A stretch of DNA of 63,850 nucleotides, the filler included, from Nanobdellota archaeon (lineage in GTDB: Archaea; Nanobdellota; Nanobdellia; B33-G15): NCBI GenBank assembly GCA_003660925.1. It is 10 parts of 10 records of this genome, joined end to end, with 100 filler letters (N's around TTAATTAATTAA, not from the genome) between each part and the next. Parts side by side here need not be neighbours in the genome. Positions count along the whole stretch, not along the records: positions 7,649 to 14,795 come from QMVD01000035.1; 9 more parts are not named here. The stretch is one strand, 5' to 3'. Positions within the stretch are counted from its first letter, which is position 1. Every line of letters begins with the position of its first letter. The notes beneath the pieces were generated by a model. It did no database searches, had not been told where the DNA came from, and saw only the letters and a program-made list of their open reading frames with translations. Both the position numbers and the translations under genes were made by a program. Below, piece after piece: positions 1 through 63,850 of this stretch.

Positions 1-6
1 AAGGAC

Positions 7-1050
7 GTGGATAGGGAGCTCTTGGAATTGCTGGAGAAGAAAAGAACAGCGATAAAGGTAGTGGGGGTAGGAGGTGGTGGTGGAAATACCATCACTAGGA
101 TGAGTGAAGTCGGGATCGTTGGGGCGGAGCTCATAGCCATAAACACGGACGCTCAAGATCTGCTCTGCACCTTGGCGGACAAGAAGCTCCTCATAGGGAG
201 GGAAATAACAGGGGGTCTGGGAGGAGGTTCTGACCCCAATGTGGGTAGGGAAGCGGCCAAGGAGAGCGAGTCAGAGATCAAGCAGCTGCTACAAGGGGCC
301 GACATGGTCTTCATAACCTGTGGCCTAGGGGGAGCCACTGGAACTGGAGCGAGTCCCATCATAGCTGAGATCGCTAAGAAACTTGGGGCGTTAACGGTCG
401 CGGTGGTGACCCTTCCGTTCAGCATGGAGGGGAAGCACAGGATGGAAAACGCCATGGATGGACTGGAGAGATTGGAGGACATCGTGGATACCCTCATAGT
501 CATTCCCAACGACAAGCTCCTGGAGATAGCTCCAGACCTTCCCTTGCACACCGCCTTCAAGGTGGCGGATGAGATCCTCACCAATGCTGTGAAGGGAATC
601 GCTGAGCTGGTGACCAAGCCAGGGCTGATAAACTTGGACTTCGCTGACATCAGGACCATAATGAAGGACGGTGGAGTAGCCATGATAGGTATGGGAGAGA
701 GCGACACCGAGAACAGGGCGATGGAGGCGGTGGAGAAGGCGATAAGCAACCCGTTGTTGGACGTTGACATAAGCGGTGCTAAGGGGGCATTGATAAACGT
801 AGTAGGAGGGCCGAACATGACATTGGAGGAGGCGAGGTTAGTGGTGGAGAACGTATCGAAGAGGTTGGACCCAGAGGCGAAGATCATATGGGGAGCACAG
901 ATAAGCGAGGACATGCACGATACCATCAGGGTGATGTTGGTGATAACAGGGGTCAAGAGCCCACAGATCTTCGGAAGGGAGAAGACTTTGTCTGAGATGA
1001 GGAAGAAGGAGATAGAAAGCGAATTAGGCATAAGGTTCATAAGGGAATGA
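7..1050 (+). CDS. ftsZ: Cell division protein FtsZ (true start may lie upstream of the window)
   Basis: [17 protein letters not shown] tubulin signature, INLDFAD. Confidence 0.97.
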
Positions 1051-1211
1051 AGTTGCTGAAGACCCTACAGGAGTACAAGAGAATCGTAAAAATAGCTAGG
1101 AAACCTACTAAGGAAGAGTTCGAAAGGACCCTGAAGATAACCGGTTTAGGTGTCCTCTTGATAGGTTTGGTCGGCTTCATAATTCAAATAGTATTCCAGG
1201 TGATGTTGTGA
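1047..1211 (+). CDS. secE: Protein translocase SecE/Sec61-gamma (54 aa, not in ORF track)
   Basis: Manual translation [59 protein letters not shown] motif plus TM helix; canonical ftsZ-secE-spt5 order. Confidence 0.95.
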
Positions 1212-1645
1212 TATACGCGGTGAGGGTAACCGCAGGAAGGGAAAGACAGGTCATAGAGAAGTTGGAGGCACTCATGAATAGGGGAAACTACGCTGTTTAT
1301 TCCATCCTTTATCCCCACAGGGTAAAGGGATATTTCTTCGTGGAAGCGGATTCATTGGACGAAGTTAAGAGGCTCGTCTATGGGGTTCATTACATAAAAG
1401 GGGTCGTGCAGGGGGAACTCAAGTTAGAGGATGTGGAGCACTTCTTGGCACCATCTGAGATAAAGATAGAGCTTAACAAGGGAGACATCGTGGAGCTCAT
1501 AGCAGGTCCCTTCAGAGGAGAGAAGGCCAAAGTGTTGAGGGTGAACAAACAAAAGGAAGAGGTAGTAGTTGAACTCTTGGAGGCAGCAGTCCCCATCCCA
1601 GTGACCGTGAAATTAGACTCTGTCAGGGTGATAAAGAAGGGATAA
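1208..1645 (+). CDS. spt5: Transcription elongation factor Spt5/NusG
   Basis: KGYFFVEA NGN domain, GDIVELIAGPFRGE KOW motif, AVPIPVTV. Confidence 0.96.
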   Translation: MIYAVRVTAGRERQVIEKLEALMNRGNYAVYSILYPHRVKGYFFVEADSLDEVKRLVYGVHYIKGVVQGELKLEDVEHFLAPSEIKIELNKGDIVELIAGPFRGEKAKVLRVNKQKEEVVVELLEAAVPIPVTVKLDSVRVIKKG

Positions 1646-1675
1646 TTTTTAAAAGAAATCCTTCTTCTCCTTCCC

Positions 1676-2107
1676 ATGCCCAGCATAAAGGTCATGGTGG
1701 AAGGTGGAAAAGCGACCCCAGCCCCTCCCCTAGGTCCGGCCCTAGGACCATTAGGGGTGAACATAGGACAAGTGGTGGCCGCTATAAACGAGAAGACCAA
1801 GGAGTTCGAGGGCATGACCGTCCCAGTGACGGTCACCGTTGACCCGAAGACTAAGGAATTCACCGTAGAGGTGGGGAAGCCACCCACGAGTCAACTCATC
1901 CTTAAGGAGCTAGGAATCCAAAAAGGAGGACAGGATCAGAAGGAGAAGGTAGGAAACTTGACTTTAGAGCAGGTCAAGAAGATCGCGAAGGCGAAGTTCG
2001 GGAGCGACGAGGAGAGGTTCGTGAGACAGGTGATAGGGACCTGCCAATCCATGGGGGTGACAGTGGAGGGGAAGGAGCCAAAGGAGTTCTTGAAGGAGAT
2101 GAAATGA
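1676..2107 (+). CDS. rpl11: 50S ribosomal protein L11 (uL11)
   Basis: [26 protein letters not shown]. Confidence 0.97.
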
Positions 2108-2499
2108 GGGAGATAAAGGTAAGTACGAAAGGGAAGTTCGACATCATTAACCTAACAGAGTTGGTGGAAAGAGAGGTAAGGGACGTGAAAGAAGGAGTGG
2201 TCCTCGTTTTCCTCCCCCATGCTACCTCAGCTTTGATCCTCAACGAGGACGAAGGGGGTTTGAGGGAGGATATCTTAAACAAGTTGAGGGAATTGGTCCC
2301 AGAGAAAGGTGATTATCTTCATAACCGGATAGATGACAATGCTCACGCCCACATCCTTTCCTCCCTCCTCAAACAATTCGTTCTCCTCCCGGTCAAGGAC
2401 GGGAGGCTCGTGAGGGGAACTTGGCAAGAGATCTTGTTGTTAGAATTTGATGGGCCCAGGGAGAGGAGGGTTTTGATAGAAATCTTGAAGAGCTCGTAA
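2104..2499 (+). CDS. yjbQ: YjbQ/UPF0047 family protein
   Basis: [34 protein letters not shown]. Confidence 0.93.
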
Positions 2500-2512
2500 A
2501 CTTTTTAAATGG
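2497..2512 (+). promoter_or_regulatory. BRE/TATA promoter for the rpl1-rpl10-rpl12 operon
   Basis: TAAACTTTTTAAATGG, identical over 16 nt to the element upstream of tRNA-Asn (43016-43031). Confidence 0.7.
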
Positions 2513-2527
2513 GTCAAAAGTATGTCC

Positions 2528-2560
2528 TTCGTCCGAGCACTGCTTCGGCAGGAGGACGAA
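2528..2560 (+). promoter_or_regulatory. Structured 5' leader hairpin over the rpl1 Shine-Dalgarno; putative L1 autoregulatory site
   Basis: TTCGTCC/GGACGAA outer stem, GAGCA/GA internal loop, CTGC-TTCG-GCAG cUUCGg hairpin. Confidence 0.7.
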
Positions 2561-2561
2561 A

Positions 2562-3209
2562 ATGAGGAAGGAAGATCTCTTAAAGGCATTGGAAGAGGCG
2601 AGGAAGAAATCTAAACCCAGGAAGTTCGTTCAGAGCGTGGACCTCATCATCCCGCTGAAGGACATAGACTTGAGAAGGCCTGAGAACAGGATAGAGGAGT
2701 ACGTGGTCTTGCCTCACGGCCCTGGGAAGAGGTTCAAGATCTGCGCCTTCGTGGGAAAGGGGATGGAGGGGAAGGCGAAGGAAGCGTGCGATTTCGTGAT
2801 AAAGGACGAGGAGTTCGGGAAGTGGGAGAAGAAGGAGATCAAGAAGTTGGTGAGAGAGTACGATTACTTCATAGCTCAGGCAGACCTCATGCCGTCCGTG
2901 GCGGCCAAGTTCGGGAAGTACTTGGGAGCTTTGGGGAAGTTACCGAGCCCGAAGAGCGGCAGCATCTTTCCCATGAACGCTGACCTGAAACCCATAGTGG
3001 AGAGGTTGAGGAAGACCGTGAAGGTAGTAGCGAAGAAACAACCCGTTGTGAGCTGCATCATAGGGAAGGAAGACATGAAAGATGAGGAGATTGCTGAGAA
3101 CGCGATGGCGGTCTACGAGGCGTTAGTTCACAAGCTTCCAGAGGGTAAGAGACGGATAAGGGGGGTCTACATCAAGCTGACCATGGGGCCTCCGGTGAGA
3201 GTATGGTAA
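2562..3209 (+). CDS. rpl1: 50S ribosomal protein L1 (uL1)
   Basis: RKFVQSVDL, LPHG, YIKLTMGPP. Confidence 0.96.
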   Translation: MRKEDLLKALEEARKKSKPRKFVQSVDLIIPLKDIDLRRPENRIEEYVVLPHGPGKRFKICAFVGKGMEGKAKEACDFVIKDEEFGKWEKKEIKKLVREYDYFIAQADLMPSVAAKFGKYLGALGKLPSPKSGSIFPMNADLKPIVERLRKTVKVVAKKQPVVSCIIGKEDMKDEEIAENAMAVYEALVHKLPEGKRRIRGVYIKLTMGPPVRVW

Positions 3210-4012
3210 AGGAATGGAAGGTAAAAAAAGTGGAGGAGATCGCCGGAGAGATCTCTAGGTATAAGTACGTCATGGTGACTGACATGACAGGCATCCCTGC
3301 CAAGCAGTTGATGGACATAAGGGAAGGGTTGAGGGATAAGTTGCGAATCGTCATGTCCAAGAAGTCCCTCCTCTCAAGGGCGTTGGAAAAGGCTGGTTAC
3401 GGTCCTCTGGTCAACGAGTTGAAGGGAAGCCCCGCCCTGTTACTATCGAATGAAGATCCTTTCTCCCTTTCCATCACCTTGGACAAGAAAAAAGTCCCTT
3501 CATTCGCGAAGCCAGGGACCATAGCTGGAGAGGACATCTACGTGAGGGCCGGACCGACCGAGTTCGCTCCAGGGCCTATCCTGAGCGAGTTCGGCAAGTT
3601 CGGCATAAAGACCAAGATCGAGGGAGGTAAGATAAACATAGTCAAGGATGCCTTGTTGGTCAAGAAAGGAGAGGAAATAAATGAAGAGAAGGCCTCCCTG
3701 TTAAAGAAGTTGGGGATCATGCCGGTGAAGTTGGGATTGAAGATAATCGCCACTTTATTGGATGGAAAAATATACAGGGACGTGCACGTGGACGTGAAGG
3801 ATTATGAGAAGAAGCTGGAGGAAGCCCATTCACGGGCGTTCTCCTTAGCCTTCAACGCCAACATCCTCACCAAGGAAACTTCGGAGTTGTTGCTATCCGA
3901 GGCCCACTCCCAAGCCTTATCTTTGGCTGTGAATGCTAAGATTTATAACGAGGAAAGCTTACCCATACTGTTGAGCTTGGCTAATGCTCATGCATCATCG
4001 TTGGGGGTGTGA
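3203..4012 (+). CDS. rpl10: Ribosomal stalk protein L10/P0 (uL10)
   Basis: AKPG..A..DI, AGPTEFAPGP, KIEGGKINI, three C-terminal P1-binding helices. Confidence 0.95.
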   Translation: MVKEWKVKKVEEIAGEISRYKYVMVTDMTGIPAKQLMDIREGLRDKLRIVMSKKSLLSRALEKAGYGPLVNELKGSPALLLSNEDPFSLSITLDKKKVPSFAKPGTIAGEDIYVRAGPTEFAPGPILSEFGKFGIKTKIEGGKINIVKDALLVKKGEEINEEKASLLKKLGIMPVKLGLKIIATLLDGKIYRDVHVDVKDYEKKLEEAHSRAFSLAFNANILTKETSELLLSEAHSQALSLAVNAKIYNEESLPILLSLANAHASSLGV

Positions 4013-4015
4013 AAG

Positions 4016-4312
4016 ATGGAATACGTGTATGCGGCGCTGTTGCTCCACAAGGCTGGGAAAGAGATAAGCGAAGAGAACGTGAAGAAGGTCATGGAAGCTG
4101 CAGGGATTCAAGTGGACGAGGCCAGGGTGAAGTCCTTAGTGGCTGCCCTCAAGGAAGTCAACATAGATGAAGCTATAAGCAAAGGTGTTGCTGTGGCCGC
4201 ACCGGCTAAGGCGGAGGAGGTCAAGGAGGAAAAGAAGGAAGAGAAGAAAGAGGAAGAGGAAAAGGTGAGCGAGGAAGAGGCTATAAGTGGGCTCAGCGCG
4301 CTGTTCGGTTAG
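4016..4312 (+). CDS. rpl12: Ribosomal stalk protein L12/P1
   Basis: [11 protein letters not shown], acidic hinge, GLSALFG end. Confidence 0.97.
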
Positions 4313-4364
4313 AAGGGGAAACTTAGTTACAACCTTTAAATTAGTTTCTACTCCTTTCTTTCTC

Positions 4365-5339
4365 ATGAGGACGGGAGTAGTGGACCTCTTACTCCATCAC
4401 GGAAGGGCTCCTCCTTGGTTGCTCGAACGCATGAGGAAGTTGGGAGGAGCCATATGTGAGGCGATCATAGATGAATATGGGGAGAAGGAATTGTTGAGGA
4501 GGTTGTCAAAGCCCTTGTGGTTCCAAGCGCTCTCCTATGTCTTGGGATACGATTGGAATTCGAGCGGGACCACCACCGTAACCACTGCTGTCTTGAAGAG
4601 CGTGTTGAGGGATGAGATAAGGGTGGCTGGGGGGAAGGGGAGGACCGCTTTAAGAACTCCTCAAGAATTGAGGGAGATTGCGAGGGAGTTTGGGTTGGAC
4701 GAAGAGGGGCTCGTGAGGACATCGAAGCTCGTGGCTAAGGTAGATAACTCTTTGATTCAAGATGGTTACCAACTCTATCACCACGCCTTCTTCATCTCCA
4801 GGGATGGGGATTGGACGGTGATCCAACAGGGGATGAAAGGAAATCTTGCTAGGAGATATCACTGGTTCAACGAGGCGAAGATAGGGGACGAGCATGGGAT
4901 CATGGGGTTGAAGGAGGAGAAGGTCCTCAACCTCGCTTCAGAAAGGAGCGAGGAAGTCAGGAGAGGCATCTTGGACTTCGTGAAGGAGAGGCACGCGTTC
5001 ATAGATGGGGTCAACTGGGAGGCCTTGAAAGAGGCTTATGAGCTCCAGCCCAAGAACTTCGAGGAGTTCCTGTTGATAAGGGGGATAGGCCCAAAGACCT
5101 TGAGGAGCCTCGCCCTGGTCTCCAAAGTTATTTATGGGAGTGAACTGGACTGGAGGGACCCCATAAAGTACACCTTCGCCTTCGGAGGAAAGGATGGGGT
5201 TCCCTACCCTGTCAACAAGAGATTGATGGATGAGGTCATCCTAACCCTGAGGGAGGCGCTAGACTTAGCGAAGGCGGGAAAAAACGAGAAGAAAGAAGCT
5301 ATAAAACGTTTAAGCGTATTTAAGTGCGAGTACGAATAG
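4365..5339 (+). CDS. DUF763 family protein
   Basis: LHHGRAPPWL, DWNSSGTTT, QDGYQLYHH, FAFGGKDGVPYPV; start moved to ATG 4365, 24 nt after a TATA box. Confidence 0.9.
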   Translation: MRTGVVDLLLHHGRAPPWLLERMRKLGGAICEAIIDEYGEKELLRRLSKPLWFQALSYVLGYDWNSSGTTTVTTAVLKSVLRDEIRVAGGKGRTALRTPQELREIAREFGLDEEGLVRTSKLVAKVDNSLIQDGYQLYHHAFFISRDGDWTVIQQGMKGNLARRYHWFNEAKIGDEHGIMGLKEEKVLNLASERSEEVRRGILDFVKERHAFIDGVNWEALKEAYELQPKNFEEFLLIRGIGPKTLRSLALVSKVIYGSELDWRDPIKYTFAFGGKDGVPYPVNKRLMDEVILTLREALDLAKAGKNEKKEAIKRLSVFKCEYE

Positions 5340-5498
5340 GATCACTGAGATCACTATGGGCGCAATGCTCCCGTAGAAGAGCCACTCATTAGTCCCATAG
5401 AACTCATATATCTTCCAGAACCCTAGCGCTAAGAACTCCACTACTGTTATCAGTGCGAACGCGATGAAGGAGTACAACAGGATATCTGAACGATCCAT
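5310..5498 (-). CDS. Small two-TM membrane protein
   Basis: Two hydrophobic stretches; follows the 5506-5940 ORF on the same strand. Confidence 0.6.
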   Translation of the reverse strand: MDRSDILLYSFIAFALITVVEFLALGFWKIYEFYGTNEWLFYGSIAPIVISVILFVLALKYA

Positions 5499-5505
5499 GA
5501 ATTTC

Positions 5506-5940
5506 CTAAAGCCTGCTCATTAAAAAATCTAACGATGAAGGGGAGAGATAGGCATACACCTTTTCCTCATCCTCATCCACGATGTAGAGGATGTGATGTT
5601 CCGCTTTCAGTAAGTGGGAGAACAACCTGATGGCCCTCGTCTTGCTTTTGAAGAGAGGGACGGCGAAGCTGAAGATGCCTTGAACGTATTTCTCTAAGTT
5701 CCTCCTCTTCTTGCAGAAGAGGTTAGAACCGTTCCTGGAGTAATTCCTCTGGACTTCAATTATCTCCTGCACTTCTAACTCTAGTCCGTTCATCGTCCAC
5801 TTCTCTCGAAGCAGGAGGTCTATCTCCCCGCCGCACACCCTGACATGGGTATCCACCCCCTCTATCTCTCTTAGATAGGATAATGGGTCCCTCCTCGGGA
5901 GATAAGTGGAGAGAAATCGAACGAGCTCGTCGTGTCGCAT
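5506..5940 (-). CDS. Hypothetical protein with degenerate PD-(D/E)XK-like motifs
   Basis: GEIDLL...IIEVQ...NLEKY; AT-rich promoter shared with the divergent GTPase. Confidence 0.6.
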   Translation of the reverse strand: MRHDELVRFLSTYLPRRDPLSYLREIEGVDTHVRVCGGEIDLLLREKWTMNGLELEVQEIIEVQRNYSRNGSNLFCKKRRNLEKYVQGIFSFAVPLFKSKTRAIRLFSHLLKAEHHILYIVDEDEEKVYAYLSPSSLDFLMSRL

Positions 5941-5987
5941 GAGTAAAGAGGCCCAACTTATTTATTAAGGATGTTATAGCGTAGTAT

Positions 5988-6716
5988 ATGAACAAGAGAG
6001 TCCTCAGGATGATAAGGAAGAGCCATATAGTCCTAGAGGTTATAGACATAAGGTGTCCCCTGGAGACGAGATGTAGGGCATTGGAAGATTACTTGTTGAG
6101 GAAGGGGAAACCCTTCATAAGGGTGTTCAACAAGGCGGATCTCGTCCCGAAGGAGTTCGCGGAGTTCGTGATCTCCAGGATGAAAGGTGTGTACGTGAGT
6201 TCTAAGACGAGGGGAGGGTTAAGAAAGCTCAAGGAGAAGATAAGGGAATATATGGGAGGGAGGGAAAAAGCGGTGGTGTGCGTGGTGGGCTTCCCTAACA
6301 CCGGTAAGTCGAGTTTGATAAACGCGTTGAAGGGGAAGAAAGTGGCGAAGGTGGCTCCGACCCCTGGCTACACCAAGGGAGAACAGTTCATAAGGATGAG
6401 CGAAGATATCCTGCTCATAGACACGCCTGGGGTCTTGAAACAGAAGTTTCAATGGGACGAGAAGGCCAAGAACCCCCTTACCCCAGCCTTGAAGATCCTA
6501 AAGAAGGCGGACAAGGATTACATAAAGAGATTCTACAAGGTGGAGGCAGACGAGCCCTTAGAGATCCTGGAGGAGATGAGGAAGAAAAGGGGGTGGAAGG
6601 AGATAGAGAGGGCAGCGAGGAAGGTGCTCCAGGACTGGAACGCGGGGAGGCTGAAGGTGTACTGGTTTGGGAAAATTAATAAATCAAATTTCACAACTAA
6701 TACTGAACAAAAATGA
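5988..6716 (+). CDS. Circularly permuted ribosome biogenesis GTPase (RbgA/YlqF family)
   Basis: NKAD precedes GFPNTGKSS, then PGYT and DTPG. Confidence 0.92.
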   Translation: MNKRVLRMIRKSHIVLEVIDIRCPLETRCRALEDYLLRKGKPFIRVFNKADLVPKEFAEFVISRMKGVYVSSKTRGGLRKLKEKIREYMGGREKAVVCVVGFPNTGKSSLINALKGKKVAKVAPTPGYTKGEQFIRMSEDILLIDTPGVLKQKFQWDEKAKNPLTPALKILKKADKDYIKRFYKVEADEPLEILEEMRKKRGWKEIERAARKVLQDWNAGRLKVYWFGKINKSNFTTNTEQK

Positions 6717-7548
6717 AGAAGCTCCTCTTCCTTGTATTGGACGGCCTCGGGGATAGGCCTGTCTTCGAAGGGAAGACTCCCTTGGAAGCCGCGAACACCC
6801 CTAATATGGATGAACTGGCCAAGGAAGGGATGACCGGAAGGATGTACATAGTAGGGAAGAACATAGCTCCAGAATCTGATGTTGCCCTCTTCTGCCTATT
6901 CGGGTACGATCCTTTCAAGTATTACACTGGGAGGGGGCCCATAGAAGCCTATGGAGTAGGGATAGAAACGAGGTTCGGTGAGCTCGCTCTGAGGGGGAAC
7001 TTGGCCAGCGTCGATAAGAATTGGAACATGCTCAACGTCAGGGTCAAATTAAATGATGAGGAGGGGAAAGAATTCGTGAGGGCCTTGGAGGACATGAAGA
7101 TAGACGGTGCGAAGTTCGTGATAAAGCACACCAGAGGTTATAGGTTTGTGGTGAAGTTCAGGGCCAAGCGCAACCTATCAGCCAAGATAACCAACGTCCA
7201 CCCAGGTTATATGAGGCTGGGAATAGATATACCCATTGCGGCCCCTTTGAGGAACTGGAAGGTGAAGGAAGCCGTCCCTTTGGCCAATTCCAAAGGGGCG
7301 GTGTTGGCAGCTAGGATAGTGAACGAGTTCGTGAGGAAAAGCTATGAGGTCCTGAGCAGGCATAAACTCAACAAGAAGAGGAAGGTCAAGGCGAACATCG
7401 CCCTGCTGAGGGACGCTGGCAACAGGCTCCCCGATCTCCCTAAATTGAGCGAGAAGTACGGGAGGATCTGGGCAGCCATAACTGATAGACCTGTTGAGGT
7501 GGGCTTCTTCAGGTTGATAGGGATGGACATAATCGAACCGCCGAGGGA
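6713..7548 (+). CDS. apgM: Cofactor-independent phosphoglycerate mutase, archaeal type (3' truncated)
   Basis: LDGLGDRP, TPLEAANTPNMD, SDVA, YTGRGPIEA. Confidence 0.88.
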
Positions 7549-7648
7549 NNNNNNNNNNNNNNNNNNNNNNNNNNNNNNNNNNNNNNNNNNNNTTAATTAA
7601 TTAANNNNNNNNNNNNNNNNNNNNNNNNNNNNNNNNNNNNNNNNNNNN
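7549..7648. other. Artificial contig linker
   Basis: N44-TTAATTAATTAA-N44 (stops in six frames). Confidence 0.99.
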
Positions 7649-8724
7649 CCCTTCACCCTCAATTTCGTGAACAGACTAGGTTCTGGTTTCTCTTCGGGAA
7701 CTAAGAGCTTGTGCTCGTTCAGGAGGGCTATCAACTTCTTCCTAGAGCTTTCCAGGGGGTCCAACTCCGTCCTGCCCATAACGTACCCCACCGCTGATTC
7801 CAGACACTTCATGTAGAGCTTGAACGCCTGATTGTATTTCTTGACCCTTTCCCTCACCTCCCTCGACCTGGAGTTCTCGCCATCTGGAAGCACGTGCCAA
7901 GTAACGGCACAGATTGGACATTCCATTGCCTTCGAGGCTTCTAAGAAGAGGTTGGGGTAGATACAACCAACTATCCCGAGTAAACTGGCTCCCCTATCCT
8001 CAGACATTATCCTCTTCACGGGGATGAGAGTGACGTTCCCCTTCGCTTCTTGTTGCTTCAACCATCCCTTATATTCTCTTTTCAACTTGGCGCCTTCTAG
8101 GTCCACTATGCCTATCCCATGCAAATTCTGTCCGAGCTTCACTCCGTATTTGTCCAGGCTTTGCAGGATGGTGTAGAAGGCCCTCCCAGATATGAGGGTG
8201 TCCAGGATGACAGGTTTCTTCAAGGGCCTCAACTGCCTGTAGTAGTTTGCTATTTCCTTCCTGCCTTCCACCTCTTCGAGGAGGAGCTCGAACGCCTTGA
8301 AGCACTTGTCCTCCTTCCTCTCCTTCCCATCCTTAAAGAGGAGGGAGATCAAATAACTCCCACTGTCCCTTATCTCATCCACGACTTGATCTAAACTCTT
8401 CCCGTACCTCCTCAATTTCTCCTTTGGGATGTAAACATCAGCGGTCAGGGGAACAGGGACGACTGGGAACTCCCCTTCTTCGGAGCTCCCCTCAACTTTC
8501 ATGAAGCTCGGCACGCTCAATATTTCTTCTAACTCGCTTCCCTTAAGGGCATCGAAGACCCCCCTGAAGATGGGATATGCTCCTCTGCTCGGAATTATCA
8601 AGCTATCGACGTCTTTGTTCTCATATAACTCCGTTAATCTATGTGCGGTGAGCACACAGCCCTGGGCGAGGCTCAGAAAATTCTCTACCGAAAACTCTTT
8701 ATCATAAAACAAAACTTTGGCCAT
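7649..8724 (-). CDS. Hypothetical protein with PRTase-like motifs (3' truncated)
   Basis: Long ORF; IIPSRGAYP and VILDTLISGRAF resemble type I phosphoribosyltransferase loops. Confidence 0.6.
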
Positions 8725-8850
8725 GATTTATCGTGCAGAAATTTATTTTTTAACTTTTCGGTAGTCATTTTTCCCCTGTTGGATCGCAATTTCAGACTGT
8801 AACTTGAGCAATTAATTTTATAAGTAAAAGGAAGATAGTCTACTCTGAAG

Positions 8851-9063
8851 ATGAAGAGGTCGACTTTCGCGATGTGTCTCGTCCCTCTTCTGTTAGGAGG
8901 AACGAGGGCATACGTGGACCCCGGGACGGGCATAGTCCTTGGGAGTTCCCTGTGGACCCTAATGGTTGCCTTCTTCTCAACTTTAGCAGCATTCCTGGCC
9001 AAACACTTCTGGGACCCCATAAAGAGGGTTGTCAAGAAGACGCTTAAAAAGTTGAAAAGATAA
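8851..9063 (+). CDS. Small membrane protein with AYVDPGTG motif
   Basis: Signal-like N-terminus, YVDPGTG, TM helix, basic tail; heads the sulfate cluster. Confidence 0.75.
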   Translation: MKRSTFAMCLVPLLLGGTRAYVDPGTGIVLGSSLWTLMVAFFSTLAAFLAKHFWDPIKRVVKKTLKKLKR

Positions 9064-9073
9064 AGGTGGTCCC

Positions 9074-10846
9074 ATGCAAGATAGAGTCCTGGTCATAGGT
9101 ATCGATGCGATGGACCCGAGGATCGTTGATAGGTTAGACCTCCCGAACTTGAAAAGTCTTGAGACCTACAGGCGCCTAGAGACGACGATCCCACCAGAGA
9201 CCCCTGTGGCGTGGAGTGCAGCATCAACTGGGTCAAATCCTGGTAGATATGGGATCTTCGACTTTATCAATAGGGACCCAAAGACATATCTCCCGAGACT
9301 AAATCTCGCTGAGGAGAAACATGGATTGGTAGGAATGAAGTTCTCTTGCGCGATGAAAGGTGTGCCTTTCTGGAGGATATTAAATGAGAAGGACATCAAG
9401 ACGACAGTCATAAGGTGGCCCGTGACCTTCCCCGCCGAGAAGGTGAAAGGAAGGATGCTGTCAGGTTTAGGGGTCGTGGACATAAAAGGGATGCTCAACA
9501 GTTACTCTTACTACACCGACGAGGATTTGGGGGAGGATGTGGAGGGGAAGGAAAAAATCATACGGGTCACGATCAAGAACAATTTGATAGAAACCTACAT
9601 CTCAGGACCGTTGATAAGAAAAGGTAGTGAAATAAGGGACGTGAGGGTTCCGATGAAGATTATGTTAAAAGAAGGAGGGGCGGTCATCAACGTCCAAAAT
9701 CAGGAGTTTTTCTTGAAACCGAAGCAGTGGAGCCAAATGATAAGGGTGAAGTTCAAACTCAGGCCCTTCTCTCACGTGTACGGGATAATGAAGTTCTACC
9801 TCATATCCATTAGGCCGACGTTCAAGATGTACATGACTTCAGTACAGATAGATCCTGAAAATCAAGTGGTGGACATCACTTATCCAAGAGAGTATGGGAA
9901 GGAGCTCGTCAGAGAAATTGGGCTGTTTTACACCCTGGGAATGCCTGAGGACACCAAGGCCGTCACCGAGAACAAGTTGAGCGAGAGGGTATTCCTCGAA
10001 CAAGTCAAACAAATCGAAGAGGAAAGGAGGAAGATGTTCTTTTACGAGTTCGAAAGGTTTGAGGATGGGCTCTACGCTTTCGTCTTCGACGCGGGGGATA
10101 GATTAGAGCACATATTTTGGAGAAAAATGGACTTGGATAGCAGGAACTTCGAGGTCCCGAAGGAGATAGAGGAATATTACGTGGAGAAGGACAGGTTCAT
10201 CGGAGAGGTGCTCTCGAGGTTGGATGATGACGTGAAACTGATCATATTCTCCGATCATGGATTCAGCAATTTTGAGAGGCAGGTCAATGTGAACTCGTGG
10301 CTCGTCGAGGAAGGTTACATGAGTTTGAAAGGTGATACCTCGGGCACCTTATTCGAATTCGTGGATTGGGAGAACACGCAAGCGTACTCTTTGGGGTTCA
10401 CAAGTTTATACGTAAACTTGAAAGGGAGAGAGGGGAAAGGCATTGTCGATGAAGCGGAGAAATGTGACTTAATAGAGGAGATATCTAAAAAGTTAAGGAA
10501 GCTCAAAGATGGGAGTAGACGCGTCTTCACGAACGTCTACAAGGGTGAGGAAATTTATGAGGGGAGGTATTCCCATCTCGCTCCTGACTTGGTGTTGGGT
10601 TTCTCGCCTGGATACAGGATGTCTTGGAGAAGTGCGGTCGGTGCCTTGGATCCCCAAGTGATCTTCGATAACAAGGGTAAGTGGAGGGGGGATCACTTGG
10701 TTGATAGAAGCCATGTGCCAGGGGTCCTATTCGCGAATTTCAAGACTAAGGAGAAAAATCCGAACATAATAGATATCGCTCCCACCGTACTCAAGCTTTT
10801 TGATGTGGAAATTCCGAGATATATGGACGGGAAGGCCCTGATTTAA
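9074..10846 (+). CDS. Alkaline phosphatase superfamily, type I phosphodiesterase/nucleotide pyrophosphatase
   Basis: IGIDAMD, TTIPPETPVAWS, TGSNPG, SDHGF, GDH, DIAPTVL. Confidence 0.88.
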   Translation: MQDRVLVIGIDAMDPRIVDRLDLPNLKSLETYRRLETTIPPETPVAWSAASTGSNPGRYGIFDFINRDPKTYLPRLNLAEEKHGLVGMKFSCAMKGVPFWRILNEKDIKTTVIRWPVTFPAEKVKGRMLSGLGVVDIKGMLNSYSYYTDEDLGEDVEGKEKIIRVTIKNNLIETYISGPLIRKGSEIRDVRVPMKIMLKEGGAVINVQNQEFFLKPKQWSQMIRVKFKLRPFSHVYGIMKFYLISIRPTFKMYMTSVQIDPENQVVDITYPREYGKELVREIGLFYTLGMPEDTKAVTENKLSERVFLEQVKQIEEERRKMFFYEFERFEDGLYAFVFDAGDRLEHIFWRKMDLDSRNFEVPKEIEEYYVEKDRFIGEVLSRLDDDVKLIIFSDHGFSNFERQVNVNSWLVEEGYMSLKGDTSGTLFEFVDWENTQAYSLGFTSLYVNLKGREGKGIVDEAEKCDLIEEISKKLRKLKDGSRRVFTNVYKGEEIYEGRYSHLAPDLVLGFSPGYRMSWRSAVGALDPQVIFDNKGKWRGDHLVDRSHVPGVLFANFKTKEKNPNIIDIAPTVLKLFDVEIPRYMDGKALI

Positions 10847-10876
10847 GCTGAGGAAAGGTTTAAATATGTTAATGTT

Positions 10877-11110
10877 GTGACATTAAAAATTATGACAAAG
10901 AAAAAAGCCATGAAGAGAAAGCATACGACGATATCCATACCCAAACCCTTGTACGAAAGGATTAAGAAGAGGTTAAGAAATACGGGCTTTTCCTCGGTCT
11001 CCTCTTACGTCACTTATGTCCTAAGAGAGATAGAAGCCAACATCAGCAGGAAGGGAAAGGAAAACAGGGAAAGGATCGAGGAGAAGCTCAGGGCTTTGGG
11101 CTATCTCTGA
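10877..11110 (+). CDS. CopG/ribbon-helix-helix protein (start may be a downstream ATG)
   Basis: TTISIPKPLYERIK...TGFSSVSSYVTYVLRE; ends EKLRALGYL. Confidence 0.85.
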   Translation: MTLKIMTKKKAMKRKHTTISIPKPLYERIKKRLRNTGFSSVSSYVTYVLREIEANISRKGKENRERIEEKLRALGYL

Positions 11111-11127
11111 AATGGGGGGATGAAAAA

Positions 11128-11928
11128 ATGAACGACCTTAAGGAGCTGGAAAAGAAAAGTATATACATCATAAGAGAAGCATATGCGCAGTTCAAGAATG
11201 TCGTCGTTCTTTGGAGCACAGGGAAGGACTCAACTACTGCCCTCGCGCTTTGCAGGAAGGCTTTTGATGGGAAGATCCCCTTCCCTGTAGTTCACATAGA
11301 CACGAGTTATAAGTTTCCGGAGATGTACGAATTCAGGGACAGGATCGCGAAGGAATGGGGTTTTGACTTGCACGTCGTGAGAAATGAAGAGGCTTTAAGG
11401 AAGGGGATGGGGCCTCACAAGGGAAAGTTAGTTTGTTGTAATGCACTCAAGACTGAAGCTTTGAAACAATACATACTGAGGAACAAAGTCGACGCCGTCA
11501 TCGTGGCGATAAGGCGGGACGAGCATGGGATAAGGGCAAAAGAGAGGGTGTTTTCCCCAAGGGATGAAAATTTCAGGTGGGCATACAAGGAGCAGGAGCC
11601 GGAGATGTGGGACATCTACCTGTCCCAGTCAAAGGACAAGACACACGTAAGGGTCCACCCCATGCTGGAGTGGACGGAAATAGATGTGTGGAGGTACGTG
11701 AGGAAGGAGAACCTTCCCGTGAATCCCCTGTACTTCGCGAGGAACGGGAAGAGATACAGGAGCTTAGGTTGCCAGCCGTGCACCGTTCCCATCGAGTCCA
11801 ACGCGAAGACTGTCGATGAGATAATTGAGGAGCTGAAGAAGACTGACATACCCGAGAGGAGCGGGAGGGCACAAGATAAGGAAAGGGCATACATGATGCA
11901 GAAATTGAGGAGCTTAGGATACATGTGA
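11128..11928 (+). CDS. cysD: Sulfate adenylyltransferase subunit 2
   Basis: SIYIIREA, STGKDS PP-loop, HIDT.YKF.EM, RRDE...RAKERVFS.R, RVHP, RSLGC.PCT, ER.GRAQD. Confidence 0.92.
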   Translation: MNDLKELEKKSIYIIREAYAQFKNVVVLWSTGKDSTTALALCRKAFDGKIPFPVVHIDTSYKFPEMYEFRDRIAKEWGFDLHVVRNEEALRKGMGPHKGKLVCCNALKTEALKQYILRNKVDAVIVAIRRDEHGIRAKERVFSPRDENFRWAYKEQEPEMWDIYLSQSKDKTHVRVHPMLEWTEIDVWRYVRKENLPVNPLYFARNGKRYRSLGCQPCTVPIESNAKTVDEIIEELKKTDIPERSGRAQDKERAYMMQKLRSLGYM

Positions 11929-11934
11929 GGGTAA

Positions 11935-13137
11935 ATGAAGGAGAAGATGAACGTAGTGGTGATAGGACATATCGACCACGGGAAATCTACTTTGTTGGGA
12001 AGACTTCTCTACGATTCGGGAACCATCAAGAAAAGGGTGTTAGAAGAGATAAGGAAAACTGTGGAGGAAAGTTTCGGGAAGTTCGAATATGCCCACATAT
12101 TAGACACCCTCCAAGAAGAAAGGGAGGGCCACATGACCATAGACATAATGCACACGTGGTTCAGCACGGATAAGAGAGAGTACACCTTCATCGATTGCCC
12201 GGGACATCACGAGTTCGTCAGGAACATGCTCACAGGGGCTTCCAAGGCGGAGGGAGCGATACTAGTCGTTTCCGTGGTAGAGGGTGTGGAAGATCAGACG
12301 AGGGAACACGCGCTCCTGGCTAAATTCGTCGGGATAGGTCAGTTTTTGATCGCGGTGAATAAGATGGACGCTGTCAAGTGGAAAAGAGAGGAGTATGAAA
12401 GGATTAAGAAAGAAGTCACTGAAATGTTGGAGGAGATAGGCGTCAAAAAATTCGTTTTCGTTCCCATATCAGCCATCCAAGGGGACAACATATTCAAGAA
12501 GAGTAGGCACATGGACTGGCAAGGGAAGACCCTCGTCGAGGTCATGGACGAGTTCTTCGAAGTGCCGAAAAAGAAGGGAAATGAACCTAACCTAGGCGTC
12601 GTTCAATATTCTTTTGATGATAAGATAGTTGGGAGAGTAGAGTCCGGCTCTTTTAAGAGAGGAGATGAACTGTTGTTCGAGCCGTCCGGGCTGAGGGGGG
12701 TAGTGGAAGAGATGAGTGTCTGTGGGGAACCCTGTGAGGAAGCTTCTTCAGGAGATGTGGTCGAGCTTAGGGTGTCCGGCATGAAGGGCAAGGTTTCCAG
12801 GGGGGAAGTTTTTGCTCATGCCTACCTCCCTAAGAAGAAGGAGGAGATCATCGGGGAAATCTTTACTTTCACGGAACTCTTCCCTGGGAAGGGTTACGTG
12901 CTTCACCGTGGCACCGCTCAAGTGAAGTGCAGGATCTCTGAGATCCTCGAGAAGATGGACCCAAGGAAGCTCTCGAAGACTAAGGGAGGTGTGGTGGAAA
13001 AGTCCATGCTCGCGAGAGTGAGGATCTCAATGGAAGAACCCATCGTCATCGAAGATTTCACGAAGGTCCCGTCCCTTGGAAGATTCGTCATAACCGGCCC
13101 TGAGGGAATCGTCTGTGCTGGCAAGTACGTCGGCTAG
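11935..13137 (+). CDS. cysN: Sulfate adenylyltransferase GTPase subunit 1 (CysN-like)
   Basis: [44 protein letters not shown]; directly after cysD. Confidence 0.82.
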
Positions 13138-13178
13138 TTTTTGTAAAAATTTATTAAAATTGTCTCAATATTGAATCA

Positions 13179-14795
13179 GTGTTCGAAATGAGAGCGGTGG
13201 AGCACCTAAAATTAGCGACGTTCACGGGTTTTCTAGTGGGTTTGTTCCTCGGAACAGTGGACTTTTTGGCGAGGATCATCGTCTGGAGCTTCGAATGGTT
13301 TGAACTCTACTTGAGCCTGTTCACATCAATCTTGATCGTGATGCCTCTCTTCACCACCCTGGGCCTTCTTATGGAGCTCGTCAGGAGAGCTGTGAAATTT
13401 AAGTTTGACCGTAAGAGAGCGCGCCTGTTCTACTTTTCGAGCTCGATAGCCTTTCTCTTGTGCTTCTATGGCTTGTCCATAGTGAACAGTTTCATCTTGC
13501 ACTTCAAGACCTTCAGAGATCCCTTGGCCCTTAAGTTGAGCTCACTTGTCTTCGTGTTTTCAGGAGCGGTTTTCCTCTCCCTCTTGCTCAAAGGAGATGA
13601 ATTAGCCTCTAAGGCCTTCTCCCTGCTCTCTTATCTCAAGAGGAAAAAGATACTTGAGAACTACGTCTTCTTCGTATTCGCCTTCATCATCATCTCCTTC
13701 TTCATGGATATCTTCCTCTTGAATTACATCCCTACTTTGAAATCAAGTGAGGAAGTGAGAAACTACCCGAATGTTATCTTGATAACCTTGGACACGTTGA
13801 GGGCCGACCATCTTTCCCTCTATGGTTACCCCTTGAACACGACACCAAATCTCGATAGGATAGCTGAAGATGCGGTCGTCTTCGAGGACGCCATAGCAAC
13901 GTCCTCATGGACGCTGCCCTCACATGCATCCATCTTCACGGGAAGGTATCCTTATCACCACGGAGCTACAGCGAGACATCAACTGTTGCGTCATGAGGAG
14001 AAGCTCCTAGCGGAAATATTGAGGGAGAAGGGATACGTGACCGCGGGATTCGTGGGAGGGCCCTTCTGCAAGGCGAAGTATGGAATCGCGCAGGGTTTCA
14101 TGTTCTACGATGATAGGCTCGACTTCTTCGAGTACTGGCACACATTTGACAAACTGTACATAGGAAGGATCTTTCACGTGGCCTTCCCTGACATCGACAA
14201 GTTCATCTTCAGGTCGGATGGGGAAAGGTCTTCAGAGGAGATAAATAGAAGGGTGTTCAAATGGCTCGAGAAGAACAAAGATCAGACCTTTTTCATGTTC
14301 ATAAACTACTTCGACACCCACATGCCTTACAACCTCGGTAAGGAATTTAAGGAAAGGTTCACGAACGATACGAGGAGCTATAAAGATGTCGTGAAGATCT
14401 TCGCTTTGAAGAGAAACGAAGAGGTTTCGGAAGAAGATGTTGATTTCATAGCTAGCCTTTATGACACTGAGATCTTCCATTTGGATCACCACCTCGAGGA
14501 ATTATTTGATGAGCTCGATGAACTTGGCATAAAGAATGACACGATCATTATCATAACCTCGGATCACGGCGAGGAATTTCATGATCATGGAGGTTTCGGA
14601 CATGGGTGGACCCTGTATCAAGAGGTGGTTCACGTTCCCCTCATCATTTACTATCCAAAAGAGTTCTCTCCTAAGAGGATTGAGGAGAGGGTAAGCCTCA
14701 CCGACCTCTTCCCCACCATACTGGACGTCCTTGGGATGGATACTCCTGAAAACATAGATGGTGTCAGCCTCCTACCGCTGATAAAGGGCGACGGA
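13179..14795 (+). CDS. Membrane-anchored sulfatase-like hydrolase/transferase (3' truncated)
   Basis: About 5 N-terminal TM helices, then PNVILITLDTLRADH, WTLPSHASIFTG, DTHMPY, SDHGE. Confidence 0.88.
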
Positions 14796-14895
14796 NNNNN
14801 NNNNNNNNNNNNNNNNNNNNNNNNNNNNNNNNNNNNNNNTTAATTAATTAANNNNNNNNNNNNNNNNNNNNNNNNNNNNNNNNNNNNNNNNNNNN
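14796..14895. other. Artificial contig linker
   Basis: N44-TTAATTAATTAA-N44. Confidence 0.99.
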
Positions 14896-14897
14896 CT

Positions 14898-15263
14898 GAA
14901 GGGGGGACCATAAACAAGGAGGGAACGTATCTCACCTTCCTCTATATAAACTCCACTGGTTACAACATCAACGTGCTCGGGAGAGAAGTGGAAAAGATCG
15001 GAACCTTGGGAGAGAGTGAGATGGGGGTTTTAATGGCAAAGGCTGCCCAGGTTGGGAACAAACAAAAGGTAGAATTTTGGCTCATGTTCAGGCCCTTGAA
15101 AGATCCTATAACCGGGAACCTCAATCGGATAAACATAACGTGTAGTGAGGGGTGTCTCGCCCTCTCCGGGAGGCACACCATTCAAATTTCTAGGAGCGCA
15201 CAGAACACCTATCTCGGGGAATACTCCACGACCGAATCAATAATAAATATAAAAATCACTTAA
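14898..15263 (+). CDS. Hypothetical extracellular-type protein, C-terminal part (5' truncated)
   Basis: Open from the contig edge; N-x-S/T sequons; precedes the pilus ATPase. Confidence 0.55.
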   Translation, partial: EGGTINKEGTYLTFLYINSTGYNINVLGREVEKIGTLGESEMGVLMAKAAQVGNKQKVEFWLMFRPLKDPITGNLNRINITCSEGCLALSGRHTIQISRSAQNTYLGEYSTTESIINIKIT

Positions 15264-15272
15264 GGATATATC

Positions 15273-17147
15273 ATGCCCCTTCGTATATATAAGAGAATCG
15301 GAGCTAGGATATCCAGCGTTAAGAATAAGAGGAAGGAGGAAGAAGAAAAAGCCACCAAAGTTGTGGTGGTCCCTGAGGTCAGAACCATACCCGTGAGGGC
15401 AAATGTCACCGAAATTAAGTTAGGCACTGGTCCAGCCATGGCTCCCTCACCTCCCCCTGAGACCACTCGACCCCAACCTTCAGCCCCTCCTGCTCAGGCT
15501 CAGCCTGTCCCCGTCCCTATCCCTACAGCGCCTTCTCCCCAAGTGGTGGAGAGGAGATCCGTACTAAGGGAAAAGTACGAGGCTGTTCCGCTTAAGATAG
15601 TAGAGAAGGAGTTGCCCCCCCTCAGGATGGAGGAAGAACTCCTAGAAAAATTGCAGTCCATAGATGAGAGGTATCCCCTGATAACCATTCAGTACAAGGG
15701 GAGGAAGATAACTGCTGCGTGGGCTAACATCAGGTGGGAACCCAGAATCCATTCCCTGATCTACATAGTACATGAGCCACTCCTCACCAGGGAGGAGTTG
15801 GAGAAACTGAGCGAGATAAAGGTTCTGTTGAGGGAGAAACTGGATATAGACTTCTCTAAGGTGAAGCTCGAAAGTGCCTACAAGTACCTCATGGAAAAAT
15901 TCAACAGCATCTCGAAGGAGTTGGGCATAAAGCTAGAGGAGAAGCAGAAGTTAAAGTTTCAATATTATCTCTATCGGGATTTCATAGGATTAGGTAAGAT
16001 AGAACCTTTGATGCATGACAAGAACATAGAGGACATCTCCTGCGATGGTGTGAACATTCCAGTCTTCATCTATCACAGGAATCCCCTCTACGGTCAGCTG
16101 AGGACGAACATAGTATTCAAGACCAAGGAAGAGTTGGATTCCTTCGTCCTGAAGCTTGCCCAGAAGTGTGGGAGGACTTTGACCATCGCCCAGCCCCTCC
16201 TAGATGGTGCCCTACCAGATGGCTCCAGAGTTCAGGCCACCTTAGGAACCGACATAGCTAGGAGGGGGAGCAACTTCACCATAAGGAAGTTCCCAGAGAA
16301 TCCGTTTACCCCTGTAGATCTAATAAACTACGGGACCGCGAGCCCAGAGCTCATGGCCTACCTCTGGTTGTGCATAGAGAACGGGTTATCCGTCCTAATA
16401 GCTGGGGCAACCGCTACTGGTAAGACGTCTTTCCTGAACGCCTTGAGCCTCTTCATAAAGCCAGAGATGAAGGTGATAAGCATAGAGGACACCCCTGAGT
16501 TGCAGCTCCCTCACCCCAACTGGATACCAGAAGTGGCGAGGGTTGGGTTTGGGGTGAAGGGATATGGAGAGGTCTCCATGTTCGACCTCCTTAAGGCTGC
16601 CTTAAGGCAGAGGCCAGACTATGTGATCGTCGGAGAGGTCAGAGGGGCAGAGGCCTACGTCATGTTCCAGGGCATGGCAACGGGACACCCGGGATTGGGG
16701 ACCCTGCACGCGGATAGCTTGCCAGCAGTGATAGATAGGCTCACGACAAAACCTATAAACCTGCCCATGGCCATGTTGGAGAACTTGGACATCATAGTCT
16801 TTCTCATCCTCACCAAAAGGAGAGGGCATTACATAAGGAGGGTGAGTGAGGTCGTGGAGATCATAGGGTACGACTACGCCTTAAAGGACTTGATAACTAA
16901 CGTCGCTTTCAGGTGGGACCCCCAAACCGATACCTTCGTCCTCCTGAAGAGCATCTTGTTGGACAAGATAAGGGAAAGGATGGGAATGAGCATAGACGAA
17001 TTGAAGCATGAACTCGTCAGGAGGGCAAAAGTCTTGAGGTGGATGGTGAAAAATAACCTCTCGGACTACAGGAAATTCGCCAGAGTGATCGCCGCCTATT
17101 ATGCCAATCCGAAGCTAGTGGAGGATATGATGGGAGGAGAGGTATGA
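15273..17147 (+). CDS. Type IV pilus/secretion ATPase (FlaI/PilB-like) with Pro-rich N-terminus
   Basis: GATATGKTS Walker A, IEDTPEL, LRQRPDYVIVGEVRG, TGH...TLHA. Confidence 0.94.
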   Translation: MPLRIYKRIGARISSVKNKRKEEEEKATKVVVVPEVRTIPVRANVTEIKLGTGPAMAPSPPPETTRPQPSAPPAQAQPVPVPIPTAPSPQVVERRSVLREKYEAVPLKIVEKELPPLRMEEELLEKLQSIDERYPLITIQYKGRKITAAWANIRWEPRIHSLIYIVHEPLLTREELEKLSEIKVLLREKLDIDFSKVKLESAYKYLMEKFNSISKELGIKLEEKQKLKFQYYLYRDFIGLGKIEPLMHDKNIEDISCDGVNIPVFIYHRNPLYGQLRTNIVFKTKEELDSFVLKLAQKCGRTLTIAQPLLDGALPDGSRVQATLGTDIARRGSNFTIRKFPENPFTPVDLINYGTASPELMAYLWLCIENGLSVLIAGATATGKTSFLNALSLFIKPEMKVISIEDTPELQLPHPNWIPEVARVGFGVKGYGEVSMFDLLKAALRQRPDYVIVGEVRGAEAYVMFQGMATGHPGLGTLHADSLPAVIDRLTTKPINLPMAMLENLDIIVFLILTKRRGHYIRRVSEVVEIIGYDYALKDLITNVAFRWDPQTDTFVLLKSILLDKIRERMGMSIDELKHELVRRAKVLRWMVKNNLSDYRKFARVIAAYYANPKLVEDMMGGEV

Positions 17148-18007
17148 GCTATGCGGGTATTGCTTATAAGCTGTTCCACAAGGTCGCGAAGAGGTACTCT
17201 TACTTGTTCTCAGACCTCAAGGACGTCCTCAAGCTGGCAGGCCTGCCATACTCCGTGGAAGAATACTTCTGCATTTACCTCCTAACGGCGACCATAGTCG
17301 GGGCCATCTCTTTCCTCTCCGTCTTCCTCATCCTTTCCCTCTTCTTCAACTTCCTGATCTCCCTAGTCGGAGCGTTTTTGGTGACCATCCCCGTGATGGG
17401 GGCTCTCACGCTCTTTTTTCACGTTTATCCCTCCCACCTGAACGCCGCCAAGAGGAAAAAGATAGAGAACATCCTTTACTTCGCCACCGTTTACATGTCC
17501 ACCATAGCGGGTACAGGAGCGCCTCCTCAAACCATCTTTAAGGTCCTAGCTCAATTCGGCGAGTTCGGGGAAATCTCCAAGGTTGCCAACATGATAGTGA
17601 GAGACATAGAAGTCTTGGGGATGGACATAACAGATGCCTTGGAACACGCGGCGGAGAGGTGCCCTTCCGAGAAGCTAAGGGAACTCCTGTGGGGTATGAG
17701 GAGCACCATAACCTCGGGAGGGGACCTGAAGAAGTTCTTGGACGAGAAGGCTAGGGGATTTGCCCAAGCTTATAAGAGGAGATTGGAAGAATTCACTCAC
17801 ACGCTCTCCCTCTTCCTCGAGATCTACATAACCGCTGTGGTGGTGGGATCCGTTTTCATCCTCGTCCTGACGACCATTATGTCCCTGATAGGAGGATTCA
17901 CTCAGCAACTTCAGACCCTGCAGCTATTGCTCATCCTAGTGGGGCTCCCATTGATCACAGCGATTTACATCGTGATGCTCAAATCCATGTCTCCAACTGA
18001 GGTGTGA
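17144..18007 (+). CDS. Type II secretion system F / TadC-like membrane platform protein
   Basis: TM helices, PSEKLRELL..M.STI.SGGDL; follows ATPase. Confidence 0.88.
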   Translation: MSYAGIAYKLFHKVAKRYSYLFSDLKDVLKLAGLPYSVEEYFCIYLLTATIVGAISFLSVFLILSLFFNFLISLVGAFLVTIPVMGALTLFFHVYPSHLNAAKRKKIENILYFATVYMSTIAGTGAPPQTIFKVLAQFGEFGEISKVANMIVRDIEVLGMDITDALEHAAERCPSEKLRELLWGMRSTITSGGDLKKFLDEKARGFAQAYKRRLEEFTHTLSLFLEIYITAVVVGSVFILVLTTIMSLIGGFTQQLQTLQLLLILVGLPLITAIYIVMLKSMSPTEV

Positions 18008-18008
18008 T

Positions 18009-19109
18009 ATGGAGGCCAAATACATCGCCTTGATCGGTTTTGTGGTTGGGATAAATGTTATCGTGTTCTCCGCTATCCTCTTCAACCTGAGCTTTGAGAG
18101 CATCATATACATGATAACGGGGTTGCTTATAGCCGTTTCCGTCCCCTTCTTCATGCACGAATATTTCCTGTTCTCTGCAGCGAAGAAGATGGAGGCTCGC
18201 TTCCCTGACTTCTTGAGGGACGTGTCCGAGGCCATAAGGGCGGGAATGACCATTCCTCAGGCGATCGTGAATGCCTCTAAGGTGAATTACGGCCCCCTGA
18301 CGGACAGCGTGAAGAAGTTGAGTTACATGATAAGCTGGGGTATCCCCTTCCCGGAAGCCTTGAGGAGCTTCATGAGCAAGTTGAGGCACACGCCTTACAT
18401 AAAAAGAGGACTCTCCATAGTCCTCCAGTCCTATTATTCAGGAGGAGATGTGGCCACGACCATGAAGTCCATAGCTGATGCGACCTCAGAGCTTCAAGAG
18501 GTGGAGAAGGACAGGGAATCTTCCTTGAAGCAACAGGTCTTCATAGTTTACGTCATTCACTTCGTGTTCCTCGGGATCATGGTGGCCATGTATAATGTCC
18601 TCATACCCATGATAAGCGCTAGGCCAACGGAGGAGGGGCTCATAAGCTTCGGAACCCCTCCATCTTACGAATACTTCAAGACGCTTTTCTTCTTAACGCT
18701 GACCATCCAGTCCTTTTCTAATGCGCTAGTGGCTGGGCAAACCATGGAGGGCAATTTATTGGCAGGGTTCAAGCACATGGCTGTCATGCTTCCAGTGAGC
18801 CTACTAGCTTACGTCATCTTCATCTTCCCAGTGAAGTTTGAAATAAGCATATCCTTGCCAAAGGAGCAATACGGTCCTGGAGAGGAGATGAGTCTCTTCG
18901 GTGTCGTGAAGTTCGAGGGGACACCGGCAGCGAACGCTGATGTGGAGATAAACCTTGGAGGGAAAACGCTCTCCTTAAAGACGCAGGACAACGGGGAGTT
19001 CAGCGCGGAGCTCACCGCCCCAGGGGAGAAAGGTATATATGACATGACTATCCATTGTACTTACAATGGATACGAGAAGACTGTGGTCAAACAGGTCATG
19101 GTCTCGTAG
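18009..19109 (+). CDS. T2SS F / TadB-C-like platform protein with C-terminal Ig-like domain
   Basis: FPDFLRDV...RAGM, YGPL, SWGIPF.EAL, SGGDV; about 90-aa beta-rich tail. Confidence 0.87.
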   Translation: MEAKYIALIGFVVGINVIVFSAILFNLSFESIIYMITGLLIAVSVPFFMHEYFLFSAAKKMEARFPDFLRDVSEAIRAGMTIPQAIVNASKVNYGPLTDSVKKLSYMISWGIPFPEALRSFMSKLRHTPYIKRGLSIVLQSYYSGGDVATTMKSIADATSELQEVEKDRESSLKQQVFIVYVIHFVFLGIMVAMYNVLIPMISARPTEEGLISFGTPPSYEYFKTLFFLTLTIQSFSNALVAGQTMEGNLLAGFKHMAVMLPVSLLAYVIFIFPVKFEISISLPKEQYGPGEEMSLFGVVKFEGTPAANADVEINLGGKTLSLKTQDNGEFSAELTAPGEKGIYDMTIHCTYNGYEKTVVKQVMVS

Positions 19110-19797
19110 CCAGATAAACGTGGACATGTTAATAGCTTACTTGTTATTCATCTTCTTCTTCGCTTTCACCGTCGAATTTTCCCTGGGATTAGTGGATCCC
19201 TTCTCTAATGCCATGGAGAGAAGCAAGGAGAACATGTTGATGGAAAGGGTGATGAGATCCCTTGAAGGAGGCGTATATTATGGAAACATCACCTATCTGT
19301 GTAATGTGAGTGGGGCGAGGAAAGTTTGGATGAAGGTCAAGACTTTGATGATAGATGCCTCTCAATGGGATGGCGAGTACGTGAACGAAACGGGCTTGAT
19401 CATAAGGAGAAAGGGAAATGAACTCATACTCATGATAAACAACATGAGCACCGCAGTGGGGCTCGTCTTTCCGGAAGAGATGGCAGCCACTTGGACGTTC
19501 GTTGCGAATGAAAGTTCAGATGTCATGACTTTTATGAAGGACGAATTCGGAAACGACGTCTTCCAAGTGAAGTTTGGGGGGGAAAACGATTACGATGAAG
19601 TTCGCTTCGATTTCCAGTCCCCGGGTTTCGTGACCCTCTTCCAGATACCTGATCTCACTTACATAGGCGACAGGAACGCCACCATTTATTGTGGGGAGGA
19701 CATAGGGGGGTACAGTGCCTCCATGTCAGGTTACACTAAGCTGGTAAGCGGAGGGGAGGAATCCTTAGCCACGTTTGAGGTGAAGGTTTGGTGGTGA
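19066..19797 (+). CDS. Putative minor pilin (class III signal peptide)
   Basis: RSQ followed by a hydrophobic helix; in pilus operon. Confidence 0.65.
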   Translation: MDTRRLWSNRSWSRSQINVDMLIAYLLFIFFFAFTVEFSLGLVDPFSNAMERSKENMLMERVMRSLEGGVYYGNITYLCNVSGARKVWMKVKTLMIDASQWDGEYVNETGLIIRRKGNELILMINNMSTAVGLVFPEEMAATWTFVANESSDVMTFMKDEFGNDVFQVKFGGENDYDEVRFDFQSPGFVTLFQIPDLTYIGDRNATIYCGEDIGGYSASMSGYTKLVSGGEESLATFEVKVWW

Positions 19798-20822
19798 GGT
19801 CAAAAGGATTTATGAGGACGTTGGAATCCGTGATAGCCATGCTCATAGCAGTAGGAGTTCTATCTTGGGCGACGAATGCTGTCTCTGGATTCAGCTCTTT
19901 CGAGGCCCAGAGGAAAGGAATTGACATGCTCCTGGACTCCCTCATAGACATGGGGATCCTCGGTGATTACTTGGAAAGCTATGACTTCAGGGGTGTGGAA
20001 TCCCTGCTCTACTACACCTTGCCCCAAGGCGTGAGGATGAAGATCGAGTTGAGGAAGTGGACCAGAATAGAAGTGGAGGAGTTGAGTGGGGCGAACGTGA
20101 CGAAGGTGCTCTACTTCACTTATAATTTCCCGGAAGGGACTAACCCCTACTCCATCAAAGTATTGGACGGGAGTTATACGCTCAAGACCAGGGCCAACTG
20201 GGTGTGGTACAGGGTCCCAATAACCATACACGGGAATGGGAGCTCCCTTTCCAACATAACCGTGGAGATAAAAAACATTTCCATCCACGCCGATGATCCT
20301 ATCTCCGACGACTCCTTCGTGTTTTACTACAAGGGGACGCCGGTGGACGTGAAAGTGGAGTGGAGCGGAAACCAGACAGATAGGGTCGTAAACGTAACTA
20401 CTCTCCTCCCATCTCTCGTAGGGTACGAGAAGGCGGGGGCCTATCTCTACTACGCGACAAATGAAACGCTCTGGAGTTCCACTTATGCCAACTTGGCTTC
20501 CCCTATCTCCGTGGATTATGACGTGGGCTTGTGGGAGGAGGCGCCCAGAGCTGACGTACTGTTTGAAGTGAGCTTGACTAAAAATGAGGAGAAGACATTG
20601 TACATGGAATATGGGGTGAACTCTGAGGGTGGAAGCTACCCTCAGATTGATAGGGGGCAGATAAACATGAGCGGTGTAGAGCTCACGGTGTGGGAAAACG
20701 AGTTGAAGGGGGGAAAGGAACCCCTCTTCAAGGAAATGCCAAAAGAAGTGGAGGTCTCAAGCAGGTTCGTCCCAACGGGCAAAGGGGTATTTAGGATAGA
20801 TGTCTACACGTGGTATCCATGA
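19788..20822 (+). CDS. Putative minor pilin/adhesin (class III signal peptide)
   Basis: KG-FMRTLESVIA; sequon-rich beta domain with WYRVPITI (DUF2341-like). Confidence 0.68.
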   Translation: MVVRSKGFMRTLESVIAMLIAVGVLSWATNAVSGFSSFEAQRKGIDMLLDSLIDMGILGDYLESYDFRGVESLLYYTLPQGVRMKIELRKWTRIEVEELSGANVTKVLYFTYNFPEGTNPYSIKVLDGSYTLKTRANWVWYRVPITIHGNGSSLSNITVEIKNISIHADDPISDDSFVFYYKGTPVDVKVEWSGNQTDRVVNVTTLLPSLVGYEKAGAYLYYATNETLWSSTYANLASPISVDYDVGLWEEAPRADVLFEVSLTKNEEKTLYMEYGVNSEGGSYPQIDRGQINMSGVELTVWENELKGGKEPLFKEMPKEVEVSSRFVPTGKGVFRIDVYTWYP

Positions 20823-22017
20823 AGGGACAGTTCTTCATAGTGGCGGCGATCATCATGGTGATAGGTATAGTTAGCGTGGTGAATACCTTAAGCATCCCAA
20901 AAGAGGTGAAGGAGGTAGAGAAAAGTGAGGTGGGATACTTCTTAAAGTCCATAAAGAACACCGTTTTGGACCTCTATGCGAGTTGGCCATATCCTAGGGA
21001 ACACAGGAGGACGATAAAATTAACGAGTTACGGGTGTGACCCTTATGTTGTTTCCGTCAAGACCTTAGTGGACTTCCCAAACGATGTGGACAGCGGCTCC
21101 GTGATCGTGACGAGGGGGTATGAGGTGTTGAGCGATCAGGTCCTTTGGGAGAACCTAGAGGAAAAGATAGGATATGTCGTCTTTCCCTCTTACCTTGGTT
21201 GTGAATCTCAGGAGCTCCAACTTTACTACAACCTTTTAGGAGAGAGTTGGGAGGAGATGGAACCTGGACCTCTCATTTATTACACTAACACTAGTCAGCA
21301 GATAGAAGTTAGAGGGATAGGTTACAAGGTTGTCATAGACAAGACCCAGGGAGGAGCCATAACTCTCATTCAAATGCTTGGGGAACAGGACATGATAACT
21401 AAGGTGGAATCCCTCTACAGGTGTAATGGCACGAGCTACGAACAATACAACTCCAATCCATTAATAGACATCCTCTACTCCGGGCCCGTGTTGCTCGTGG
21501 TCAGGATAAGGGGAAACCACGGGATATCCACGAGGGAAAGCTTCACTCAATACGTTTATTTCTATCCTGAGAGGGTAGAGATAAGAGAAGTGGGGAGCGT
21601 GGCGGAGACTATATACTGTAATCCAAGTCAAGAGCACACTTATGGGCACCTAGTTCAGTTGAGCGGGAGTCCCATCTACACGGAGAACGGTTGGATAGAA
21701 TATAATTATGGAGAGTATGGGCTTGCCATCCTGAAGAATGATAGCTATTTTGAGAGCTTTGACCTCTCCACGACTTACGCTTACCTGAACGCTTGGGATT
21801 CGACGACCATGATTGGAAGCAAAGAATATTGGTTGACCTTGTATCCTCATCCAGGTGGTTCAGAAAAAGTGATGGATTACGATTCCAAACTCAGAAACTT
21901 GGCGGTGGAAGTCGGTGGAGAAGAAAGCAAGGATTCTCTCATGTCTTTGTACAAAAACACGCTTTCCGACTTCATGGGCGGTTTCGGTTATCTCGTGTCT
22001 ATAAGCAGGGAGAGGGA
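20819..22017 (+). CDS. Putative minor pilin/adhesin (3' truncated)
   Basis: MKGQFFIVAAII class III signal. Confidence 0.7.
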
Positions 22018-22117
22018 NNNNNNNNNNNNNNNNNNNNNNNNNNNNNNNNNNNNNNNNNNNNTTAATTAATTAANNNNNNNNNNNNNNNNNNNNNNNNNNN
22101 NNNNNNNNNNNNNNNNN
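22018..22117. other. Artificial contig linker
   Basis: N44-TTAATTAATTAA-N44. Confidence 0.99.
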
Positions 22118-22118
22118 C

Positions 22119-22244
22119 AGGAAAAGGGCGGACGTGGAGAGGATAAGGAAGGCTTTTCCTCAATATAAAGTGGTGGGGATATCCGCCAAGAAGAACATTA
22201 ATATGGATAAACTTTACAAGGCCATGTTTGAGGTGGTGAAGTGA
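22119..22244 (+). CDS. Era-like GTPase (OapA-like), C-terminal fragment (not in ORF track)
   Basis: Manual translation RKRADVERIRKAFPQYKVVGISAKKNINMDKLYKAMFEVVK; SAK G5 motif; precedes DUF2073 and DUF2072. Confidence 0.75.
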   Translation, partial: RKRADVERIRKAFPQYKVVGISAKKNINMDKLYKAMFEVVK

Positions 22245-22612
22245 TATCCATAACCTTCATCCCCTTGGAGAAGTTTAACGAGATGAAGCTGGAGGATAAA
22301 GTGGACATGATCATAGAAAAGAGCAAGAAGGACGAGATCATTATCATAGAAGGAATCCTGAAGCCAGAGGAGGAAATGGAGCTGATAAAGAAAACCATGG
22401 AGAACATCTCCAGGATATTCAGGGGGATAGAGATAGAATCCCTGACCGCAGAGGAGTTGAAGGGAGGTTACAAGAATTTGATGGAGAAGTTGAGGAGCAA
22501 GGCATTAGATGCCCTGATGGGGAGGAAGAGAGGGATAACCGTGATAGGGCCAGCCACCATAGTCAAGAAGATAAAGAAGAATCCCGGGAACATCTCCCTC
22601 TGGACGAAGTGA
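22241..22612 (+). CDS. DUF2073 family protein (OapB-like)
   Basis: EGILKPEEE.ELI..TM, F.GIEI, GITVIGPA. Confidence 0.88.
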   Translation: MISITFIPLEKFNEMKLEDKVDMIIEKSKKDEIIIIEGILKPEEEMELIKKTMENISRIFRGIEIESLTAEELKGGYKNLMEKLRSKALDALMGRKRGITVIGPATIVKKIKKNPGNISLWTK

Positions 22613-22616
22613 TGTT

Positions 22617-22976
22617 ATGCCCCACATATGCGTGAGATGCGGGAGGGAATATCCGGACGGTGCCAAGGAGTTGTTGGAAGGTTGCCCTTGTGGGAGTCAC
22701 TTCTTCTACTATGTTAGGGAGGGGAACTTGGAGAAGTGGAGGAAGCAAGTTCCAAGGATGACGAAGGAGGAAGCGAAGCAGGTAGAGAGAGACATAAAGA
22801 GCATAATAGGGTTGAAGGAGACCGAAGAAGTGCCCATAATCTTAGACATAGAGACCATAAGGGTGGAGAAGCCCGGAAAATACCTAATAGACCTCACTAA
22901 GCTCTTCTCTGGAGAAAGGCCTGTGATATACAAGATAAGGGATGGAAAGTACTACATCGACTTGTCCTCCTTGTGA
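22617..22976 (+). CDS. Zn-ribbon DUF2072 family protein (OapC-like)
   Basis: MPHICVRCG, GCPCG..FFY, ETIRV..PGKY.IDL, GKYYIDL. Confidence 0.9.
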   Translation: MPHICVRCGREYPDGAKELLEGCPCGSHFFYYVREGNLEKWRKQVPRMTKEEAKQVERDIKSIIGLKETEEVPIILDIETIRVEKPGKYLIDLTKLFSGERPVIYKIRDGKYYIDLSSL

Positions 22977-23009
22977 AGGTTTTTAAAACTTAATCTCTTT
23001 TCTCCATCA

Positions 23010-23609
23010 ATGAGGAGCTACAGGCCGAATCACGAGAAGATGTACAGGAATCTACTCAAAAAATACAGGGAAAAGTTGGGAGAGGTGAGTGTGGAAGATT
23101 CCTACGTGCTCCTTTATGAGATCGTGAACAACTTGGCGAGCAAGTTTAAGAGTGGAAATGTGGAGATCAAAATTTTTGGGGACCCGGAGGAAAAGATATG
23201 GGTGGAAATCGCCTCGCCCACTTTCCCCTTTGGCAGGGGATACAGGCAAGCCAGGAGGTATGGCTTCTCCAGGAGGAAGGGGAGGAACCCGTGGTCCCGA
23301 AACGCTCACTACATCCAGACGGTTGCTTTCCTCTCGGCCTTGGAGGTGCTCTTGAGGGGAAAGGAATTGCACACAGGGAAATTCAGATACGTGTTCGACG
23401 AGGTTTTCCCTAATCTGAGAGGCTCTTTTGTTACTAGGGGAGTGAGGAGCCTCTTAGAGAGGAAACTGGAGTTCGTCGAGTATGATAGGGTAAGTGACAT
23501 AGCGAGATTGAAAGAAGGGGTCAGAGTGAAGGTGATGTCAACGCTTCCAGAACCTCAGAGAGTTAAGCTTCCAAGACACTTAAAGCTGGAGGCGATCATC
23601 TCCACATGA
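23010..23609 (+). CDS. Hypothetical protein
   Basis: 199-aa ORF, TATA 22 nt upstream, stop overlaps next start. Confidence 0.65.
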   Translation: MRSYRPNHEKMYRNLLKKYREKLGEVSVEDSYVLLYEIVNNLASKFKSGNVEIKIFGDPEEKIWVEIASPTFPFGRGYRQARRYGFSRRKGRNPWSRNAHYIQTVAFLSALEVLLRGKELHTGKFRYVFDEVFPNLRGSFVTRGVRSLLERKLEFVEYDRVSDIARLKEGVRVKVMSTLPEPQRVKLPRHLKLEAIIST

Positions 23610-24292
23610 AGTGCTTTGTGGGGACGTCTGGTTGGTATTACAGTTGGAACGAGGGGATGAGCCTCGATTGGTACGTGGAGAACTCTGGGTTAAACGCGGT
23701 CGAACTGAACGCGAGTTTTTACAGGTTCCCCTACCCGAATCAGGTAAAGGGATGGGCGAAGAAAGGAAAGTTGAGGTGGGCGATAAAGGTCTCGAGGCTG
23801 ATAACCCATGTTCACAAGCTCAATCAGGAAGCCTTCAGGCTTTGGAAGAGGTTCAGCCAGTTGTTTGAACCCTTAAATTCCAAAATAGACTTTTTCCTCC
23901 TTCAGCTTCCTCCTTCCGTTAAGCCAACCCTTTGGAGGAGGATAGAGAGTTTCGTGCAGAGAAGCAAAGAGGAGAGGTTTGCCATAGAGTTCAGGAACAA
24001 GGAATGGTTCCAAGATAAATGGGTGGAAAGGGTGAACGAAATAGGAACCTTCGTCAGTGTGGACTCGCCAGAGGAAAGGTTCATAACTTCTTCTAGGGGG
24101 AGGATCTATCTCCGCATGCATGGGAGAAGTGTGTGGTACTCTCATAACTACTCGGACGAAGAGTTGAGAGAAGTCATCAAGAGGATAAGGGGCTTGAAAC
24201 CAAAAAAGGTTTACGTCTTCTTCAATAACGACCACGACATGCTAAACAATGCCAGAAGGATGAAGGAGATGTTGAGTGGAGAAAAGGGTTGA
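23606..24292 (+). CDS. DUF72 (YecE-like) family protein
   Basis: VGTSGW, VELNASFY, LLQLPPS, IEFR, YLRMHG, YVFFNN. Confidence 0.93.
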   Translation: MKCFVGTSGWYYSWNEGMSLDWYVENSGLNAVELNASFYRFPYPNQVKGWAKKGKLRWAIKVSRLITHVHKLNQEAFRLWKRFSQLFEPLNSKIDFFLLQLPPSVKPTLWRRIESFVQRSKEERFAIEFRNKEWFQDKWVERVNEIGTFVSVDSPEERFITSSRGRIYLRMHGRSVWYSHNYSDEELREVIKRIRGLKPKKVYVFFNNDHDMLNNARRMKEMLSGEKG

Positions 24293-24872
24293 ATTCAGGA
24301 ACGAGAAGGGGGAGAAGTTGGTTGGGGTACTTCACGTTCCGGAGAAGGAAGAGGGAGAAGGGATAATTCTCGTCCACGGATACACGGGGAACAAGGACGA
24401 ACATGGCTTTTTCGTGAACTTAGCCAGGAGGTTGTGCGAAAGGGGTTTTCTGGTCCTTCGCTTCGACTTCTCGGGGCACGGGGAGAGCGAGGGACACTTC
24501 GATGGGATCGAGAAGGAGGTGAAAGAGTTAAGGAGGGCGATGAAATTCGTGGGGAAGAAGAGGCTTATTTTAATAGGGTTAAGTCTTGGGGCGGTAGTGT
24601 CCGTGCTCGCCTGGAGCAAGAGAGTAGTGAAGTTAATCCTACTTAATCCCGGCACGTACATCCCAGAGGTGAGAAGGGTGAAGTGTCCCATTCTCATCAT
24701 CCAAGGTGGGGGAGATGACCCCTCAAATGTTCAGGACTCAAAGAAGACGTACGAAGCGTCAAGAGGGCCGAAGAGATACGTGGAGGTGCCTGGGGCCGGG
24801 CACGTGGTCGTGGACCCCCTTCACCAATCTCAATTCATAGGGGAGATCATCAACTTCATAACTTTTAAATAA
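24276..24872 (+). CDS. Compact alpha/beta hydrolase
   Basis: HGYTG, FDFSGHGESEG, GLSLG nucleophile elbow, GAGH. Confidence 0.88.
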   Translation: MEKRVEFRNEKGEKLVGVLHVPEKEEGEGIILVHGYTGNKDEHGFFVNLARRLCERGFLVLRFDFSGHGESEGHFDGIEKEVKELRRAMKFVGKKRLILIGLSLGAVVSVLAWSKRVVKLILLNPGTYIPEVRRVKCPILIIQGGGDDPSNVQDSKKTYEASRGPKRYVEVPGAGHVVVDPLHQSQFIGEIINFITFK

Positions 24873-26495
24873 GTGAGAGGAAGAGAAAGACACATGCGAC
24901 TTGCCCTGGCCAGCATGTTCACCTTGGGCCTCCTGTTCGCCTTCTTGCTTTCCATCCTCGCTGGCATATCTTATTTCGTTGGAATAATCGATGTGTACTT
25001 CCTCTTGGCCTTCGTACTTGTGATAAACTTCCTGACGTGGTTGCTTGGCCCCTATGTTCAAGACATTGTCCTGAGCATGTTCTATCGGATGAGGTGGGTG
25101 AGGCTGGAAGAGCTGGACGAGGAACTCGCTAAGTTCGTGAAAGGGGTCTGCGAGAAGCACAAGATGAAGCCTCCCAGGTTTGGTTTCATAGACGATGATA
25201 ATCCTCAGGCGTTCACTTATGGGAGTGCTGCCTTTAATGCCAGGGTCATCTTAACTAGGGGGATCTTTACCTACTTAAATGAGGAGGAAAGGAAGGCTGT
25301 AGTGGCCCACGAGTTGGGACACATACACAACAGAGATTTCATCATCATGAGTATGGCCAACACCATCCTCCAACTCCTCTACGAGTTCTACGTGATCTTC
25401 ACTCGCATGGAGAGGAGGGGGAAAGAGGAAAGAAAGGACGTGCTCTTCATCATCGGGGTCATCTCTTACATCTTTTACATGCTGGGCTCCTACGTCCTCC
25501 TTTACCTGAGCAGGTTAAGGGAGTATTACGCGGACGAATTCTCCTCGAGACAACTGGACGGAAACTACTTGGCTACAGCCCTTATAAAAATAGCTTATGG
25601 GGTCATCGCGAGGCCAGAGGACAAGAGGAGTTCAAGGTTACTGAGGGCGACGAGGAGCATGGGAATCCTGGACTTCAAGGCTGCCAAGGGCGTGGGAATG
25701 GCCTATTACCAGGCAAAAAAGCTGAAGGACTGGAACGTGTTGAAGAGGGTCTTCCTCTATGACCTACATAGTCCTTGGGCCTTCCTCTTGGAATTGAGTT
25801 CTACCCATCCCCTAACGGGAAAGAGAGTGATTAAACTCTTAGAGAGATCAAAACACCCTATCTTCGACCCGAAAGAGTTGAAAAGGTTTAAGATAGACAG
25901 GAGCAAGCTCTATGGGAACTTCTTGTTGGACGTCCTCGTGAATTTTTCCTTCCTGCTCTTCTTTCCCCTCTTTCTCATTTCCTTCTACCTCTCGCTGGGC
26001 TTTCTCTCACTCTCACATGTCTTTGCCTCTATCTTTCTCGCGTTGGGACTCTCTGGCCTCTTAAAGGCCTTTTATAGGTATCCCGAAGGGGAGTTCGAGA
26101 AGAGCGATGTCTTAGAACAACTAAGGGACGTATACGCTTCCCCTGTGAGGGGAAAACCCATCACGCTGGAAGGAAAGATCGTGGGGAGAGGGGTTCCGGG
26201 CTTAATCTTTTCAGAGGACATGCTGTTCGCGGATGAGACAGGGCTGATAACTCTCAACTATGAGGGCTTCCTCCCCTTGTTCAGCAACTTAATATTCGCC
26301 TTTTTCAAGTTAGATAACTTGGTAGGAAGGAAATGCGAGCTGAGAGGGTGGTTCTTAAGGGGGATGTATGCTAGGGTGGAGCTGAAAGAGGTAAAAGTGG
26401 AGGGGGAAAGGATACAGAGTTATAACAAGTTCTGGGCGGTTTTGGGTTCCCTCTTGTTCCTCCTCTTAGGGGTCACCCTGGCGTTCGTGTGGTAG
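24873..26495 (+). CDS. htpX: HtpX-like M48 zinc metalloprotease with C-terminal TM/OB-fold extension
   Basis: PQAFTYG, HELGH, SRLREYYAD, STHP...R. Confidence 0.88.
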   Translation: MRGRERHMRLALASMFTLGLLFAFLLSILAGISYFVGIIDVYFLLAFVLVINFLTWLLGPYVQDIVLSMFYRMRWVRLEELDEELAKFVKGVCEKHKMKPPRFGFIDDDNPQAFTYGSAAFNARVILTRGIFTYLNEEERKAVVAHELGHIHNRDFIIMSMANTILQLLYEFYVIFTRMERRGKEERKDVLFIIGVISYIFYMLGSYVLLYLSRLREYYADEFSSRQLDGNYLATALIKIAYGVIARPEDKRSSRLLRATRSMGILDFKAAKGVGMAYYQAKKLKDWNVLKRVFLYDLHSPWAFLLELSSTHPLTGKRVIKLLERSKHPIFDPKELKRFKIDRSKLYGNFLLDVLVNFSFLLFFPLFLISFYLSLGFLSLSHVFASIFLALGLSGLLKAFYRYPEGEFEKSDVLEQLRDVYASPVRGKPITLEGKIVGRGVPGLIFSEDMLFADETGLITLNYEGFLPLFSNLIFAFFKLDNLVGRKCELRGWFLRGMYARVELKEVKVEGERIQSYNKFWAVLGSLLFLLLGVTLAFVW

Positions 26496-27223
26496 AGATG
26501 AAAATCATTTCAATAAGAAAAGTGAAGAGCCCCCACATATCCGTAGTAGTCCCCACGTTAAATGAGGAGAGATACATAGAGAAGTGTTTGTCCTCTTTGA
26601 GGAGACAGGATTTCGACGGGAGATACGAGATCATTGTCAGTGACGGTTACAGCCAAGACAAAACGCTGGATATAGCTAAGAAATACGCTGACAAGATAGT
26701 CCTCACGAGGAAGAGAGGGGCAGGGGCTGGAAGGAACGCTGGAGCGAAGGTTTCTAGGGGGAAGATCCTAGTGTTCATCGATGCCGATACTGTGGTACCG
26801 AACAACCTCCTCTCTAAGTGCTTTGAGCTCTTCAAAGACGAGAGGGTCATAGGGGCAACCTGTTACGTGCTCCTGGATGACGAAAAGTACTGGCTCGGGG
26901 GGAGAGTAGTGAACAACCTGAACAGATTGCTATTAAGGCTGAAGGTGGGCATCCTCCCCGGGATCTGTACCATTATTCGGAGAGAGGTCTTCTTTAAGGT
27001 GGGAGGCTATAATGAAGATATCTGGCCATGCGAGGATGTCAACTTCTCGTTCAAGCTAAGGAAGGTGGAAGGAAAGTTGGCTCAACTCAGGGACGTGAAG
27101 GTCTTCACCTCTGCTAGGAGAGCAAAGGCCAACGGACTGCTTAGGTCCCTCTGGATGTGGCCCTTTGGCTATTATTTGGCCCGATTAGTCGGGAAGGAGA
27201 TCCAATATGATGTCGTGAGGTGA
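26489..27223 (+). CDS. Family 2 glycosyltransferase
   Basis: SVVVPTLNEE, DGYSQD, RNAGA, DAD, GGY...ED. Confidence 0.92.
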   Translation: MVEMKIISIRKVKSPHISVVVPTLNEERYIEKCLSSLRRQDFDGRYEIIVSDGYSQDKTLDIAKKYADKIVLTRKRGAGAGRNAGAKVSRGKILVFIDADTVVPNNLLSKCFELFKDERVIGATCYVLLDDEKYWLGGRVVNNLNRLLLRLKVGILPGICTIIRREVFFKVGGYNEDIWPCEDVNFSFKLRKVEGKLAQLRDVKVFTSARRAKANGLLRSLWMWPFGYYLARLVGKEIQYDVVR

Positions 27224-27607
27224 TCAGAGCTCTATCACTTCTAGTTTTACCCCGGACTCAGAACAGGCCTTTTCTAGGACTTTATGATATGGTCTCCACC
27301 CCTTGAACTTCTCCTTGTCTTTGGCGAAGAAGACGACATGAGTTATGCCTTGAGACTTTAGTTGTCTTTTCACCACCTCTATCATGTCGTCCACCATGGG
27401 AGGAAGTAGTTTCTGGTCGTACCATGGGATCCGATCCTCTGGCCTCAGGAGACCAAATTTCCCTGAAAGTATCCTGAAACCCACCCCATCCCTCTTGCTC
27501 AACTCGTAAACGCGCCTTATCCTCTTGCTGATGTATCTCTCGATGGCTGGAAGGAGCCCTTCATCCCTCCTTTTCTCCTTACAACATATGGTGCAGTATA
27601 TCTTCAC
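27224..27607 (-). CDS. DUF6884-like protein
   Basis: CCKEK...PAIERY.S...ILSGKFGLL.P...I..YD. Confidence 0.7.
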   Translation of the reverse strand: MKIYCTICCKEKRRDEGLLPAIERYISKRIRRVYELSKRDGVGFRILSGKFGLLRPEDRIPWYDQKLLPPMVDDMIEVVKRQLKSQGITHVVFFAKDKEKFKGWRPYHKVLEKACSESGVKLEVIEL

Positions 27608-28335
27608 TTTAACCTCACCTTCACGATGAAGATCGCCTCAGACTCCGGTTCGGGAAGATATCCGGGCCAAGGATTCAAGGGAGGGAGATCCATAAGTTCC
27701 CCGAGGACGATGCCCTCTACCTCTTTCTTTAACCCGTTAAAGCACCTCTCAAGTAGCTTCTCCAGTTCTCCTTTTCCGAACACCCTTTTAGGGGGAGTCA
27801 CTCCGTATTGAAAGATGATCTTTCCGTCCTTCTCCTCTAGGCTCGCTCCCTTGATCACGTGACCTGGATAGGCTGGCAAGGAGAAAATGACACTATTTTT
27901 CCCTACCCTCTTACACTCCGACAAGGCGTCCTCTAGACCATTCACTAAATATTGGAATGTTTCTGAGGAGATGATGGGCATAATCTTGTCTCGAAAGGGG
28001 AGTTTTCTAGCATCGGCTAGGACGAGTTCCACCTTTTTTTCCCTCCTAGCCTTCTTAATGGTCTCAGGGGAGCGTGTAGTCCCTATCACGTTCTTTCTCC
28101 TCTCTCGGAGTTCTTTGATAGTCTCTTTCGCGTTCCTGAGGGCGGGGAGGGAGAGGTCCACTCCTACGAAGAAGAGGTCCTTCTTCAAGTCCTCTAAGTA
28201 GAACATATCCCCACAACCCACATCGCACACCCTTTCCCCGTCCCTGAACTCCTTTAGCACCTTAGGGTAGAAATATTCCCCTCTAATTTCGTACCTATAC
28301 CTTTGGTGTAACTCTTCCCACACCTTCGCGCCCAT
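27604..28335 (-). CDS. Class I SAM-dependent methyltransferase
   Basis: VCDVGCG, GVDLS, ADARKLPF, L.ECKRV. Confidence 0.85.
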   Translation of the reverse strand: MGAKVWEELHQRYRYEIRGEYFYPKVLKEFRDGERVCDVGCGDMFYLEDLKKDLFFVGVDLSLPALRNAKETIKELRERRKNVIGTTRSPETIKKARREKKVELVLADARKLPFRDKIMPIISSETFQYLVNGLEDALSECKRVGKNSVIFSLPAYPGHVIKGASLEEKDGKIIFQYGVTPPKRVFGKGELEKLLERCFNGLKKEVEGIVLGELMDLPPLNPWPGYLPEPESEAIFIVKVRLK

Positions 28336-28366
28336 GAGAAGAGATGGAAAATGGCTTTTAAATGTT

Positions 28367-28948
28367 TCAGCTCCAGAGGGTGGTCTCTACCTCCCTCACC
28401 CTCCTCTTCATCCTCACATTTCTCTTTATCAGATCGTACCAGAGATATGTCCTTCCCTCTTCCTCCCACTTCTCGTATTGTCTCAAGGCCTCCTCCAAGT
28501 TGGAGACCTTCCAAGAAAAGGGCTCTTTCTCCTCGAACTTCCCGACACGGGGATCAAAATATTCGGTGTGCGGCTTCAGCTCATCCACGGAAGATAGGAT
28601 GATGTGGAGGGTCTCCATATCATTACCCCCTCCAGAACATTTGTATGCCTCCTCTGCCCCTTCCACGCTCCTCCTAAGCAAATTCGTGAGGACCTTACAC
28701 AACCTGCTCCTGGCAGCGAACTCGAGTTCTGGGTCAATTTCACCCCCTTCGTACTTGTTTAAGAGCTCTTCCAGCAATTCTTTAGCCCTTCCTTTCTTAA
28801 CCACATTCGTCAGGGCATATTTTATCTTTTCCCTCGTCAGGAGCACATAGGGGAGATCTAGTTCCCTCAAGTAGGTGTGGAGTTCTTTCAGGAGGACTGG
28901 AGGGACAGGCGCTGAAGATAGCTTCAAGAGCACTTTCTTCTTCAACAC
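28367..28948 (-). CDS. Hypothetical protein
   Basis: 193-aa ORF with genome-typical composition; SD-like and TATA-like elements upstream. Confidence 0.6.
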   Translation of the reverse strand: MLKKKVLLKLSSAPVPPVLLKELHTYLRELDLPYVLLTREKIKYALTNVVKKGRAKELLEELLNKYEGGEIDPELEFAARSRLCKVLTNLLRRSVEGAEEAYKCSGGGNDMETLHIILSSVDELKPHTEYFDPRVGKFEEKEPFSWKVSNLEEALRQYEKWEEEGRTYLWYDLIKRNVRMKRRVREVETTLWS

Positions 28949-29025
28949 TCTCCCTCAGCTAGTACTAAGACCCGAGATTATTTAAGAATTCTTACGCCAG
29001 GATTATTGTTTTTTGGTAGAGAAAA

Positions 29026-29089
29026 CGCCGGGGGTGGACCGGACTTCCGCCGTCGGACGCCCAAGGCCCTTGAACCCTTGCTGAGGTTA
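29026..29089 (-). ncRNA. 3' end of a probable structural RNA, possibly SRP (7S) RNA; truncated by contig end
   Basis: GC-rich non-coding stretch ending GGCGGAAGUCCGGUCCACCCCCGGCG, then UUUUCUCU; loosely recalls archaeal SRP RNA 3' ends. Confidence 0.35.
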
Positions 29090-29189
29090 NNNNNNNNNNN
29101 NNNNNNNNNNNNNNNNNNNNNNNNNNNNNNNNNTTAATTAATTAANNNNNNNNNNNNNNNNNNNNNNNNNNNNNNNNNNNNNNNNNNNN
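29090..29189. other. Artificial contig linker
   Basis: N44-TTAATTAATTAA-N44. Confidence 0.99.
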
Positions 29190-29199
29190 AAGTCATAGA

Positions 29200-29415
29200 T
29201 CAAACGAACTCCACCTTGTCGATCCTATGTCCATAGATGTTTTGACATATTTTGAAGCTTCCCTTCCCTTCTATCACGATGTTCTCCACGGTCTCACAAC
29301 TCACTGGGATGTTGTACAGGATCCCAGCTATCAGCAAGAAGATTAACAAGATGATGAGCTTCCTTGTCTTCTTCCTCCTCAGCAAGGAGATCTTGAGCTT
29401 GTACTCCTTCCGCAT
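29200..29415 (-). CDS. Small membrane-anchored protein
   Basis: Basic N-terminus, TM helix, Cys pair. Confidence 0.55.
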   Translation of the reverse strand: MRKEYKLKISLLRRKKTRKLIILLIFLLIAGILYNIPVSCETVENIVIEGKGSFKICQNIYGHRIDKVEFV

Positions 29416-29491
29416 GATTTAAAAGGTCTCTTTTGAGTTAAATTCTTTACCCAGTGAAAAATTTTATAAGCATCTCGGAGTAAGTAAAAAC

Positions 29492-30313
29492 ATGTTTTTC
29501 AAGTCAAGGGTGGAAAAGCTGGAGAACGAGTTCAAGACAGATAAACTCAAGAACAAGTACATGTTCTACGACCTGAACATAAGAGCAGCTGATCCTGAAG
29601 AAGTGAGGACATTCAGTTCGGAAATACTTCAGGAGTTGGGATTTTATCCCATCCTCAACAAGTTCACGAAGTTTGAGGACGTGGAGCTCGAGGGCATCTT
29701 TACAGGAGGTAGGTTGAAACCCGTGAAGAGCGTGATCAAGGGCGTGAAAAAAGTGAAGAAAGGGCCCAAATATGGGCTCCTCTGGAAGCTCCTTTCCTTG
29801 ATAGGAATAGGGTTGTTGGTGTATTACCTTCTCCCCGGAAACGTCCCAAATTATCAAGTTCTTTACCTCTCCATATTCTTCCTTTTGTTCTCTCTTTTCG
29901 TTTACATGATAAAGAAGACTTTAGTATTAGAAGTCTGGGTGAAGTTGGCCGGCATCTATGACGTAAGCTCGGAGAAGTCGGATCTGAGGGTCATCATAGC
30001 AAGTGATGCGAAGGACAGGAGCAAGGAGAGCTTCAGGATATTAGAAGAAGACATAAACGAGTTCTATAACGAACTAGCTTCGAAATACGTGAAGAAGAGA
30101 GTCTCCCCAGTAATAAAAGTGAAGAGGGGAGTTTCGCCCCAAGAGCGCATACTTTCCGCCCTTCAAGAGGTGGAGAAGGAGATAAGCAATTTGGACAGGA
30201 GGCTTTCTAAGGGAGAGGTAAGTGAGGAAACTTATAAAGAAGTGAAGCAAAGGTTGGAGAGTAAGAGGGAGAAACTAGAGACCATGCTAGACTTGTTGAG
30301 TGTAATGCAATGA
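29492..30313 (+). CDS. Hypothetical two-TM membrane protein with C-terminal coiled coil
   Basis: Two TM helices; L..GEVSEETY.E.K SHOCT-like tail. Confidence 0.7.
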   Translation: MFFKSRVEKLENEFKTDKLKNKYMFYDLNIRAADPEEVRTFSSEILQELGFYPILNKFTKFEDVELEGIFTGGRLKPVKSVIKGVKKVKKGPKYGLLWKLLSLIGIGLLVYYLLPGNVPNYQVLYLSIFFLLFSLFVYMIKKTLVLEVWVKLAGIYDVSSEKSDLRVIIASDAKDRSKESFRILEEDINEFYNELASKYVKKRVSPVIKVKRGVSPQERILSALQEVEKEISNLDRRLSKGEVSEETYKEVKQRLESKREKLETMLDLLSVMQ

Positions 30314-30750
30314 AAGGTCAATACGTGGTTCTGAAGGAGATAATCGCTTTTGCCATCGGAGTTTCTATGGTGATAGGCCTGGCGACCCTGATGTCCACTC
30401 TATTAGTCCCTGCTGTGAGGGATTACGTGCTCTCGAGAGAAATAGAGAACCTCCTACTTTACGTGGATCTGAACTTGATGGAGGCTTACACTTCAACTAA
30501 AGGGATAAGTGCCGTCAACATGAGTTATTACATAAGCATGCCTGATGACCTTTTAGGTTCCCTTTACAGGATAAACTTCGTTGGGAGGGAACTCTGCCTC
30601 ACCCCAGAGAAATATCCATCCGAAGAGTGTTTGGAGAGCTCCATCCCGAGCGAAGTATCCCTCTCGGGAAGCTACGTGTCTGGGACTGACATGTTAGTTT
30701 CGGTCAGCAAGGATGGGGGCTTTTCCATCTCCATTTCGAACCCTGTTTAG
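30310..30750 (+). CDS. Pilin-like protein (class III signal peptide)
   Basis: MKGQYVVLKEIIAF plus hydrophobic helix. Confidence 0.65.
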   Translation: MKGQYVVLKEIIAFAIGVSMVIGLATLMSTLLVPAVRDYVLSREIENLLLYVDLNLMEAYTSTKGISAVNMSYYISMPDDLLGSLYRINFVGRELCLTPEKYPSEECLESSIPSEVSLSGSYVSGTDMLVSVSKDGGFSISISNPV

Positions 30751-31445
30751 AGGAACCCTAGAAGTTGTAGGATGACCCACATGATCACGATGATTATCGC
30801 CCATTTCACGAACCACTTAAGCGCCTTCATGAAAAGGTAGATGATGGAGAGGATTAAGATGATGTTGACGACAGTAGCGTATTCGGGAGATAGGCCCAGG
30901 ACGCTTCTTATCGCCTCCTTGAGGCCTGAAAATGCGGAGAGGACCTGTTCTACCACTGACAGGAGCTCTTGGATGAGATCTAATGTCCCCTTTATATGCT
31001 CTATCTTACTCTGATTCGTTTCATTTTGGGAAAACCCTGGCAAGAAGAGGAAAAGGAGGAGCAAGACTCCCAACTTCCTCCCGAACAGCTCGAGGAGCTC
31101 CTCCCAGAAGATCACTGGTAGGTAGATGACAAAGAGGGAGAGAAGGGCAGGGAACCACCCCCCCTCCACTTCTTCCTTCCACAAAAAGGAAATCAACACC
31201 AAAGCCATCACGCTAGCGAGCAACAAGATAGCCCTCGATGACTTTTCACCAGAAATTTCCTTTAAGAAATAAAGGGCGTAAGTTGCGTAGAGGATGGATC
31301 CGAGCTTGAGAACGTAAGAAGTGGTGGAAGGGAGGAAGACGGATAGGAAGAAGAAGAGGACGGAGAGAACACCAGCCAGACACGCTGATTTTTTCTCGTC
31401 CACCCCTTCCGTCCTGAGGAAGAGCCTCTCCCACATCTCAACCAA
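30747..31445 (-). CDS. Hypothetical multi-pass membrane protein
   Basis: Several TM segments; start overlaps DUF655 stop. Confidence 0.65.
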   Translation of the reverse strand: MVEMWERLFLRTEGVDEKKSACLAGVLSVLFFFLSVFLPSTTSYVLKLGSILYATYALYFLKEISGEKSSRAILLLASVMALVLISFLWKEEVEGGWFPALLSLFVIYLPVIFWEELLELFGRKLGVLLLLFLFLPGFSQNETNQSKIEHIKGTLDLIQELLSVVEQVLSAFSGLKEAIRSVLGLSPEYATVVNIILILSIIYLFMKALKWFVKWAIIIVIMWVILQLLGFL

Positions 31446-31986
31446 CGAACAACTTGTACCTGTCGGCCCCTTCGAGCTCCATCATGATCCTCTTCATGAC
31501 CATCTTTTCAGGGTCCGGGATGAACTCCACTCTCTTCTTCAAGTCCTCGAAGCTCTCGAATGGTTTCTCTTCCCTTTCCTCCAAGATCTTCCACATGTGT
31601 TTCTTACCTATCCCTGGAAGCAATTCTAGTTGATGAAGCCTCATGGTTATGGGTCTCGCGCGGTTGAAGAATTCCACGAACTCCTTCTCCCTCTCCTTCA
31701 CCACGTTCTTCACGAACTCCTCTAACACCATCTTGGCGGTGCTAGTGAGCTCGTTATATTCCAGCTTGCCTCTTATGTGATGTATTTTGTCTCTCTTCCC
31801 TGCCCCTATGTACACCTTCTCCCTGGGGTTCAAATAAACGCCTTCCTTTGGAGAGGCTTCGAGCAGGGTGAGGTATTTCTCCCCTATCAACTGCACTATC
31901 GGCGTCCTCTCCCCCTCGAAAGGATAACCGTGAGGTAGGAAATCCAGTACTACCGCATACTCTTCCTTTTTCCTTTCCATACTCAT
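31438..31986 (-). CDS. DUF655 putative RNA-binding protein
   Basis: VLDFLPHG, LLE, RLHQLELLPGIGKK, PFESF.D; conserved after rpo4. Confidence 0.93.
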   Translation of the reverse strand: MSMERKKEEYAVVLDFLPHGYPFEGERTPIVQLIGEKYLTLLEASPKEGVYLNPREKVYIGAGKRDKIHHIRGKLEYNELTSTAKMVLEEFVKNVVKEREKEFVEFFNRARPITMRLHQLELLPGIGKKHMWKILEEREEKPFESFEDLKKRVEFIPDPEKMVMKRIMMELEGADRYKLFVG

Positions 31987-32327
31987 CCCTTCGCGAAGCG
32001 TTTAACCACTTCGAATATCTTCTCTAGCTCCTCCTTGTTAAATGGCACCTTCGCGTCCGATAGAACGAGCTTGAGCTCTTCCATGGTGGTGGGAAGTATG
32101 TCTATTATCTTCACGATGTTCTCATCCTTCAACTTCCTCATCTCCAGTTTCTTCAGCTCCTCCTCCAACTTCTCGGCCTCCTTGGCGCTCAATTTCGTCA
32201 AAACCTTCAAGTGCTCGATGGCTTGTTTTTCCTCGAAGCTCATCTCTTCCCCCTTCTTTTTTTTCAAAAGTTCCTTAACTACTGCCATGGGCACAGGCTT
32301 GCTTTCTAAGATCTCGTAGTCAAACAT
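31983..32327 (-). CDS. rpo4: RNA polymerase subunit Rpo4 (F)
   Basis: KIIDILP...EL HRDC-like motif; L21e-rpo4-DUF655 order. Confidence 0.88.
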   Translation of the reverse strand: MFDYEILESKPVPMAVVKELLKKKKGEEMSFEEKQAIEHLKVLTKLSAKEAEKLEEELKKLEMRKLKDENIVKIIDILPTTMEELKLVLSDAKVPFNKEELEKIFEVVKRFAKG

Positions 32328-32328
32328 C

Positions 32329-32619
32329 TCACAACCTCCTCAAGTGGACGGGAAGGCAGATGAGGTTCTTCACTTTCCTTCCGTCCTTGAACTCCACTAT
32401 GTATGCCCTCCCCCTCTTCCCCACTATAGTCCCCACTTTTCCTATGAACCTCCTGAAAGGAAGGTTCTTCTGGAAGGAAGGTTCAGGGTCTATCAAGACC
32501 TTTTCCCCCTCCTTGAATTCTTGAAGGAACCTAGTCACGCTTATCTTTCCCCTGCTCCTTGGGGGCTTCCTGAGCTTCTTTCGGGTCTTCTGCCTAGGAC
32601 CCTTCGCCCGCTTCACCAT
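32329..32619 (-). CDS. rpl21e: 50S ribosomal protein L21e
   Basis: G.R.KTR.KL, F..GEKV.I...PS, G.RGRAY, P.HL; start MVKR at 32619. Confidence 0.95.
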
Positions 32620-32678
32620 TCTAAAATCCCATAGATAGGAGTATTTAAATTTATTTTCGGTCGAGGGAGTGGGGAAAG

Positions 32679-32831
32679 TCACACCTTAAGAACGTTCTTC
32701 AATTCATCCCCATATCTCTTCTGGCAGTCAGAACAAACGGGGACGAGCTTCCCCTTCACCTTGACATAGGTCCCCTTGATCTTGTTCAAGAAGGAAATTT
32801 CTATCTTCCTCTTACAAAGGGTGCACTTCAC
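32679..32831 (-). CDS. Small CxxC...CxxC zinc-finger protein (50 aa, not in ORF track)
   Basis: Manual translation [53 protein letters not shown] start overlaps srp54 stop. Confidence 0.8.
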
Positions 32832-34075
32832 ATTCCCAACCTCCTCAGGAGCTTTTCCATCTTCCTCCCCCTGAATCCTTTCATCATCCGCTTCATTAAG
32901 TTATACTGCTTGATCAACTCCCTGACCTCGGACTCCGACGTCCCGGACCCCCTCGCGATCCTCCTTATCCTCGAAGAATTCAAGATCTCCGGGTGTTCCA
33001 ACTCCTCCTTCGTCATGGAGTCCATTATGTGCTTGAACCTCTTTATCTTGTCCTCCTCCACCTTCGGGATCTTCGCCAGGCTCAATCCAGGTATGAGTTC
33101 CACGAGCTTGTTCAGGGGGCCCATCTTGCTCAGATTCTCCAACTGTTCATATAAATCTAATAGGTTCATCTCCCCTGAGAGCATCTTCTTGGCGACCTTC
33201 TCAGCCTTCTTTTCATCCATCACCTCCCTTGCCTTCTCCAAAATGCTTTCTAGATCCCCCATTCCCAACAATCTAGAGACGAAACGTTTAGGTTCGAAAA
33301 CTTCCAGGTCCTCTACTTTCTCCCCAGTTCCCAAGAACACGACGTGGCTCCCGGTCTTCGCGCAGGCGGTCAAGGCACCTCCTCCCTTGGCGGTCCCGTC
33401 CATCTTGGTCACTATCACCCCGGTTATCCCGAGGGCCTCGTGGAACTTCTCCGCCTGGACCCCAGCGTTCTGACCTATGTCCGCGCTCAGGATCAACAAG
33501 ATCTCTTGAGGTTTCAGCTTGGTTTTTATCCGTTTGATCTCCTTGATCAAATTTTTGTCCAAGGCATCCCTCCCAGCGGAATCCGCAATGACCACGTCGT
33601 ACTTTTCCAAGTCTTTTATCTCTCCAGATACTTTCACCTTTATCTTCTCCCCAAGCTGTCTCAACTGCTCCTCTGCCGCGGGCCTGAACTTGTCCAGGGC
33701 GAGCATCAATACCTTATACCCCCTCTTCTTGTAGTAATGGGCGAGCTTGGCGCATGTCGTGGTCTTCCCCGAACCGAACAATCCGACTAACAAGATCTTG
33801 GTGGGCTTTTCCTTGATCTCTATCTTCCTCCCCTCCCCGAGGAGGGAGACGAGCTCCTCGTAGATGGCCCTTATCAACAACTCCCTCTTACTCAGGGCCC
33901 TCTCCTCCTTCACCCTTTTCCTTATCCGCTCCGAGAGCTCGAAGACGAGCTTGACGTCCACATCTCCCTTTATCAACTCCCTTTGGATGTCCCTTATGAC
34001 CTCCTCCAACAGGCTCTCATCTACGTGTATGGCTCTTATGACCTTCCTCAAACTCTCCCTTAATCCCTCGAGCAT
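32828..34075 (-). CDS. srp54: Signal recognition particle protein SRP54
   Basis: GLFGSGKTTT, DSAGR, TKMDG.AKGGGA, Met-rich M domain, SR..RIARGSG. Confidence 0.96.
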   Translation of the reverse strand: MLEGLRESLRKVIRAIHVDESLLEEVIRDIQRELIKGDVDVKLVFELSERIRKRVKEERALSKRELLIRAIYEELVSLLGEGRKIEIKEKPTKILLVGLFGSGKTTTCAKLAHYYKKRGYKVLMLALDKFRPAAEEQLRQLGEKIKVKVSGEIKDLEKYDVVIADSAGRDALDKNLIKEIKRIKTKLKPQEILLILSADIGQNAGVQAEKFHEALGITGVIVTKMDGTAKGGGALTACAKTGSHVVFLGTGEKVEDLEVFEPKRFVSRLLGMGDLESILEKAREVMDEKKAEKVAKKMLSGEMNLLDLYEQLENLSKMGPLNKLVELIPGLSLAKIPKVEEDKIKRFKHIMDSMTKEELEHPEILNSSRIRRIARGSGTSESEVRELIKQYNLMKRMMKGFRGRKMEKLLRRLGM

Positions 34076-34098
34076 GTTTAGAGTTAGTAAGGTGTATT

Positions 34099-34980
34099 TT
34101 AATCCTTTCCGCAGAGCATCTCTATTATCTTTTCCTTCCTGAAGGGCTTCAAGTCCTTGTAATCCTGCCCCACCCCGAGGTAGAGTACGGGTTTTTTGGT
34201 CACATAGCTCACGGATATTACCGCCCCACCTTTCCTATCTACATCCGCCTTGGTGAGGATAATCCCATCTATCCCCACCTCCTCATTAAACCTCCTCGCC
34301 TGTTCCACTGCATCGTTCCCCGTCAAGGCATCGCCCACGAATATAGTGTAGTCGGGCTTGGCCACCCTCTTTATCTTCCTCAATTCGTCCATCAGGTTCT
34401 TATTAGAATGCATCCTGCCCGCCGTGTCTATCAAGACCACGTCTATCCCGTGCTTCTTGGCGTACTCTATCGCATCGTACGCTACCGCCGCCCCATCCGC
34501 CCCGTATTGGTGTTTTATCACCCTCATCCCCAACTTCTCCCCATGTTTCTCCAACTGCTCTATGCTGGCAGCCCTGAAGGTGTCGCTGGCTGAGAGGACG
34601 CAGGAAAGACCCTTTTTCTTCAACAGGTAAGCCAACTTGGCTATGGCGGTGGTCTTTCCCACCCCATTTACTCCCACGAACAGGATCACAAAGGGTTTCT
34701 TATCTATCTTCAGCTCCCCTTCCATCAAGATCTCATCGAAGACCTTCTTCAAGGACGATTTGATCCTCCTCGAGGTTCTTCCCTTCTTCTCCCCCACCAA
34801 TTCTTTCTTCAATCCTTCCTTTATCCTCTCCACAACTTCTTGGGACACGTTGTTCTCCAACAAGGAGATCTCGAAGGGAAAGAAGGCCTCCTCGAACTCT
34901 TTCTCCGTGAGTTTCCTCTCCACCTTTGACTTGAGCTTCTTGATGTTCTCCTTCAACTTCTTCTTGAGGAACTCGAACAT
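34099..34980 (-). CDS. ftsY: SRP receptor FtsY (NG domain only)
   Basis: GVNGVGKTT, DTFRAA, DTAGR, TKAD...KGG, GVGQ.Y.DL. Confidence 0.96.
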   Translation of the reverse strand: MFEFLKKKLKENIKKLKSKVERKLTEKEFEEAFFPFEISLLENNVSQEVVERIKEGLKKELVGEKKGRTSRRIKSSLKKVFDEILMEGELKIDKKPFVILFVGVNGVGKTTAIAKLAYLLKKKGLSCVLSASDTFRAASIEQLEKHGEKLGMRVIKHQYGADGAAVAYDAIEYAKKHGIDVVLIDTAGRMHSNKNLMDELRKIKRVAKPDYTIFVGDALTGNDAVEQARRFNEEVGIDGIILTKADVDRKGGAVISVSYVTKKPVLYLGVGQDYKDLKPFRKEKIIEMLCGKD

Positions 34981-34982
34981 GA

Positions 34983-35405
34983 CTATCCGCCATAATATTG
35001 TAAGAGTATCTGCTCGATCTCCCTCATCCTGTCATACAAATCAGCGAGCTCAGCCTTCATGCTCAACATGGCCTTCTCTATCTTTTCCTGGCTCCTCTCT
35101 ATGGTCTCCTTCGCCCCTTCCACGTCCTTTTCTATCACGAAGTTCGCCCCCACCTCCATCAGGACCTTCTCCTTGTCCAAGATCTTCCCCTTCACGAGCA
35201 CGCCAGGGCCAATGGGTATCAAGGCATCCCTATCCGCCTCCAAGCTCTCCAAGGCGCTCTTTATGACCTCCAATTCTTGGATCCTCGTCTCCAACATCAC
35301 CAGGTGTTGCTCCAACTCCTGCATCCTCTGCCTGACTAATTCCATCTCTATGGCACTCCTCTCCACCTCCTTAGGACTTATCTCCTTCCTTACCTCCCTT
35401 ACCAA
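34983..35405 (-). CDS. pfdA: Prefoldin alpha subunit
   Basis: Coiled coils flanking LIPIG.G and V..EVGA. Confidence 0.92.
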   Translation of the reverse strand: MVREVRKEISPKEVERSAIEMELVRQRMQELEQHLVMLETRIQELEVIKSALESLEADRDALIPIGPGVLVKGKILDKEKVLMEVGANFVIEKDVEGAKETIERSQEKIEKAMLSMKAELADLYDRMREIEQILLQYYGG

Positions 35406-35571
35406 CCTTTTTCACCTCTTCTATGATTATCTTGGTCCTCTTCACCTTGTGGTGGCTCCCGAGCAGGGAATAAGCCTTCTCCACAGCTTCTTCCTCGCTT
35501 TTCGCGTTTATCTCTTTTTCGAACTTCTGCCAATATCCTTTGTTCCAAAATTTTCCCCTCACCAGGAACAT
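35371..35571 (-). CDS. rpl18a: 50S ribosomal protein L18Ae/LX (eL20)
   Basis: F.KEI.A...A.EK.YS.LGS.H.VKR..I.I. Confidence 0.92.
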   Translation of the reverse strand: MFLVRGKFWNKGYWQKFEKEINAKSEEEAVEKAYSLLGSHHKVKRTKIIIEEVKKVGKGGKEGDKS

Positions 35572-35581
35572 GGACCCTCAC

Positions 35582-35839
35582 CTATTTCTCCTCCAGGTCC
35601 ACGTGGGCGAACCCTTCCTTCGCCACCACCTTGACCTTGACCTTCGGAGGGGGGTTCTTCCCTCCCCTTTCCCATAAGTATTCGTTCAACCTCTTGCTTA
35701 TCTTGGGAACGAGCTTGGTGTGCTTTTGGATGAACTCCTCTAATGCCTTGACCGCGAAGTGGGTCTTCCTCCACTTGGGCTTCTCCCTGAACCTCCTCCT
35801 CAGGTTCACCACGTATATCCTCTCTTCTCCTTCCTTCAT
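35582..35839 (-). CDS. rpl31e: 50S ribosomal protein L31e
   Basis: ERIYVVNLR, LNE.LW.RG..NPP.KV.V. Confidence 0.93.
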   Translation of the reverse strand: MKEGEERIYVVNLRRRFREKPKWRKTHFAVKALEEFIQKHTKLVPKISKRLNEYLWERGGKNPPPKVKVKVVAKEGFAHVDLEEK

Positions 35840-35842
35840 GCT

Positions 35843-36013
35843 TCACACCTTTATCTTGCTCTTCCTCCAATGCCTCCTCTTGTGAGGGTTTAGCCTCCAC
35901 CTGTGTCCCCTCTTCCCGAACTTCCTCAAGATAGCCCAGAATACGGCGGGCCTGCAGGACTTGCCCGCGCTTATCAACCTCTTCTTCACGGACTTTAGCT
36001 TGTTTCTTGCCAT
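35843..36013 (-). CDS. rpl39e: 50S ribosomal protein L39e (56 aa, not in ORF track)
   Basis: Manual translation MARNKLKSVKKRL...FWAILRK...KRRHWRKSKIKV. Confidence 0.9.
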   Translation of the reverse strand: MARNKLKSVKKRLISAGKSCRPAVFWAILRKFGKRGHRWRLNPHKRRHWRKSKIKV

Positions 36014-36120
36014 TTTTTCACCAACTCGTGAGCGAGATCGTCCAAAAACTTCCTCCCTTTTGGAGTTATCACCCTTCCCTTCTTCTCCTTCTTCACGAAA
36101 CCCAATTCCTCCAACTGTTG
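35995..36120 (-). CDS. rps19e: 30S ribosomal protein S19e, C-terminal fragment (not in ORF track)
   Basis: QQLEELGFVKKEKKGRVITPKGRKFLD. Confidence 0.9.
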   Translation of the reverse strand, partial: QQLEELGFVKKEKKGRVITPKGRKFLDDLAHELVKKWQETS

Positions 36121-36220
36121 NNNNNNNNNNNNNNNNNNNNNNNNNNNNNNNNNNNNNNNNNNNNTTAATTAATTAANNNNNNNNNNNNNNNNNNNNNNNN
36201 NNNNNNNNNNNNNNNNNNNN
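36121..36220. other. Artificial contig linker
   Basis: N44-TTAATTAATTAA-N44. Confidence 0.99.
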
Positions 36221-36595
36221 ATTATAAGGCTGAGTGAGGCGAGCGCGAGATTGCTACTAAGGGACAAGGTGAAGGTGGACGATGCCAAGAGGGCCATCTC
36301 CCTCGTGAGGTATTACTTAAGGCAGGTTGGGCTGGACCCAGAGACAGGGGAGATAGACATAGACAGAATCGTGACAGGGATAACCGCAACCCAGAGGAGC
36401 AGGATCATCCTCATAAGGGAGATCATGGCGGAATTGGAGGAGAAATTCGGGGAGAACATACCCTTGAGGGAGATCTTGAAAGAAGCGAAGGAAAGGGGGA
36501 TAGATGAGGCCAAGGCAGAAGAAGTGATAGATAAAATGAAGAGGGATGGGGAGATCTTCGAGCCAAAGCACGGCTTCTTGAGGAGGTTGAGTTGA
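36221..36595 (+). CDS. mcm: MCM replicative helicase, C-terminal fragment
   Basis: IRLSEASAR, D..RAI, DPETG.IDID.I.TG, GEIFEP winged helix. Confidence 0.92.
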   Translation: MIRLSEASARLLLRDKVKVDDAKRAISLVRYYLRQVGLDPETGEIDIDRIVTGITATQRSRIILIREIMAELEEKFGENIPLREILKEAKERGIDEAKAEEVIDKMKRDGEIFEPKHGFLRRLS

Positions 36596-37194
36596 TGTTC
36601 ACTTCGAGGTTCGTGGCCTACAAGTTAGAGATAAAAGACATCGAGAGGGCGGAGTGGAAGGAGAACAAGGCCATCATAAATGGGTTGGAGGTGGTGAGGG
36701 TGAGGGTCATGGGGACAGTGGTTCAGGTGAAGAAGGGGCCGGGTTTTTGCTTCTTGACCATAGATGATGAAACGGGAGTCATGGGAGTGAAGGGCTTTGG
36801 GGATGAAGTGAAGTTGTTGGAAAAGATAAGAGAAGGAGACATCATCGATGTCATTGGGAAGTTGAAGAGATATGAAGAAAGGTGTTACATCTCTCCCGAG
36901 ATCGTGAGGGTGATAAGGAATCCCAATTGGTACATCCTGAGAAAGCTGGAGCTCATGAGGAAGATTGAGGTGAAACCCGTGGAAGTGGCGGAGGAGTACA
37001 TAGTAGATGAGGAAAAGAGGAAGGAATTGATCAGGATCATAAAGGAGTTGGATGAGAGGGAAGGGGCAGAGTTCGAGGCCATAAGGGAGAAGTTGAAATT
37101 GAGTGAGAAGGGGTTGGAGGAGCTGTTATTCTCCCTGTTGAAGGATGGTTTTATATATGAGCCAAAGCCTAGGAGGTATAAGGTGTTAGAATGA
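36592..37194 (+). CDS. RPA32-like OB-fold plus winged-helix ssDNA-binding protein
   Basis: RVRVMGTVV, IDDETG, GD.IDVIGK, C-terminal G.IYEP. Confidence 0.82.
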   Translation: MMFTSRFVAYKLEIKDIERAEWKENKAIINGLEVVRVRVMGTVVQVKKGPGFCFLTIDDETGVMGVKGFGDEVKLLEKIREGDIIDVIGKLKRYEERCYISPEIVRVIRNPNWYILRKLELMRKIEVKPVEVAEEYIVDEEKRKELIRIIKELDEREGAEFEAIREKLKLSEKGLEELLFSLLKDGFIYEPKPRRYKVLE

Positions 37195-37598
37195 AGTACG
37201 AGGAACTCTTGAAGAGGGCGATGAGCCTAGTCCCTAAAGAAGTGAAGGATAAGGAGAGATTTGAGATACCTTCTGTCTCCTCCTCCATTCAAGGTAATAA
37301 GACGATCGTCCACAACTTCCTGAAGATCTGTAATTACCTGAACAGGAATCCGAAACACGTGATGAAGTTCTTCGATAGGGAGTTGGCGACCGTGGGGGTC
37401 CTGGAGGACCAGAGGGCGGTCTTCGTGGGGAGATTTTCGAACTCCCTCCTACAGAAGAAGTTGGAGAAATACGTGCAAGAGTTCGTGCTCTGCAAGGAAT
37501 GTGGCAAGCCTGACACCAAGATCGTGAAGGAAGGAAGAATAAGCATATTAAGGTGTACCGCCTGCGGCGCATGGAGGCCTGTGAGGACGATAAAATGA
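37191..37598 (+). CDS. eif2b: Translation initiation factor 2 beta
   Basis: ERFEIP, GNKT...NF, C.ECG.PDT, C.ACGA. Confidence 0.95.
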   Translation: MKYEELLKRAMSLVPKEVKDKERFEIPSVSSSIQGNKTIVHNFLKICNYLNRNPKHVMKFFDRELATVGVLEDQRAVFVGRFSNSLLQKKLEKYVQEFVLCKECGKPDTKIVKEGRISILRCTACGAWRPVRTIK

Positions 37599-37909
37599 AG
37601 TACATGATGAAGGTCCATGAAGTCGTGAGGTATGGGATAAGAGAGGTCATAGTGGCTTTGTGCGATCCAGAGTTGGTGGGAAGGACGCTGAAAGAAGGGG
37701 AAGTGGAGTTCTTCGTGAATCCCAGGTTCTACGAGGGGGAACTGGTCGGAGAAGAAGAAGCTAAGAGTTGGTTAGAGAGGGCCACCATAGCCAATTTCGT
37801 GGGGAAGAACTCCGTAGAACTGGGGATAAAAGCTGGGCTCGTTGATCCAGAGAACGTGAAGCACATAGGAAAGGTGGCTCACGCTCAAATGGTGATCATG
37901 CTGGAGTAA
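37595..37909 (+). CDS. DUF424 family protein
   Basis: A.CD.EL.G, FY.GE, A...N.VG; start moved to ATG 37595. Confidence 0.88.
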   Translation: MKYMMKVHEVVRYGIREVIVALCDPELVGRTLKEGEVEFFVNPRFYEGELVGEEEAKSWLERATIANFVGKNSVELGIKAGLVDPENVKHIGKVAHAQMVIMLE

Positions 37910-37943
37910 TGCTTTTTAAACCAGGACGCATTTCTCCCTTGAT

Positions 37944-38228
37944 ATGGAAGAGATAAGGGTAAAGCTCCCGGAAGGAGAAGAGGTGTTCGGGATAGTCGAA
38001 CAAATGTTGGGTTGTAGGAAGATGTACGTGAAGTGTTCTGATGGTGTCAGGAGGCTTTGTAGGGTCCCGGGAAGGTACGCGAGGAGGATATGGGTGAAGC
38101 CCGGAGATGTCGTCATCGTGAAGCCCTGGGAGATACAGAAGGATAGGGGGGATGTCATTTTCAAGTACACAGCAGCCCAGATAGATTGGCTCAAGAGGAA
38201 AGGATACTTGAAGTTTGAGGAGATATGA
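37944..38228 (+). CDS. eif1a: Translation initiation factor 1A
   Basis: MLG, C.DG..R..R.PG, W...GD.V.V.PW, RGD. Confidence 0.95.
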   Translation: MEEIRVKLPEGEEVFGIVEQMLGCRKMYVKCSDGVRRLCRVPGRYARRIWVKPGDVVIVKPWEIQKDRGDVIFKYTAAQIDWLKRKGYLKFEEI

Positions 38229-38875
38229 AAGAGGAATTTAAGGTTTATCAGAAAGTATTCGACAACAGGACCATCATGACCCTCTACCAGTTATCCAAGA
38301 AGTACTTCAGGACCATTGGAGGGCCCATAAAGACCGGGAAAGAATCCGATGTTTACTTGTTGTACACCAAGGAAGGGGGGAAAATAGTAGCGAAAATCTA
38401 CAAGATAGAAACCTCCAACTTCAGGAACATGTGGAAGTATATAAAAGGGGACTCCAGGTTTCCTTATATAGGGAAGGAGAAGAAGAAGTTGGTCTACGCT
38501 TGGACCGAGAAGGAGTTCAGGAACCTCTGGACAGCGAGGAGAATGGGAATACCGGCACCAGAGCCCATAGCCTTTAAAAACAACGTTCTCCTCATGGAAT
38601 TCATCGGGGACGATTCGCCCGCCCCCATAGCTAAGTATCATCCCCCTAAGGATCCCAAGAGGTGGTACAAGTTGATAATGGGTTACATTGACAAGATGGA
38701 AAAAGAAGGGTTCGTGCATGGGGACCTGAGCGAGTTCAATATTTTGAACTGGAACGAAAAGCCCATCTTGATAGACTGGTCCCAATCCGTCTTCAGGGAC
38801 CATCCCCTCTTCGAGGAGTTGTTGGAGAGGGATAGGAACAATATGGAGAGGTGGTTCTCCTCCTTAGGTGTTTGA
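38225..38875 (+). CDS. rio1: RIO1 serine kinase
   Basis: TGKES.V, W..KEFRNL, VHGDLSEFNIL, IDWSQ. Confidence 0.94.
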   Translation: MKEEFKVYQKVFDNRTIMTLYQLSKKYFRTIGGPIKTGKESDVYLLYTKEGGKIVAKIYKIETSNFRNMWKYIKGDSRFPYIGKEKKKLVYAWTEKEFRNLWTARRMGIPAPEPIAFKNNVLLMEFIGDDSPAPIAKYHPPKDPKRWYKLIMGYIDKMEKEGFVHGDLSEFNILNWNEKPILIDWSQSVFRDHPLFEELLERDRNNMERWFSSLGV

Positions 38876-39395
38876 GATGTACGCGGATTTCCTTCGCATC
38901 CCAAAGCAAAGGGTGGGGCTGGTGAGGAAGGAAAAGGAGAGGTTGGAAAGGGAACTAGGGGTGAAGATAGAGGTGGGTCCGGAAGGGGAGATAACTTTAG
39001 AGGGAGAAGGGATAAACCTCTGGAACGCGAGGAATGTGATAAAAGCCATTGGAAGGGGGTTCGACGTGGAGACCGCCCTCCTGTTGAAGGAAGAGGGGTA
39101 CAACTTGGAGGTCGTGGACATAGAGGATTATGGTAAGAGCAAGAACGCCCTGAAGAGATTGAGGGGGAGGGTGATAGGAAGGAATGGGAAGGCAAAAGAG
39201 AAGATAGAGGAGTTGACGGATACTAACATATGCGTGAGCGGGAAGACTGTCTCCATCATAGGAAGGTATGATGATGCGATGATCGCCAGAGAAGCTGTAG
39301 AAAGGTTATTGGGAGGGGCCATGCACGCCACGGTCTTCCGCTTCTTGGAGAAGAAGAGGAGGAAGAAAAAAATAAAGGGAGGGACGTATTGGTGA
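38868..39395 (+). CDS. KH-domain rRNA processing protein (Dim2/Pno1-like)
   Basis: AIGRGF, GRVIG..GK....IE, G..H..V. Confidence 0.92.
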   Translation: MFEMYADFLRIPKQRVGLVRKEKERLERELGVKIEVGPEGEITLEGEGINLWNARNVIKAIGRGFDVETALLLKEEGYNLEVVDIEDYGKSKNALKRLRGRVIGRNGKAKEKIEELTDTNICVSGKTVSIIGRYDDAMIAREAVERLLGGAMHATVFRFLEKKRRKKKIKGGTYW

Positions 39396-41338
39396 GGAAG
39401 ATGACCATAGCAGAAGAATTGGCAAAGCGCCAGAAGAAGATATCTGTGGCGGAGTTCTTCGAGAAGAACAGGCATTTATTAGGATTTGACTCCAAGCCCA
39501 AGGCCTTGTTGAGCGCGATAAAAGAGGCGGTAGACAACTCTCTAGACGCTTGTGAGGAGATGGCTTCTGAGATCATGAAGAAGATGGAAAGATTGAAGAA
39601 GAAGGGAAAGGACATCTCTAAGCTCAAGGAGATGTTGAGGGAAATCCTCCCGAACATAGAAGTGAGGGTGATGAAGGCGAGCGACCGATGGGAGATAGTC
39701 GAGAATCCTGGCCCGGAAGAGAGGATGGTTGGGGAGGTCTATCTGAAATACGGGAAGATAGTGGACGTCGTGGGCATGAAGTTGGTATCAAAGAGTAAGG
39801 AACAGATTCTCAACTCGAGCAGGAGGGCCTTACAATACGAGTTCGAAGCGGATGGGTACAGGATTTACGTAAAGAGGGAACCTGCTAAGGAGATCCCTTT
39901 TTACTCCGTCTTCCTGAGTTCCGTGAAGGAGGGGGAAAAGACAGTCACTAAAAGATTTAGCCTGAGGACGCACGTCTCGAGGTACAGGATTTGGGTGGAG
40001 GACAACGGTCCTGGAATAGTCAAAGAACAGATCCCTCCCATCTTCGGTTCCTTGTTATACGGCTCCAAGTTCCACAGGTTGAAACAGGCGAGGGGGCAAC
40101 AAGGGATAGGAATTTCAGCAGCCGTCTTGTACGGCCAGTTGACCACTGGAAAGCCCGCCAGGATAACTTCCAGGACCAATGAGAAGGAGCCAGCCATTTG
40201 CATAGAGGTCCAAATAGATACCTTAACTAATAAGCCAGAGATAGTCTTCGAGGGGGTGGACGAACATTTCAAGCAGAAACATGGGACCAGGGTAGAGATA
40301 GAGTTGGAAGGCACTTACTCCATAAACGTGGCCAAGTTCCTGAAGAGGACCTCTATAGTCAATCCTCACGCTCAGATAACCCTCATAACCCCTGATGGGA
40401 AGAAGCACGTGTTCAAGAGGACCTCCACCAAGTTCCCAAAGGAGCCAAAGGAGATAAAACCCCATCCTCATGGGATCGAGATGGGTATCTTAATGAGGAT
40501 GTTGAGGACAACGAAGTCCAGGACTTTGTTGAGCTTCCTGACATCGGAATTCTCCAGGGTCGGGGCGAATTCCGCGAAGCACATACTGGAAAAGGCGAAG
40601 CTAAAGCCTAACATGGACCCAAGGAGCCTGACCAGGGAACAGGCGAACGTCTTGATCAAAGCCATGCACGAGGCCAACTTGTCGAGGCCCCCGACGGATT
40701 GTTTATCGCCCATAGGGGCAGAGGCCCTGAAGAAGAGCGTTTACGCCGAGTTGAACCCTGAGTTCGTGGTGACCACGAAGAGAGAGCCGAACGTCTACAG
40801 GGGAATCCCGTTCCAGGTGGAAGTGGGGATAGCTTACGGGGGGAATATAAAGGAAGGGGAGGCGAGGTTGCTGAGGTTCGCCAACAAGATCCCCCTCATG
40901 TGGGACGCGAGCGCGTGTGCCATAACTAACGCTGTCAAGTCCATGGACTGGAGGAGGTATGGATTGAATCAACCGGGAGGACAGGGGATGCCCTCCGGAC
41001 CCATAGTGATCATCGTTCACTTCCTCTCCGCTTGGGTCCCTTACACGAGTGAGGGGAAGACCGCCATCGCTAACTATCCCGTCATTATAAGAGAGATAAA
41101 GCTCGCGCTCCAGGAGTGCGCTAGGGAGCTTAAGAAATACCTGACCAAGAAGTACGTGATGGAGAGGAAGAAGAGGAAGATGTTCATCTTCCTCAAATAC
41201 TCCGACTTCCTCGTGGACGCTTTGAGCAATTTGTTGGACCTGAGGAAAGAGGAGGTGGGGAAGGTAATTAAAAAAGTGTTGAAGGAAAGGTATGGGGATG
41301 TGTATGAAGGCGAAAGAGAGGTTAAGGAAGCTAGCTGA
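39389..41338 (+). CDS. top6B: DNA topoisomerase VI subunit B with large N-terminal insertions
   Basis: SVAEFFEKN, EAVDNSLDA, EDNGPGI, RGQQGIG, RFANKIPL. Confidence 0.96.
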   Translation: MVRKMTIAEELAKRQKKISVAEFFEKNRHLLGFDSKPKALLSAIKEAVDNSLDACEEMASEIMKKMERLKKKGKDISKLKEMLREILPNIEVRVMKASDRWEIVENPGPEERMVGEVYLKYGKIVDVVGMKLVSKSKEQILNSSRRALQYEFEADGYRIYVKREPAKEIPFYSVFLSSVKEGEKTVTKRFSLRTHVSRYRIWVEDNGPGIVKEQIPPIFGSLLYGSKFHRLKQARGQQGIGISAAVLYGQLTTGKPARITSRTNEKEPAICIEVQIDTLTNKPEIVFEGVDEHFKQKHGTRVEIELEGTYSINVAKFLKRTSIVNPHAQITLITPDGKKHVFKRTSTKFPKEPKEIKPHPHGIEMGILMRMLRTTKSRTLLSFLTSEFSRVGANSAKHILEKAKLKPNMDPRSLTREQANVLIKAMHEANLSRPPTDCLSPIGAEALKKSVYAELNPEFVVTTKREPNVYRGIPFQVEVGIAYGGNIKEGEARLLRFANKIPLMWDASACAITNAVKSMDWRRYGLNQPGGQGMPSGPIVIIVHFLSAWVPYTSEGKTAIANYPVIIREIKLALQECARELKKYLTKKYVMERKKRKMFIFLKYSDFLVDALSNLLDLRKEEVGKVIKKVLKERYGDVYEGEREVKEAS

Positions 41339-42383
41339 GGAAGTGTTCGAGCAGTTCGAGAATGGGGAAAACCCTTACATAGAGATCCCCATAAGGTCCC
41401 TGAGGAACGTGAGGTTCGACCCCGAGAAGGGATTGATTATGATGGGTGGGGAAAAGATGAAGAGGTACTTCCTAAACGTCTCCCACGCCAAGAAGTTCAT
41501 GCAGACCTTAATGGTTGCCAGTTTCGTGAAAAAGTTGTTGGACGAGAAGGTCACGGTGGACATGAGGGACCTCTTTTATTCCTTGAAGATACCCATCCCA
41601 GGGACAAAGGACAACGTCTTCAACGAACAGAACGAGTCAGACCCCATAGTGGAGGACTTGGAGGTGACCTTGGACCTCTTGAGGGAGGAGATGAACCTCA
41701 AGGCGGACAAGAAAGGGGCAATGGTAGGGGATATGGTGATCGTCGATGGAGGGGATGAGATAGATTTGAGGAGACAAGGGACAGGAGGGTGGAGCATCCC
41801 TTCCAAAGTGGAACAAGATGTCATCCAATTCAAGGAGCACACCGCCAAGTTCGTCTTGTTCGTGGAGAAGGCTGCTGTCTGGGAGAGACTGAACGAGGAC
41901 AAGTTCTGGAAGAAGATGGACTGTCTAATCGTGACAGGAAAGGGCCAACCTAGTAGGGGGATAAGGAGGTTATTACACAGGATGAGATATGAGTTGGGTC
42001 TTCCGGTGATAGTGTTCACGGACGCTGACCCTTGGGGATATTACATATACAGCGTGGTCAAACAAGGCTCTATAAACCTGGCCTTCTTGTCTCAAAAGTT
42101 GGGGGTCCCTGATGCCAAGTTCGTGGGTTTAACCACCCAAGACATGCACAAGTTTGACATCCCGAAGAGCTTGGGGATAAAGCTCACCCAACAGGACATA
42201 AAAAGGGCCCAGGAGTTGTTAAAGTACGAGTGGTTCAAGACCAAGGAGTGGCAGGAGGAGATAAATCACATGTTGAAAGAAGGGATAAAGTTCGAGCAGC
42301 AGGTCTTGAGCAACAAGAGTATAAGGTTCGTAAGCGAGACTTACTTGCCAACTAAGCTCGAGCAGAAGGATTTTCTGCCTTAA
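41292..42383 (+). CDS. top6A: DNA topoisomerase VI subunit A
   Basis: RDLFY catalytic Tyr, Q.ESD, VEK, DADPWG. Confidence 0.96.
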   Translation: MGMCMKAKERLRKLAEEVFEQFENGENPYIEIPIRSLRNVRFDPEKGLIMMGGEKMKRYFLNVSHAKKFMQTLMVASFVKKLLDEKVTVDMRDLFYSLKIPIPGTKDNVFNEQNESDPIVEDLEVTLDLLREEMNLKADKKGAMVGDMVIVDGGDEIDLRRQGTGGWSIPSKVEQDVIQFKEHTAKFVLFVEKAAVWERLNEDKFWKKMDCLIVTGKGQPSRGIRRLLHRMRYELGLPVIVFTDADPWGYYIYSVVKQGSINLAFLSQKLGVPDAKFVGLTTQDMHKFDIPKSLGIKLTQQDIKRAQELLKYEWFKTKEWQEEINHMLKEGIKFEQQVLSNKSIRFVSETYLPTKLEQKDFLP

Positions 42384-42978
42384 ACTCCTTCGTTATGTAA
42401 GAAGGGAGCCTCCCGCTTTCCAAAAACTCAGAGGCGAATTCATCCATCTCTCCCGGGTGCTTCCTGAAGTAATCCACTGCCATGGAGATCCTCTTCACGA
42501 GCAACTCCTTCATGCTCTTTCCATATCTCCTTTCCTCCGGGAACTTCCTCAACAAGTAGTCGTAAAGAGGCTCTACCTCGTTAAAGGCTTCTTTCAGGAA
42601 GGAAATGATCCCTTCTTTCACTTCCCTGTCCACCCCTCCCTGTATCGACTTGAGCTTCCAAGTGCACTTCCTCAGCAAGTTGCCCAACCTCCTCCTAGAA
42701 ATGGGCAAGTCCTCCTTTTCCCTCAAGTAATCTACCAATCTTCCCAGAGTGGACAAGTACGCTTGCATCTGGAAGATCTTCTCGTAGTTGTCAGCGGTCA
42801 CCTCCACATTTAATTGTTCATGCAAGATCTTCAGACCTATGTAATCACCCATCTTCATCACTTGCTTGAAGAAGGGAAAACTCCTCTTCAAGGGAGAGCT
42901 CCCTGTCAGCAGGAAATCTATATTATACAAGCTCTCAAAACCTTCTTCCCTTAACTTTTCCTCTAACGACATATTCAC
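42352..42978 (-). CDS. Hypothetical helical protein
   Basis: 208-aa ORF divergent from the tRNA, with its own TATA-like element. Confidence 0.6.
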   Translation of the reverse strand: MNMSLEEKLREEGFESLYNIDFLLTGSSPLKRSFPFFKQVMKMGDYIGLKILHEQLNVEVTADNYEKIFQMQAYLSTLGRLVDYLREKEDLPISRRRLGNLLRKCTWKLKSIQGGVDREVKEGIISFLKEAFNEVEPLYDYLLRKFPEERRYGKSMKELLVKRISMAVDYFRKHPGEMDEFASEFLESGRLPSYITKEFKAENPSARA

Positions 42979-43015
42979 TACTTTGTAGTGAAGTTTAAAT
43001 AACTTTCGCTCGCTT

Positions 43016-43031
43016 TAAACTTTTTAAATGG
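43016..43031 (+). promoter_or_regulatory. BRE/TATA promoter of tRNA-Asn
   Basis: TAAACTTTTTAAATGG; TTTAAA ends 23 nt before the mature tRNA 5' end. Confidence 0.75.
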
Positions 43032-43051
43032 TCAACAAGTCTTGAGAGTAG

Positions 43052-43114
43052 GCCCCGGTAGCTCAGTGGTAGAGCGTCCGGCTGTTAACCGGAAGATCGC
43101 AGGTTCGAATCCTG
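43052..43114 (+). tRNA. tRNA-Asn(GTT), 3' truncated by contig end
   Basis: GCCCCGG-TA-GCTC AGTGGTA GAGC-G-TCCGG CT GTT AA CCGGA-AGATC-GCAGG TTCGAAT CCTG. Confidence 0.96.
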
Positions 43115-43214
43115 NNNNNNNNNNNNNNNNNNNNNNNNNNNNNNNNNNNNNNNNNNNNTTAATTAATTAANNNNNNNNNNNNNNNNNNNNNNNNNNNNNN
43201 NNNNNNNNNNNNNN
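43115..43214. other. Artificial contig linker
   Basis: N44-TTAATTAATTAA-N44. Confidence 0.99.
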
Positions 43215-43994
43215 GACAACGTGGAACCATTCATGATAGTGGAGTGTGGTGAGGTATATGAGCCCACCTTAGAAAGAACAGGAGATCTTTGTTATTCCTT
43301 CTACGACGATAGTGGTTTGCCTTACAGGAGTCACGGGTTGAAGGTCTTGAATCCGGATGAGGAAGTGGAGTTCTTCTGGGTGTTGAAGAGCCCGACGAAA
43401 GAAGAAATAGGTAACATGTACTACGAACACGAGATCTACGCTACTGTGGAGTATCACTATCACACTTCCATATACATGGGGATCGCTGCTATGACCTTCC
43501 AAGAGTATTCCTCCCGAAAGGCGAGTGGTCTTCCCCTCACCGCCACCAAGACGGCGAGTGCTGGAGCCATCAGGGTATTCTCGAACACTATGGAGCCCAT
43601 AACTTATGTCCAAGGCTCCACCGGTCAGAATTTCGTGTTGAGCTTCAAGGTGATAAATCAAGGGAAGGGGATCCCAAAGCCAGGGACCAAGGTGAGGATA
43701 ACCTTAGAATATGATGACAAAGTGGTGGAGTTGTTAGGAGAGAGTCCCATGGAAGAGGCAGGGGATGTGGTGAAGAACTGGTTCCAAGAGGAATACGGGA
43801 AACCCATGGGGAAACTCCTCTACATGGACTTAGACCCCATCAACTTGATGTCGGAAGAGGGTTACACTGTGAACATCCCATTCAACTTGAAGGAGCTCTC
43901 CCCCAATTACCAGACGATACCCTTCTACGTGAGGGTGAGCTATGACTATCAAATAGAGGAAAGCGCGAAGTTGGGGGTGATCCCTATAAAATGA
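43215..43994 (+). CDS. Putative surface protein (5' truncated), paralogue of the next gene
   Basis: Beta-rich acidic sequence; motifs shared with 43991-44866. Confidence 0.7.
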   Translation, partial: DNVEPFMIVECGEVYEPTLERTGDLCYSFYDDSGLPYRSHGLKVLNPDEEVEFFWVLKSPTKEEIGNMYYEHEIYATVEYHYHTSIYMGIAAMTFQEYSSRKASGLPLTATKTASAGAIRVFSNTMEPITYVQGSTGQNFVLSFKVINQGKGIPKPGTKVRITLEYDDKVVELLGESPMEEAGDVVKNWFQEEYGKPMGKLLYMDLDPINLMSEEGYTVNIPFNLKELSPNYQTIPFYVRVSYDYQIEESAKLGVIPIK

Positions 43995-44866
43995 AGGCGA
44001 GATATGTTCCCATCCTCCTGATCTTCCTCGTACTCGGGTGTGTCCAGGAAGAGAAACCCCAGGTGAACGTAACAGAGGATGGGTTGATCATAACAGGGGT
44101 ATCCGTCGGGATAAGCGAGCTCATGCCCGAGGAAAGGACGAACCTCGACCTCTTCCTGAGCAACGTAGGGGACTCGGAGGCGAGGGATGTGAGGGCCATC
44201 CTAACGGGTTTGGGAAGCATGGAGGCGACCCCTATAAAGAACCAGCTCGATGAGCTCGAGAAGGGAGGGAGCGACGTCTTCTCTTGGGACTTGAAGGCCC
44301 CGAGGCTAGAAGGATTCACCACGGACGTCCCCTTCAACCTACAAGCCCTCGTGTACTACATGTATAACTCAACCGCTTGGGCGGACATTGCCATAGTCCC
44401 AGCAGATTACGTGGAGATGCCCGAGGTGAAGAATGGGACGAGTTCCGGCCCCCTGAGGATAAGCGTAGAACAAAGCATGAAGCCCGTGAGGACCTACAAA
44501 GAGACCACCCAGTTCTCCTTGAGGATAGATATAGAAAACGTGGGTGGCGGGACGATAAGTTACTTGGATGAGAATTGGGTGGAGAACTCCGCGAGGGCCA
44601 ACAGGGTGGAATTCTTGATGGTCAAGGTCCCGATTTGGTGGGACGTGGGTGAATACGAGGTGTCAGAGAAGGGGGGTTGGAAGATAATAAACTTGAAAGA
44701 AGAAGAGATACCCAGGTTAACAGGAGGAAGGAAGGCAACTTTGTTCATACCTGTGGAAGTGACGCAGGTAGATGCCCCCTTGGTCGAGAGGATATACGTG
44801 GAAGTTGGTTATGGTTATAAGGTGGCCTCGGACCCCCTCACGGTGGTGGTGAAGCCCGTCACATGA
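43991..44866 (+). CDS. Putative surface lipoprotein with Ig-like domains
   Basis: Lipobox LVLGC; N.G...A.DV CARDB-like segment. Confidence 0.75.
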   Translation: MKARYVPILLIFLVLGCVQEEKPQVNVTEDGLIITGVSVGISELMPEERTNLDLFLSNVGDSEARDVRAILTGLGSMEATPIKNQLDELEKGGSDVFSWDLKAPRLEGFTTDVPFNLQALVYYMYNSTAWADIAIVPADYVEMPEVKNGTSSGPLRISVEQSMKPVRTYKETTQFSLRIDIENVGGGTISYLDENWVENSARANRVEFLMVKVPIWWDVGEYEVSEKGGWKIINLKEEEIPRLTGGRKATLFIPVEVTQVDAPLVERIYVEVGYGYKVASDPLTVVVKPVT

Positions 44867-46061
44867 AATCCACAAGCCTCTTCTCCACTATCAACTCCCC
44901 GTAGACCCCATCATATCCCGGCTTCACCTTTAGCCTTCCTTCTCTCATTCTCTGAATGACATCAGCCACCTTCTTATCAACTTTCCTCAACTCCTCAGGG
45001 CTTGCGTTCAGCAAGACTTCATATTCGCTTCCGAACCTGTTCACGAACTTGTTGTAGACGTTCCAAACGCTTTGGGAGGAGATGTCGTGATGGTGGACCT
45101 TTGAGATGATCTCATGAAGGGGGAGGAGGCTCTTGAAGGGCCTCGCCCCTTCTGGGACGAAGCCTTCTGGCCTGTCCGCCAATTCCTCCACTCTGTGGAG
45201 GACACCAAGAGTCAAGGGTTTCTTACAGACAGGGCAGATGTTTCCCAACTTCATGGCCTCTTTGGGTTCCAGTCTCACCCCACAGCTTCTGTGCCCATCC
45301 CAGTGGTACTTCCCATAAGAGGGGTCAACCTCTATGGTGAAAGCTAGCTGATTGTGTCTTATCGCTTCGTAAACCTCTTTGTAGTTCAACTCTTTCAGAT
45401 CGAAGGCATTTGCCTCCCTCCCTATCCTCCAAGGATAAGGGGAATGAGAATCGGAATTTGACATCAAAGTGAGCCCATCCAATTCTGACAACCTCCAGTT
45501 CATGGCGGGATCGCTACTCAGTCCCGTCTCCAACCCATGTATGTGTTTCATCTGATCTTGATAACACTCTCGCAGGGAATCGAAGCCAGACTTGGAACCA
45601 AAGACGCCGAACCAAGGAGTCCATGCGTGTGCGGGTATGATCAAAGCCTTGGGTTCCAATGACATGATGATTTCCACAAGTTCAGGACTTGAAATGGGGA
45701 GGGTAGGCCTCCCATCCGCTTCCAAGTTCGCGTATTTGGAAATAGCATCATTCACGAGTTCTGCTGATTCCAGGGAAGGTAGGAGGACGAGGTGGTGTAT
45801 TTTCCTCACCCTTCCCCCTTGCTCGTAAACGGTGGATATCTCGCCAGTTATCAAGAAGTTCATATCATCATAGATGTATATGCCTTCTTGTTCTCCCATT
45901 TGAGAGAGCTCTTTCAGCCACTTCGGGTGGGTGAAGTCCCCTGTTCCCAAGAGGTGGAGTCCCTTCATTCTCGCATAGGTTGTCAGGTGCTTCAGGTCCA
46001 TGAGGCGGGAGGTAGCCCTGGAGTACTTCGAGTGAATATGGAGATCTGCTAGGTATATCAT
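44859..46061 (-). CDS. endoQ: Endonuclease Q family (PHP domain, Zn ribbon)
   Basis: DLHIHSKYS, GTGDFTHP, ETGLSSD, SNSDSHS, GKYH.DGHR.C, CPVC, PGYDG.YG; PIP-like end. Confidence 0.92.
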   Translation of the reverse strand: MIYLADLHIHSKYSRATSRLMDLKHLTTYARMKGLHLLGTGDFTHPKWLKELSQMGEQEGIYIYDDMNFLITGEISTVYEQGGRVRKIHHLVLLPSLESAELVNDAISKYANLEADGRPTLPISSPELVEIIMSLEPKALIIPAHAWTPWFGVFGSKSGFDSLRECYQDQMKHIHGLETGLSSDPAMNWRLSELDGLTLMSNSDSHSPYPWRIGREANAFDLKELNYKEVYEAIRHNQLAFTIEVDPSYGKYHWDGHRSCGVRLEPKEAMKLGNICPVCKKPLTLGVLHRVEELADRPEGFVPEGARPFKSLLPLHEIISKVHHHDISSQSVWNVYNKFVNRFGSEYEVLLNASPEELRKVDKKVADVIQRMREGRLKVKPGYDGVYGELIVEKRLVDFM

Positions 46062-46759
46062 CCTATGTAAGTTAATCTCTCCTTTTTAACAGGTTTTCTC
46101 CTTTCCACGAAGAACTGTTTCTGGAAGGGTTTGAGCTTTCGCTCGTCCACTTCAAAATCCAGATATTGTTTCAGGACCTTCAAGAGCATCTGAGCCTCGC
46201 TGAAGCCAAGGTAGCTGGGGTGGGAAAAAGTGTCGACTAAGAGACTGAATCCCTTAAAGCCCATACGTTTCCCCAAACCCAGCAACAGACCGGCTGCGCC
46301 TATGATGATGCCAACGGAAGAAGAACCATCCACTAGAACATCTAGCTTTTGAGCTCTTTTTAACATCTCTTTGTGAGTTGCCACGAGGTGCACCTTCGGC
46401 TTGCTCGGCGGCTTGGCATGCCCTATGCCCCCTAAAGTGATTATCTCCTTCACTCCAATGCGCTTGGCGCGCTTCAGGATCTCCTTCATTAACGCGTATG
46501 ATCCCCTCTCAGAAGTGGCTTGGGAAGTCCCGGAAAGGAGGACCACGTGCCTTTTCTTCGCCTTGAAATAGCTGAACTCCACGTGGGGGAGCTCCAACAG
46601 AGAGTCCTCTGTCACGAAGACGGAGTGGGGAAGTTCGTCCGAATAAATGGTAAAAAGGTGCTTCGCCCTCATCTCCTCCTTCAAGAAATCCACGCATATC
46701 TTCGCCACATTACCGATGCCCGGAAGGCCCTCGACCAGGACGGGGTTCTTGAGCTTCAC
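46058..46759 (-). CDS. PAC2 family proteasome assembly chaperone
   Basis: EGLPGIGNV, ITLGG, I.GAAGLLLG; start moved to GTG overlapping nop10 stop. Confidence 0.88.
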   Translation of the reverse strand: MKLKNPVLVEGLPGIGNVAKICVDFLKEEMRAKHLFTIYSDELPHSVFVTEDSLLELPHVEFSYFKAKKRHVVLLSGTSQATSERGSYALMKEILKRAKRIGVKEIITLGGIGHAKPPSKPKVHLVATHKEMLKRAQKLDVLVDGSSSVGIIIGAAGLLLGLGKRMGFKGFSLLVDTFSHPSYLGFSEAQMLLKVLKQYLDFEVDERKLKPFQKQFFVERRKPVKKERLTYIG

Positions 46760-46929
46760 AACAATCCAACCTCCTTCAAGAGTTTCCTCCTCACTTCCCT
46801 CCTGTACTTGGCGTACTTGTCCTCTGGGGAGAACTTGGGTGGCACGCGAAGGATCGTTTTCCCCCCGCAAGAGGGACAATTCTCCTTCAACGTGTACCTC
46901 TTACAGGATGGACAGTATCTTATCCTCAT
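46756..46929 (-). CDS. nop10: H/ACA RNP protein Nop10 (57 aa, not in ORF track)
   Basis: Manual translation MRIRYCPSCKRYTLKENCPSCGGKT...PPKFSPEDKYAKYRR. Confidence 0.95.
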   Translation of the reverse strand: MRIRYCPSCKRYTLKENCPSCGGKTILRVPPKFSPEDKYAKYRREVRRKLLKEVGLL

Positions 46930-47681
46930 CTCTCCAACCTGAACTCCACCCTTTCGGTCTTGGAGAGACGCTCCAACTTGTTCATGATCTCCGAAAGCAT
47001 GGACTCTGCCATCTTGTAGTTCTCAGCAATGATCTTAAGTTGGTATCTGGGAGCACCTAAGTAGGTTATCTCCACACCATCCCCACCGAGCTCCTTGAAG
47101 ATTTTCCTTATCTTCTCGACACCATCGGGGGCATAGCTCTTAAGTTCCAAGATGGCTTTTATCACGGACTTCTTCCTCTTGAGGGCTTCGGAAAATTCTT
47201 CCTTCAAGGCCTTCTTCCACTTCTCGCTTATCTCGAGAGAGTCTACCAATTGAGGACCTTTTCTCTGAACGTTCCTGAAGAAATCCCCTAAGCTGTTGTA
47301 TCTCTCAAGGATCTTCCTCTCCACTTCCTCCGAGCTTTCTCCCAGTTTCTTTGATAGGAATCGGAGCAGATTACCCATTCGCTTGGAGAACCTCCACTCC
47401 AAGAATTTCCTCCTCTTCTCGCTGTCCGTCACCCTTTTAAGGGACACATCCACGTATCCCTTCCTCTCGTCTACTCTCAGTACCAGACAAACTACTTGTT
47501 TCCCGGGAGTGATGTAGTCCCTTATGTTCTTTATCCTCCCGCTCGCCACTTCTGAGATGTGCAACATGGCCTCCACGTTCTCGTATTCATCTAAAGTCAC
47601 GAAGGCGGAGTGAGGACCCACGTGCTTCACGGTACATATGACTATCTCTCCTTTTCTCGGGAGACCTTTCTTCTTTATCAT
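46926..47681 (-). CDS. eif2a: Translation initiation factor 2 alpha
   Basis: S1 domain, HISEVA...IKNIRD, DVSLKRV, Y.GAP.Y. Confidence 0.96.
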   Translation of the reverse strand: MIKKKGLPRKGEIVICTVKHVGPHSAFVTLDEYENVEAMLHISEVASGRIKNIRDYITPGKQVVCLVLRVDERKGYVDVSLKRVTDSEKRRKFLEWRFSKRMGNLLRFLSKKLGESSEEVERKILERYNSLGDFFRNVQRKGPQLVDSLEISEKWKKALKEEFSEALKRKKSVIKAILELKSYAPDGVEKIRKIFKELGGDGVEITYLGAPRYQLKIIAENYKMAESMLSEIMNKLERLSKTERVEFRLER

Positions 47682-47866
47682 TCCAAGATCTCCAGGATGC
47701 GAGCTTTAACCTTTGCCTTTCCGCCTGTTGGCTCAGCTATCACATTAGAACACTTCTGGCACCTGACCACAGTGGAACAATTCCCAAATATCACCTGCTC
47801 ATGCTTGCACTTCGGGCACCTGACCTTGAGGAACTTCGACTTTGGGGATACGACTATCTCTTTCAT
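47678..47866 (-). CDS. rps27e: 30S ribosomal protein S27e
   Basis: SKFLKV.C..C, C..C....PTGGKA. Confidence 0.95.
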   Translation of the reverse strand: MKEIVVSPKSKFLKVRCPKCKHEQVIFGNCSTVVRCQKCSNVIAEPTGGKAKVKARILEILE

Positions 47867-48156
47867 ACGAGCTCCACCTTCTTCGCCCTTTTCCCCTCTT
47901 TAGCTGGGTGCTGTTTCTTGCACTCGGTGCATTCATACCTTATGTCCGTTTTCTTGGTGGTTTTCACGCCATATTTTGCCCCCTTCTCGGGCTTCGGCCT
48001 CGGATATCCTCCATATCCCTTCAGCTTCTCTTTAAACCTCCTCTGCCCCAAAGACAATGCCCCCCTCTTCTTAGAGCTCTTTATTATGATCACCTTGTGT
48101 TCGGTGTACTTCTTACAAAACGGGCAGTACTTCCTCCTCTTTTTCGGCAGCTTCAT
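47863..48156 (-). CDS. rpl44e: 50S ribosomal protein L44e
   Basis: MKLPK...YCPFC..YT.H, GYGG, C.EC.K; start moved to 48156. Confidence 0.95.
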   Translation of the reverse strand: MKLPKKRRKYCPFCKKYTEHKVIIIKSSKKRGALSLGQRRFKEKLKGYGGYPRPKPEKGAKYGVKTTKKTDIRYECTECKKQHPAKEGKRAKKVELV

Positions 48157-48728
48157 TCCAATGCCTCCGCTTTCCCCCTGCTTATGAGCAGCTCTGCCAA
48201 CTCCTCTTCGAGGTTGGCGACATCTTCGCGCTTGAAGGGACCATAGGTCCTGTCCCTCCACGTGAAGGAGGGGATGTCCTCAAGTATCCGCACCATTTTC
48301 TTCCCATGGGGAATCTCTTTTTTAACTTTTTCCCGCTTCTCCTGGGATGAGGATATAGATTCTTTGAATTCCTGCCTGGCGCGCTTCACCGCCTCTAACA
48401 CGCTGAAGAAGAGCTTCTTCTCGTGCTCCAGCATATTGGAAAGGTTGTACGTCGCTCTGTCCTTCTTGGAAGACAACAGGGCGTGAGTCACCACCTTCCT
48501 CTCCCTGGTGAGCATGATGTCATCTATCACCTTCAAGGCGTTCCTCAGCTCTTCCCTGATCCTCTCGTTCATCTCCTTCACGAAGGGGTCTTCTCCTTCT
48601 TTTATCATGGACTTTTTCTCCCTTATGAATTCCTTCACCTTCTCCAGGAAGTCCCCTCCAAGGTCCTGAAGGGCGTGGCTCTCCCTCTCCAACCTCTGAA
48701 ATTTCCTCAGTTCCGAATACGTGATCAT
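48153..48728 (-). CDS. GINS complex subunit (Gins15/51 type)
   Basis: RERKV, E..L, VRILEDIP.F....YGPF..ED; primase-GINS-L44e order. Confidence 0.88.
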   Translation of the reverse strand: MITYSELRKFQRLERESHALQDLGGDFLEKVKEFIREKKSMIKEGEDPFVKEMNERIREELRNALKVIDDIMLTRERKVVTHALLSSKKDRATYNLSNMLEHEKKLFFSVLEAVKRARQEFKESISSSQEKREKVKKEIPHGKKMVRILEDIPSFTWRDRTYGPFKREDVANLEEELAELLISRGKAEALE

Positions 48729-49957
48729 CTCGATTTTCTATACCTTCTCCTGCTTTTAAAACTGTACGTTACAGGGTTTTTTATGCCCTTACAGAGAGGA
48801 TCTGGTTGACACACACCTATGTCCAAGTAATAATTCCTGTTGTCGCAGTTCGGAGGGAGGTAAATGGGGTTCTTCTTGTGCCACTTTAACTGGGAAGCTA
48901 TGTAGTTCTCCCTCAAGGGTTCCTTGTTCCTCTTGTTCCACTCGTAGAGCTCCTTCTCTATGGAATCGAAGTCCCAGCCCAAGGACCTCAGGAAGTTTAT
49001 CAAGATGAAGACACTCCTCTTCCTCCCGTCCTCCAACCCCTTCAGGATGTTCTTTATACACGGGGGAAAAAATTGTTTAGGGATGGCTCTTTTAGGGATC
49101 GATCTCGCCAAGCTCACCTCTCTCTCCTTCATGACCTCATACTCGTATGCTTGGATGAAGAGTTGCTTCGCCTCCCCAGGCCTCCCTCCCTCCATGAAAC
49201 CTTCCTCGACCACCACATTCTCGGGCCTCGCTTGTTCCAACTCAAACTTCATCACGTTCTTTACGGGGATGCTCACGAGCCAAGACTTCTCGTTCAGAGA
49301 ATAAGGCATCCTGAAGAGGTGCCTGCTCGAGATAGCCACGCTGTCTATTGAGATGAGGGAGTATGGGTCAAATTCTTCCTCCTTAACCAAATCCTCGTAC
49401 TTCTTCCCACTCCTCCTCATGAGTTCCTCGAAGCCAAAGGAGTCCAGCAATTCGTCCGAGAGCTTATTCCTTATCATGTCCATCAAGTACTGGGATATCT
49501 TGATGGCTGCCTCAGGGAAGAGCCTGCTTGTGGGTATTCCATTAACCTCTTTCGGAAAGGTCTCGTAGGGTACTATGATGTGCCACCCCGTTCTCCCTGA
49601 GAACTTCACGAAGTAATGCTTCACCTCATGGAACTTAAGGGCTTTTATGAGAAGTCTCGCGCATATCTTCCCGAATTCTAAAAAATTTGTGTCCACATCC
49701 AAGACCAGATCCCACCCAGTCCTTAGCTTGTCCATCTCCTCCTTCCTCATCCCTGGGGTGAGCATCATGGGGTTTATCCACCTCTCCTCGCTCATGTGAA
49801 AGCTCACTGCTCCTTCTCTCACCCACTTCTCCAACTCCTTCTCATACTTCAGGGTCTGAGGTCTCTTCCCAAACCCCCCATCCTTATACCTTGGAACAAC
49901 TTCCCTGTGCTCCGCTAATCTCAACATTTCTTCCCTTATGTCTTTCCTGTGGTAATA
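48725..49957 (-). CDS. Fused DNA primase: PriS catalytic domain plus PriL C-terminal Fe-S domain (5' truncated)
   Basis: DLVLDVD, SGRTGWH, R.PYSLN, then FPPCI...PPNC...C....C; frame open to contig edge. Confidence 0.9.
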   Translation of the reverse strand, partial: YYHRKDIREEMLRLAEHREVVPRYKDGGFGKRPQTLKYEKELEKWVREGAVSFHMSEERWINPMMLTPGMRKEEMDKLRTGWDLVLDVDTNFLEFGKICARLLIKALKFHEVKHYFVKFSGRTGWHIIVPYETFPKEVNGIPTSRLFPEAAIKISQYLMDMIRNKLSDELLDSFGFEELMRRSGKKYEDLVKEEEFDPYSLISIDSVAISSRHLFRMPYSLNEKSWLVSIPVKNVMKFELEQARPENVVVEEGFMEGGRPGEAKQLFIQAYEYEVMKEREVSLARSIPKRAIPKQFFPPCIKNILKGLEDGRKRSVFILINFLRSLGWDFDSIEKELYEWNKRNKEPLRENYIASQLKWHKKNPIYLPPNCDNRNYYLDIGVCQPDPLCKGIKNPVTYSFKSRRRYRKSR

Positions 49958-49958
49958 C

Positions 49959-50058
49959 NNNNNNNNNNNNNNNNNNNNNNNNNNNNNNNNNNNNNNNNNN
50001 NNTTAATTAATTAANNNNNNNNNNNNNNNNNNNNNNNNNNNNNNNNNNNNNNNNNNNN
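49959..50058. other. Artificial contig linker
   Basis: N44-TTAATTAATTAA-N44. Confidence 0.99.
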
Positions 50059-50060
50059 AC

Positions 50061-50744
50061 CTTTCCGGTTTCTACTCCATCCACGGGAGGGTCCTCCCAA
50101 CCGCCTTGGGTATCAAGGTGGGAAATCCAAGGCTCACGGTGATAGGATTCGGTGGTGATGGGGACACTTACGCGGAAGGAATCTCTCACTTCATTCACGC
50201 TTGTAGGTACAACGTGGATATGACCATGATCGTCCACAACAACCAAGTATTTGCCTTAACGACAGGTCAAGCCACCCCTACTACCGAGGAGGGGTTCAAG
50301 GGAAAGTCAACCCCCCTAGGGGTCTTCGAGAAACCACTTAACCCCATAGTCCTCGCCTTGCTGAGTGGTGCGACCTTCGTGGCGAGGGGCTACGCTTTAT
50401 ACGTGGACCATCTCAAGAAGTTGATCAAGGAGGGGATAAAACACAAAGGCTTCGCCTTGATAGACGTCCTACAACCGTGCATAACCTTCCACGACATCAG
50501 GGATTGGTTGGAGAAGAGGATGTATAAGTTGGAGAAAAAAGGGCATGACCCGAAGAGCTTCGAGAAGGCAATGAAGAGGGCCTTGGAATGGGATTACAAT
50601 CTGGAGAGGGGAAACAAGGTCCCAATAGGGATATTCTACCGGGCGAGGGAAAAGACGTATGAGGAACACTGGCCCCAGTTGAGGGCGTGGTACAAGTATG
50701 AGAGAAAGATAAGGGTAAGGGAGGTCCTCAAGGAATTTCTATGA
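50061..50744 (+). CDS. 2-oxoacid:ferredoxin oxidoreductase beta subunit (5' truncated)
   Basis: HGR.LP.A.G, GGDGD TPP motif, NN....LT.GQ..PT, LQPC.TF. Confidence 0.93.
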   Translation, partial: LSGFYSIHGRVLPTALGIKVGNPRLTVIGFGGDGDTYAEGISHFIHACRYNVDMTMIVHNNQVFALTTGQATPTTEEGFKGKSTPLGVFEKPLNPIVLALLSGATFVARGYALYVDHLKKLIKEGIKHKGFALIDVLQPCITFHDIRDWLEKRMYKLEKKGHDPKSFEKAMKRALEWDYNLERGNKVPIGIFYRAREKTYEEHWPQLRAWYKYERKIRVREVLKEFL

Positions 50745-51801
50745 CTTCCGCCTCCTCCAGGGATTTCCCAATGATTTCTTCCATATTTGGTTCCACTCTT
50801 ATGACGTCTTCTAATCTGGGTTTGGTGGCGGGATGCCTCGCCACGATGGAACAGCAATCCTTGTACTTCTTTATAGATATCTCATAAGTCCCTATCTCCT
50901 TCGCCTTCCGGACGATCTCCTCCTTGTCCATGCCTATTAAAGGCCTCAGTACGGGAAGGGATGTCGCCTGTCCCGTCACGTAAATGCTCTCCAAGGTCTG
51001 GGAAGCTACTTGTCCCAAACTCTCTCCTGTGACTATGGCTTTAGCCCCCTCTTTTTTGGCCACTTCCTCTGCCAACTTCATCAAGAACCTCCTGAACACT
51101 ATCAGTTCGTACTTCGGCTCTATCTCTATGGCTTGGAAGTGAAAGTAGGGGATGAAGTAACACTTCAGGGTGGGAGTGTACTCCCCCAACTTCTCCAACA
51201 ACTCCTTCATCTTGAGTTTTAAGGCCTTCTCATTAGTAGGGTAAGGATGAACGTGTAGACATATCACCTCGCATCCCCTTTTCATGGCGTACCAAGTAGC
51301 CACCGGACTATCTATCCCTCCGGAGAGGAGGGAGACCACCTTCCCGCTCACTCCAACTGGGAGACCTCCGAGCCCCTTGATCTTCTCAAAGTACACGTAC
51401 ACCTTGCCTTGAACGATCTCCAAGTATATGCGAACATCGGGGTTCACCATGTCTGCCTTCCACCCCTTCCTGACCAAGATTTCCCCTATCTCCCTGTTCA
51501 CCTCCATGGAGGTAAGAGGAAAGGACTTATCAGCCCTCGTAGTTATGACCTTCATGCTCTTGCCCTTGATAAGCTTCGGGAGCTCTTTCTTCAGCTCTTC
51601 ATATTTGAATTCCATTGCTTCCGCATAATAAGCAATCCCGAAGACTTTATCCAAACCGTCCTTCCCCCATGCTAACAATCTCCCAGGGATTCTTTTCACC
51701 CTCATGCCTGTTTGTTTTCTTATATTCTTCACTAGCTTCTTCTCGAAGAAGGGCCTATTCTTCCCCTTTAAACCTATCTCTCCATAATGGACCAGGAACA
51801 T
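50728..51801 (-). CDS. thiI: tRNA 4-thiouridine synthase ThiI (no rhodanese domain)
   Basis: YGEIGLKG.NR, THUMP, LSGGIDSPV, GESLGQVASQT, RPLIG.DK, DCC. Confidence 0.95.
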   Translation of the reverse strand: MFLVHYGEIGLKGKNRPFFEKKLVKNIRKQTGMRVKRIPGRLLAWGKDGLDKVFGIAYYAEAMEFKYEELKKELPKLIKGKSMKVITTRADKSFPLTSMEVNREIGEILVRKGWKADMVNPDVRIYLEIVQGKVYVYFEKIKGLGGLPVGVSGKVVSLLSGGIDSPVATWYAMKRGCEVICLHVHPYPTNEKALKLKMKELLEKLGEYTPTLKCYFIPYFHFQAIEIEPKYELIVFRRFLMKLAEEVAKKEGAKAIVTGESLGQVASQTLESIYVTGQATSLPVLRPLIGMDKEEIVRKAKEIGTYEISIKKYKDCCSIVARHPATKPRLEDVIRVEPNMEEIIGKSLEEAEVIEIP

Positions 51802-51857
51802 GAGAAGTAAGAGATGTTTGGGGTTTAAAAAACTTCAAAATGAAAAGAAAAGGAAGT

Positions 51858-52292
51858 TTACGGCTTCACGTGTAGGGTAGCGGATACCACGTGGGGTACT
51901 CCTTGCTTGGTGTAACTAACCTGCACATCAATGGAATAGGCACTCGTCGGAAGGGAAAGCCCCGACATATCTACTGTGATCACTTTAAGTTCATTGGCGT
52001 TTATCGTCCCGACTGTGTCATTGTAGGCAGAACCAACCCCAGTGATGGATGCGGTCACGTTACTCACTGTCACAGAGTCAGGTCCTTCCTGAACTGAAAG
52101 GTAGAGTATGCCATTCACTACAGAATGGTCTTGGTAGGTGAAGTCCCCTCCTGCTGGGAAGCACGGACTGCACGTCTGTGGTGCCCCTATCCCGAAGAGA
52201 CCCATCGCATACAACGCACCGATCGCGATCACTATGATCAGTATCGCCCAACCGTACGTCATCAAATATTCCAGAGCAGCTTGTGCCCTCAA
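51858..52292 (-). CDS. Archaeal type IV pilin (probable major pilin)
   Basis: RAQAALEYLMTYGWAIL class III signal; own TATA-like element and SD. Confidence 0.88.
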   Translation of the reverse strand: MRAQAALEYLMTYGWAILIIVIAIGALYAMGLFGIGAPQTCSPCFPAGGDFTYQDHSVVNGILYLSVQEGPDSVTVSNVTASITGVGSAYNDTVGTINANELKVITVDMSGLSLPTSAYSIDVQVSYTKQGVPHVVSATLHVKP

Positions 52293-52338
52293 CTAAATCA
52301 CCTTATGTTGAAAGAAATCGATTTTTTAAATACTTTAC

Positions 52339-53337
52339 TTAAATAGCCATTCCTGAGAGGAGAGAGCTCACCACTTTCCTCACTAAGAAGAAGATCAAGA
52401 AGTTCAACAAGAGGAGGGTGGGGATGTACCTCACGCCTGCCTTTTGACTTCCTTTTTCTATCAGCCCCATGGCAATCCCGCCAAAGAAGCTGGATATGGT
52501 CATGGCTCCTAAGGCAAAATGAACGAAGAACTCTGGGTCCACGTTTATGCTGGAGAACCTTATAGAGGTGAGAAAACTGGGGGCACCTGGAACCGTGACC
52601 TCTGGAAGCTCCACGGTTTTCCCCAATTTTACCATGGTTTCGATCAGGAAGGTAGACATGCCGTATAACAAGGGGGCCCCGAAACCCGCGGCGAAGAATA
52701 TGAATAGTATATAGGCCCTAACATTAGAGCTCACTATCTTCTGAAGGGATTCCATGCTCCTCAAGTCATTAGCTGTTTCCTCCAGCAACTTGGCTATCTC
52801 TCCTCCAGACCTTATACCATCCAGGATGAGCATGATGCTGCTCTCCACCTTCTTTGACTTTATGTTCTCAGATATCGAGCCGAAGGCACTCTCGAAGCTG
52901 TGACCGGACATTATCTTCTTCCCCGCTTTGATTATCTCTTGGGAAAAAGGGCCAAATTCTTCCCTAGCAGAGGACAAGAAAGCTTCATCAGGAGGCATAC
53001 CCGCTCTTATGTTGGAGGCCGTGAGGAGCAGCACATCCGGGAGAACCCTCTCACAAAAACTCGCCCTCTTATCTGCCACGTATATGAGGAGTAGATTGAA
53101 GACTGCCATGGAAAGGAAGAAGGAGAGGAGGGCTCCTACCAAGGACAACAACAAGGTCTCCGAACCCAGGATCTCGAGGATGAAGAAGACCAAGAGAGCG
53201 ATGTTAAGGCTGAAGAAGAAGGTGAACCCCGAGAACTCCCTGGCATCCAGTTCCAGCCCAGCGTATCTCAGGTTTTGTTCCACGCTCTTCGTGTATTTCT
53301 TTGGGAGGAACTTTTCCAAGGAGCTATAGATGCTCAT
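52339..53337 (-). CDS. T2SS F / Tad platform protein
   Basis: LPD.L....NIRAGM, EFG, SGG....LL; start moved to MSIY at 53337. Confidence 0.88.
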   Translation of the reverse strand: MSIYSSLEKFLPKKYTKSVEQNLRYAGLELDAREFSGFTFFFSLNIALLVFFILEILGSETLLLSLVGALLSFFLSMAVFNLLLIYVADKRASFCERVLPDVLLLTASNIRAGMPPDEAFLSSAREEFGPFSQEIIKAGKKIMSGHSFESAFGSISENIKSKKVESSIMLILDGIRSGGEIAKLLEETANDLRSMESLQKIVSSNVRAYILFIFFAAGFGAPLLYGMSTFLIETMVKLGKTVELPEVTVPGAPSFLTSIRFSSINVDPEFFVHFALGAMTISSFFGGIAMGLIEKGSQKAGVRYIPTLLLLNFLIFFLVRKVVSSLLSGMAI

Positions 53338-54215
53338 ACCACTGGCCTCCTTGATTTTATCACTCCTATGAAGAAGAATTGGAATGCGCAGAGGAAGAAG
53401 AGGATGAGGTAGAAGATCCATTCCGAGATGATTATACCCATGAAGGAGCTCATTATGATCAGAAAGGTGATGCCTAAGGTCGGGATGATCACTGTGAGCA
53501 TCATGTACATCACCGCGAAGGGGTTCATTTCGGCCCCATAATTGGCTATCCTTATCTTCTGTTCGTTCACAGCTGTTTCCTCTATAGCTGAAAGAGTGGA
53601 GGCTATGTCAGCTCCGCTTCTCAAGGCATTGGTTATCTGCCATATGGTCCTCCGGAAATACGGGGAGGGGTTCAAGGCCGCTATTTTATCCAAAGCTTCT
53701 GCCTCCGGGACTCCTGTCTGCATCTGTTTTATCGCCTTCTCGAACTCCTTAGAGACCGTGCCATAATCTCCCTCAGACACACCTACCATGGCATCGTACA
53801 ATGGGACTCCCGACCTTACCTTCACCAATAAGTGTCTTATGGCAAAGATGAGGTTCTTATCGAGGTCGTTCACCTTCTTCCTCACGCTTATCTTGGGGTA
53901 GGAAAGGAAGTAAAAGAAACTAAACATCCCAAAGCCCAGGCCACCCAGAAAGGAGAAGAGGAGAGCTTCTTCCAGTCTCAAGATAGAGAAAAGGAGGAGT
54001 AAAGTGAAGAAGACGAGGAAGAAGTTATAGGTAGAGAAGAGGAGGGAGAGCGAGAGATAATCTTCCACATCCAGTTCTATCCCTGCCCTCTTGAGCTCTA
54101 TCTTCAGGGTGGGATAGAATAGTTTCAATCTAGAGGAGATAGGTGAGAGGCGCTTGGCCAGATTTCTCACTTTTTCTGACCTGAAGGGGAGGGGCAAGTT
54201 CTCCACTTTCTTCAC
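53334..54215 (-). CDS. T2SS F / Tad platform protein
   Basis: RSGVPL, YG.VS.EF, NPS..FR..WQ..N..RSG. Confidence 0.88.
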   Translation of the reverse strand: MKKVENLPLPFRSEKVRNLAKRLSPISSRLKLFYPTLKIELKRAGIELDVEDYLSLSLLFSTYNFFLVFFTLLLLFSILRLEEALLFSFLGGLGFGMFSFFYFLSYPKISVRKKVNDLDKNLIFAIRHLLVKVRSGVPLYDAMVGVSEGDYGTVSKEFEKAIKQMQTGVPEAEALDKIAALNPSPYFRRTIWQITNALRSGADIASTLSAIEETAVNEQKIRIANYGAEMNPFAVMYMMLTVIIPTLGITFLIIMSSFMGIIISEWIFYLILFFLCAFQFFFIGVIKSRRPVV

Positions 54216-55369
54216 CCAAAGACCTTTCTCGGATCGGCGTTCTTCTTGACGTGTTTAATTACTTCCTCGGGATGCGCATAGTAAGTGGAAATAATTTTGC
54301 CAAGCATATCTAAGTCGTCTATCCTGTGTTTGAAGATCCAAGTCAGGATCCTCTCCTTCTCCAAGAGGTCCTTCCTCATCTCCTCCTTGGTCATCCCTGT
54401 GTGTAAAGTGAGCTCTTGAGCCAACCTAATGCTCTCGTTTATCTTGGTTATTTTATCTTGCTTGGGAAGCCACTTGTAGATGATGTTCAGCGAGGGTTCC
54501 CTTCTCTCCGGGACGATCTCAGCTATCTCAAAAGCTCTCCTTATCCCTAATCTTCTCTGCCTATACATCACCACTATCAGAGGGAGGGCAGTTATCATGG
54601 AAGGGGGGAGGTTAATGGGAGGTGTGGTCAACCTATCCACGGTCTGGGAGGCCGTGTCCGCGTGTAAGGTGGAGTAAACGCTGTGTCCGGTGTGAAGGGC
54701 TTCGAACAAGACTTCCGCTTCCCTCTGTCTCCTGATCTCCCCCACCACTATCCTATCTGGCCTCATCCTTAATGAGTTTATGAGCAAGTCCAACATGGTC
54801 ACTTCCCCCGTCCCTTCCGAGCTGGGAGGCCTAGTCGTGAGGGGAACCCAGTGGAGGAACTTGGGGAGCTGTATCTCCCTCGTATCCTCTATGCTTATCA
54901 GCCTCTGATTTGGGGGGGTAAAGCTCATGAGAGCGGAGAGGAAGGTGGTCTTACCTGAGGCAGTACCTCCTGATACGATGATGGATATCTCATACTGGAC
55001 CGCTTGCCAAAGCAAGGCTAACAACTCCTTCGACGCGGTCTTGGTGAAGTAGAGGTCTGTTATGGTGATGGGTTTCTTCTTGAATTTTCGTATGGTGAGG
55101 GTGTTCCCCTTGTTTGATATGGGGAAGAGAGTGGCATTCACCCTGTCCCCCGTCAACAGGTGGGCATCCATCAAGGGCGTCAGGATCGTTATCCTCTTCC
55201 CCACTTTTCTTCCTATCAGGCTCGCGTAGTTCTCTATCTTTTCCTCGCTTCCCACCTTCAAGTTCGTCTTCAACCATCCCAAGTCCCTGTGATATACCCA
55301 TATGTTCTCCCTAGAGCTGTTCACTGCCACCTCTTCCAAGTGTTCGTCGTGCAGGAATATCTCTATCTC
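54212..55369 (-). CDS. CpaF/TadA-type pilus assembly ATPase (5' truncated)
   Basis: GGTASGKTT, IEDTRE, LRMRPDR..VGE.R, TGH...T.HA. Confidence 0.93.
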   Translation of the reverse strand, partial: EIEIFLHDEHLEEVAVNSSRENIWVYHRDLGWLKTNLKVGSEEKIENYASLIGRKVGKRITILTPLMDAHLLTGDRVNATLFPISNKGNTLTIRKFKKKPITITDLYFTKTASKELLALLWQAVQYEISIIVSGGTASGKTTFLSALMSFTPPNQRLISIEDTREIQLPKFLHWVPLTTRPPSSEGTGEVTMLDLLINSLRMRPDRIVVGEIRRQREAEVLFEALHTGHSVYSTLHADTASQTVDRLTTPPINLPPSMITALPLIVVMYRQRRLGIRRAFEIAEIVPERREPSLNIIYKWLPKQDKITKINESIRLAQELTLHTGMTKEEMRKDLLEKERILTWIFKHRIDDLDMLGKIISTYYAHPEEVIKHVKKNADPRKVFG

Positions 55370-55469
55370 NNNNNNNNNNNNNNNNNNNNNNNNNNNNNNN
55401 NNNNNNNNNNNNNTTAATTAATTAANNNNNNNNNNNNNNNNNNNNNNNNNNNNNNNNNNNNNNNNNNNN
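55370..55469. other. Artificial contig linker
   Basis: N44-TTAATTAATTAA-N44. Confidence 0.99.
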
Positions 55470-55471
55470 CT

Positions 55472-56290
55472 ATAATGGCGTTGAGGGAATTATGTGATGC
55501 AGAGGTGGATGGTCTGTTCTTGGGGAGCAGGGAGATAAAGTTCGTGCCAGGAGAGCCCAGAAAAAAGAGGATAAAGGTGGAGATACCCACAGCTGGTTCC
55601 ATCACCTTAGCCATGCAGAGCCTCTGGCTCCCCTGTTCCCTCAAAGGGTGTGAGATAGAGTTCGTGGGGGGAGCAACGGACACCAAATGGAGCATGCCCA
55701 TGGATTACGTGAGGTTCGTCTTCCTCCCTCAGGTCAGGAGATTGGGTTTCGAGGCGAAAGTGGAAATCCACAGGAGGGGCTACTACCCAAAGGGTGGTGC
55801 TCACGTCACCTTCAAGATAGGGAAGTGGAAGCCAGAACCCTATGAGTTTGAGAGGGGGGAGTTAAAGGGGATTTTTGGCATATCCTGTTCCTCCATAGAG
55901 GGGGTGGCTGAAAGGCAGAAGAAGGCCGCATTAAGATGTCTAGGAGAGGGAAAGATAGAGGCAGTATACGAGGACGCCCCTTCCCCTGGCTCGAGCATAG
56001 TCATCTGGGCGGATTATGAAAAGACCTTAATAGGAGCTGATGCCCTAGGAGAGAGGGGAAAACCAAGCGAGGTGGTGGGAAGGGAAGCGTGTGAGAGGTT
56101 GCTCTTAGAAATGGAAAGGGGATGGAGCGTGGACGAACACATGGGAGACAATCTAGTTCCGTTCATAGCCTTATCCGGAGGGAGCTTCACGACGGAATTG
56201 TCCATGCATACAAGGACGAGCGTGTGGGTATGTAACTTGTTCGGACTCGATGTCAAGGTGGAGGGACACAAGGTATGGTCAAAGAAGTGA
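55472..56290 (+). CDS. rtcA: RNA 3'-terminal phosphate cyclase (5' truncated)
   Basis: TAGSITL..Q, RGYYPKGG, AERQ, G..SE.VG, DEH..D.L. Confidence 0.9.
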   Translation: MMALRELCDAEVDGLFLGSREIKFVPGEPRKKRIKVEIPTAGSITLAMQSLWLPCSLKGCEIEFVGGATDTKWSMPMDYVRFVFLPQVRRLGFEAKVEIHRRGYYPKGGAHVTFKIGKWKPEPYEFERGELKGIFGISCSSIEGVAERQKKAALRCLGEGKIEAVYEDAPSPGSSIVIWADYEKTLIGADALGERGKPSEVVGREACERLLLEMERGWSVDEHMGDNLVPFIALSGGSFTTELSMHTRTSVWVCNLFGLDVKVEGHKVWSKK

Positions 56291-57273
56291 TCGAGAAGTC
56301 GAGGAGACCGTGTATCATAACCCATAGCGATACCGATGGTGTATGTGCTGCTGCTCTGGTTTTAAAAGAATTCGTGGACAAGAAATTCAAGGTTCTGGTG
56401 GCCTCTCCAAATAGTATGGCCCAGAAGAGGTTTTATCGCCTTGTTCCCAGGGCTGATCTTTACCTAGTTTTAGACCTGCCCTTAGATCAGGTTTGGGAAG
56501 TTGCTAGAAATTTTCTGAAGGGAAAGATCATCGTGATGGACCACCACAAGCCTCAGAGAAATCTGAACAAAGAAGGGGTGACTCACATAAACCCTTTGTT
56601 TAGGGGAAGCAAATACTATCCAGCTTCGAAGCTCGTCCACGACGTCTTAGATTCAACTCATCATTGGATTGCTGCCATAGGGATAGTCGGGGATATGGGG
56701 GTGAGGGAGTGGAAGGATTTCTTGAAAGGTTTTGACATGAAGTCCTTGGAAGAGGCGGACAAACTCATAGGTTCCGCCATGATCTATAAGGGGGAGAAAG
56801 GGGCGCTAAAGGCCATAAGGCTCGTGAGCGAGGCTAGTTCCATAGAGGATCTCCTCAATAACAAAACCTTGAGGTCGTGGAAGGAGAAAGTAGATAGGTA
56901 CTTGAAGTTCTTGGTGGAGGAGTTCGAGAGAAAGGCGGAAAAGATAGACGACATAGCTTTCTACGAGATAAGGCCAAAATACAGGATAGGGTCCGCGCTC
57001 GCCAGCGTCCTGAGCTTGAAGTATCCTCACCTAACGATCGTGATCATAAATAAGAAAGATGGTGTGGCGAACATAAACTTCAGAAGACAGGACGGGAGAC
57101 ATGATATGGAGAAGTTAGCGAGGTACTCGACTCAAGGAATGGGAACGGGTGGGGGCCACGAGAGGGCGGCAGGAGGGAGCATAAGGTTAAGCGGGTTAGA
57201 GGAGTTCAAAAGACGAGTAGTTCAATACCTAAGAGGAGGGAGGCGAGCAGGGTGTAAATCAGAGTTTCCTTGA
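56275..57273 (+). CDS. DHH family phosphoesterase (RecJ/NrnA-like, DHHA1)
   Basis: HSDTDG, DHH, GGGHERAAG. Confidence 0.9.
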   Translation: MVKEVIEKSRRPCIITHSDTDGVCAAALVLKEFVDKKFKVLVASPNSMAQKRFYRLVPRADLYLVLDLPLDQVWEVARNFLKGKIIVMDHHKPQRNLNKEGVTHINPLFRGSKYYPASKLVHDVLDSTHHWIAAIGIVGDMGVREWKDFLKGFDMKSLEEADKLIGSAMIYKGEKGALKAIRLVSEASSIEDLLNNKTLRSWKEKVDRYLKFLVEEFERKAEKIDDIAFYEIRPKYRIGSALASVLSLKYPHLTIVIINKKDGVANINFRRQDGRHDMEKLARYSTQGMGTGGGHERAAGGSIRLSGLEEFKRRVVQYLRGGRRAGCKSEFP

Positions 57274-58396
57274 CCATCCTCTTATCCCTGGAGAACCTCA
57301 CCCAAAAATTCTTGTTGAGAACGGATGCTATGGCGCTCAGCACGATCCCCTTGACTCCCTCTTCCAAGCTCAGGCTTCCAAGCGACATGAGGAAGGAAAT
57401 GGATGCCACAACAGGGGAAGAGGCCACTAATCCACCCAAGAGGGAGAAGGCGAGGACGTATTGGGTGAAGTAGGAGGAAATGGCTGAGAGGAAGAAGAAG
57501 GCAAGGGAAAACTTCACGACGGATCTCACCGAAAATGGGGATTCTAGATTTCCCTTGACGTCAGTTGACCTGAACTTATAGAGAGAGATGAACACGAGCA
57601 GAAGGGCAGGGGAGAGGAAGTACTTAGTCAACTCCAAGAGCAAATCCGGTGATGGGAAGGTTATGAAGGCTATGACAACTAGGCTCAACAGCATGGAAAC
57701 GATGGCCATGAGGACTGGGGAGGAGTTCTTCCGCTTGAGGTTTACTGATAGAACATAGGTCGTGGCCTCAGAGTTCACGAAGCCTCCGAAGAAAGCAACC
57801 GCCAAGGCCCCTCTCTCCTTCAAGATCCTCCCGAGCACGAAGGCTAGGAATTGGACCACGGAGATGGAAACCACTATGACCCAAAACCTGTAGGGATTGA
57901 AGAAGCCAAAATAGGTTTGATCGGGTAACAGAGGAAACACTACGAAGGCGATGATGGCGAACTTGATAGCGGACTTGACTTCCTCCGCGTTTAAGTGCTT
58001 CACGAAGACGTGCATCTCCTCTCTCGTGGCGAGGATGAAAGTGATCAACACAGTCATGATCGTGGCCATCACGTATTCTCCCATGCCACACAAGAGTCCT
58101 ATGAAGAAGAGGAGAATGCCCGCGGTGAAGGTGGTGATCCCCCTAGCCCCGCTTTCCTTGAACCTCAAGAAGTAGGAAGAAGAGAGGGCGAGCAAAACGC
58201 CTAAGAATCCTAAGTAAATGGGAATATCTCCTAGGATAGGTCTCATTTGGACGACCAATGCCCCCAAAGAACATATGAGGATGGAGGTCCTTATTCCCAG
58301 CAGCAACTTCTTCTTTTGCACTTCTCTTCTGAATTCCCTCTCCATTCCTAAGAAGGCTCCGAGGGCCATGGCGAGCAAGATGGCAAAAGCGTCCAT
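57206..58396 (-). CDS. MgtC/SapB-DUF4010 family membrane protein
   Basis: G.ERE, G.RT, G.TT, P.LPD, NP...W..VV. Confidence 0.85.
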   Translation of the reverse strand: MDAFAILLAMALGAFLGMEREFRREVQKKKLLLGIRTSILICSLGALVVQMRPILGDIPIYLGFLGVLLALSSSYFLRFKESGARGITTFTAGILLFFIGLLCGMGEYVMATIMTVLITFILATREEMHVFVKHLNAEEVKSAIKFAIIAFVVFPLLPDQTYFGFFNPYRFWVIVVSISVVQFLAFVLGRILKERGALAVAFFGGFVNSEATTYVLSVNLKRKNSSPVLMAIVSMLLSLVVIAFITFPSPDLLLELTKYFLSPALLLVFISLYKFRSTDVKGNLESPFSVRSVVKFSLAFFFLSAISSYFTQYVLAFSLLGGLVASSPVVASISFLMSLGSLSLEEGVKGIVLSAIASVLNKNFWVRFSRDKRMVKETLIYTLLASLLLGIELLVF

Positions 58397-58430
58397 AAGA
58401 TTTATTTAAGGACGCCAGTTTAAATGGATT

Positions 58431-58637
58431 ATGAAAATCGCTTTGTTGCAGCTCCCAGATGGCCTGAAGCCGAGATTTGAGGAGTTCGTGAAAGAGTTGG
58501 AAGAGAAAGGTTACTTCGTGCTCGTGTGGGGAGGCACTAACTTCGGGGCTTGTGACATTCCTCTCCTCCCCGATAACTTGAAGGACATCACGATATTCAA
58601 CGTGGGGCATAACGAGTTCCCACCCAAGGTGGATTAG
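58431..58637 (+). CDS. Mini-protein matching the N-terminal domain of diphthamide synthase Dph2
   Basis: LQLPDGLK, FGACD, GH; only 68 aa. Confidence 0.75.
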   Translation: MKIALLQLPDGLKPRFEEFVKELEEKGYFVLVWGGTNFGACDIPLLPDNLKDITIFNVGHNEFPPKVD

Positions 58638-59270
58638 ATGGTAGTTGGGATAGATGAAGCGGGAAGGGGTTCTTTCGTCGGGCCCTTGGTCATATGCGGG
58701 GTCGAGCTAGACCAAAGAGGGATGAGGAAGTTAAGGGAAGATGGGGTGAAGGACTCGAAGCTCCTCTCTAGCAAGAGGAGGGAGGAACTCGCCAAGAAGA
58801 TAAGAAAGGTGGCGAAGAAGGTAACTTACGAAGTGATAAGTGCCCAGGAGATAGATGAGAGGATGAGCGTCGGGACGAACTTGAACGCCATAGAGGCGAT
58901 TCACATGGCCAAGATAATTAACAAGATGAGGCCGAGGAAGGTGATCATAGATGCTCCAAGCGGAGTGAAGAAGTTCAGGGAGGTCTTGGAAAAGTACTTG
59001 GAGGTGAAACCTAAAATGGTCCTAGAACACAAGGCTGATCAAAAGTATGTGGTGGTCTCAGCAGCGAGCATACTGGCGAAGGTGAGGAGGGATAAGGAGT
59101 TGAGGAAGATAGAGAAGGAGACTGGGGTGAAACTAGGTGTGGGATATCCCCACGATGAGGTGTGCATAAACGGGGTCAAGAACCACATGAAGGCCCTGAA
59201 AAAATATATAAGGCATAAGTGGAGCACCTATGGGAGGATAACCCAAAGGAGGCTGGAGGAATATGGTTAG
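58638..59270 (+). CDS. rnhB: Ribonuclease HII
   Basis: GIDEAGRG, DSK.L, KAD....VSAASILAKV.RD, GYP.D; PIP-like QRRLEEY. Confidence 0.96.
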   Translation: MVVGIDEAGRGSFVGPLVICGVELDQRGMRKLREDGVKDSKLLSSKRREELAKKIRKVAKKVTYEVISAQEIDERMSVGTNLNAIEAIHMAKIINKMRPRKVIIDAPSGVKKFREVLEKYLEVKPKMVLEHKADQKYVVVSAASILAKVRRDKELRKIEKETGVKLGVGYPHDEVCINGVKNHMKALKKYIRHKWSTYGRITQRRLEEYG

Positions 59271-60402
59271 GTTCGTGCACTTCGGGGACACTCATCTGGG
59301 GAGGAGGAACTTCAAGTTGGAGGAAAGGGAAAGAGACTTTGAAGAGGCCTTCAAACAAGTCATAGACTTCGCCATAAGGAAAAAAGTGGACTTCGTCATC
59401 CACTCAGGAGACATCTTCGACACCGGGAGGCCGAGGTACAGGGTGGTGAACTTCCTCGTCTCCCAACTCTTGAGGTTGAAGAGGGAGGGCATCCCTTTCT
59501 TCACCATTCCAGGTTCCCATGATGTAGCGCCCGATGGCACCTTGTTATCTACTTTACACAAAGTGGGCCTGCTGAAGAACCTGGGGGAGGAGGAATACTT
59601 CGAGAAGAGAGGGGAGGAAATAATACTCCGTGGTGAGTCCTATAAGGGTGTCTTCATAGCCGGGATCCCTGGCAGGAGGGCTAACATCTCCAAATTTTAC
59701 GAGAAACTGAGGCCCGAGTTGAAGGGGGATTTCAGGATACTCATCTTCCATCACATAATATCCGACATATCCGGTAAGTTCTCGGATATAGAGAAAGAGG
59801 TGTTGCCAAGAGGCTTTGATTACTATGCTGGAGGACACTGGCACTCCAGGTTCGAGACGAGTTTTAACGGGAAGCCTGTGGTTTACCCTGGTTCCACCGA
59901 GGTGTGGGACGTGAGGGAAGTGGGGGAGAAGGGGTTCTTCTACGTGGAAGACGGGAGGAGGGAATGGATACCCCTGAAGACGAGGAAATTCGTGGAGCTC
60001 GTGGTGAACTGCGACGATTTGACTCCAAGTGAAGTGAACGAGAAGGTGAAGGAACAGATGAAACCGAACGATGGGGCCATCCTGTTGATAAGGTTGAAGG
60101 GAAGGTTGAAGGGGGGGAGCAAGGCGGAGATAAACAGGAAAGGGATCATGGACGCTGCCTCGGAGAAGGGATATCTCTACGCCAACATATACACTTCAGA
60201 ACTCTTGAACCCAGAAGAGGCACAGGTGTCCTTGGAGAACAAGAGCCTCCAGGAGATAGAGAAGGAATATCTTGAGAAGAAGGGTTACGAAGGGAAGAAA
60301 TTGGAGATAGGGATGAAGCTCATAGAGCTGTTCGGAAAGAAGCTCACGGCCTCCGAAATAGAAGTTAATAAGAAGAAGTTGTTCGGGATGCTAGGGCTAT
60401 GA
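59263..60402 (+). CDS. mre11: Mre11 DNA repair nuclease
   Basis: D.HLG, GDIFD, GSHD, Y.A.GHWH, YPGS; followed by rad50. Confidence 0.92.
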   Translation: MVRFVHFGDTHLGRRNFKLEERERDFEEAFKQVIDFAIRKKVDFVIHSGDIFDTGRPRYRVVNFLVSQLLRLKREGIPFFTIPGSHDVAPDGTLLSTLHKVGLLKNLGEEEYFEKRGEEIILRGESYKGVFIAGIPGRRANISKFYEKLRPELKGDFRILIFHHIISDISGKFSDIEKEVLPRGFDYYAGGHWHSRFETSFNGKPVVYPGSTEVWDVREVGEKGFFYVEDGRREWIPLKTRKFVELVVNCDDLTPSEVNEKVKEQMKPNDGAILLIRLKGRLKGGSKAEINRKGIMDAASEKGYLYANIYTSELLNPEEAQVSLENKSLQEIEKEYLEKKGYEGKKLEIGMKLIELFGKKLTASEIEVNKKKLFGMLGL

Positions 60403-60505
60403 GGATAAGGAGGGTGATCCTGGAGAACATAAGGTCTCACAAGTACACGGAGGTGTGCTTCGACGATGGGATAACCGTGATCTCGGGGAGGACGGGGTCA
60501 GGGAA
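60399..60505 (+). CDS. rad50: Rad50 ATPase, N-terminal fragment (not in ORF track)
   Basis: MRIRRVILENIRSHKYTEVCFDDGITVISGRTGSG, running into Walker A. Confidence 0.88.
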
Positions 60506-60605
60506 NNNNNNNNNNNNNNNNNNNNNNNNNNNNNNNNNNNNNNNNNNNNTTAATTAATTAANNNNNNNNNNNNNNNNNNNNNNNNNNNNNNNNNNNNNNN
60601 NNNNN
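60506..60605. other. Artificial contig linker
   Basis: N44-TTAATTAATTAA-N44. Confidence 0.99.
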
Positions 60606-63600
60606 GTAAAGTTGAAGGTCCTGGACCAGCCTCCTGAGTCTGGGGTGACATCCGCGTATTTCAGTTCTGGGACCTTAGTGAGGTTGAAGGCATAGGAATA
60701 GATCGTCGTCCCGTTGTTGAAGTAACTCTTATTTGAAAACATGGTGACGTTGTAGACGCCCGCCACGGCTGAGGAGGAGTCCCATTGACAGACGTAGAGG
60801 TTGCCGGAAGTGTTGGTGACCCAGCCAGAGGATGGACAGTAATCCGTGAAGCTACCGCTCTTCAATTCGAACCTGACGCTGGCACCAATGACGGGGGCTC
60901 CACAATCATCGTATATTTCTCCCTTTAAGGTTATGAGGGTGCCAACCACGAACGTCTCGTTTATTGGAGAGAGGTAGGTGTTGTTCAGATCTCCGTAAAT
61001 TAGGATGGAAAAGACGTTGCTCGTCGCGTTCTTATAGTACAACGCATTGTTCACATTCATCTTCCAACTCTGATTGCCTGCCTCGTAACTGCAATTCGGG
61101 TTGAAATCCAAGTAAAAGTGCGTCTCGTTCTTGTTCTCCTGTTCCTCGAGCCAAGAGGAACCATTCCACACGTAGGAGTGGAAGTTGTTCAGGTCTATGT
61201 CTGTCGTGTAGTTACTTAGGTCTAAATCCCACGCCTGCGTGACCAATCTCACGGTGTTGTTGGGCCTTGAATCACTCCTATTAACTGAGATGCCATCTCC
61301 TGAGGAGAGGTTTATGGACAGATCGTCTCTTTCCACGATGAGGATCAAGTCACTGGTGTTTTGGTACACCCCGCTCTCGCTCGTGGCATTGAACCTGAAA
61401 TACCACGTGTCTATGTTGTATTTCGTGAAGTTCTTCTGATAGAAGTAAGTGAAGTTACTGCAGTAGCTGCACGTGGTGTAGTTCTCTATGTACCAATCAA
61501 CGGTCGAATTCTTGAGCCATAGGTAAATGGTGGTCGTGGTGTTGTCCACGTTAGTGACGTTGACTGTGAAGTTGAAGGGGCTCTCCCCCCATCCTCCTGG
61601 GTTCGGAGAGGCTTGTGGATTATCCAATTGTGGGATGCTCGCCAGGAAGAAGGCATTCTCAAGGAAGAAGGTCCCGTTCCAGTACTTGCCACCAGCATGG
61701 GTGGCTATCATGGTGACGTTGTACCAACCCAGTGGGGCGCTTTCGTCCGGATTCCACGTGTACACGTAGTAATTTCCTGAAGTCGTTGCAGTGAACGTTT
61801 GAACGTAGTTCCCGTTCTGGACTTTGAAATAAACTGGGAAGTTGTTCACGTCCGTTTTTTGGTTTCCACAATCATCGAAGACAGTTCCATTGAATTGGAT
61901 CAAGTAGTTGTACTGATCATCTCTTGTGTAGTTCATAGAACCGTCAGGGCTCAGCAAATTAGCAGTTAACTCCCCCATCAAGGTGAAGTTCGTCTTGGCG
62001 CTCTCATTATCCTTTATGTAGGGATCCCCTGAGGTCGCGCCATACCAAGAGTGCACGCCCAGGTAATACTTGGTCTCATCAGAACACCAATCAGAGTTGG
62101 ACATGGTCCTGTTTATCCACCCGTTCGTGGAGGAGAGTATAGGAGGTGAGCTCTCGAACGTGTCCACGTCGAATATGGATATGAATATCTTGCCCGTGGT
62201 TCCATCAGGATAACTCTCGTTGTCCGTGTCATATATCCTGATTGAAAACGTGGAGGAAGAGCTCCTGTTCACTATTGCGTCTTGAACGGGAATGATGTTC
62301 GTGACCTGGACATCGTCCTTCTCCACCGTATAAGTGTGCCCGTATATCTCAGAATTACCATCTTCATTGCTCGCGTTGAACTTGAACTCCCACGTGCTTA
62401 TGTTCTGCGGTTGATAATCGTATGTGAAGTTCATTTGTGTCCATTGCAGGCAGTCCTCACAGAGGGAGTAGTTTATCAACTGCCACGTTTCCCCCACCTT
62501 CCTGTGCCAAGCATAGACCGTAACGTTCCTCCCGAACCTGTCCCTGACCATGACGGTGAAGTTGAACTCCTCCCCCCATCCCCCGACCGTCTCAGAGGAG
62601 TTCCCATCGATGAGCAGGGTGGCGTTCTCGAGCAGTGGGACATAGGAGTATACCTTCACCTTCGCGAACAAGTCTTGGGTCTCGTTGAACAGTTTCCCGT
62701 AGTTCCAGATGTAAGCTATCTTGGTGAGGTTGAGGGTGGTATTTGGGTTATAGGTGGCGGACGCTTCCGAATAGAGGCCGAAGAGCCTATCCGTGTTCCT
62801 GAAACTCCATTGGTCGTATTCGGGTATCGAATAGTTTATGCTGTGATTTATATTAACCGCACTGAAGAAGTGCCCCCCATAGACGACGAAGGTATCTCCA
62901 AAATCATTCGTGGTGTTTATCCTGTACTGAGAAACCGTCACGTTGTACCCGGAGGAGTTCATCAAGAAGTACACAGCAAACCAACCCATCCTCTCGTAAG
63001 GCTTGTTTGGATGCTGGAATGTGTGTGTTATGGACTTGCCACATGACTCTCCTTGACAGGTGTAGTTGACGATGTCTTCGTAATAAGTTGAGTTGACGGT
63101 ATTCCTGACTCCATATGGCTTGAAGACCATCTTCCCCAATTTCGTGCAGTTGAGTGTGAAATTCAGTTCTGCGGTCTCTCTCACCCCTATTTGAGGCAAT
63201 GTCCACTCTATGATCCTCGATTGCTCGTCCCAAGAGCCATCGGTCCACGTAACATTACAGGAACTCGGGATCGGGAGGGAAACGTTCCACCCTACAGCGG
63301 GCACGTCCCCTATGTTCCTCACGATTAACGTGAAGTTGTACGTCTTGTTCGGTTGCACGCTCCTCGGCTCGTACCAAGGGTACTCGCTCTGCTGTTCTAC
63401 TTGCAAGTCATACTCCAAGTGGGATTCAGAGGTGTAGTTATAAGTGTGAACCTCAAAGTCATCAAATTCTTCGAAGTTGAAGTCATCATAGCTCAAGTTC
63501 CATTTCAAATATCCTGTTGTTGGATAAACCGGAGGTGCTTTCACTTGGTAAGTTGCTATGACGTACTTGTTCACCTCGAGGGGGGCGATCACCCAAGTTA

Positions 63601-63850
63601 TAAGGTTGTTCTCAAGGTCCACAGATGCGGATATTAACTCGACGTCCCCTAGCAAGGACGGGTTAGCTGGCGTCCATCCAGCGCTCAAGTTCTCCACAAT
63701 GGTTATGTTTGAGTAAGTGTCCACGCACCCCCTGTTGTGTATGACGAGGGCTGACTCAAAGACAGAGTCCTTCGCCATATATTTTGGGGTCTCCCTGATC
63801 ACTTCCAGCACGGACTGGTTTCTGTTGGATATGTTAAACTGTCTGAAGTA
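60606..63850 (-). CDS. Giant repetitive extracellular glycoprotein (both ends missing)
   Basis: >1080 codons open across the contig; N/T/S/Y-rich, many sequons, DUF11-like modules, GGW-anchored repeats. Confidence 0.88.

Follow-up and report, generated by a model that had tools for sequence, protein, structure and literature searches.

A cysDN operon encoding AlkP-fold enzymes and a YVDPGTG microprotein in a Nanobdellota archaeon: a candidate PAPS-independent route to surface sulfation

The window analyzed here is a stretch of 63,850 nucleotides in which ten contigs of a Nanobdellota archaeon draft genome (assembly GCA_003660925.1) are concatenated via N runs, and the operon is confined to one of them, contig C35 (QMVD01000035.1, window 7649-14795). 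Six co-oriented ORFs on the plus strand (Table 1), with intergenic spacings of 10, 30, 17, 6, and 41 nt from gene 1 to gene 6, encode a membrane microprotein, an NPP-type AlkP enzyme (NPP590), a ribbon-helix-helix (RHH) protein, CysD, CysN, and a sulfatase-like membrane enzyme; ORF coordinates and family matches bear out the six genes listed in an earlier note on this DNA. Gene 6 continues past 14795, being cut by the contig end, which overlaps the start of contig C15 and of no other contig, and a single 4,844-nt Logan contig (run X2) spans both sides of the junction; X2 is possibly the run from which this DNA derives. Outside the window, C15 carries the remainder of gene 6 (L001:1-423; 638 aa for the full product across both contigs) and, 35 nt downstream, a seventh co-oriented gene, encoding a GT2 glycosyltransferase (L001:459-1133). 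Because C15 bears an archaeal 16S gene and the GC content of C35 (47.6%) is near the genome value (48.9%), the contig is assigned to the archaeon, and the foreign origin that the earlier note had raised as an objection is not indicated. The draft assembly comprises 77 contigs and is 88.5% complete, with about 11% of the genome absent. The sequon-rich proteins that had been brought into the argument do occur in the same bin, but on other contigs and not adjoining the operon.

Table 1. Features of the operon on contig C35 and of its end (window coordinates)
Feature	Position	Strand	Remarks
Membrane microprotein, 70 aa (gene 1)	8851..9063	+	possible tyrosine-sulfate shuttle (tentative)
YVDPGTG codons	8911..8931	+	Tyr21 = predicted new N-terminus, outer face (from sequence)
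NPP590, 590-aa NPP-type AlkP enzyme (gene 2)	9074..10846	+	PF01663
Ribbon-helix-helix protein (gene 3)	10877..11110 (likely start ATG 10892)	+	LRALGYL tail
CysD, short form, 266 aa, ATP sulfurylase catalytic subunit, LxxLGY clade (gene 4)	11128..11928	+	PF01507, NF003587
CysN GTPase subunit, 400 aa (gene 5)	11935..13137	+	GTP_EFTU, intact G-motifs
Sulfatase-like AlkP enzyme, 5-TM, first 539 of 638 aa (gene 6)	13179..14795	+	PF00884
C35/C15 overlap, 123 nt	14673..14795	+	matches C15 start
N spacer	14796..14895	.	construction artefact separating unrelated contigs

The microprotein has no Pfam or NCBIfam family match and is arranged in the order of a predicted signal peptide ending in TRA, the YVDPGTG motif, a single hydrophobic helix, and lastly a basic tail. 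It drew 3,597 library matches at E<=0.001, and the motif Tyr is retained in 148 of the best 150 of these; Ala precedes this Tyr in 94 of 115 motif matches, and A20, Y21, D23, P24, T26, and G27 are invariant across 17 aligned homologues. Fusions of the peptide to NPP590 (P0003, L102, and G223), to a sulfatase-like enzyme (P0063), and to ASSTs (P0072 and L101) were also found. An invariant, predicted outward Tyr in a membrane microprotein is a DltX-like trait: in the Dlt (DltB-DltX-DltD) and PatA/PatB acyl-Tyr shuttles, as described in PMC12148441, such a peptide links cytoplasmic activation to an outward Ser/Thr-type transferase acting on envelope polymers. Membership of DltX was rejected, since the YxDPxTG motif is N-terminal, with the Tyr following the predicted signal peptide, instead of a C-terminal FXYXXF, and the operon has no MBOAT or SGNH partner; the cargo, moreover, would be sulfate. 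The comparison is therefore one of how the peptide might work, and a DltX-like tyrosine-sulfate shuttle is a plausible but tentative assignment.

NPP590 belongs to the NPP branch of the AlkP superfamily, having a two-metal site, a Thr nucleophile, and the NPP fold (structure model pLDDT 93; best folds ENPP1/NPP, TM 0.40-0.45 by query length). Alignment predicts Thr43 as nucleophile and D11, D342, H346, D394, H395, and H541 as metal ligands. NPP phosphodiesterases have Asn three residues after the nucleophile; NPP590 has Ala at this place, followed by a nearly invariant Trp47. Enzymes of the NPP fold normally attack phosphorus and could merely split APS to AMP and sulfate. With no TM segment and 0 sequons, the protein is soluble here, so the earlier description of anchored AlkP enzymes holds for gene 6 and not for NPP590 in this genome. 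Of 400 other genomes, 15 encode the full-length enzyme, and each of these also carries a CysD of the LxxLGY clade.

Gene 3 itself has no RHH family match; a homologue matches PF01402 (E 1.8e-5), and the comparison with CopG-named Atlas clusters (feature scores 0.91-0.92, TM 0.62-0.71) establishes an RHH (CopG) fold. An LxxLGY-type end occurs in just two ORFs of the genome, i.e., those of the RHH protein and CysD, and the RHH protein sharing this tail is likely the operon regulator. Gene 4 is identified as CysD by family score (343 bits against NF003587, cut-off 195), by the PP-loop and motifs (STGKDS, RRDE, CC, GCQPC, and ERSGR), and by the adjoining CysN; it matches 1ZUN at E 1e-65 and scores 268 against TIGR02039, below the cut-off of 397, as a short form without the insert of about 31 aa. 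The CC and CxxC motifs are not distinctive: of the 29 rows from outside the clade, 23 have them as well. APS/PAPS reductase (CysH) is marked by a C-terminal catalytic Cys in ECGLH, and this identity was ruled out as ECGLH is absent from gene 4 (0/120 CysD rows). Gene 5 encodes a translational-type GTPase adjoining cysD and distinct from the EF-1alpha of the genome, a separate protein on contig C1 to which it is 39.8% identical and which is itself 61-62% identical to two other EF-1alpha proteins. Its TIGR02034 score (266) is below the cut-off of 336, and EF-1alpha models score higher, likewise below cut-off. At 400 aa and without a PF01583 APS-kinase domain, it is not a CysNC/NodQ protein.

The product of gene 6 has five hydrophobic segments, with 8 K/R residues in loop 2 and 6 in loop 4, and a catalytic domain with 4 sequons, whose location outside the cell is predicted from the loop charges and the sequons. 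The putative nucleophile is Thr245 (TLPSH), and D205, T245, H381, D462, H463, and H475 are invariant in 24 aligned relatives. The catalytic domain has the fold of S1 sulfatases and phosphonate monoester hydrolase. Formylglycine-dependent S1 sulfatases carry the motif C/S-x-P-x-R, and this class was rejected for gene 6, which has T-L-P-S-H instead. LtaS, EptA, and YejM combine a Thr nucleophile, an N-terminal multi-TM domain, and an outward catalytic domain, a pattern that gene 6 fits by prediction; it differs from them in scoring far below the family cut-offs (22.7 of 970 bits for LtaS and 39.9 of 500 for phosphoethanolamine transferase, so that membership was rejected), in a fold nearer to S1 sulfatases, and in the donor, which would be sulfate and not a phospholipid head group.

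Textbook sulfation proceeds via PAPS and PAPS sulfotransferases. The search proposed in the earlier note (APS kinase, sulfotransferase, and sulfite reductase) left its reading unrefuted: the 88.5%-complete genome yielded no CysC (APS kinase) above cut-off, no Sulfotransfer_1/3 (the two sulfotransferase families covered), no NIR_SIR (nitrite/sulfite reductase), no Sat, and no second PAPS-reductase-type enzyme, nor any ASST or Inositol_P/CysQ family member. A TauE-type transporter was likewise not found in the genome, which counts against the reading.

Phylogeny and co-occurrence had also been proposed as checks, and co-occurrence of the genes proved strongly conserved. In a quick tree of 91 clade and 29 outside loci, collected with the CysD query and including related genomes that are not independent, the CysD falls into a separate LxxLGY clade (SH-aLRT 94). 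An AlkP-fold gene lies within 5 kb at 78/91 clade loci vs 1/29 outside; CysC and CysH are neighbors at 2/91 and 0/91 clade loci, respectively, and one or the other at 26/29 loci outside, where sister short-form CysDs accompany CysH/CysK or CysNC/CysC. At the level of complete gene sets in the phylum, a strong CysC match is present in 6 of 35 clade carriers vs 7 of 7 carriers of classical CysD, and Sulfotransfer_3 in 3 of 35 vs 6 of 7; the clade genomes that do have these genes speak against an exclusive link. The other 29 clade genomes (>=90% complete), including the single-contig G024, G184, and G194, have no strong CysC. Sulfite reductase was found in 0/45 genomes of the phylum, ASST genes in 5/46 genomes covered, all five being clade carriers, and a CysC match at E<=1e-12 in 20/50 genomes behind named loci, the last count again telling against exclusivity.

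Among the neighboring genes are those for GT2, GT4, an epimerase, and a flippase. Among cultured organisms, Geomonas diazotrophica Red69 (L055) has the peptide, TauE, CysD, CysN, NPP590, and a TM sulfatase-like enzyme, with no CysC match. In G008 (99% complete), Sat is followed by a YIDP peptide and then by a 5-TM enzyme sharing 42% identity with gene 6, in a context of GT2 and flippase genes, and no CysD or CysC match was found in this genome; the unrelated sulfurylase Sat at the same peptide and enzyme indicates that the sulfurylase was swapped while the partners were kept. G008 also lacks any NPP590 match, which counts against the proposal made below. So does the finding that, of the 20 genomes confidently carrying the peptide, four (G328, G380, G202, and G351, the last in one contig) gave neither CysD nor Sat.

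We propose, with a probability of about 0.65, that the operon is a PAPS-independent sulfation machine in which Thr-type AlkP transferases draw on APS to sulfate the glycans of the cell surface. CysDN enzymes convert sulfate to APS at the expense of ATP and GTP, and CysD-CysN would do so here, judging from the motifs seen. In the draft genome, as in most of the clade, this APS would meet no kinase, PAPS sulfotransferase, or reductase to consume it. Cytoplasmic NPP590 may then accept the sulfuryl group from APS on Thr43 and charge a membrane-bound carrier. Tentatively, and with the odds rather against it, the carrier at the outer face could be Tyr21 of the microprotein as tyrosine-O-sulfate; as predictions place NPP590 in the cytoplasm but Tyr21 at the outer face, the hand-over across the membrane is left unexplained, which weighs against the proposal. 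On the pattern of LtaS/EptA chemistry and of Agl30/31 genetics, the outward domain of gene 6 would receive the sulfate on Thr245 and pass it to a surface-glycan hydroxyl, the glycan possibly being built with the adjoining GT2; the neighbor genes are what suggest a glycan or lipid acceptor. Because the module is conserved and the usual kinase and sulfotransferase genes were not found, sulfation of surface sugars by an undescribed route is likely, and none of the three refutation checks that were run overturned it.

Four alternatives were weighed. Hydrolytic scavenging, with gene 6 freeing sulfate from environmental or host esters, NPP590 clearing PPi or excess APS, and an APS consumer that escaped recognition, is unlikely: the nearest solved folds of both enzymes are those of hydrolases and the TauE importer was not found in the genome, but gene 6 has no formylglycine motif, the APS is left without a user, and the peptide-ASST transferase fusions and glycan-locus context are unaccounted for. 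Less probable still is LtaS/EptA-like transfer of a phospho-group (phosphoglycerol, phosphocholine, or AMP) by the AlkP enzymes and the peptide, with CysDN merely co-located in a glycan island. The LtaS-like nucleophile and topology of gene 6, its weak EptA/YejM/LtaS matches, and a YLDP peptide preceding an LtaS-like protein in G380 and G202 agree with such transfer; the clade CysD in every NPP590 carrier, the substitution of Sat for CysDN in G008, and the fusions to ASSTs argue against it. It is also improbable, and somewhat more so, that an ordinary APS kinase and sulfotransferase are hidden in the missing 11% or too divergent; the fragmented assembly, the six clade genomes with strong CysC, and the coverage of two sulfotransferase families leave room for this, but the same CysC search succeeds in all classical carriers and fails in most clade genomes, single-contig ones included. 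Very improbably, APS-fed AlkP sulfation acts on a small molecule or carrier-bound metabolite, as four Streptomyces loci of the same clade (NPP, acyl carrier protein, NPP, CysD, CysN, and NPP) might suggest, since the operon here has no carrier protein and its terminal enzyme is membrane-bound, predicted outward, and followed by GT2.

Parts of this proposal have precedents. AlkP-superfamily sulfatase-like proteins, one membrane-associated and one soluble, are genetically needed for N-glycan sulfation in haloarchaea: deletion of Agl7 (HVO_2046), an annotated sulfatase of Haloferax volcanii, abolishes glycan sulfation (PMC3892788), and the AlkP-domain proteins Agl30 (VNG1056C) and Agl31 (VNG1057C) sulfate N-glycans in Halobacterium salinarum (PMC11980604). 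Of the earlier claim to an undescribed system, the fold is therefore already published and the novelty lies in the donor route; the available text of PMC11980604 names no donor, with 0 occurrences of "PAPS", "APS", and "sulfate donor". The likeness to Agl proteins is drawn from their description; a difference is that CysDN, an NPP-type enzyme, and a Tyr microprotein are encoded here together with the AlkP genes in a single operon. In H. volcanii, used as a control, neither CysD nor Sat was matched and no strong match to CysC was obtained, although Agl7 sulfates there, and the Agl7 precedent therefore does not implicate CysDN. Clusters of CysD-CysN(C)-CysC with a PAPS sulfotransferase, found in 7 genomes of the phylum and exemplified by the cysDNC/NodPQ-type cluster VI of Campylobacter jejuni HS:19 (PMC8743553), also place a non-assimilatory GTP-coupled ATP sulfurylase beside glycan genes; our operon differs in having AlkP partners in place of an APS kinase gene or domain and PAPS sulfotransferase, and in its CysD, a short form that ends in LxxLGY and branches in a clade of its own. 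ASSTs such as EcAST and Cpz4 are PAPS-independent, draw on aromatic sulfates as donors, and can take tyrosine peptides as acceptors (PMC13426309). They are alike in using aryl-sulfate donors, in being confined to clade carriers among the genomes covered, and in fusing to the peptide; in this ASST-free genome the 5-TM AlkP enzyme would take their place.

A wider version is doubtful: a widespread Dlt-like sulfate pathway could exist in which APS, never PAPS, loads tyrosine-O-sulfate on Tyr motifs of proteins, both the outward YxDPxTG microprotein and tails of the LxxL[GP]Y type. These motifs would serve as inbuilt aryl-sulfate donors for AlkP-fold/ASST surface sulfation. As far as the sources available go, most ASSTs have no known natural role and archaeal sulfatase-fold sulfation has no named donor (PMC13426309, PMC11980604). 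The module couples enzymes of the sulfatase fold or ASST type to kinase-free APS synthesis in many archaeal and bacterial phyla, and it names Thr43, Tyr21, and Thr245 as candidate residues. If the wider version is true, it would name the missing donor for the Agl30/31-type enzymes of archaea, and many orphan ASSTs would gain a physiological one. If the module acts as proposed, the cysDN genes of reduced genomes would often have been mistaken for sulfur assimilation and these "sulfatases" for degradative enzymes, and cysDN with "sulfatases" would mean surface decoration of symbiotic archaea.

The window strings together ten contigs with N runs in between, and the six open reading frames (ORFs) that the earlier note had described lie on contig C35; they are present as claimed, in one shared orientation and with intergenic gaps of 6-41 nt; the assembly comprises 672 kb in 77 contigs and is 88.5% complete. 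The end of C35 shares 123 nt with the start of contig C15 and with no other contig end, and a single Logan contig (from run X2, which may itself be the source of the assembly) runs across both, so that gene 6 encodes a 638-aa protein, after which comes a GT2 glycosyltransferase gene. Contamination was ruled out by the same junction, since C15 bears the archaeal 16S gene. Genome size and the archaeal rRNA together suggest a DPANN-type archaeon. A repeat element as the source of the 123-nt end matches was also ruled out: these are pairwise contig overlaps, common to many contigs of the assembly, from which longer scaffolds can be read (the contig order within the window is not the genomic order). 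No convincing operator repeat was found upstream of the operon, and the runs listed by the sequencing-run search include no RNA run. On contigs other than C35 there are an ORF whose WWDxG motif is of the oligosaccharyltransferase type and giant ORFs with a sequon density of 4.5-6.1 per 100 aa.

Gene 4 scored over the CysD subfamily cut-off and matched 1ZUN at E 1e-65; a ~31-aa insert found in classical CysD is missing from it, and its C-terminus reads QKLRSLGYM. Its assignment as an APS reductase (CysH) was rejected because ECGLH, which we take to be the CysH motif, is absent, and CC/CxxC is frequent outside the LxxLGY clade of CysD as well. The gene 5 product has intact G-motifs and no kinase domain; no curated model gives it a decisive label, EF-1alpha was rejected in view of a separate EF-1alpha copy on contig C1, and the window CysN was excluded from the CysN tree by a motif filter, hence without placement. 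The RHH protein of gene 3 ends in LRALGYL, and gene 3 and CysD are the only ORFs with an LxxLGY-type end in the genome.

The two alkaline-phosphatase-fold (AlkP) enzymes of the operon differ in predicted location. Gene 2 (NPP590) encodes a complete two-metal site with Thr43 in an NPP fold (predicted model, pLDDT 93), with no membrane anchor and 0 sequons; a PDB sequence search with NPP590 gave 0 matches. The gene 6 product has five hydrophobic segments, and its loop charges predict a catalytic domain outside the cell; its Thr245 is invariant, and it lacks a formylglycine motif. NPP590 is soluble here, and its N-terminus is transmembrane, lipoprotein-like or Tat in many relatives. A Met is found at the short-form start position in 10/11 TM-anchored forms (~20% expected per sequence), which hints at a dual start giving inside and outside isoforms. 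Complex prediction of NPP590 with Zn and the mature peptide (score 0.01, mark 0.32) was counted neither for nor against.

Coordinates of features in the window, in the genome under study (G000) and in related loci (L numbers; L001 is the C15 stretch)
Feature	Position	Remarks
Divergent ORF	window 7649-8724 (- strand)	at least 358 aa; no Pfam/NCBIfam match; found in no related locus
Logan contig (run X2)	window 12258-14795; C15 1-1600	single contig
End of gene 6	L001:400-423	five-tyrosine run, versus LxxLGY tail in many one-TM relatives
16S and 23S rRNA genes	L001:4493-6047 and 12767-13056	6.7 kb apart, protein genes in between
Two more AlkP genes of G000	C4:15550-17481; C6:12477-13820	exported NPP-type protein and one-TM sulfatase-like protein, the latter with a WTLPSH site as in gene 6 and 32% identity to gene 6
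Anchored NPP590 forms compared		L071, L078, L118, L120, L122, L124, L129, L137, L146, L151, protein P0003
Two NPP590 paralogues	L102:2303-9767	one Tat-like signal, the other fused to a preceding YIGP peptide (predicted inside); also tailed RHH-like protein, 259-aa membrane protein; classical CysD-CysNC alongside
Sat unit of genome G008	L181:6714-10855	pyruvate-kinase-barrel gene overlaps sat and heads the unit
One-helix proteins	L120:8059-8265; L137:10398-10667; L145:8875-9105	anchor, linker and LxxLGY tail; near cysD or an aryl-sulfate sulfotransferase (ASST) gene
cysD and EF-1alpha genes of genome G352	L153:644-3096	cysD immediately 5' of true EF-1alpha gene
Second, shorter PAPS_reduct-family protein	L044:6139-6783; L097:2747-3412	adjoins sulfatase-like genes, also in L090; LKALGY end in the two aligned
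Streptomyces cluster	L063, L065, L068, L069, ~6000-13700	NPP - acyl carrier protein - NPP - CysD - CysN - NPP; same CysD clade; GT2 nearby

A quick tree built from 120 CysD proteins places the window CysD in a 91-row clade (SH-aLRT 94) with members from Bathyarchaeia, Woesearchaeota, Thermoplasmata, Methanoperedens, Geomonas, Brocadiaceae and Streptomyces. The earlier note had proposed checking across prokaryotes whether the families of the module occur together, and the CysD-AlkP pairing proved to be conserved: within 5 kb of cysD an AlkP gene lies in 78/91 clade loci versus 1/29 outside the clade, counts in which contig ends shorten many loci and kin are not independent. CysC is found at the same distance in 2/91 clade loci and CysH in 0/91, and 26/29 of the outside rows have CysC or CysH. 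Among archaea the most frequent gene order is RHH - CysD - (TauE or DUF2061) - CysN - short AlkP protein, often close to glycosyltransferase, epimerase and flippase genes. The Streptomyces arrangement is a candidate natural-product sulfation cluster. A subclade of CysD (SH-aLRT 99) from 11 genomes (G011, G051, G111, G150, G173, G194, G247, G290, G318, G352 and G376) apparently represents CysD without CysN, with one EF-1alpha/CysN match per genome, single-contig G194 included.

The search that had been suggested for APS kinase, sulfotransferases and sulfite reductase was run on the whole genome, the sulfotransferases as the families Sulfotransfer_1 and Sulfotransfer_3. In the 88.5% complete sequence neither of these two families nor NIR_SIR was found, no APS kinase match exceeded the cut-off, and Sat, ASST, Inositol_P and TauE were not found either. 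CysD alone gave a strong PAPS_reduct match, and two weak APS-kinase matches were rejected as other P-loop proteins below the cut-off. As an incomplete genome makes such absences weak evidence, a further 400 phylum genomes, each at least 90% complete, were examined. CysD matches occur in 45 of them (38 short-type, 7 classical); the tree places the short forms of G204, G242 and G097 outside the LxxLGY clade, so that 35 clade carriers remain, five of which were not in the tree and were assigned on the basis of the tail. With strong CysC defined as E<=1e-40, a threshold placed at a gap in the observed E-values, it is present in 6/35 clade carriers (plus one weak match; 6/33 when the unpublished G243 and G396 are excluded) versus 7/7 classical carriers, and Sulfotransfer_3 in 3/35 versus 6/7. 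Sulfite reductase was found in 0/45 and Sat in 2/46 of the searched genomes. For named loci of other phyla, a CysC match at E<=1e-12 was present in 20 of 50 genomes (of 65), 12 strong and 8 at 1e-25 to 1e-30, and absent from 30, genome completeness not being given.

At E<1e-150, with the next best match at 4e-54, full-length NPP590 was detected in 15/400 phylum genomes, and 15/15 of these are clade carriers, five having NPP590 and cysD on different contigs. The gene 1 peptide appears to consist of a signal peptide followed by YVDPGTG, a hydrophobic helix and a basic tail. A word-index search with it returned the self match only and all Atlas matches were <0.9; a 17-copy profile retrieved 3,597 representatives from the library (E<=0.001). 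Of their best 150, 148 retain the Tyr, and Ala stands just before it in 94/115 strict matches. Among the same best 150, six exceed 140 aa: one sulfatase-like fusion, one ASST fusion, three fragments resembling that ASST and one spurious match. Fusions of the peptide to NPP590 occur in P0003, L102 and G223. The peptide is matched in 22/400 phylum genomes, 20 of them at E<1e-6, and 15 of these 20 coincide with the set of NPP590 carriers; ten of the 15 had supplied sequences for the profile.

What ties the peptide and gene 6 most strongly to APS is a sulfurylase swap: G008, one of the five peptide carriers beyond this set, has the order Sat - peptide - 5-TM enzyme, the last with 42% identity to gene 6 across its membrane and catalytic regions, and matches to CysD, CysC and NPP590 are all absent. 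G008 thus manages without NPP590, which is a step of the route proposed below. Exclusivity is countered by G351 and G328, which have the peptide with an ASST, and by G380 and G202, which have a YLDP peptide with an LtaS-like gene, CysD/Sat being found in none of the four.

The LxxLGY end, a second Tyr motif, is located at the C-terminus of clade CysD, in 69/71 RHH-labelled ORFs (a partly circular count, as the profile contains the tail), in 11/34 sulfatase-like ORFs and in three small one-helix proteins. It ends three of 8,907 unlabelled ORFs versus 0.8 expected from shuffling, which is weak taken alone. LxxLPY directly follows the anchor in 4/5 ASSTs examined, and the fifth has the YIDPGTG module instead. 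The explanation that the tail merely docks on CysN is weakened, as the tail is kept where CysN has no match and on proteins predicted to be outside.

We propose, with a probability of roughly 0.65, that APS feeds AlkP-fold enzymes that sulfate the cell surface. CysDN forms APS at the expense of ATP and GTP (PMC6286981, in part), and with no kinase or reductase this APS would be drained by the AlkP partners. NPP590 would likely form sulfo-Thr43 and then charge a carrier in the membrane. The best candidate for the outward carrier is Tyr21 of the peptide, and the gene 6 enzyme would likely accept sulfate on Thr245 and pass it to a surface glycan. The directly observed parts of this scheme are the gene content, the motifs, the co-occurrence and the fusions. 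The Tyr step is modeled on the microprotein DltX, in which an invariant Tyr carries D-Ala from one enzyme to another (PMC12148441, in part), and ASSTs accept aromatic sulfates as donors and tyrosine peptides as acceptors (PMC13426309, in part); a Tyr shuttle is a tentative and rather doubtful element.

The AlkP-fold proteins Agl7 (PMC3892788, in part) and Agl30/31 (PMC11980604, in part) are required for haloarchaeal glycan sulfation, and the text of the latter paper makes no mention of PAPS, APS or a sulfate donor. The control genome of H. volcanii, an organism with a sulfated glycan, has an ASST match and no CysD, Sat, strong CysC or Sulfotransfer_1/3 matches. Clusters of cysDNC with a sulfotransferase (PMC8743553, in part) are the classical, dedicated counterpart of the kinase-less module. 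No account of this module or of either Tyr motif was found in the CC-licensed PMC or bioRxiv literature. The module is real and conserved and probably serves PAPS-independent sulfation, with new chemistry possible at its core.
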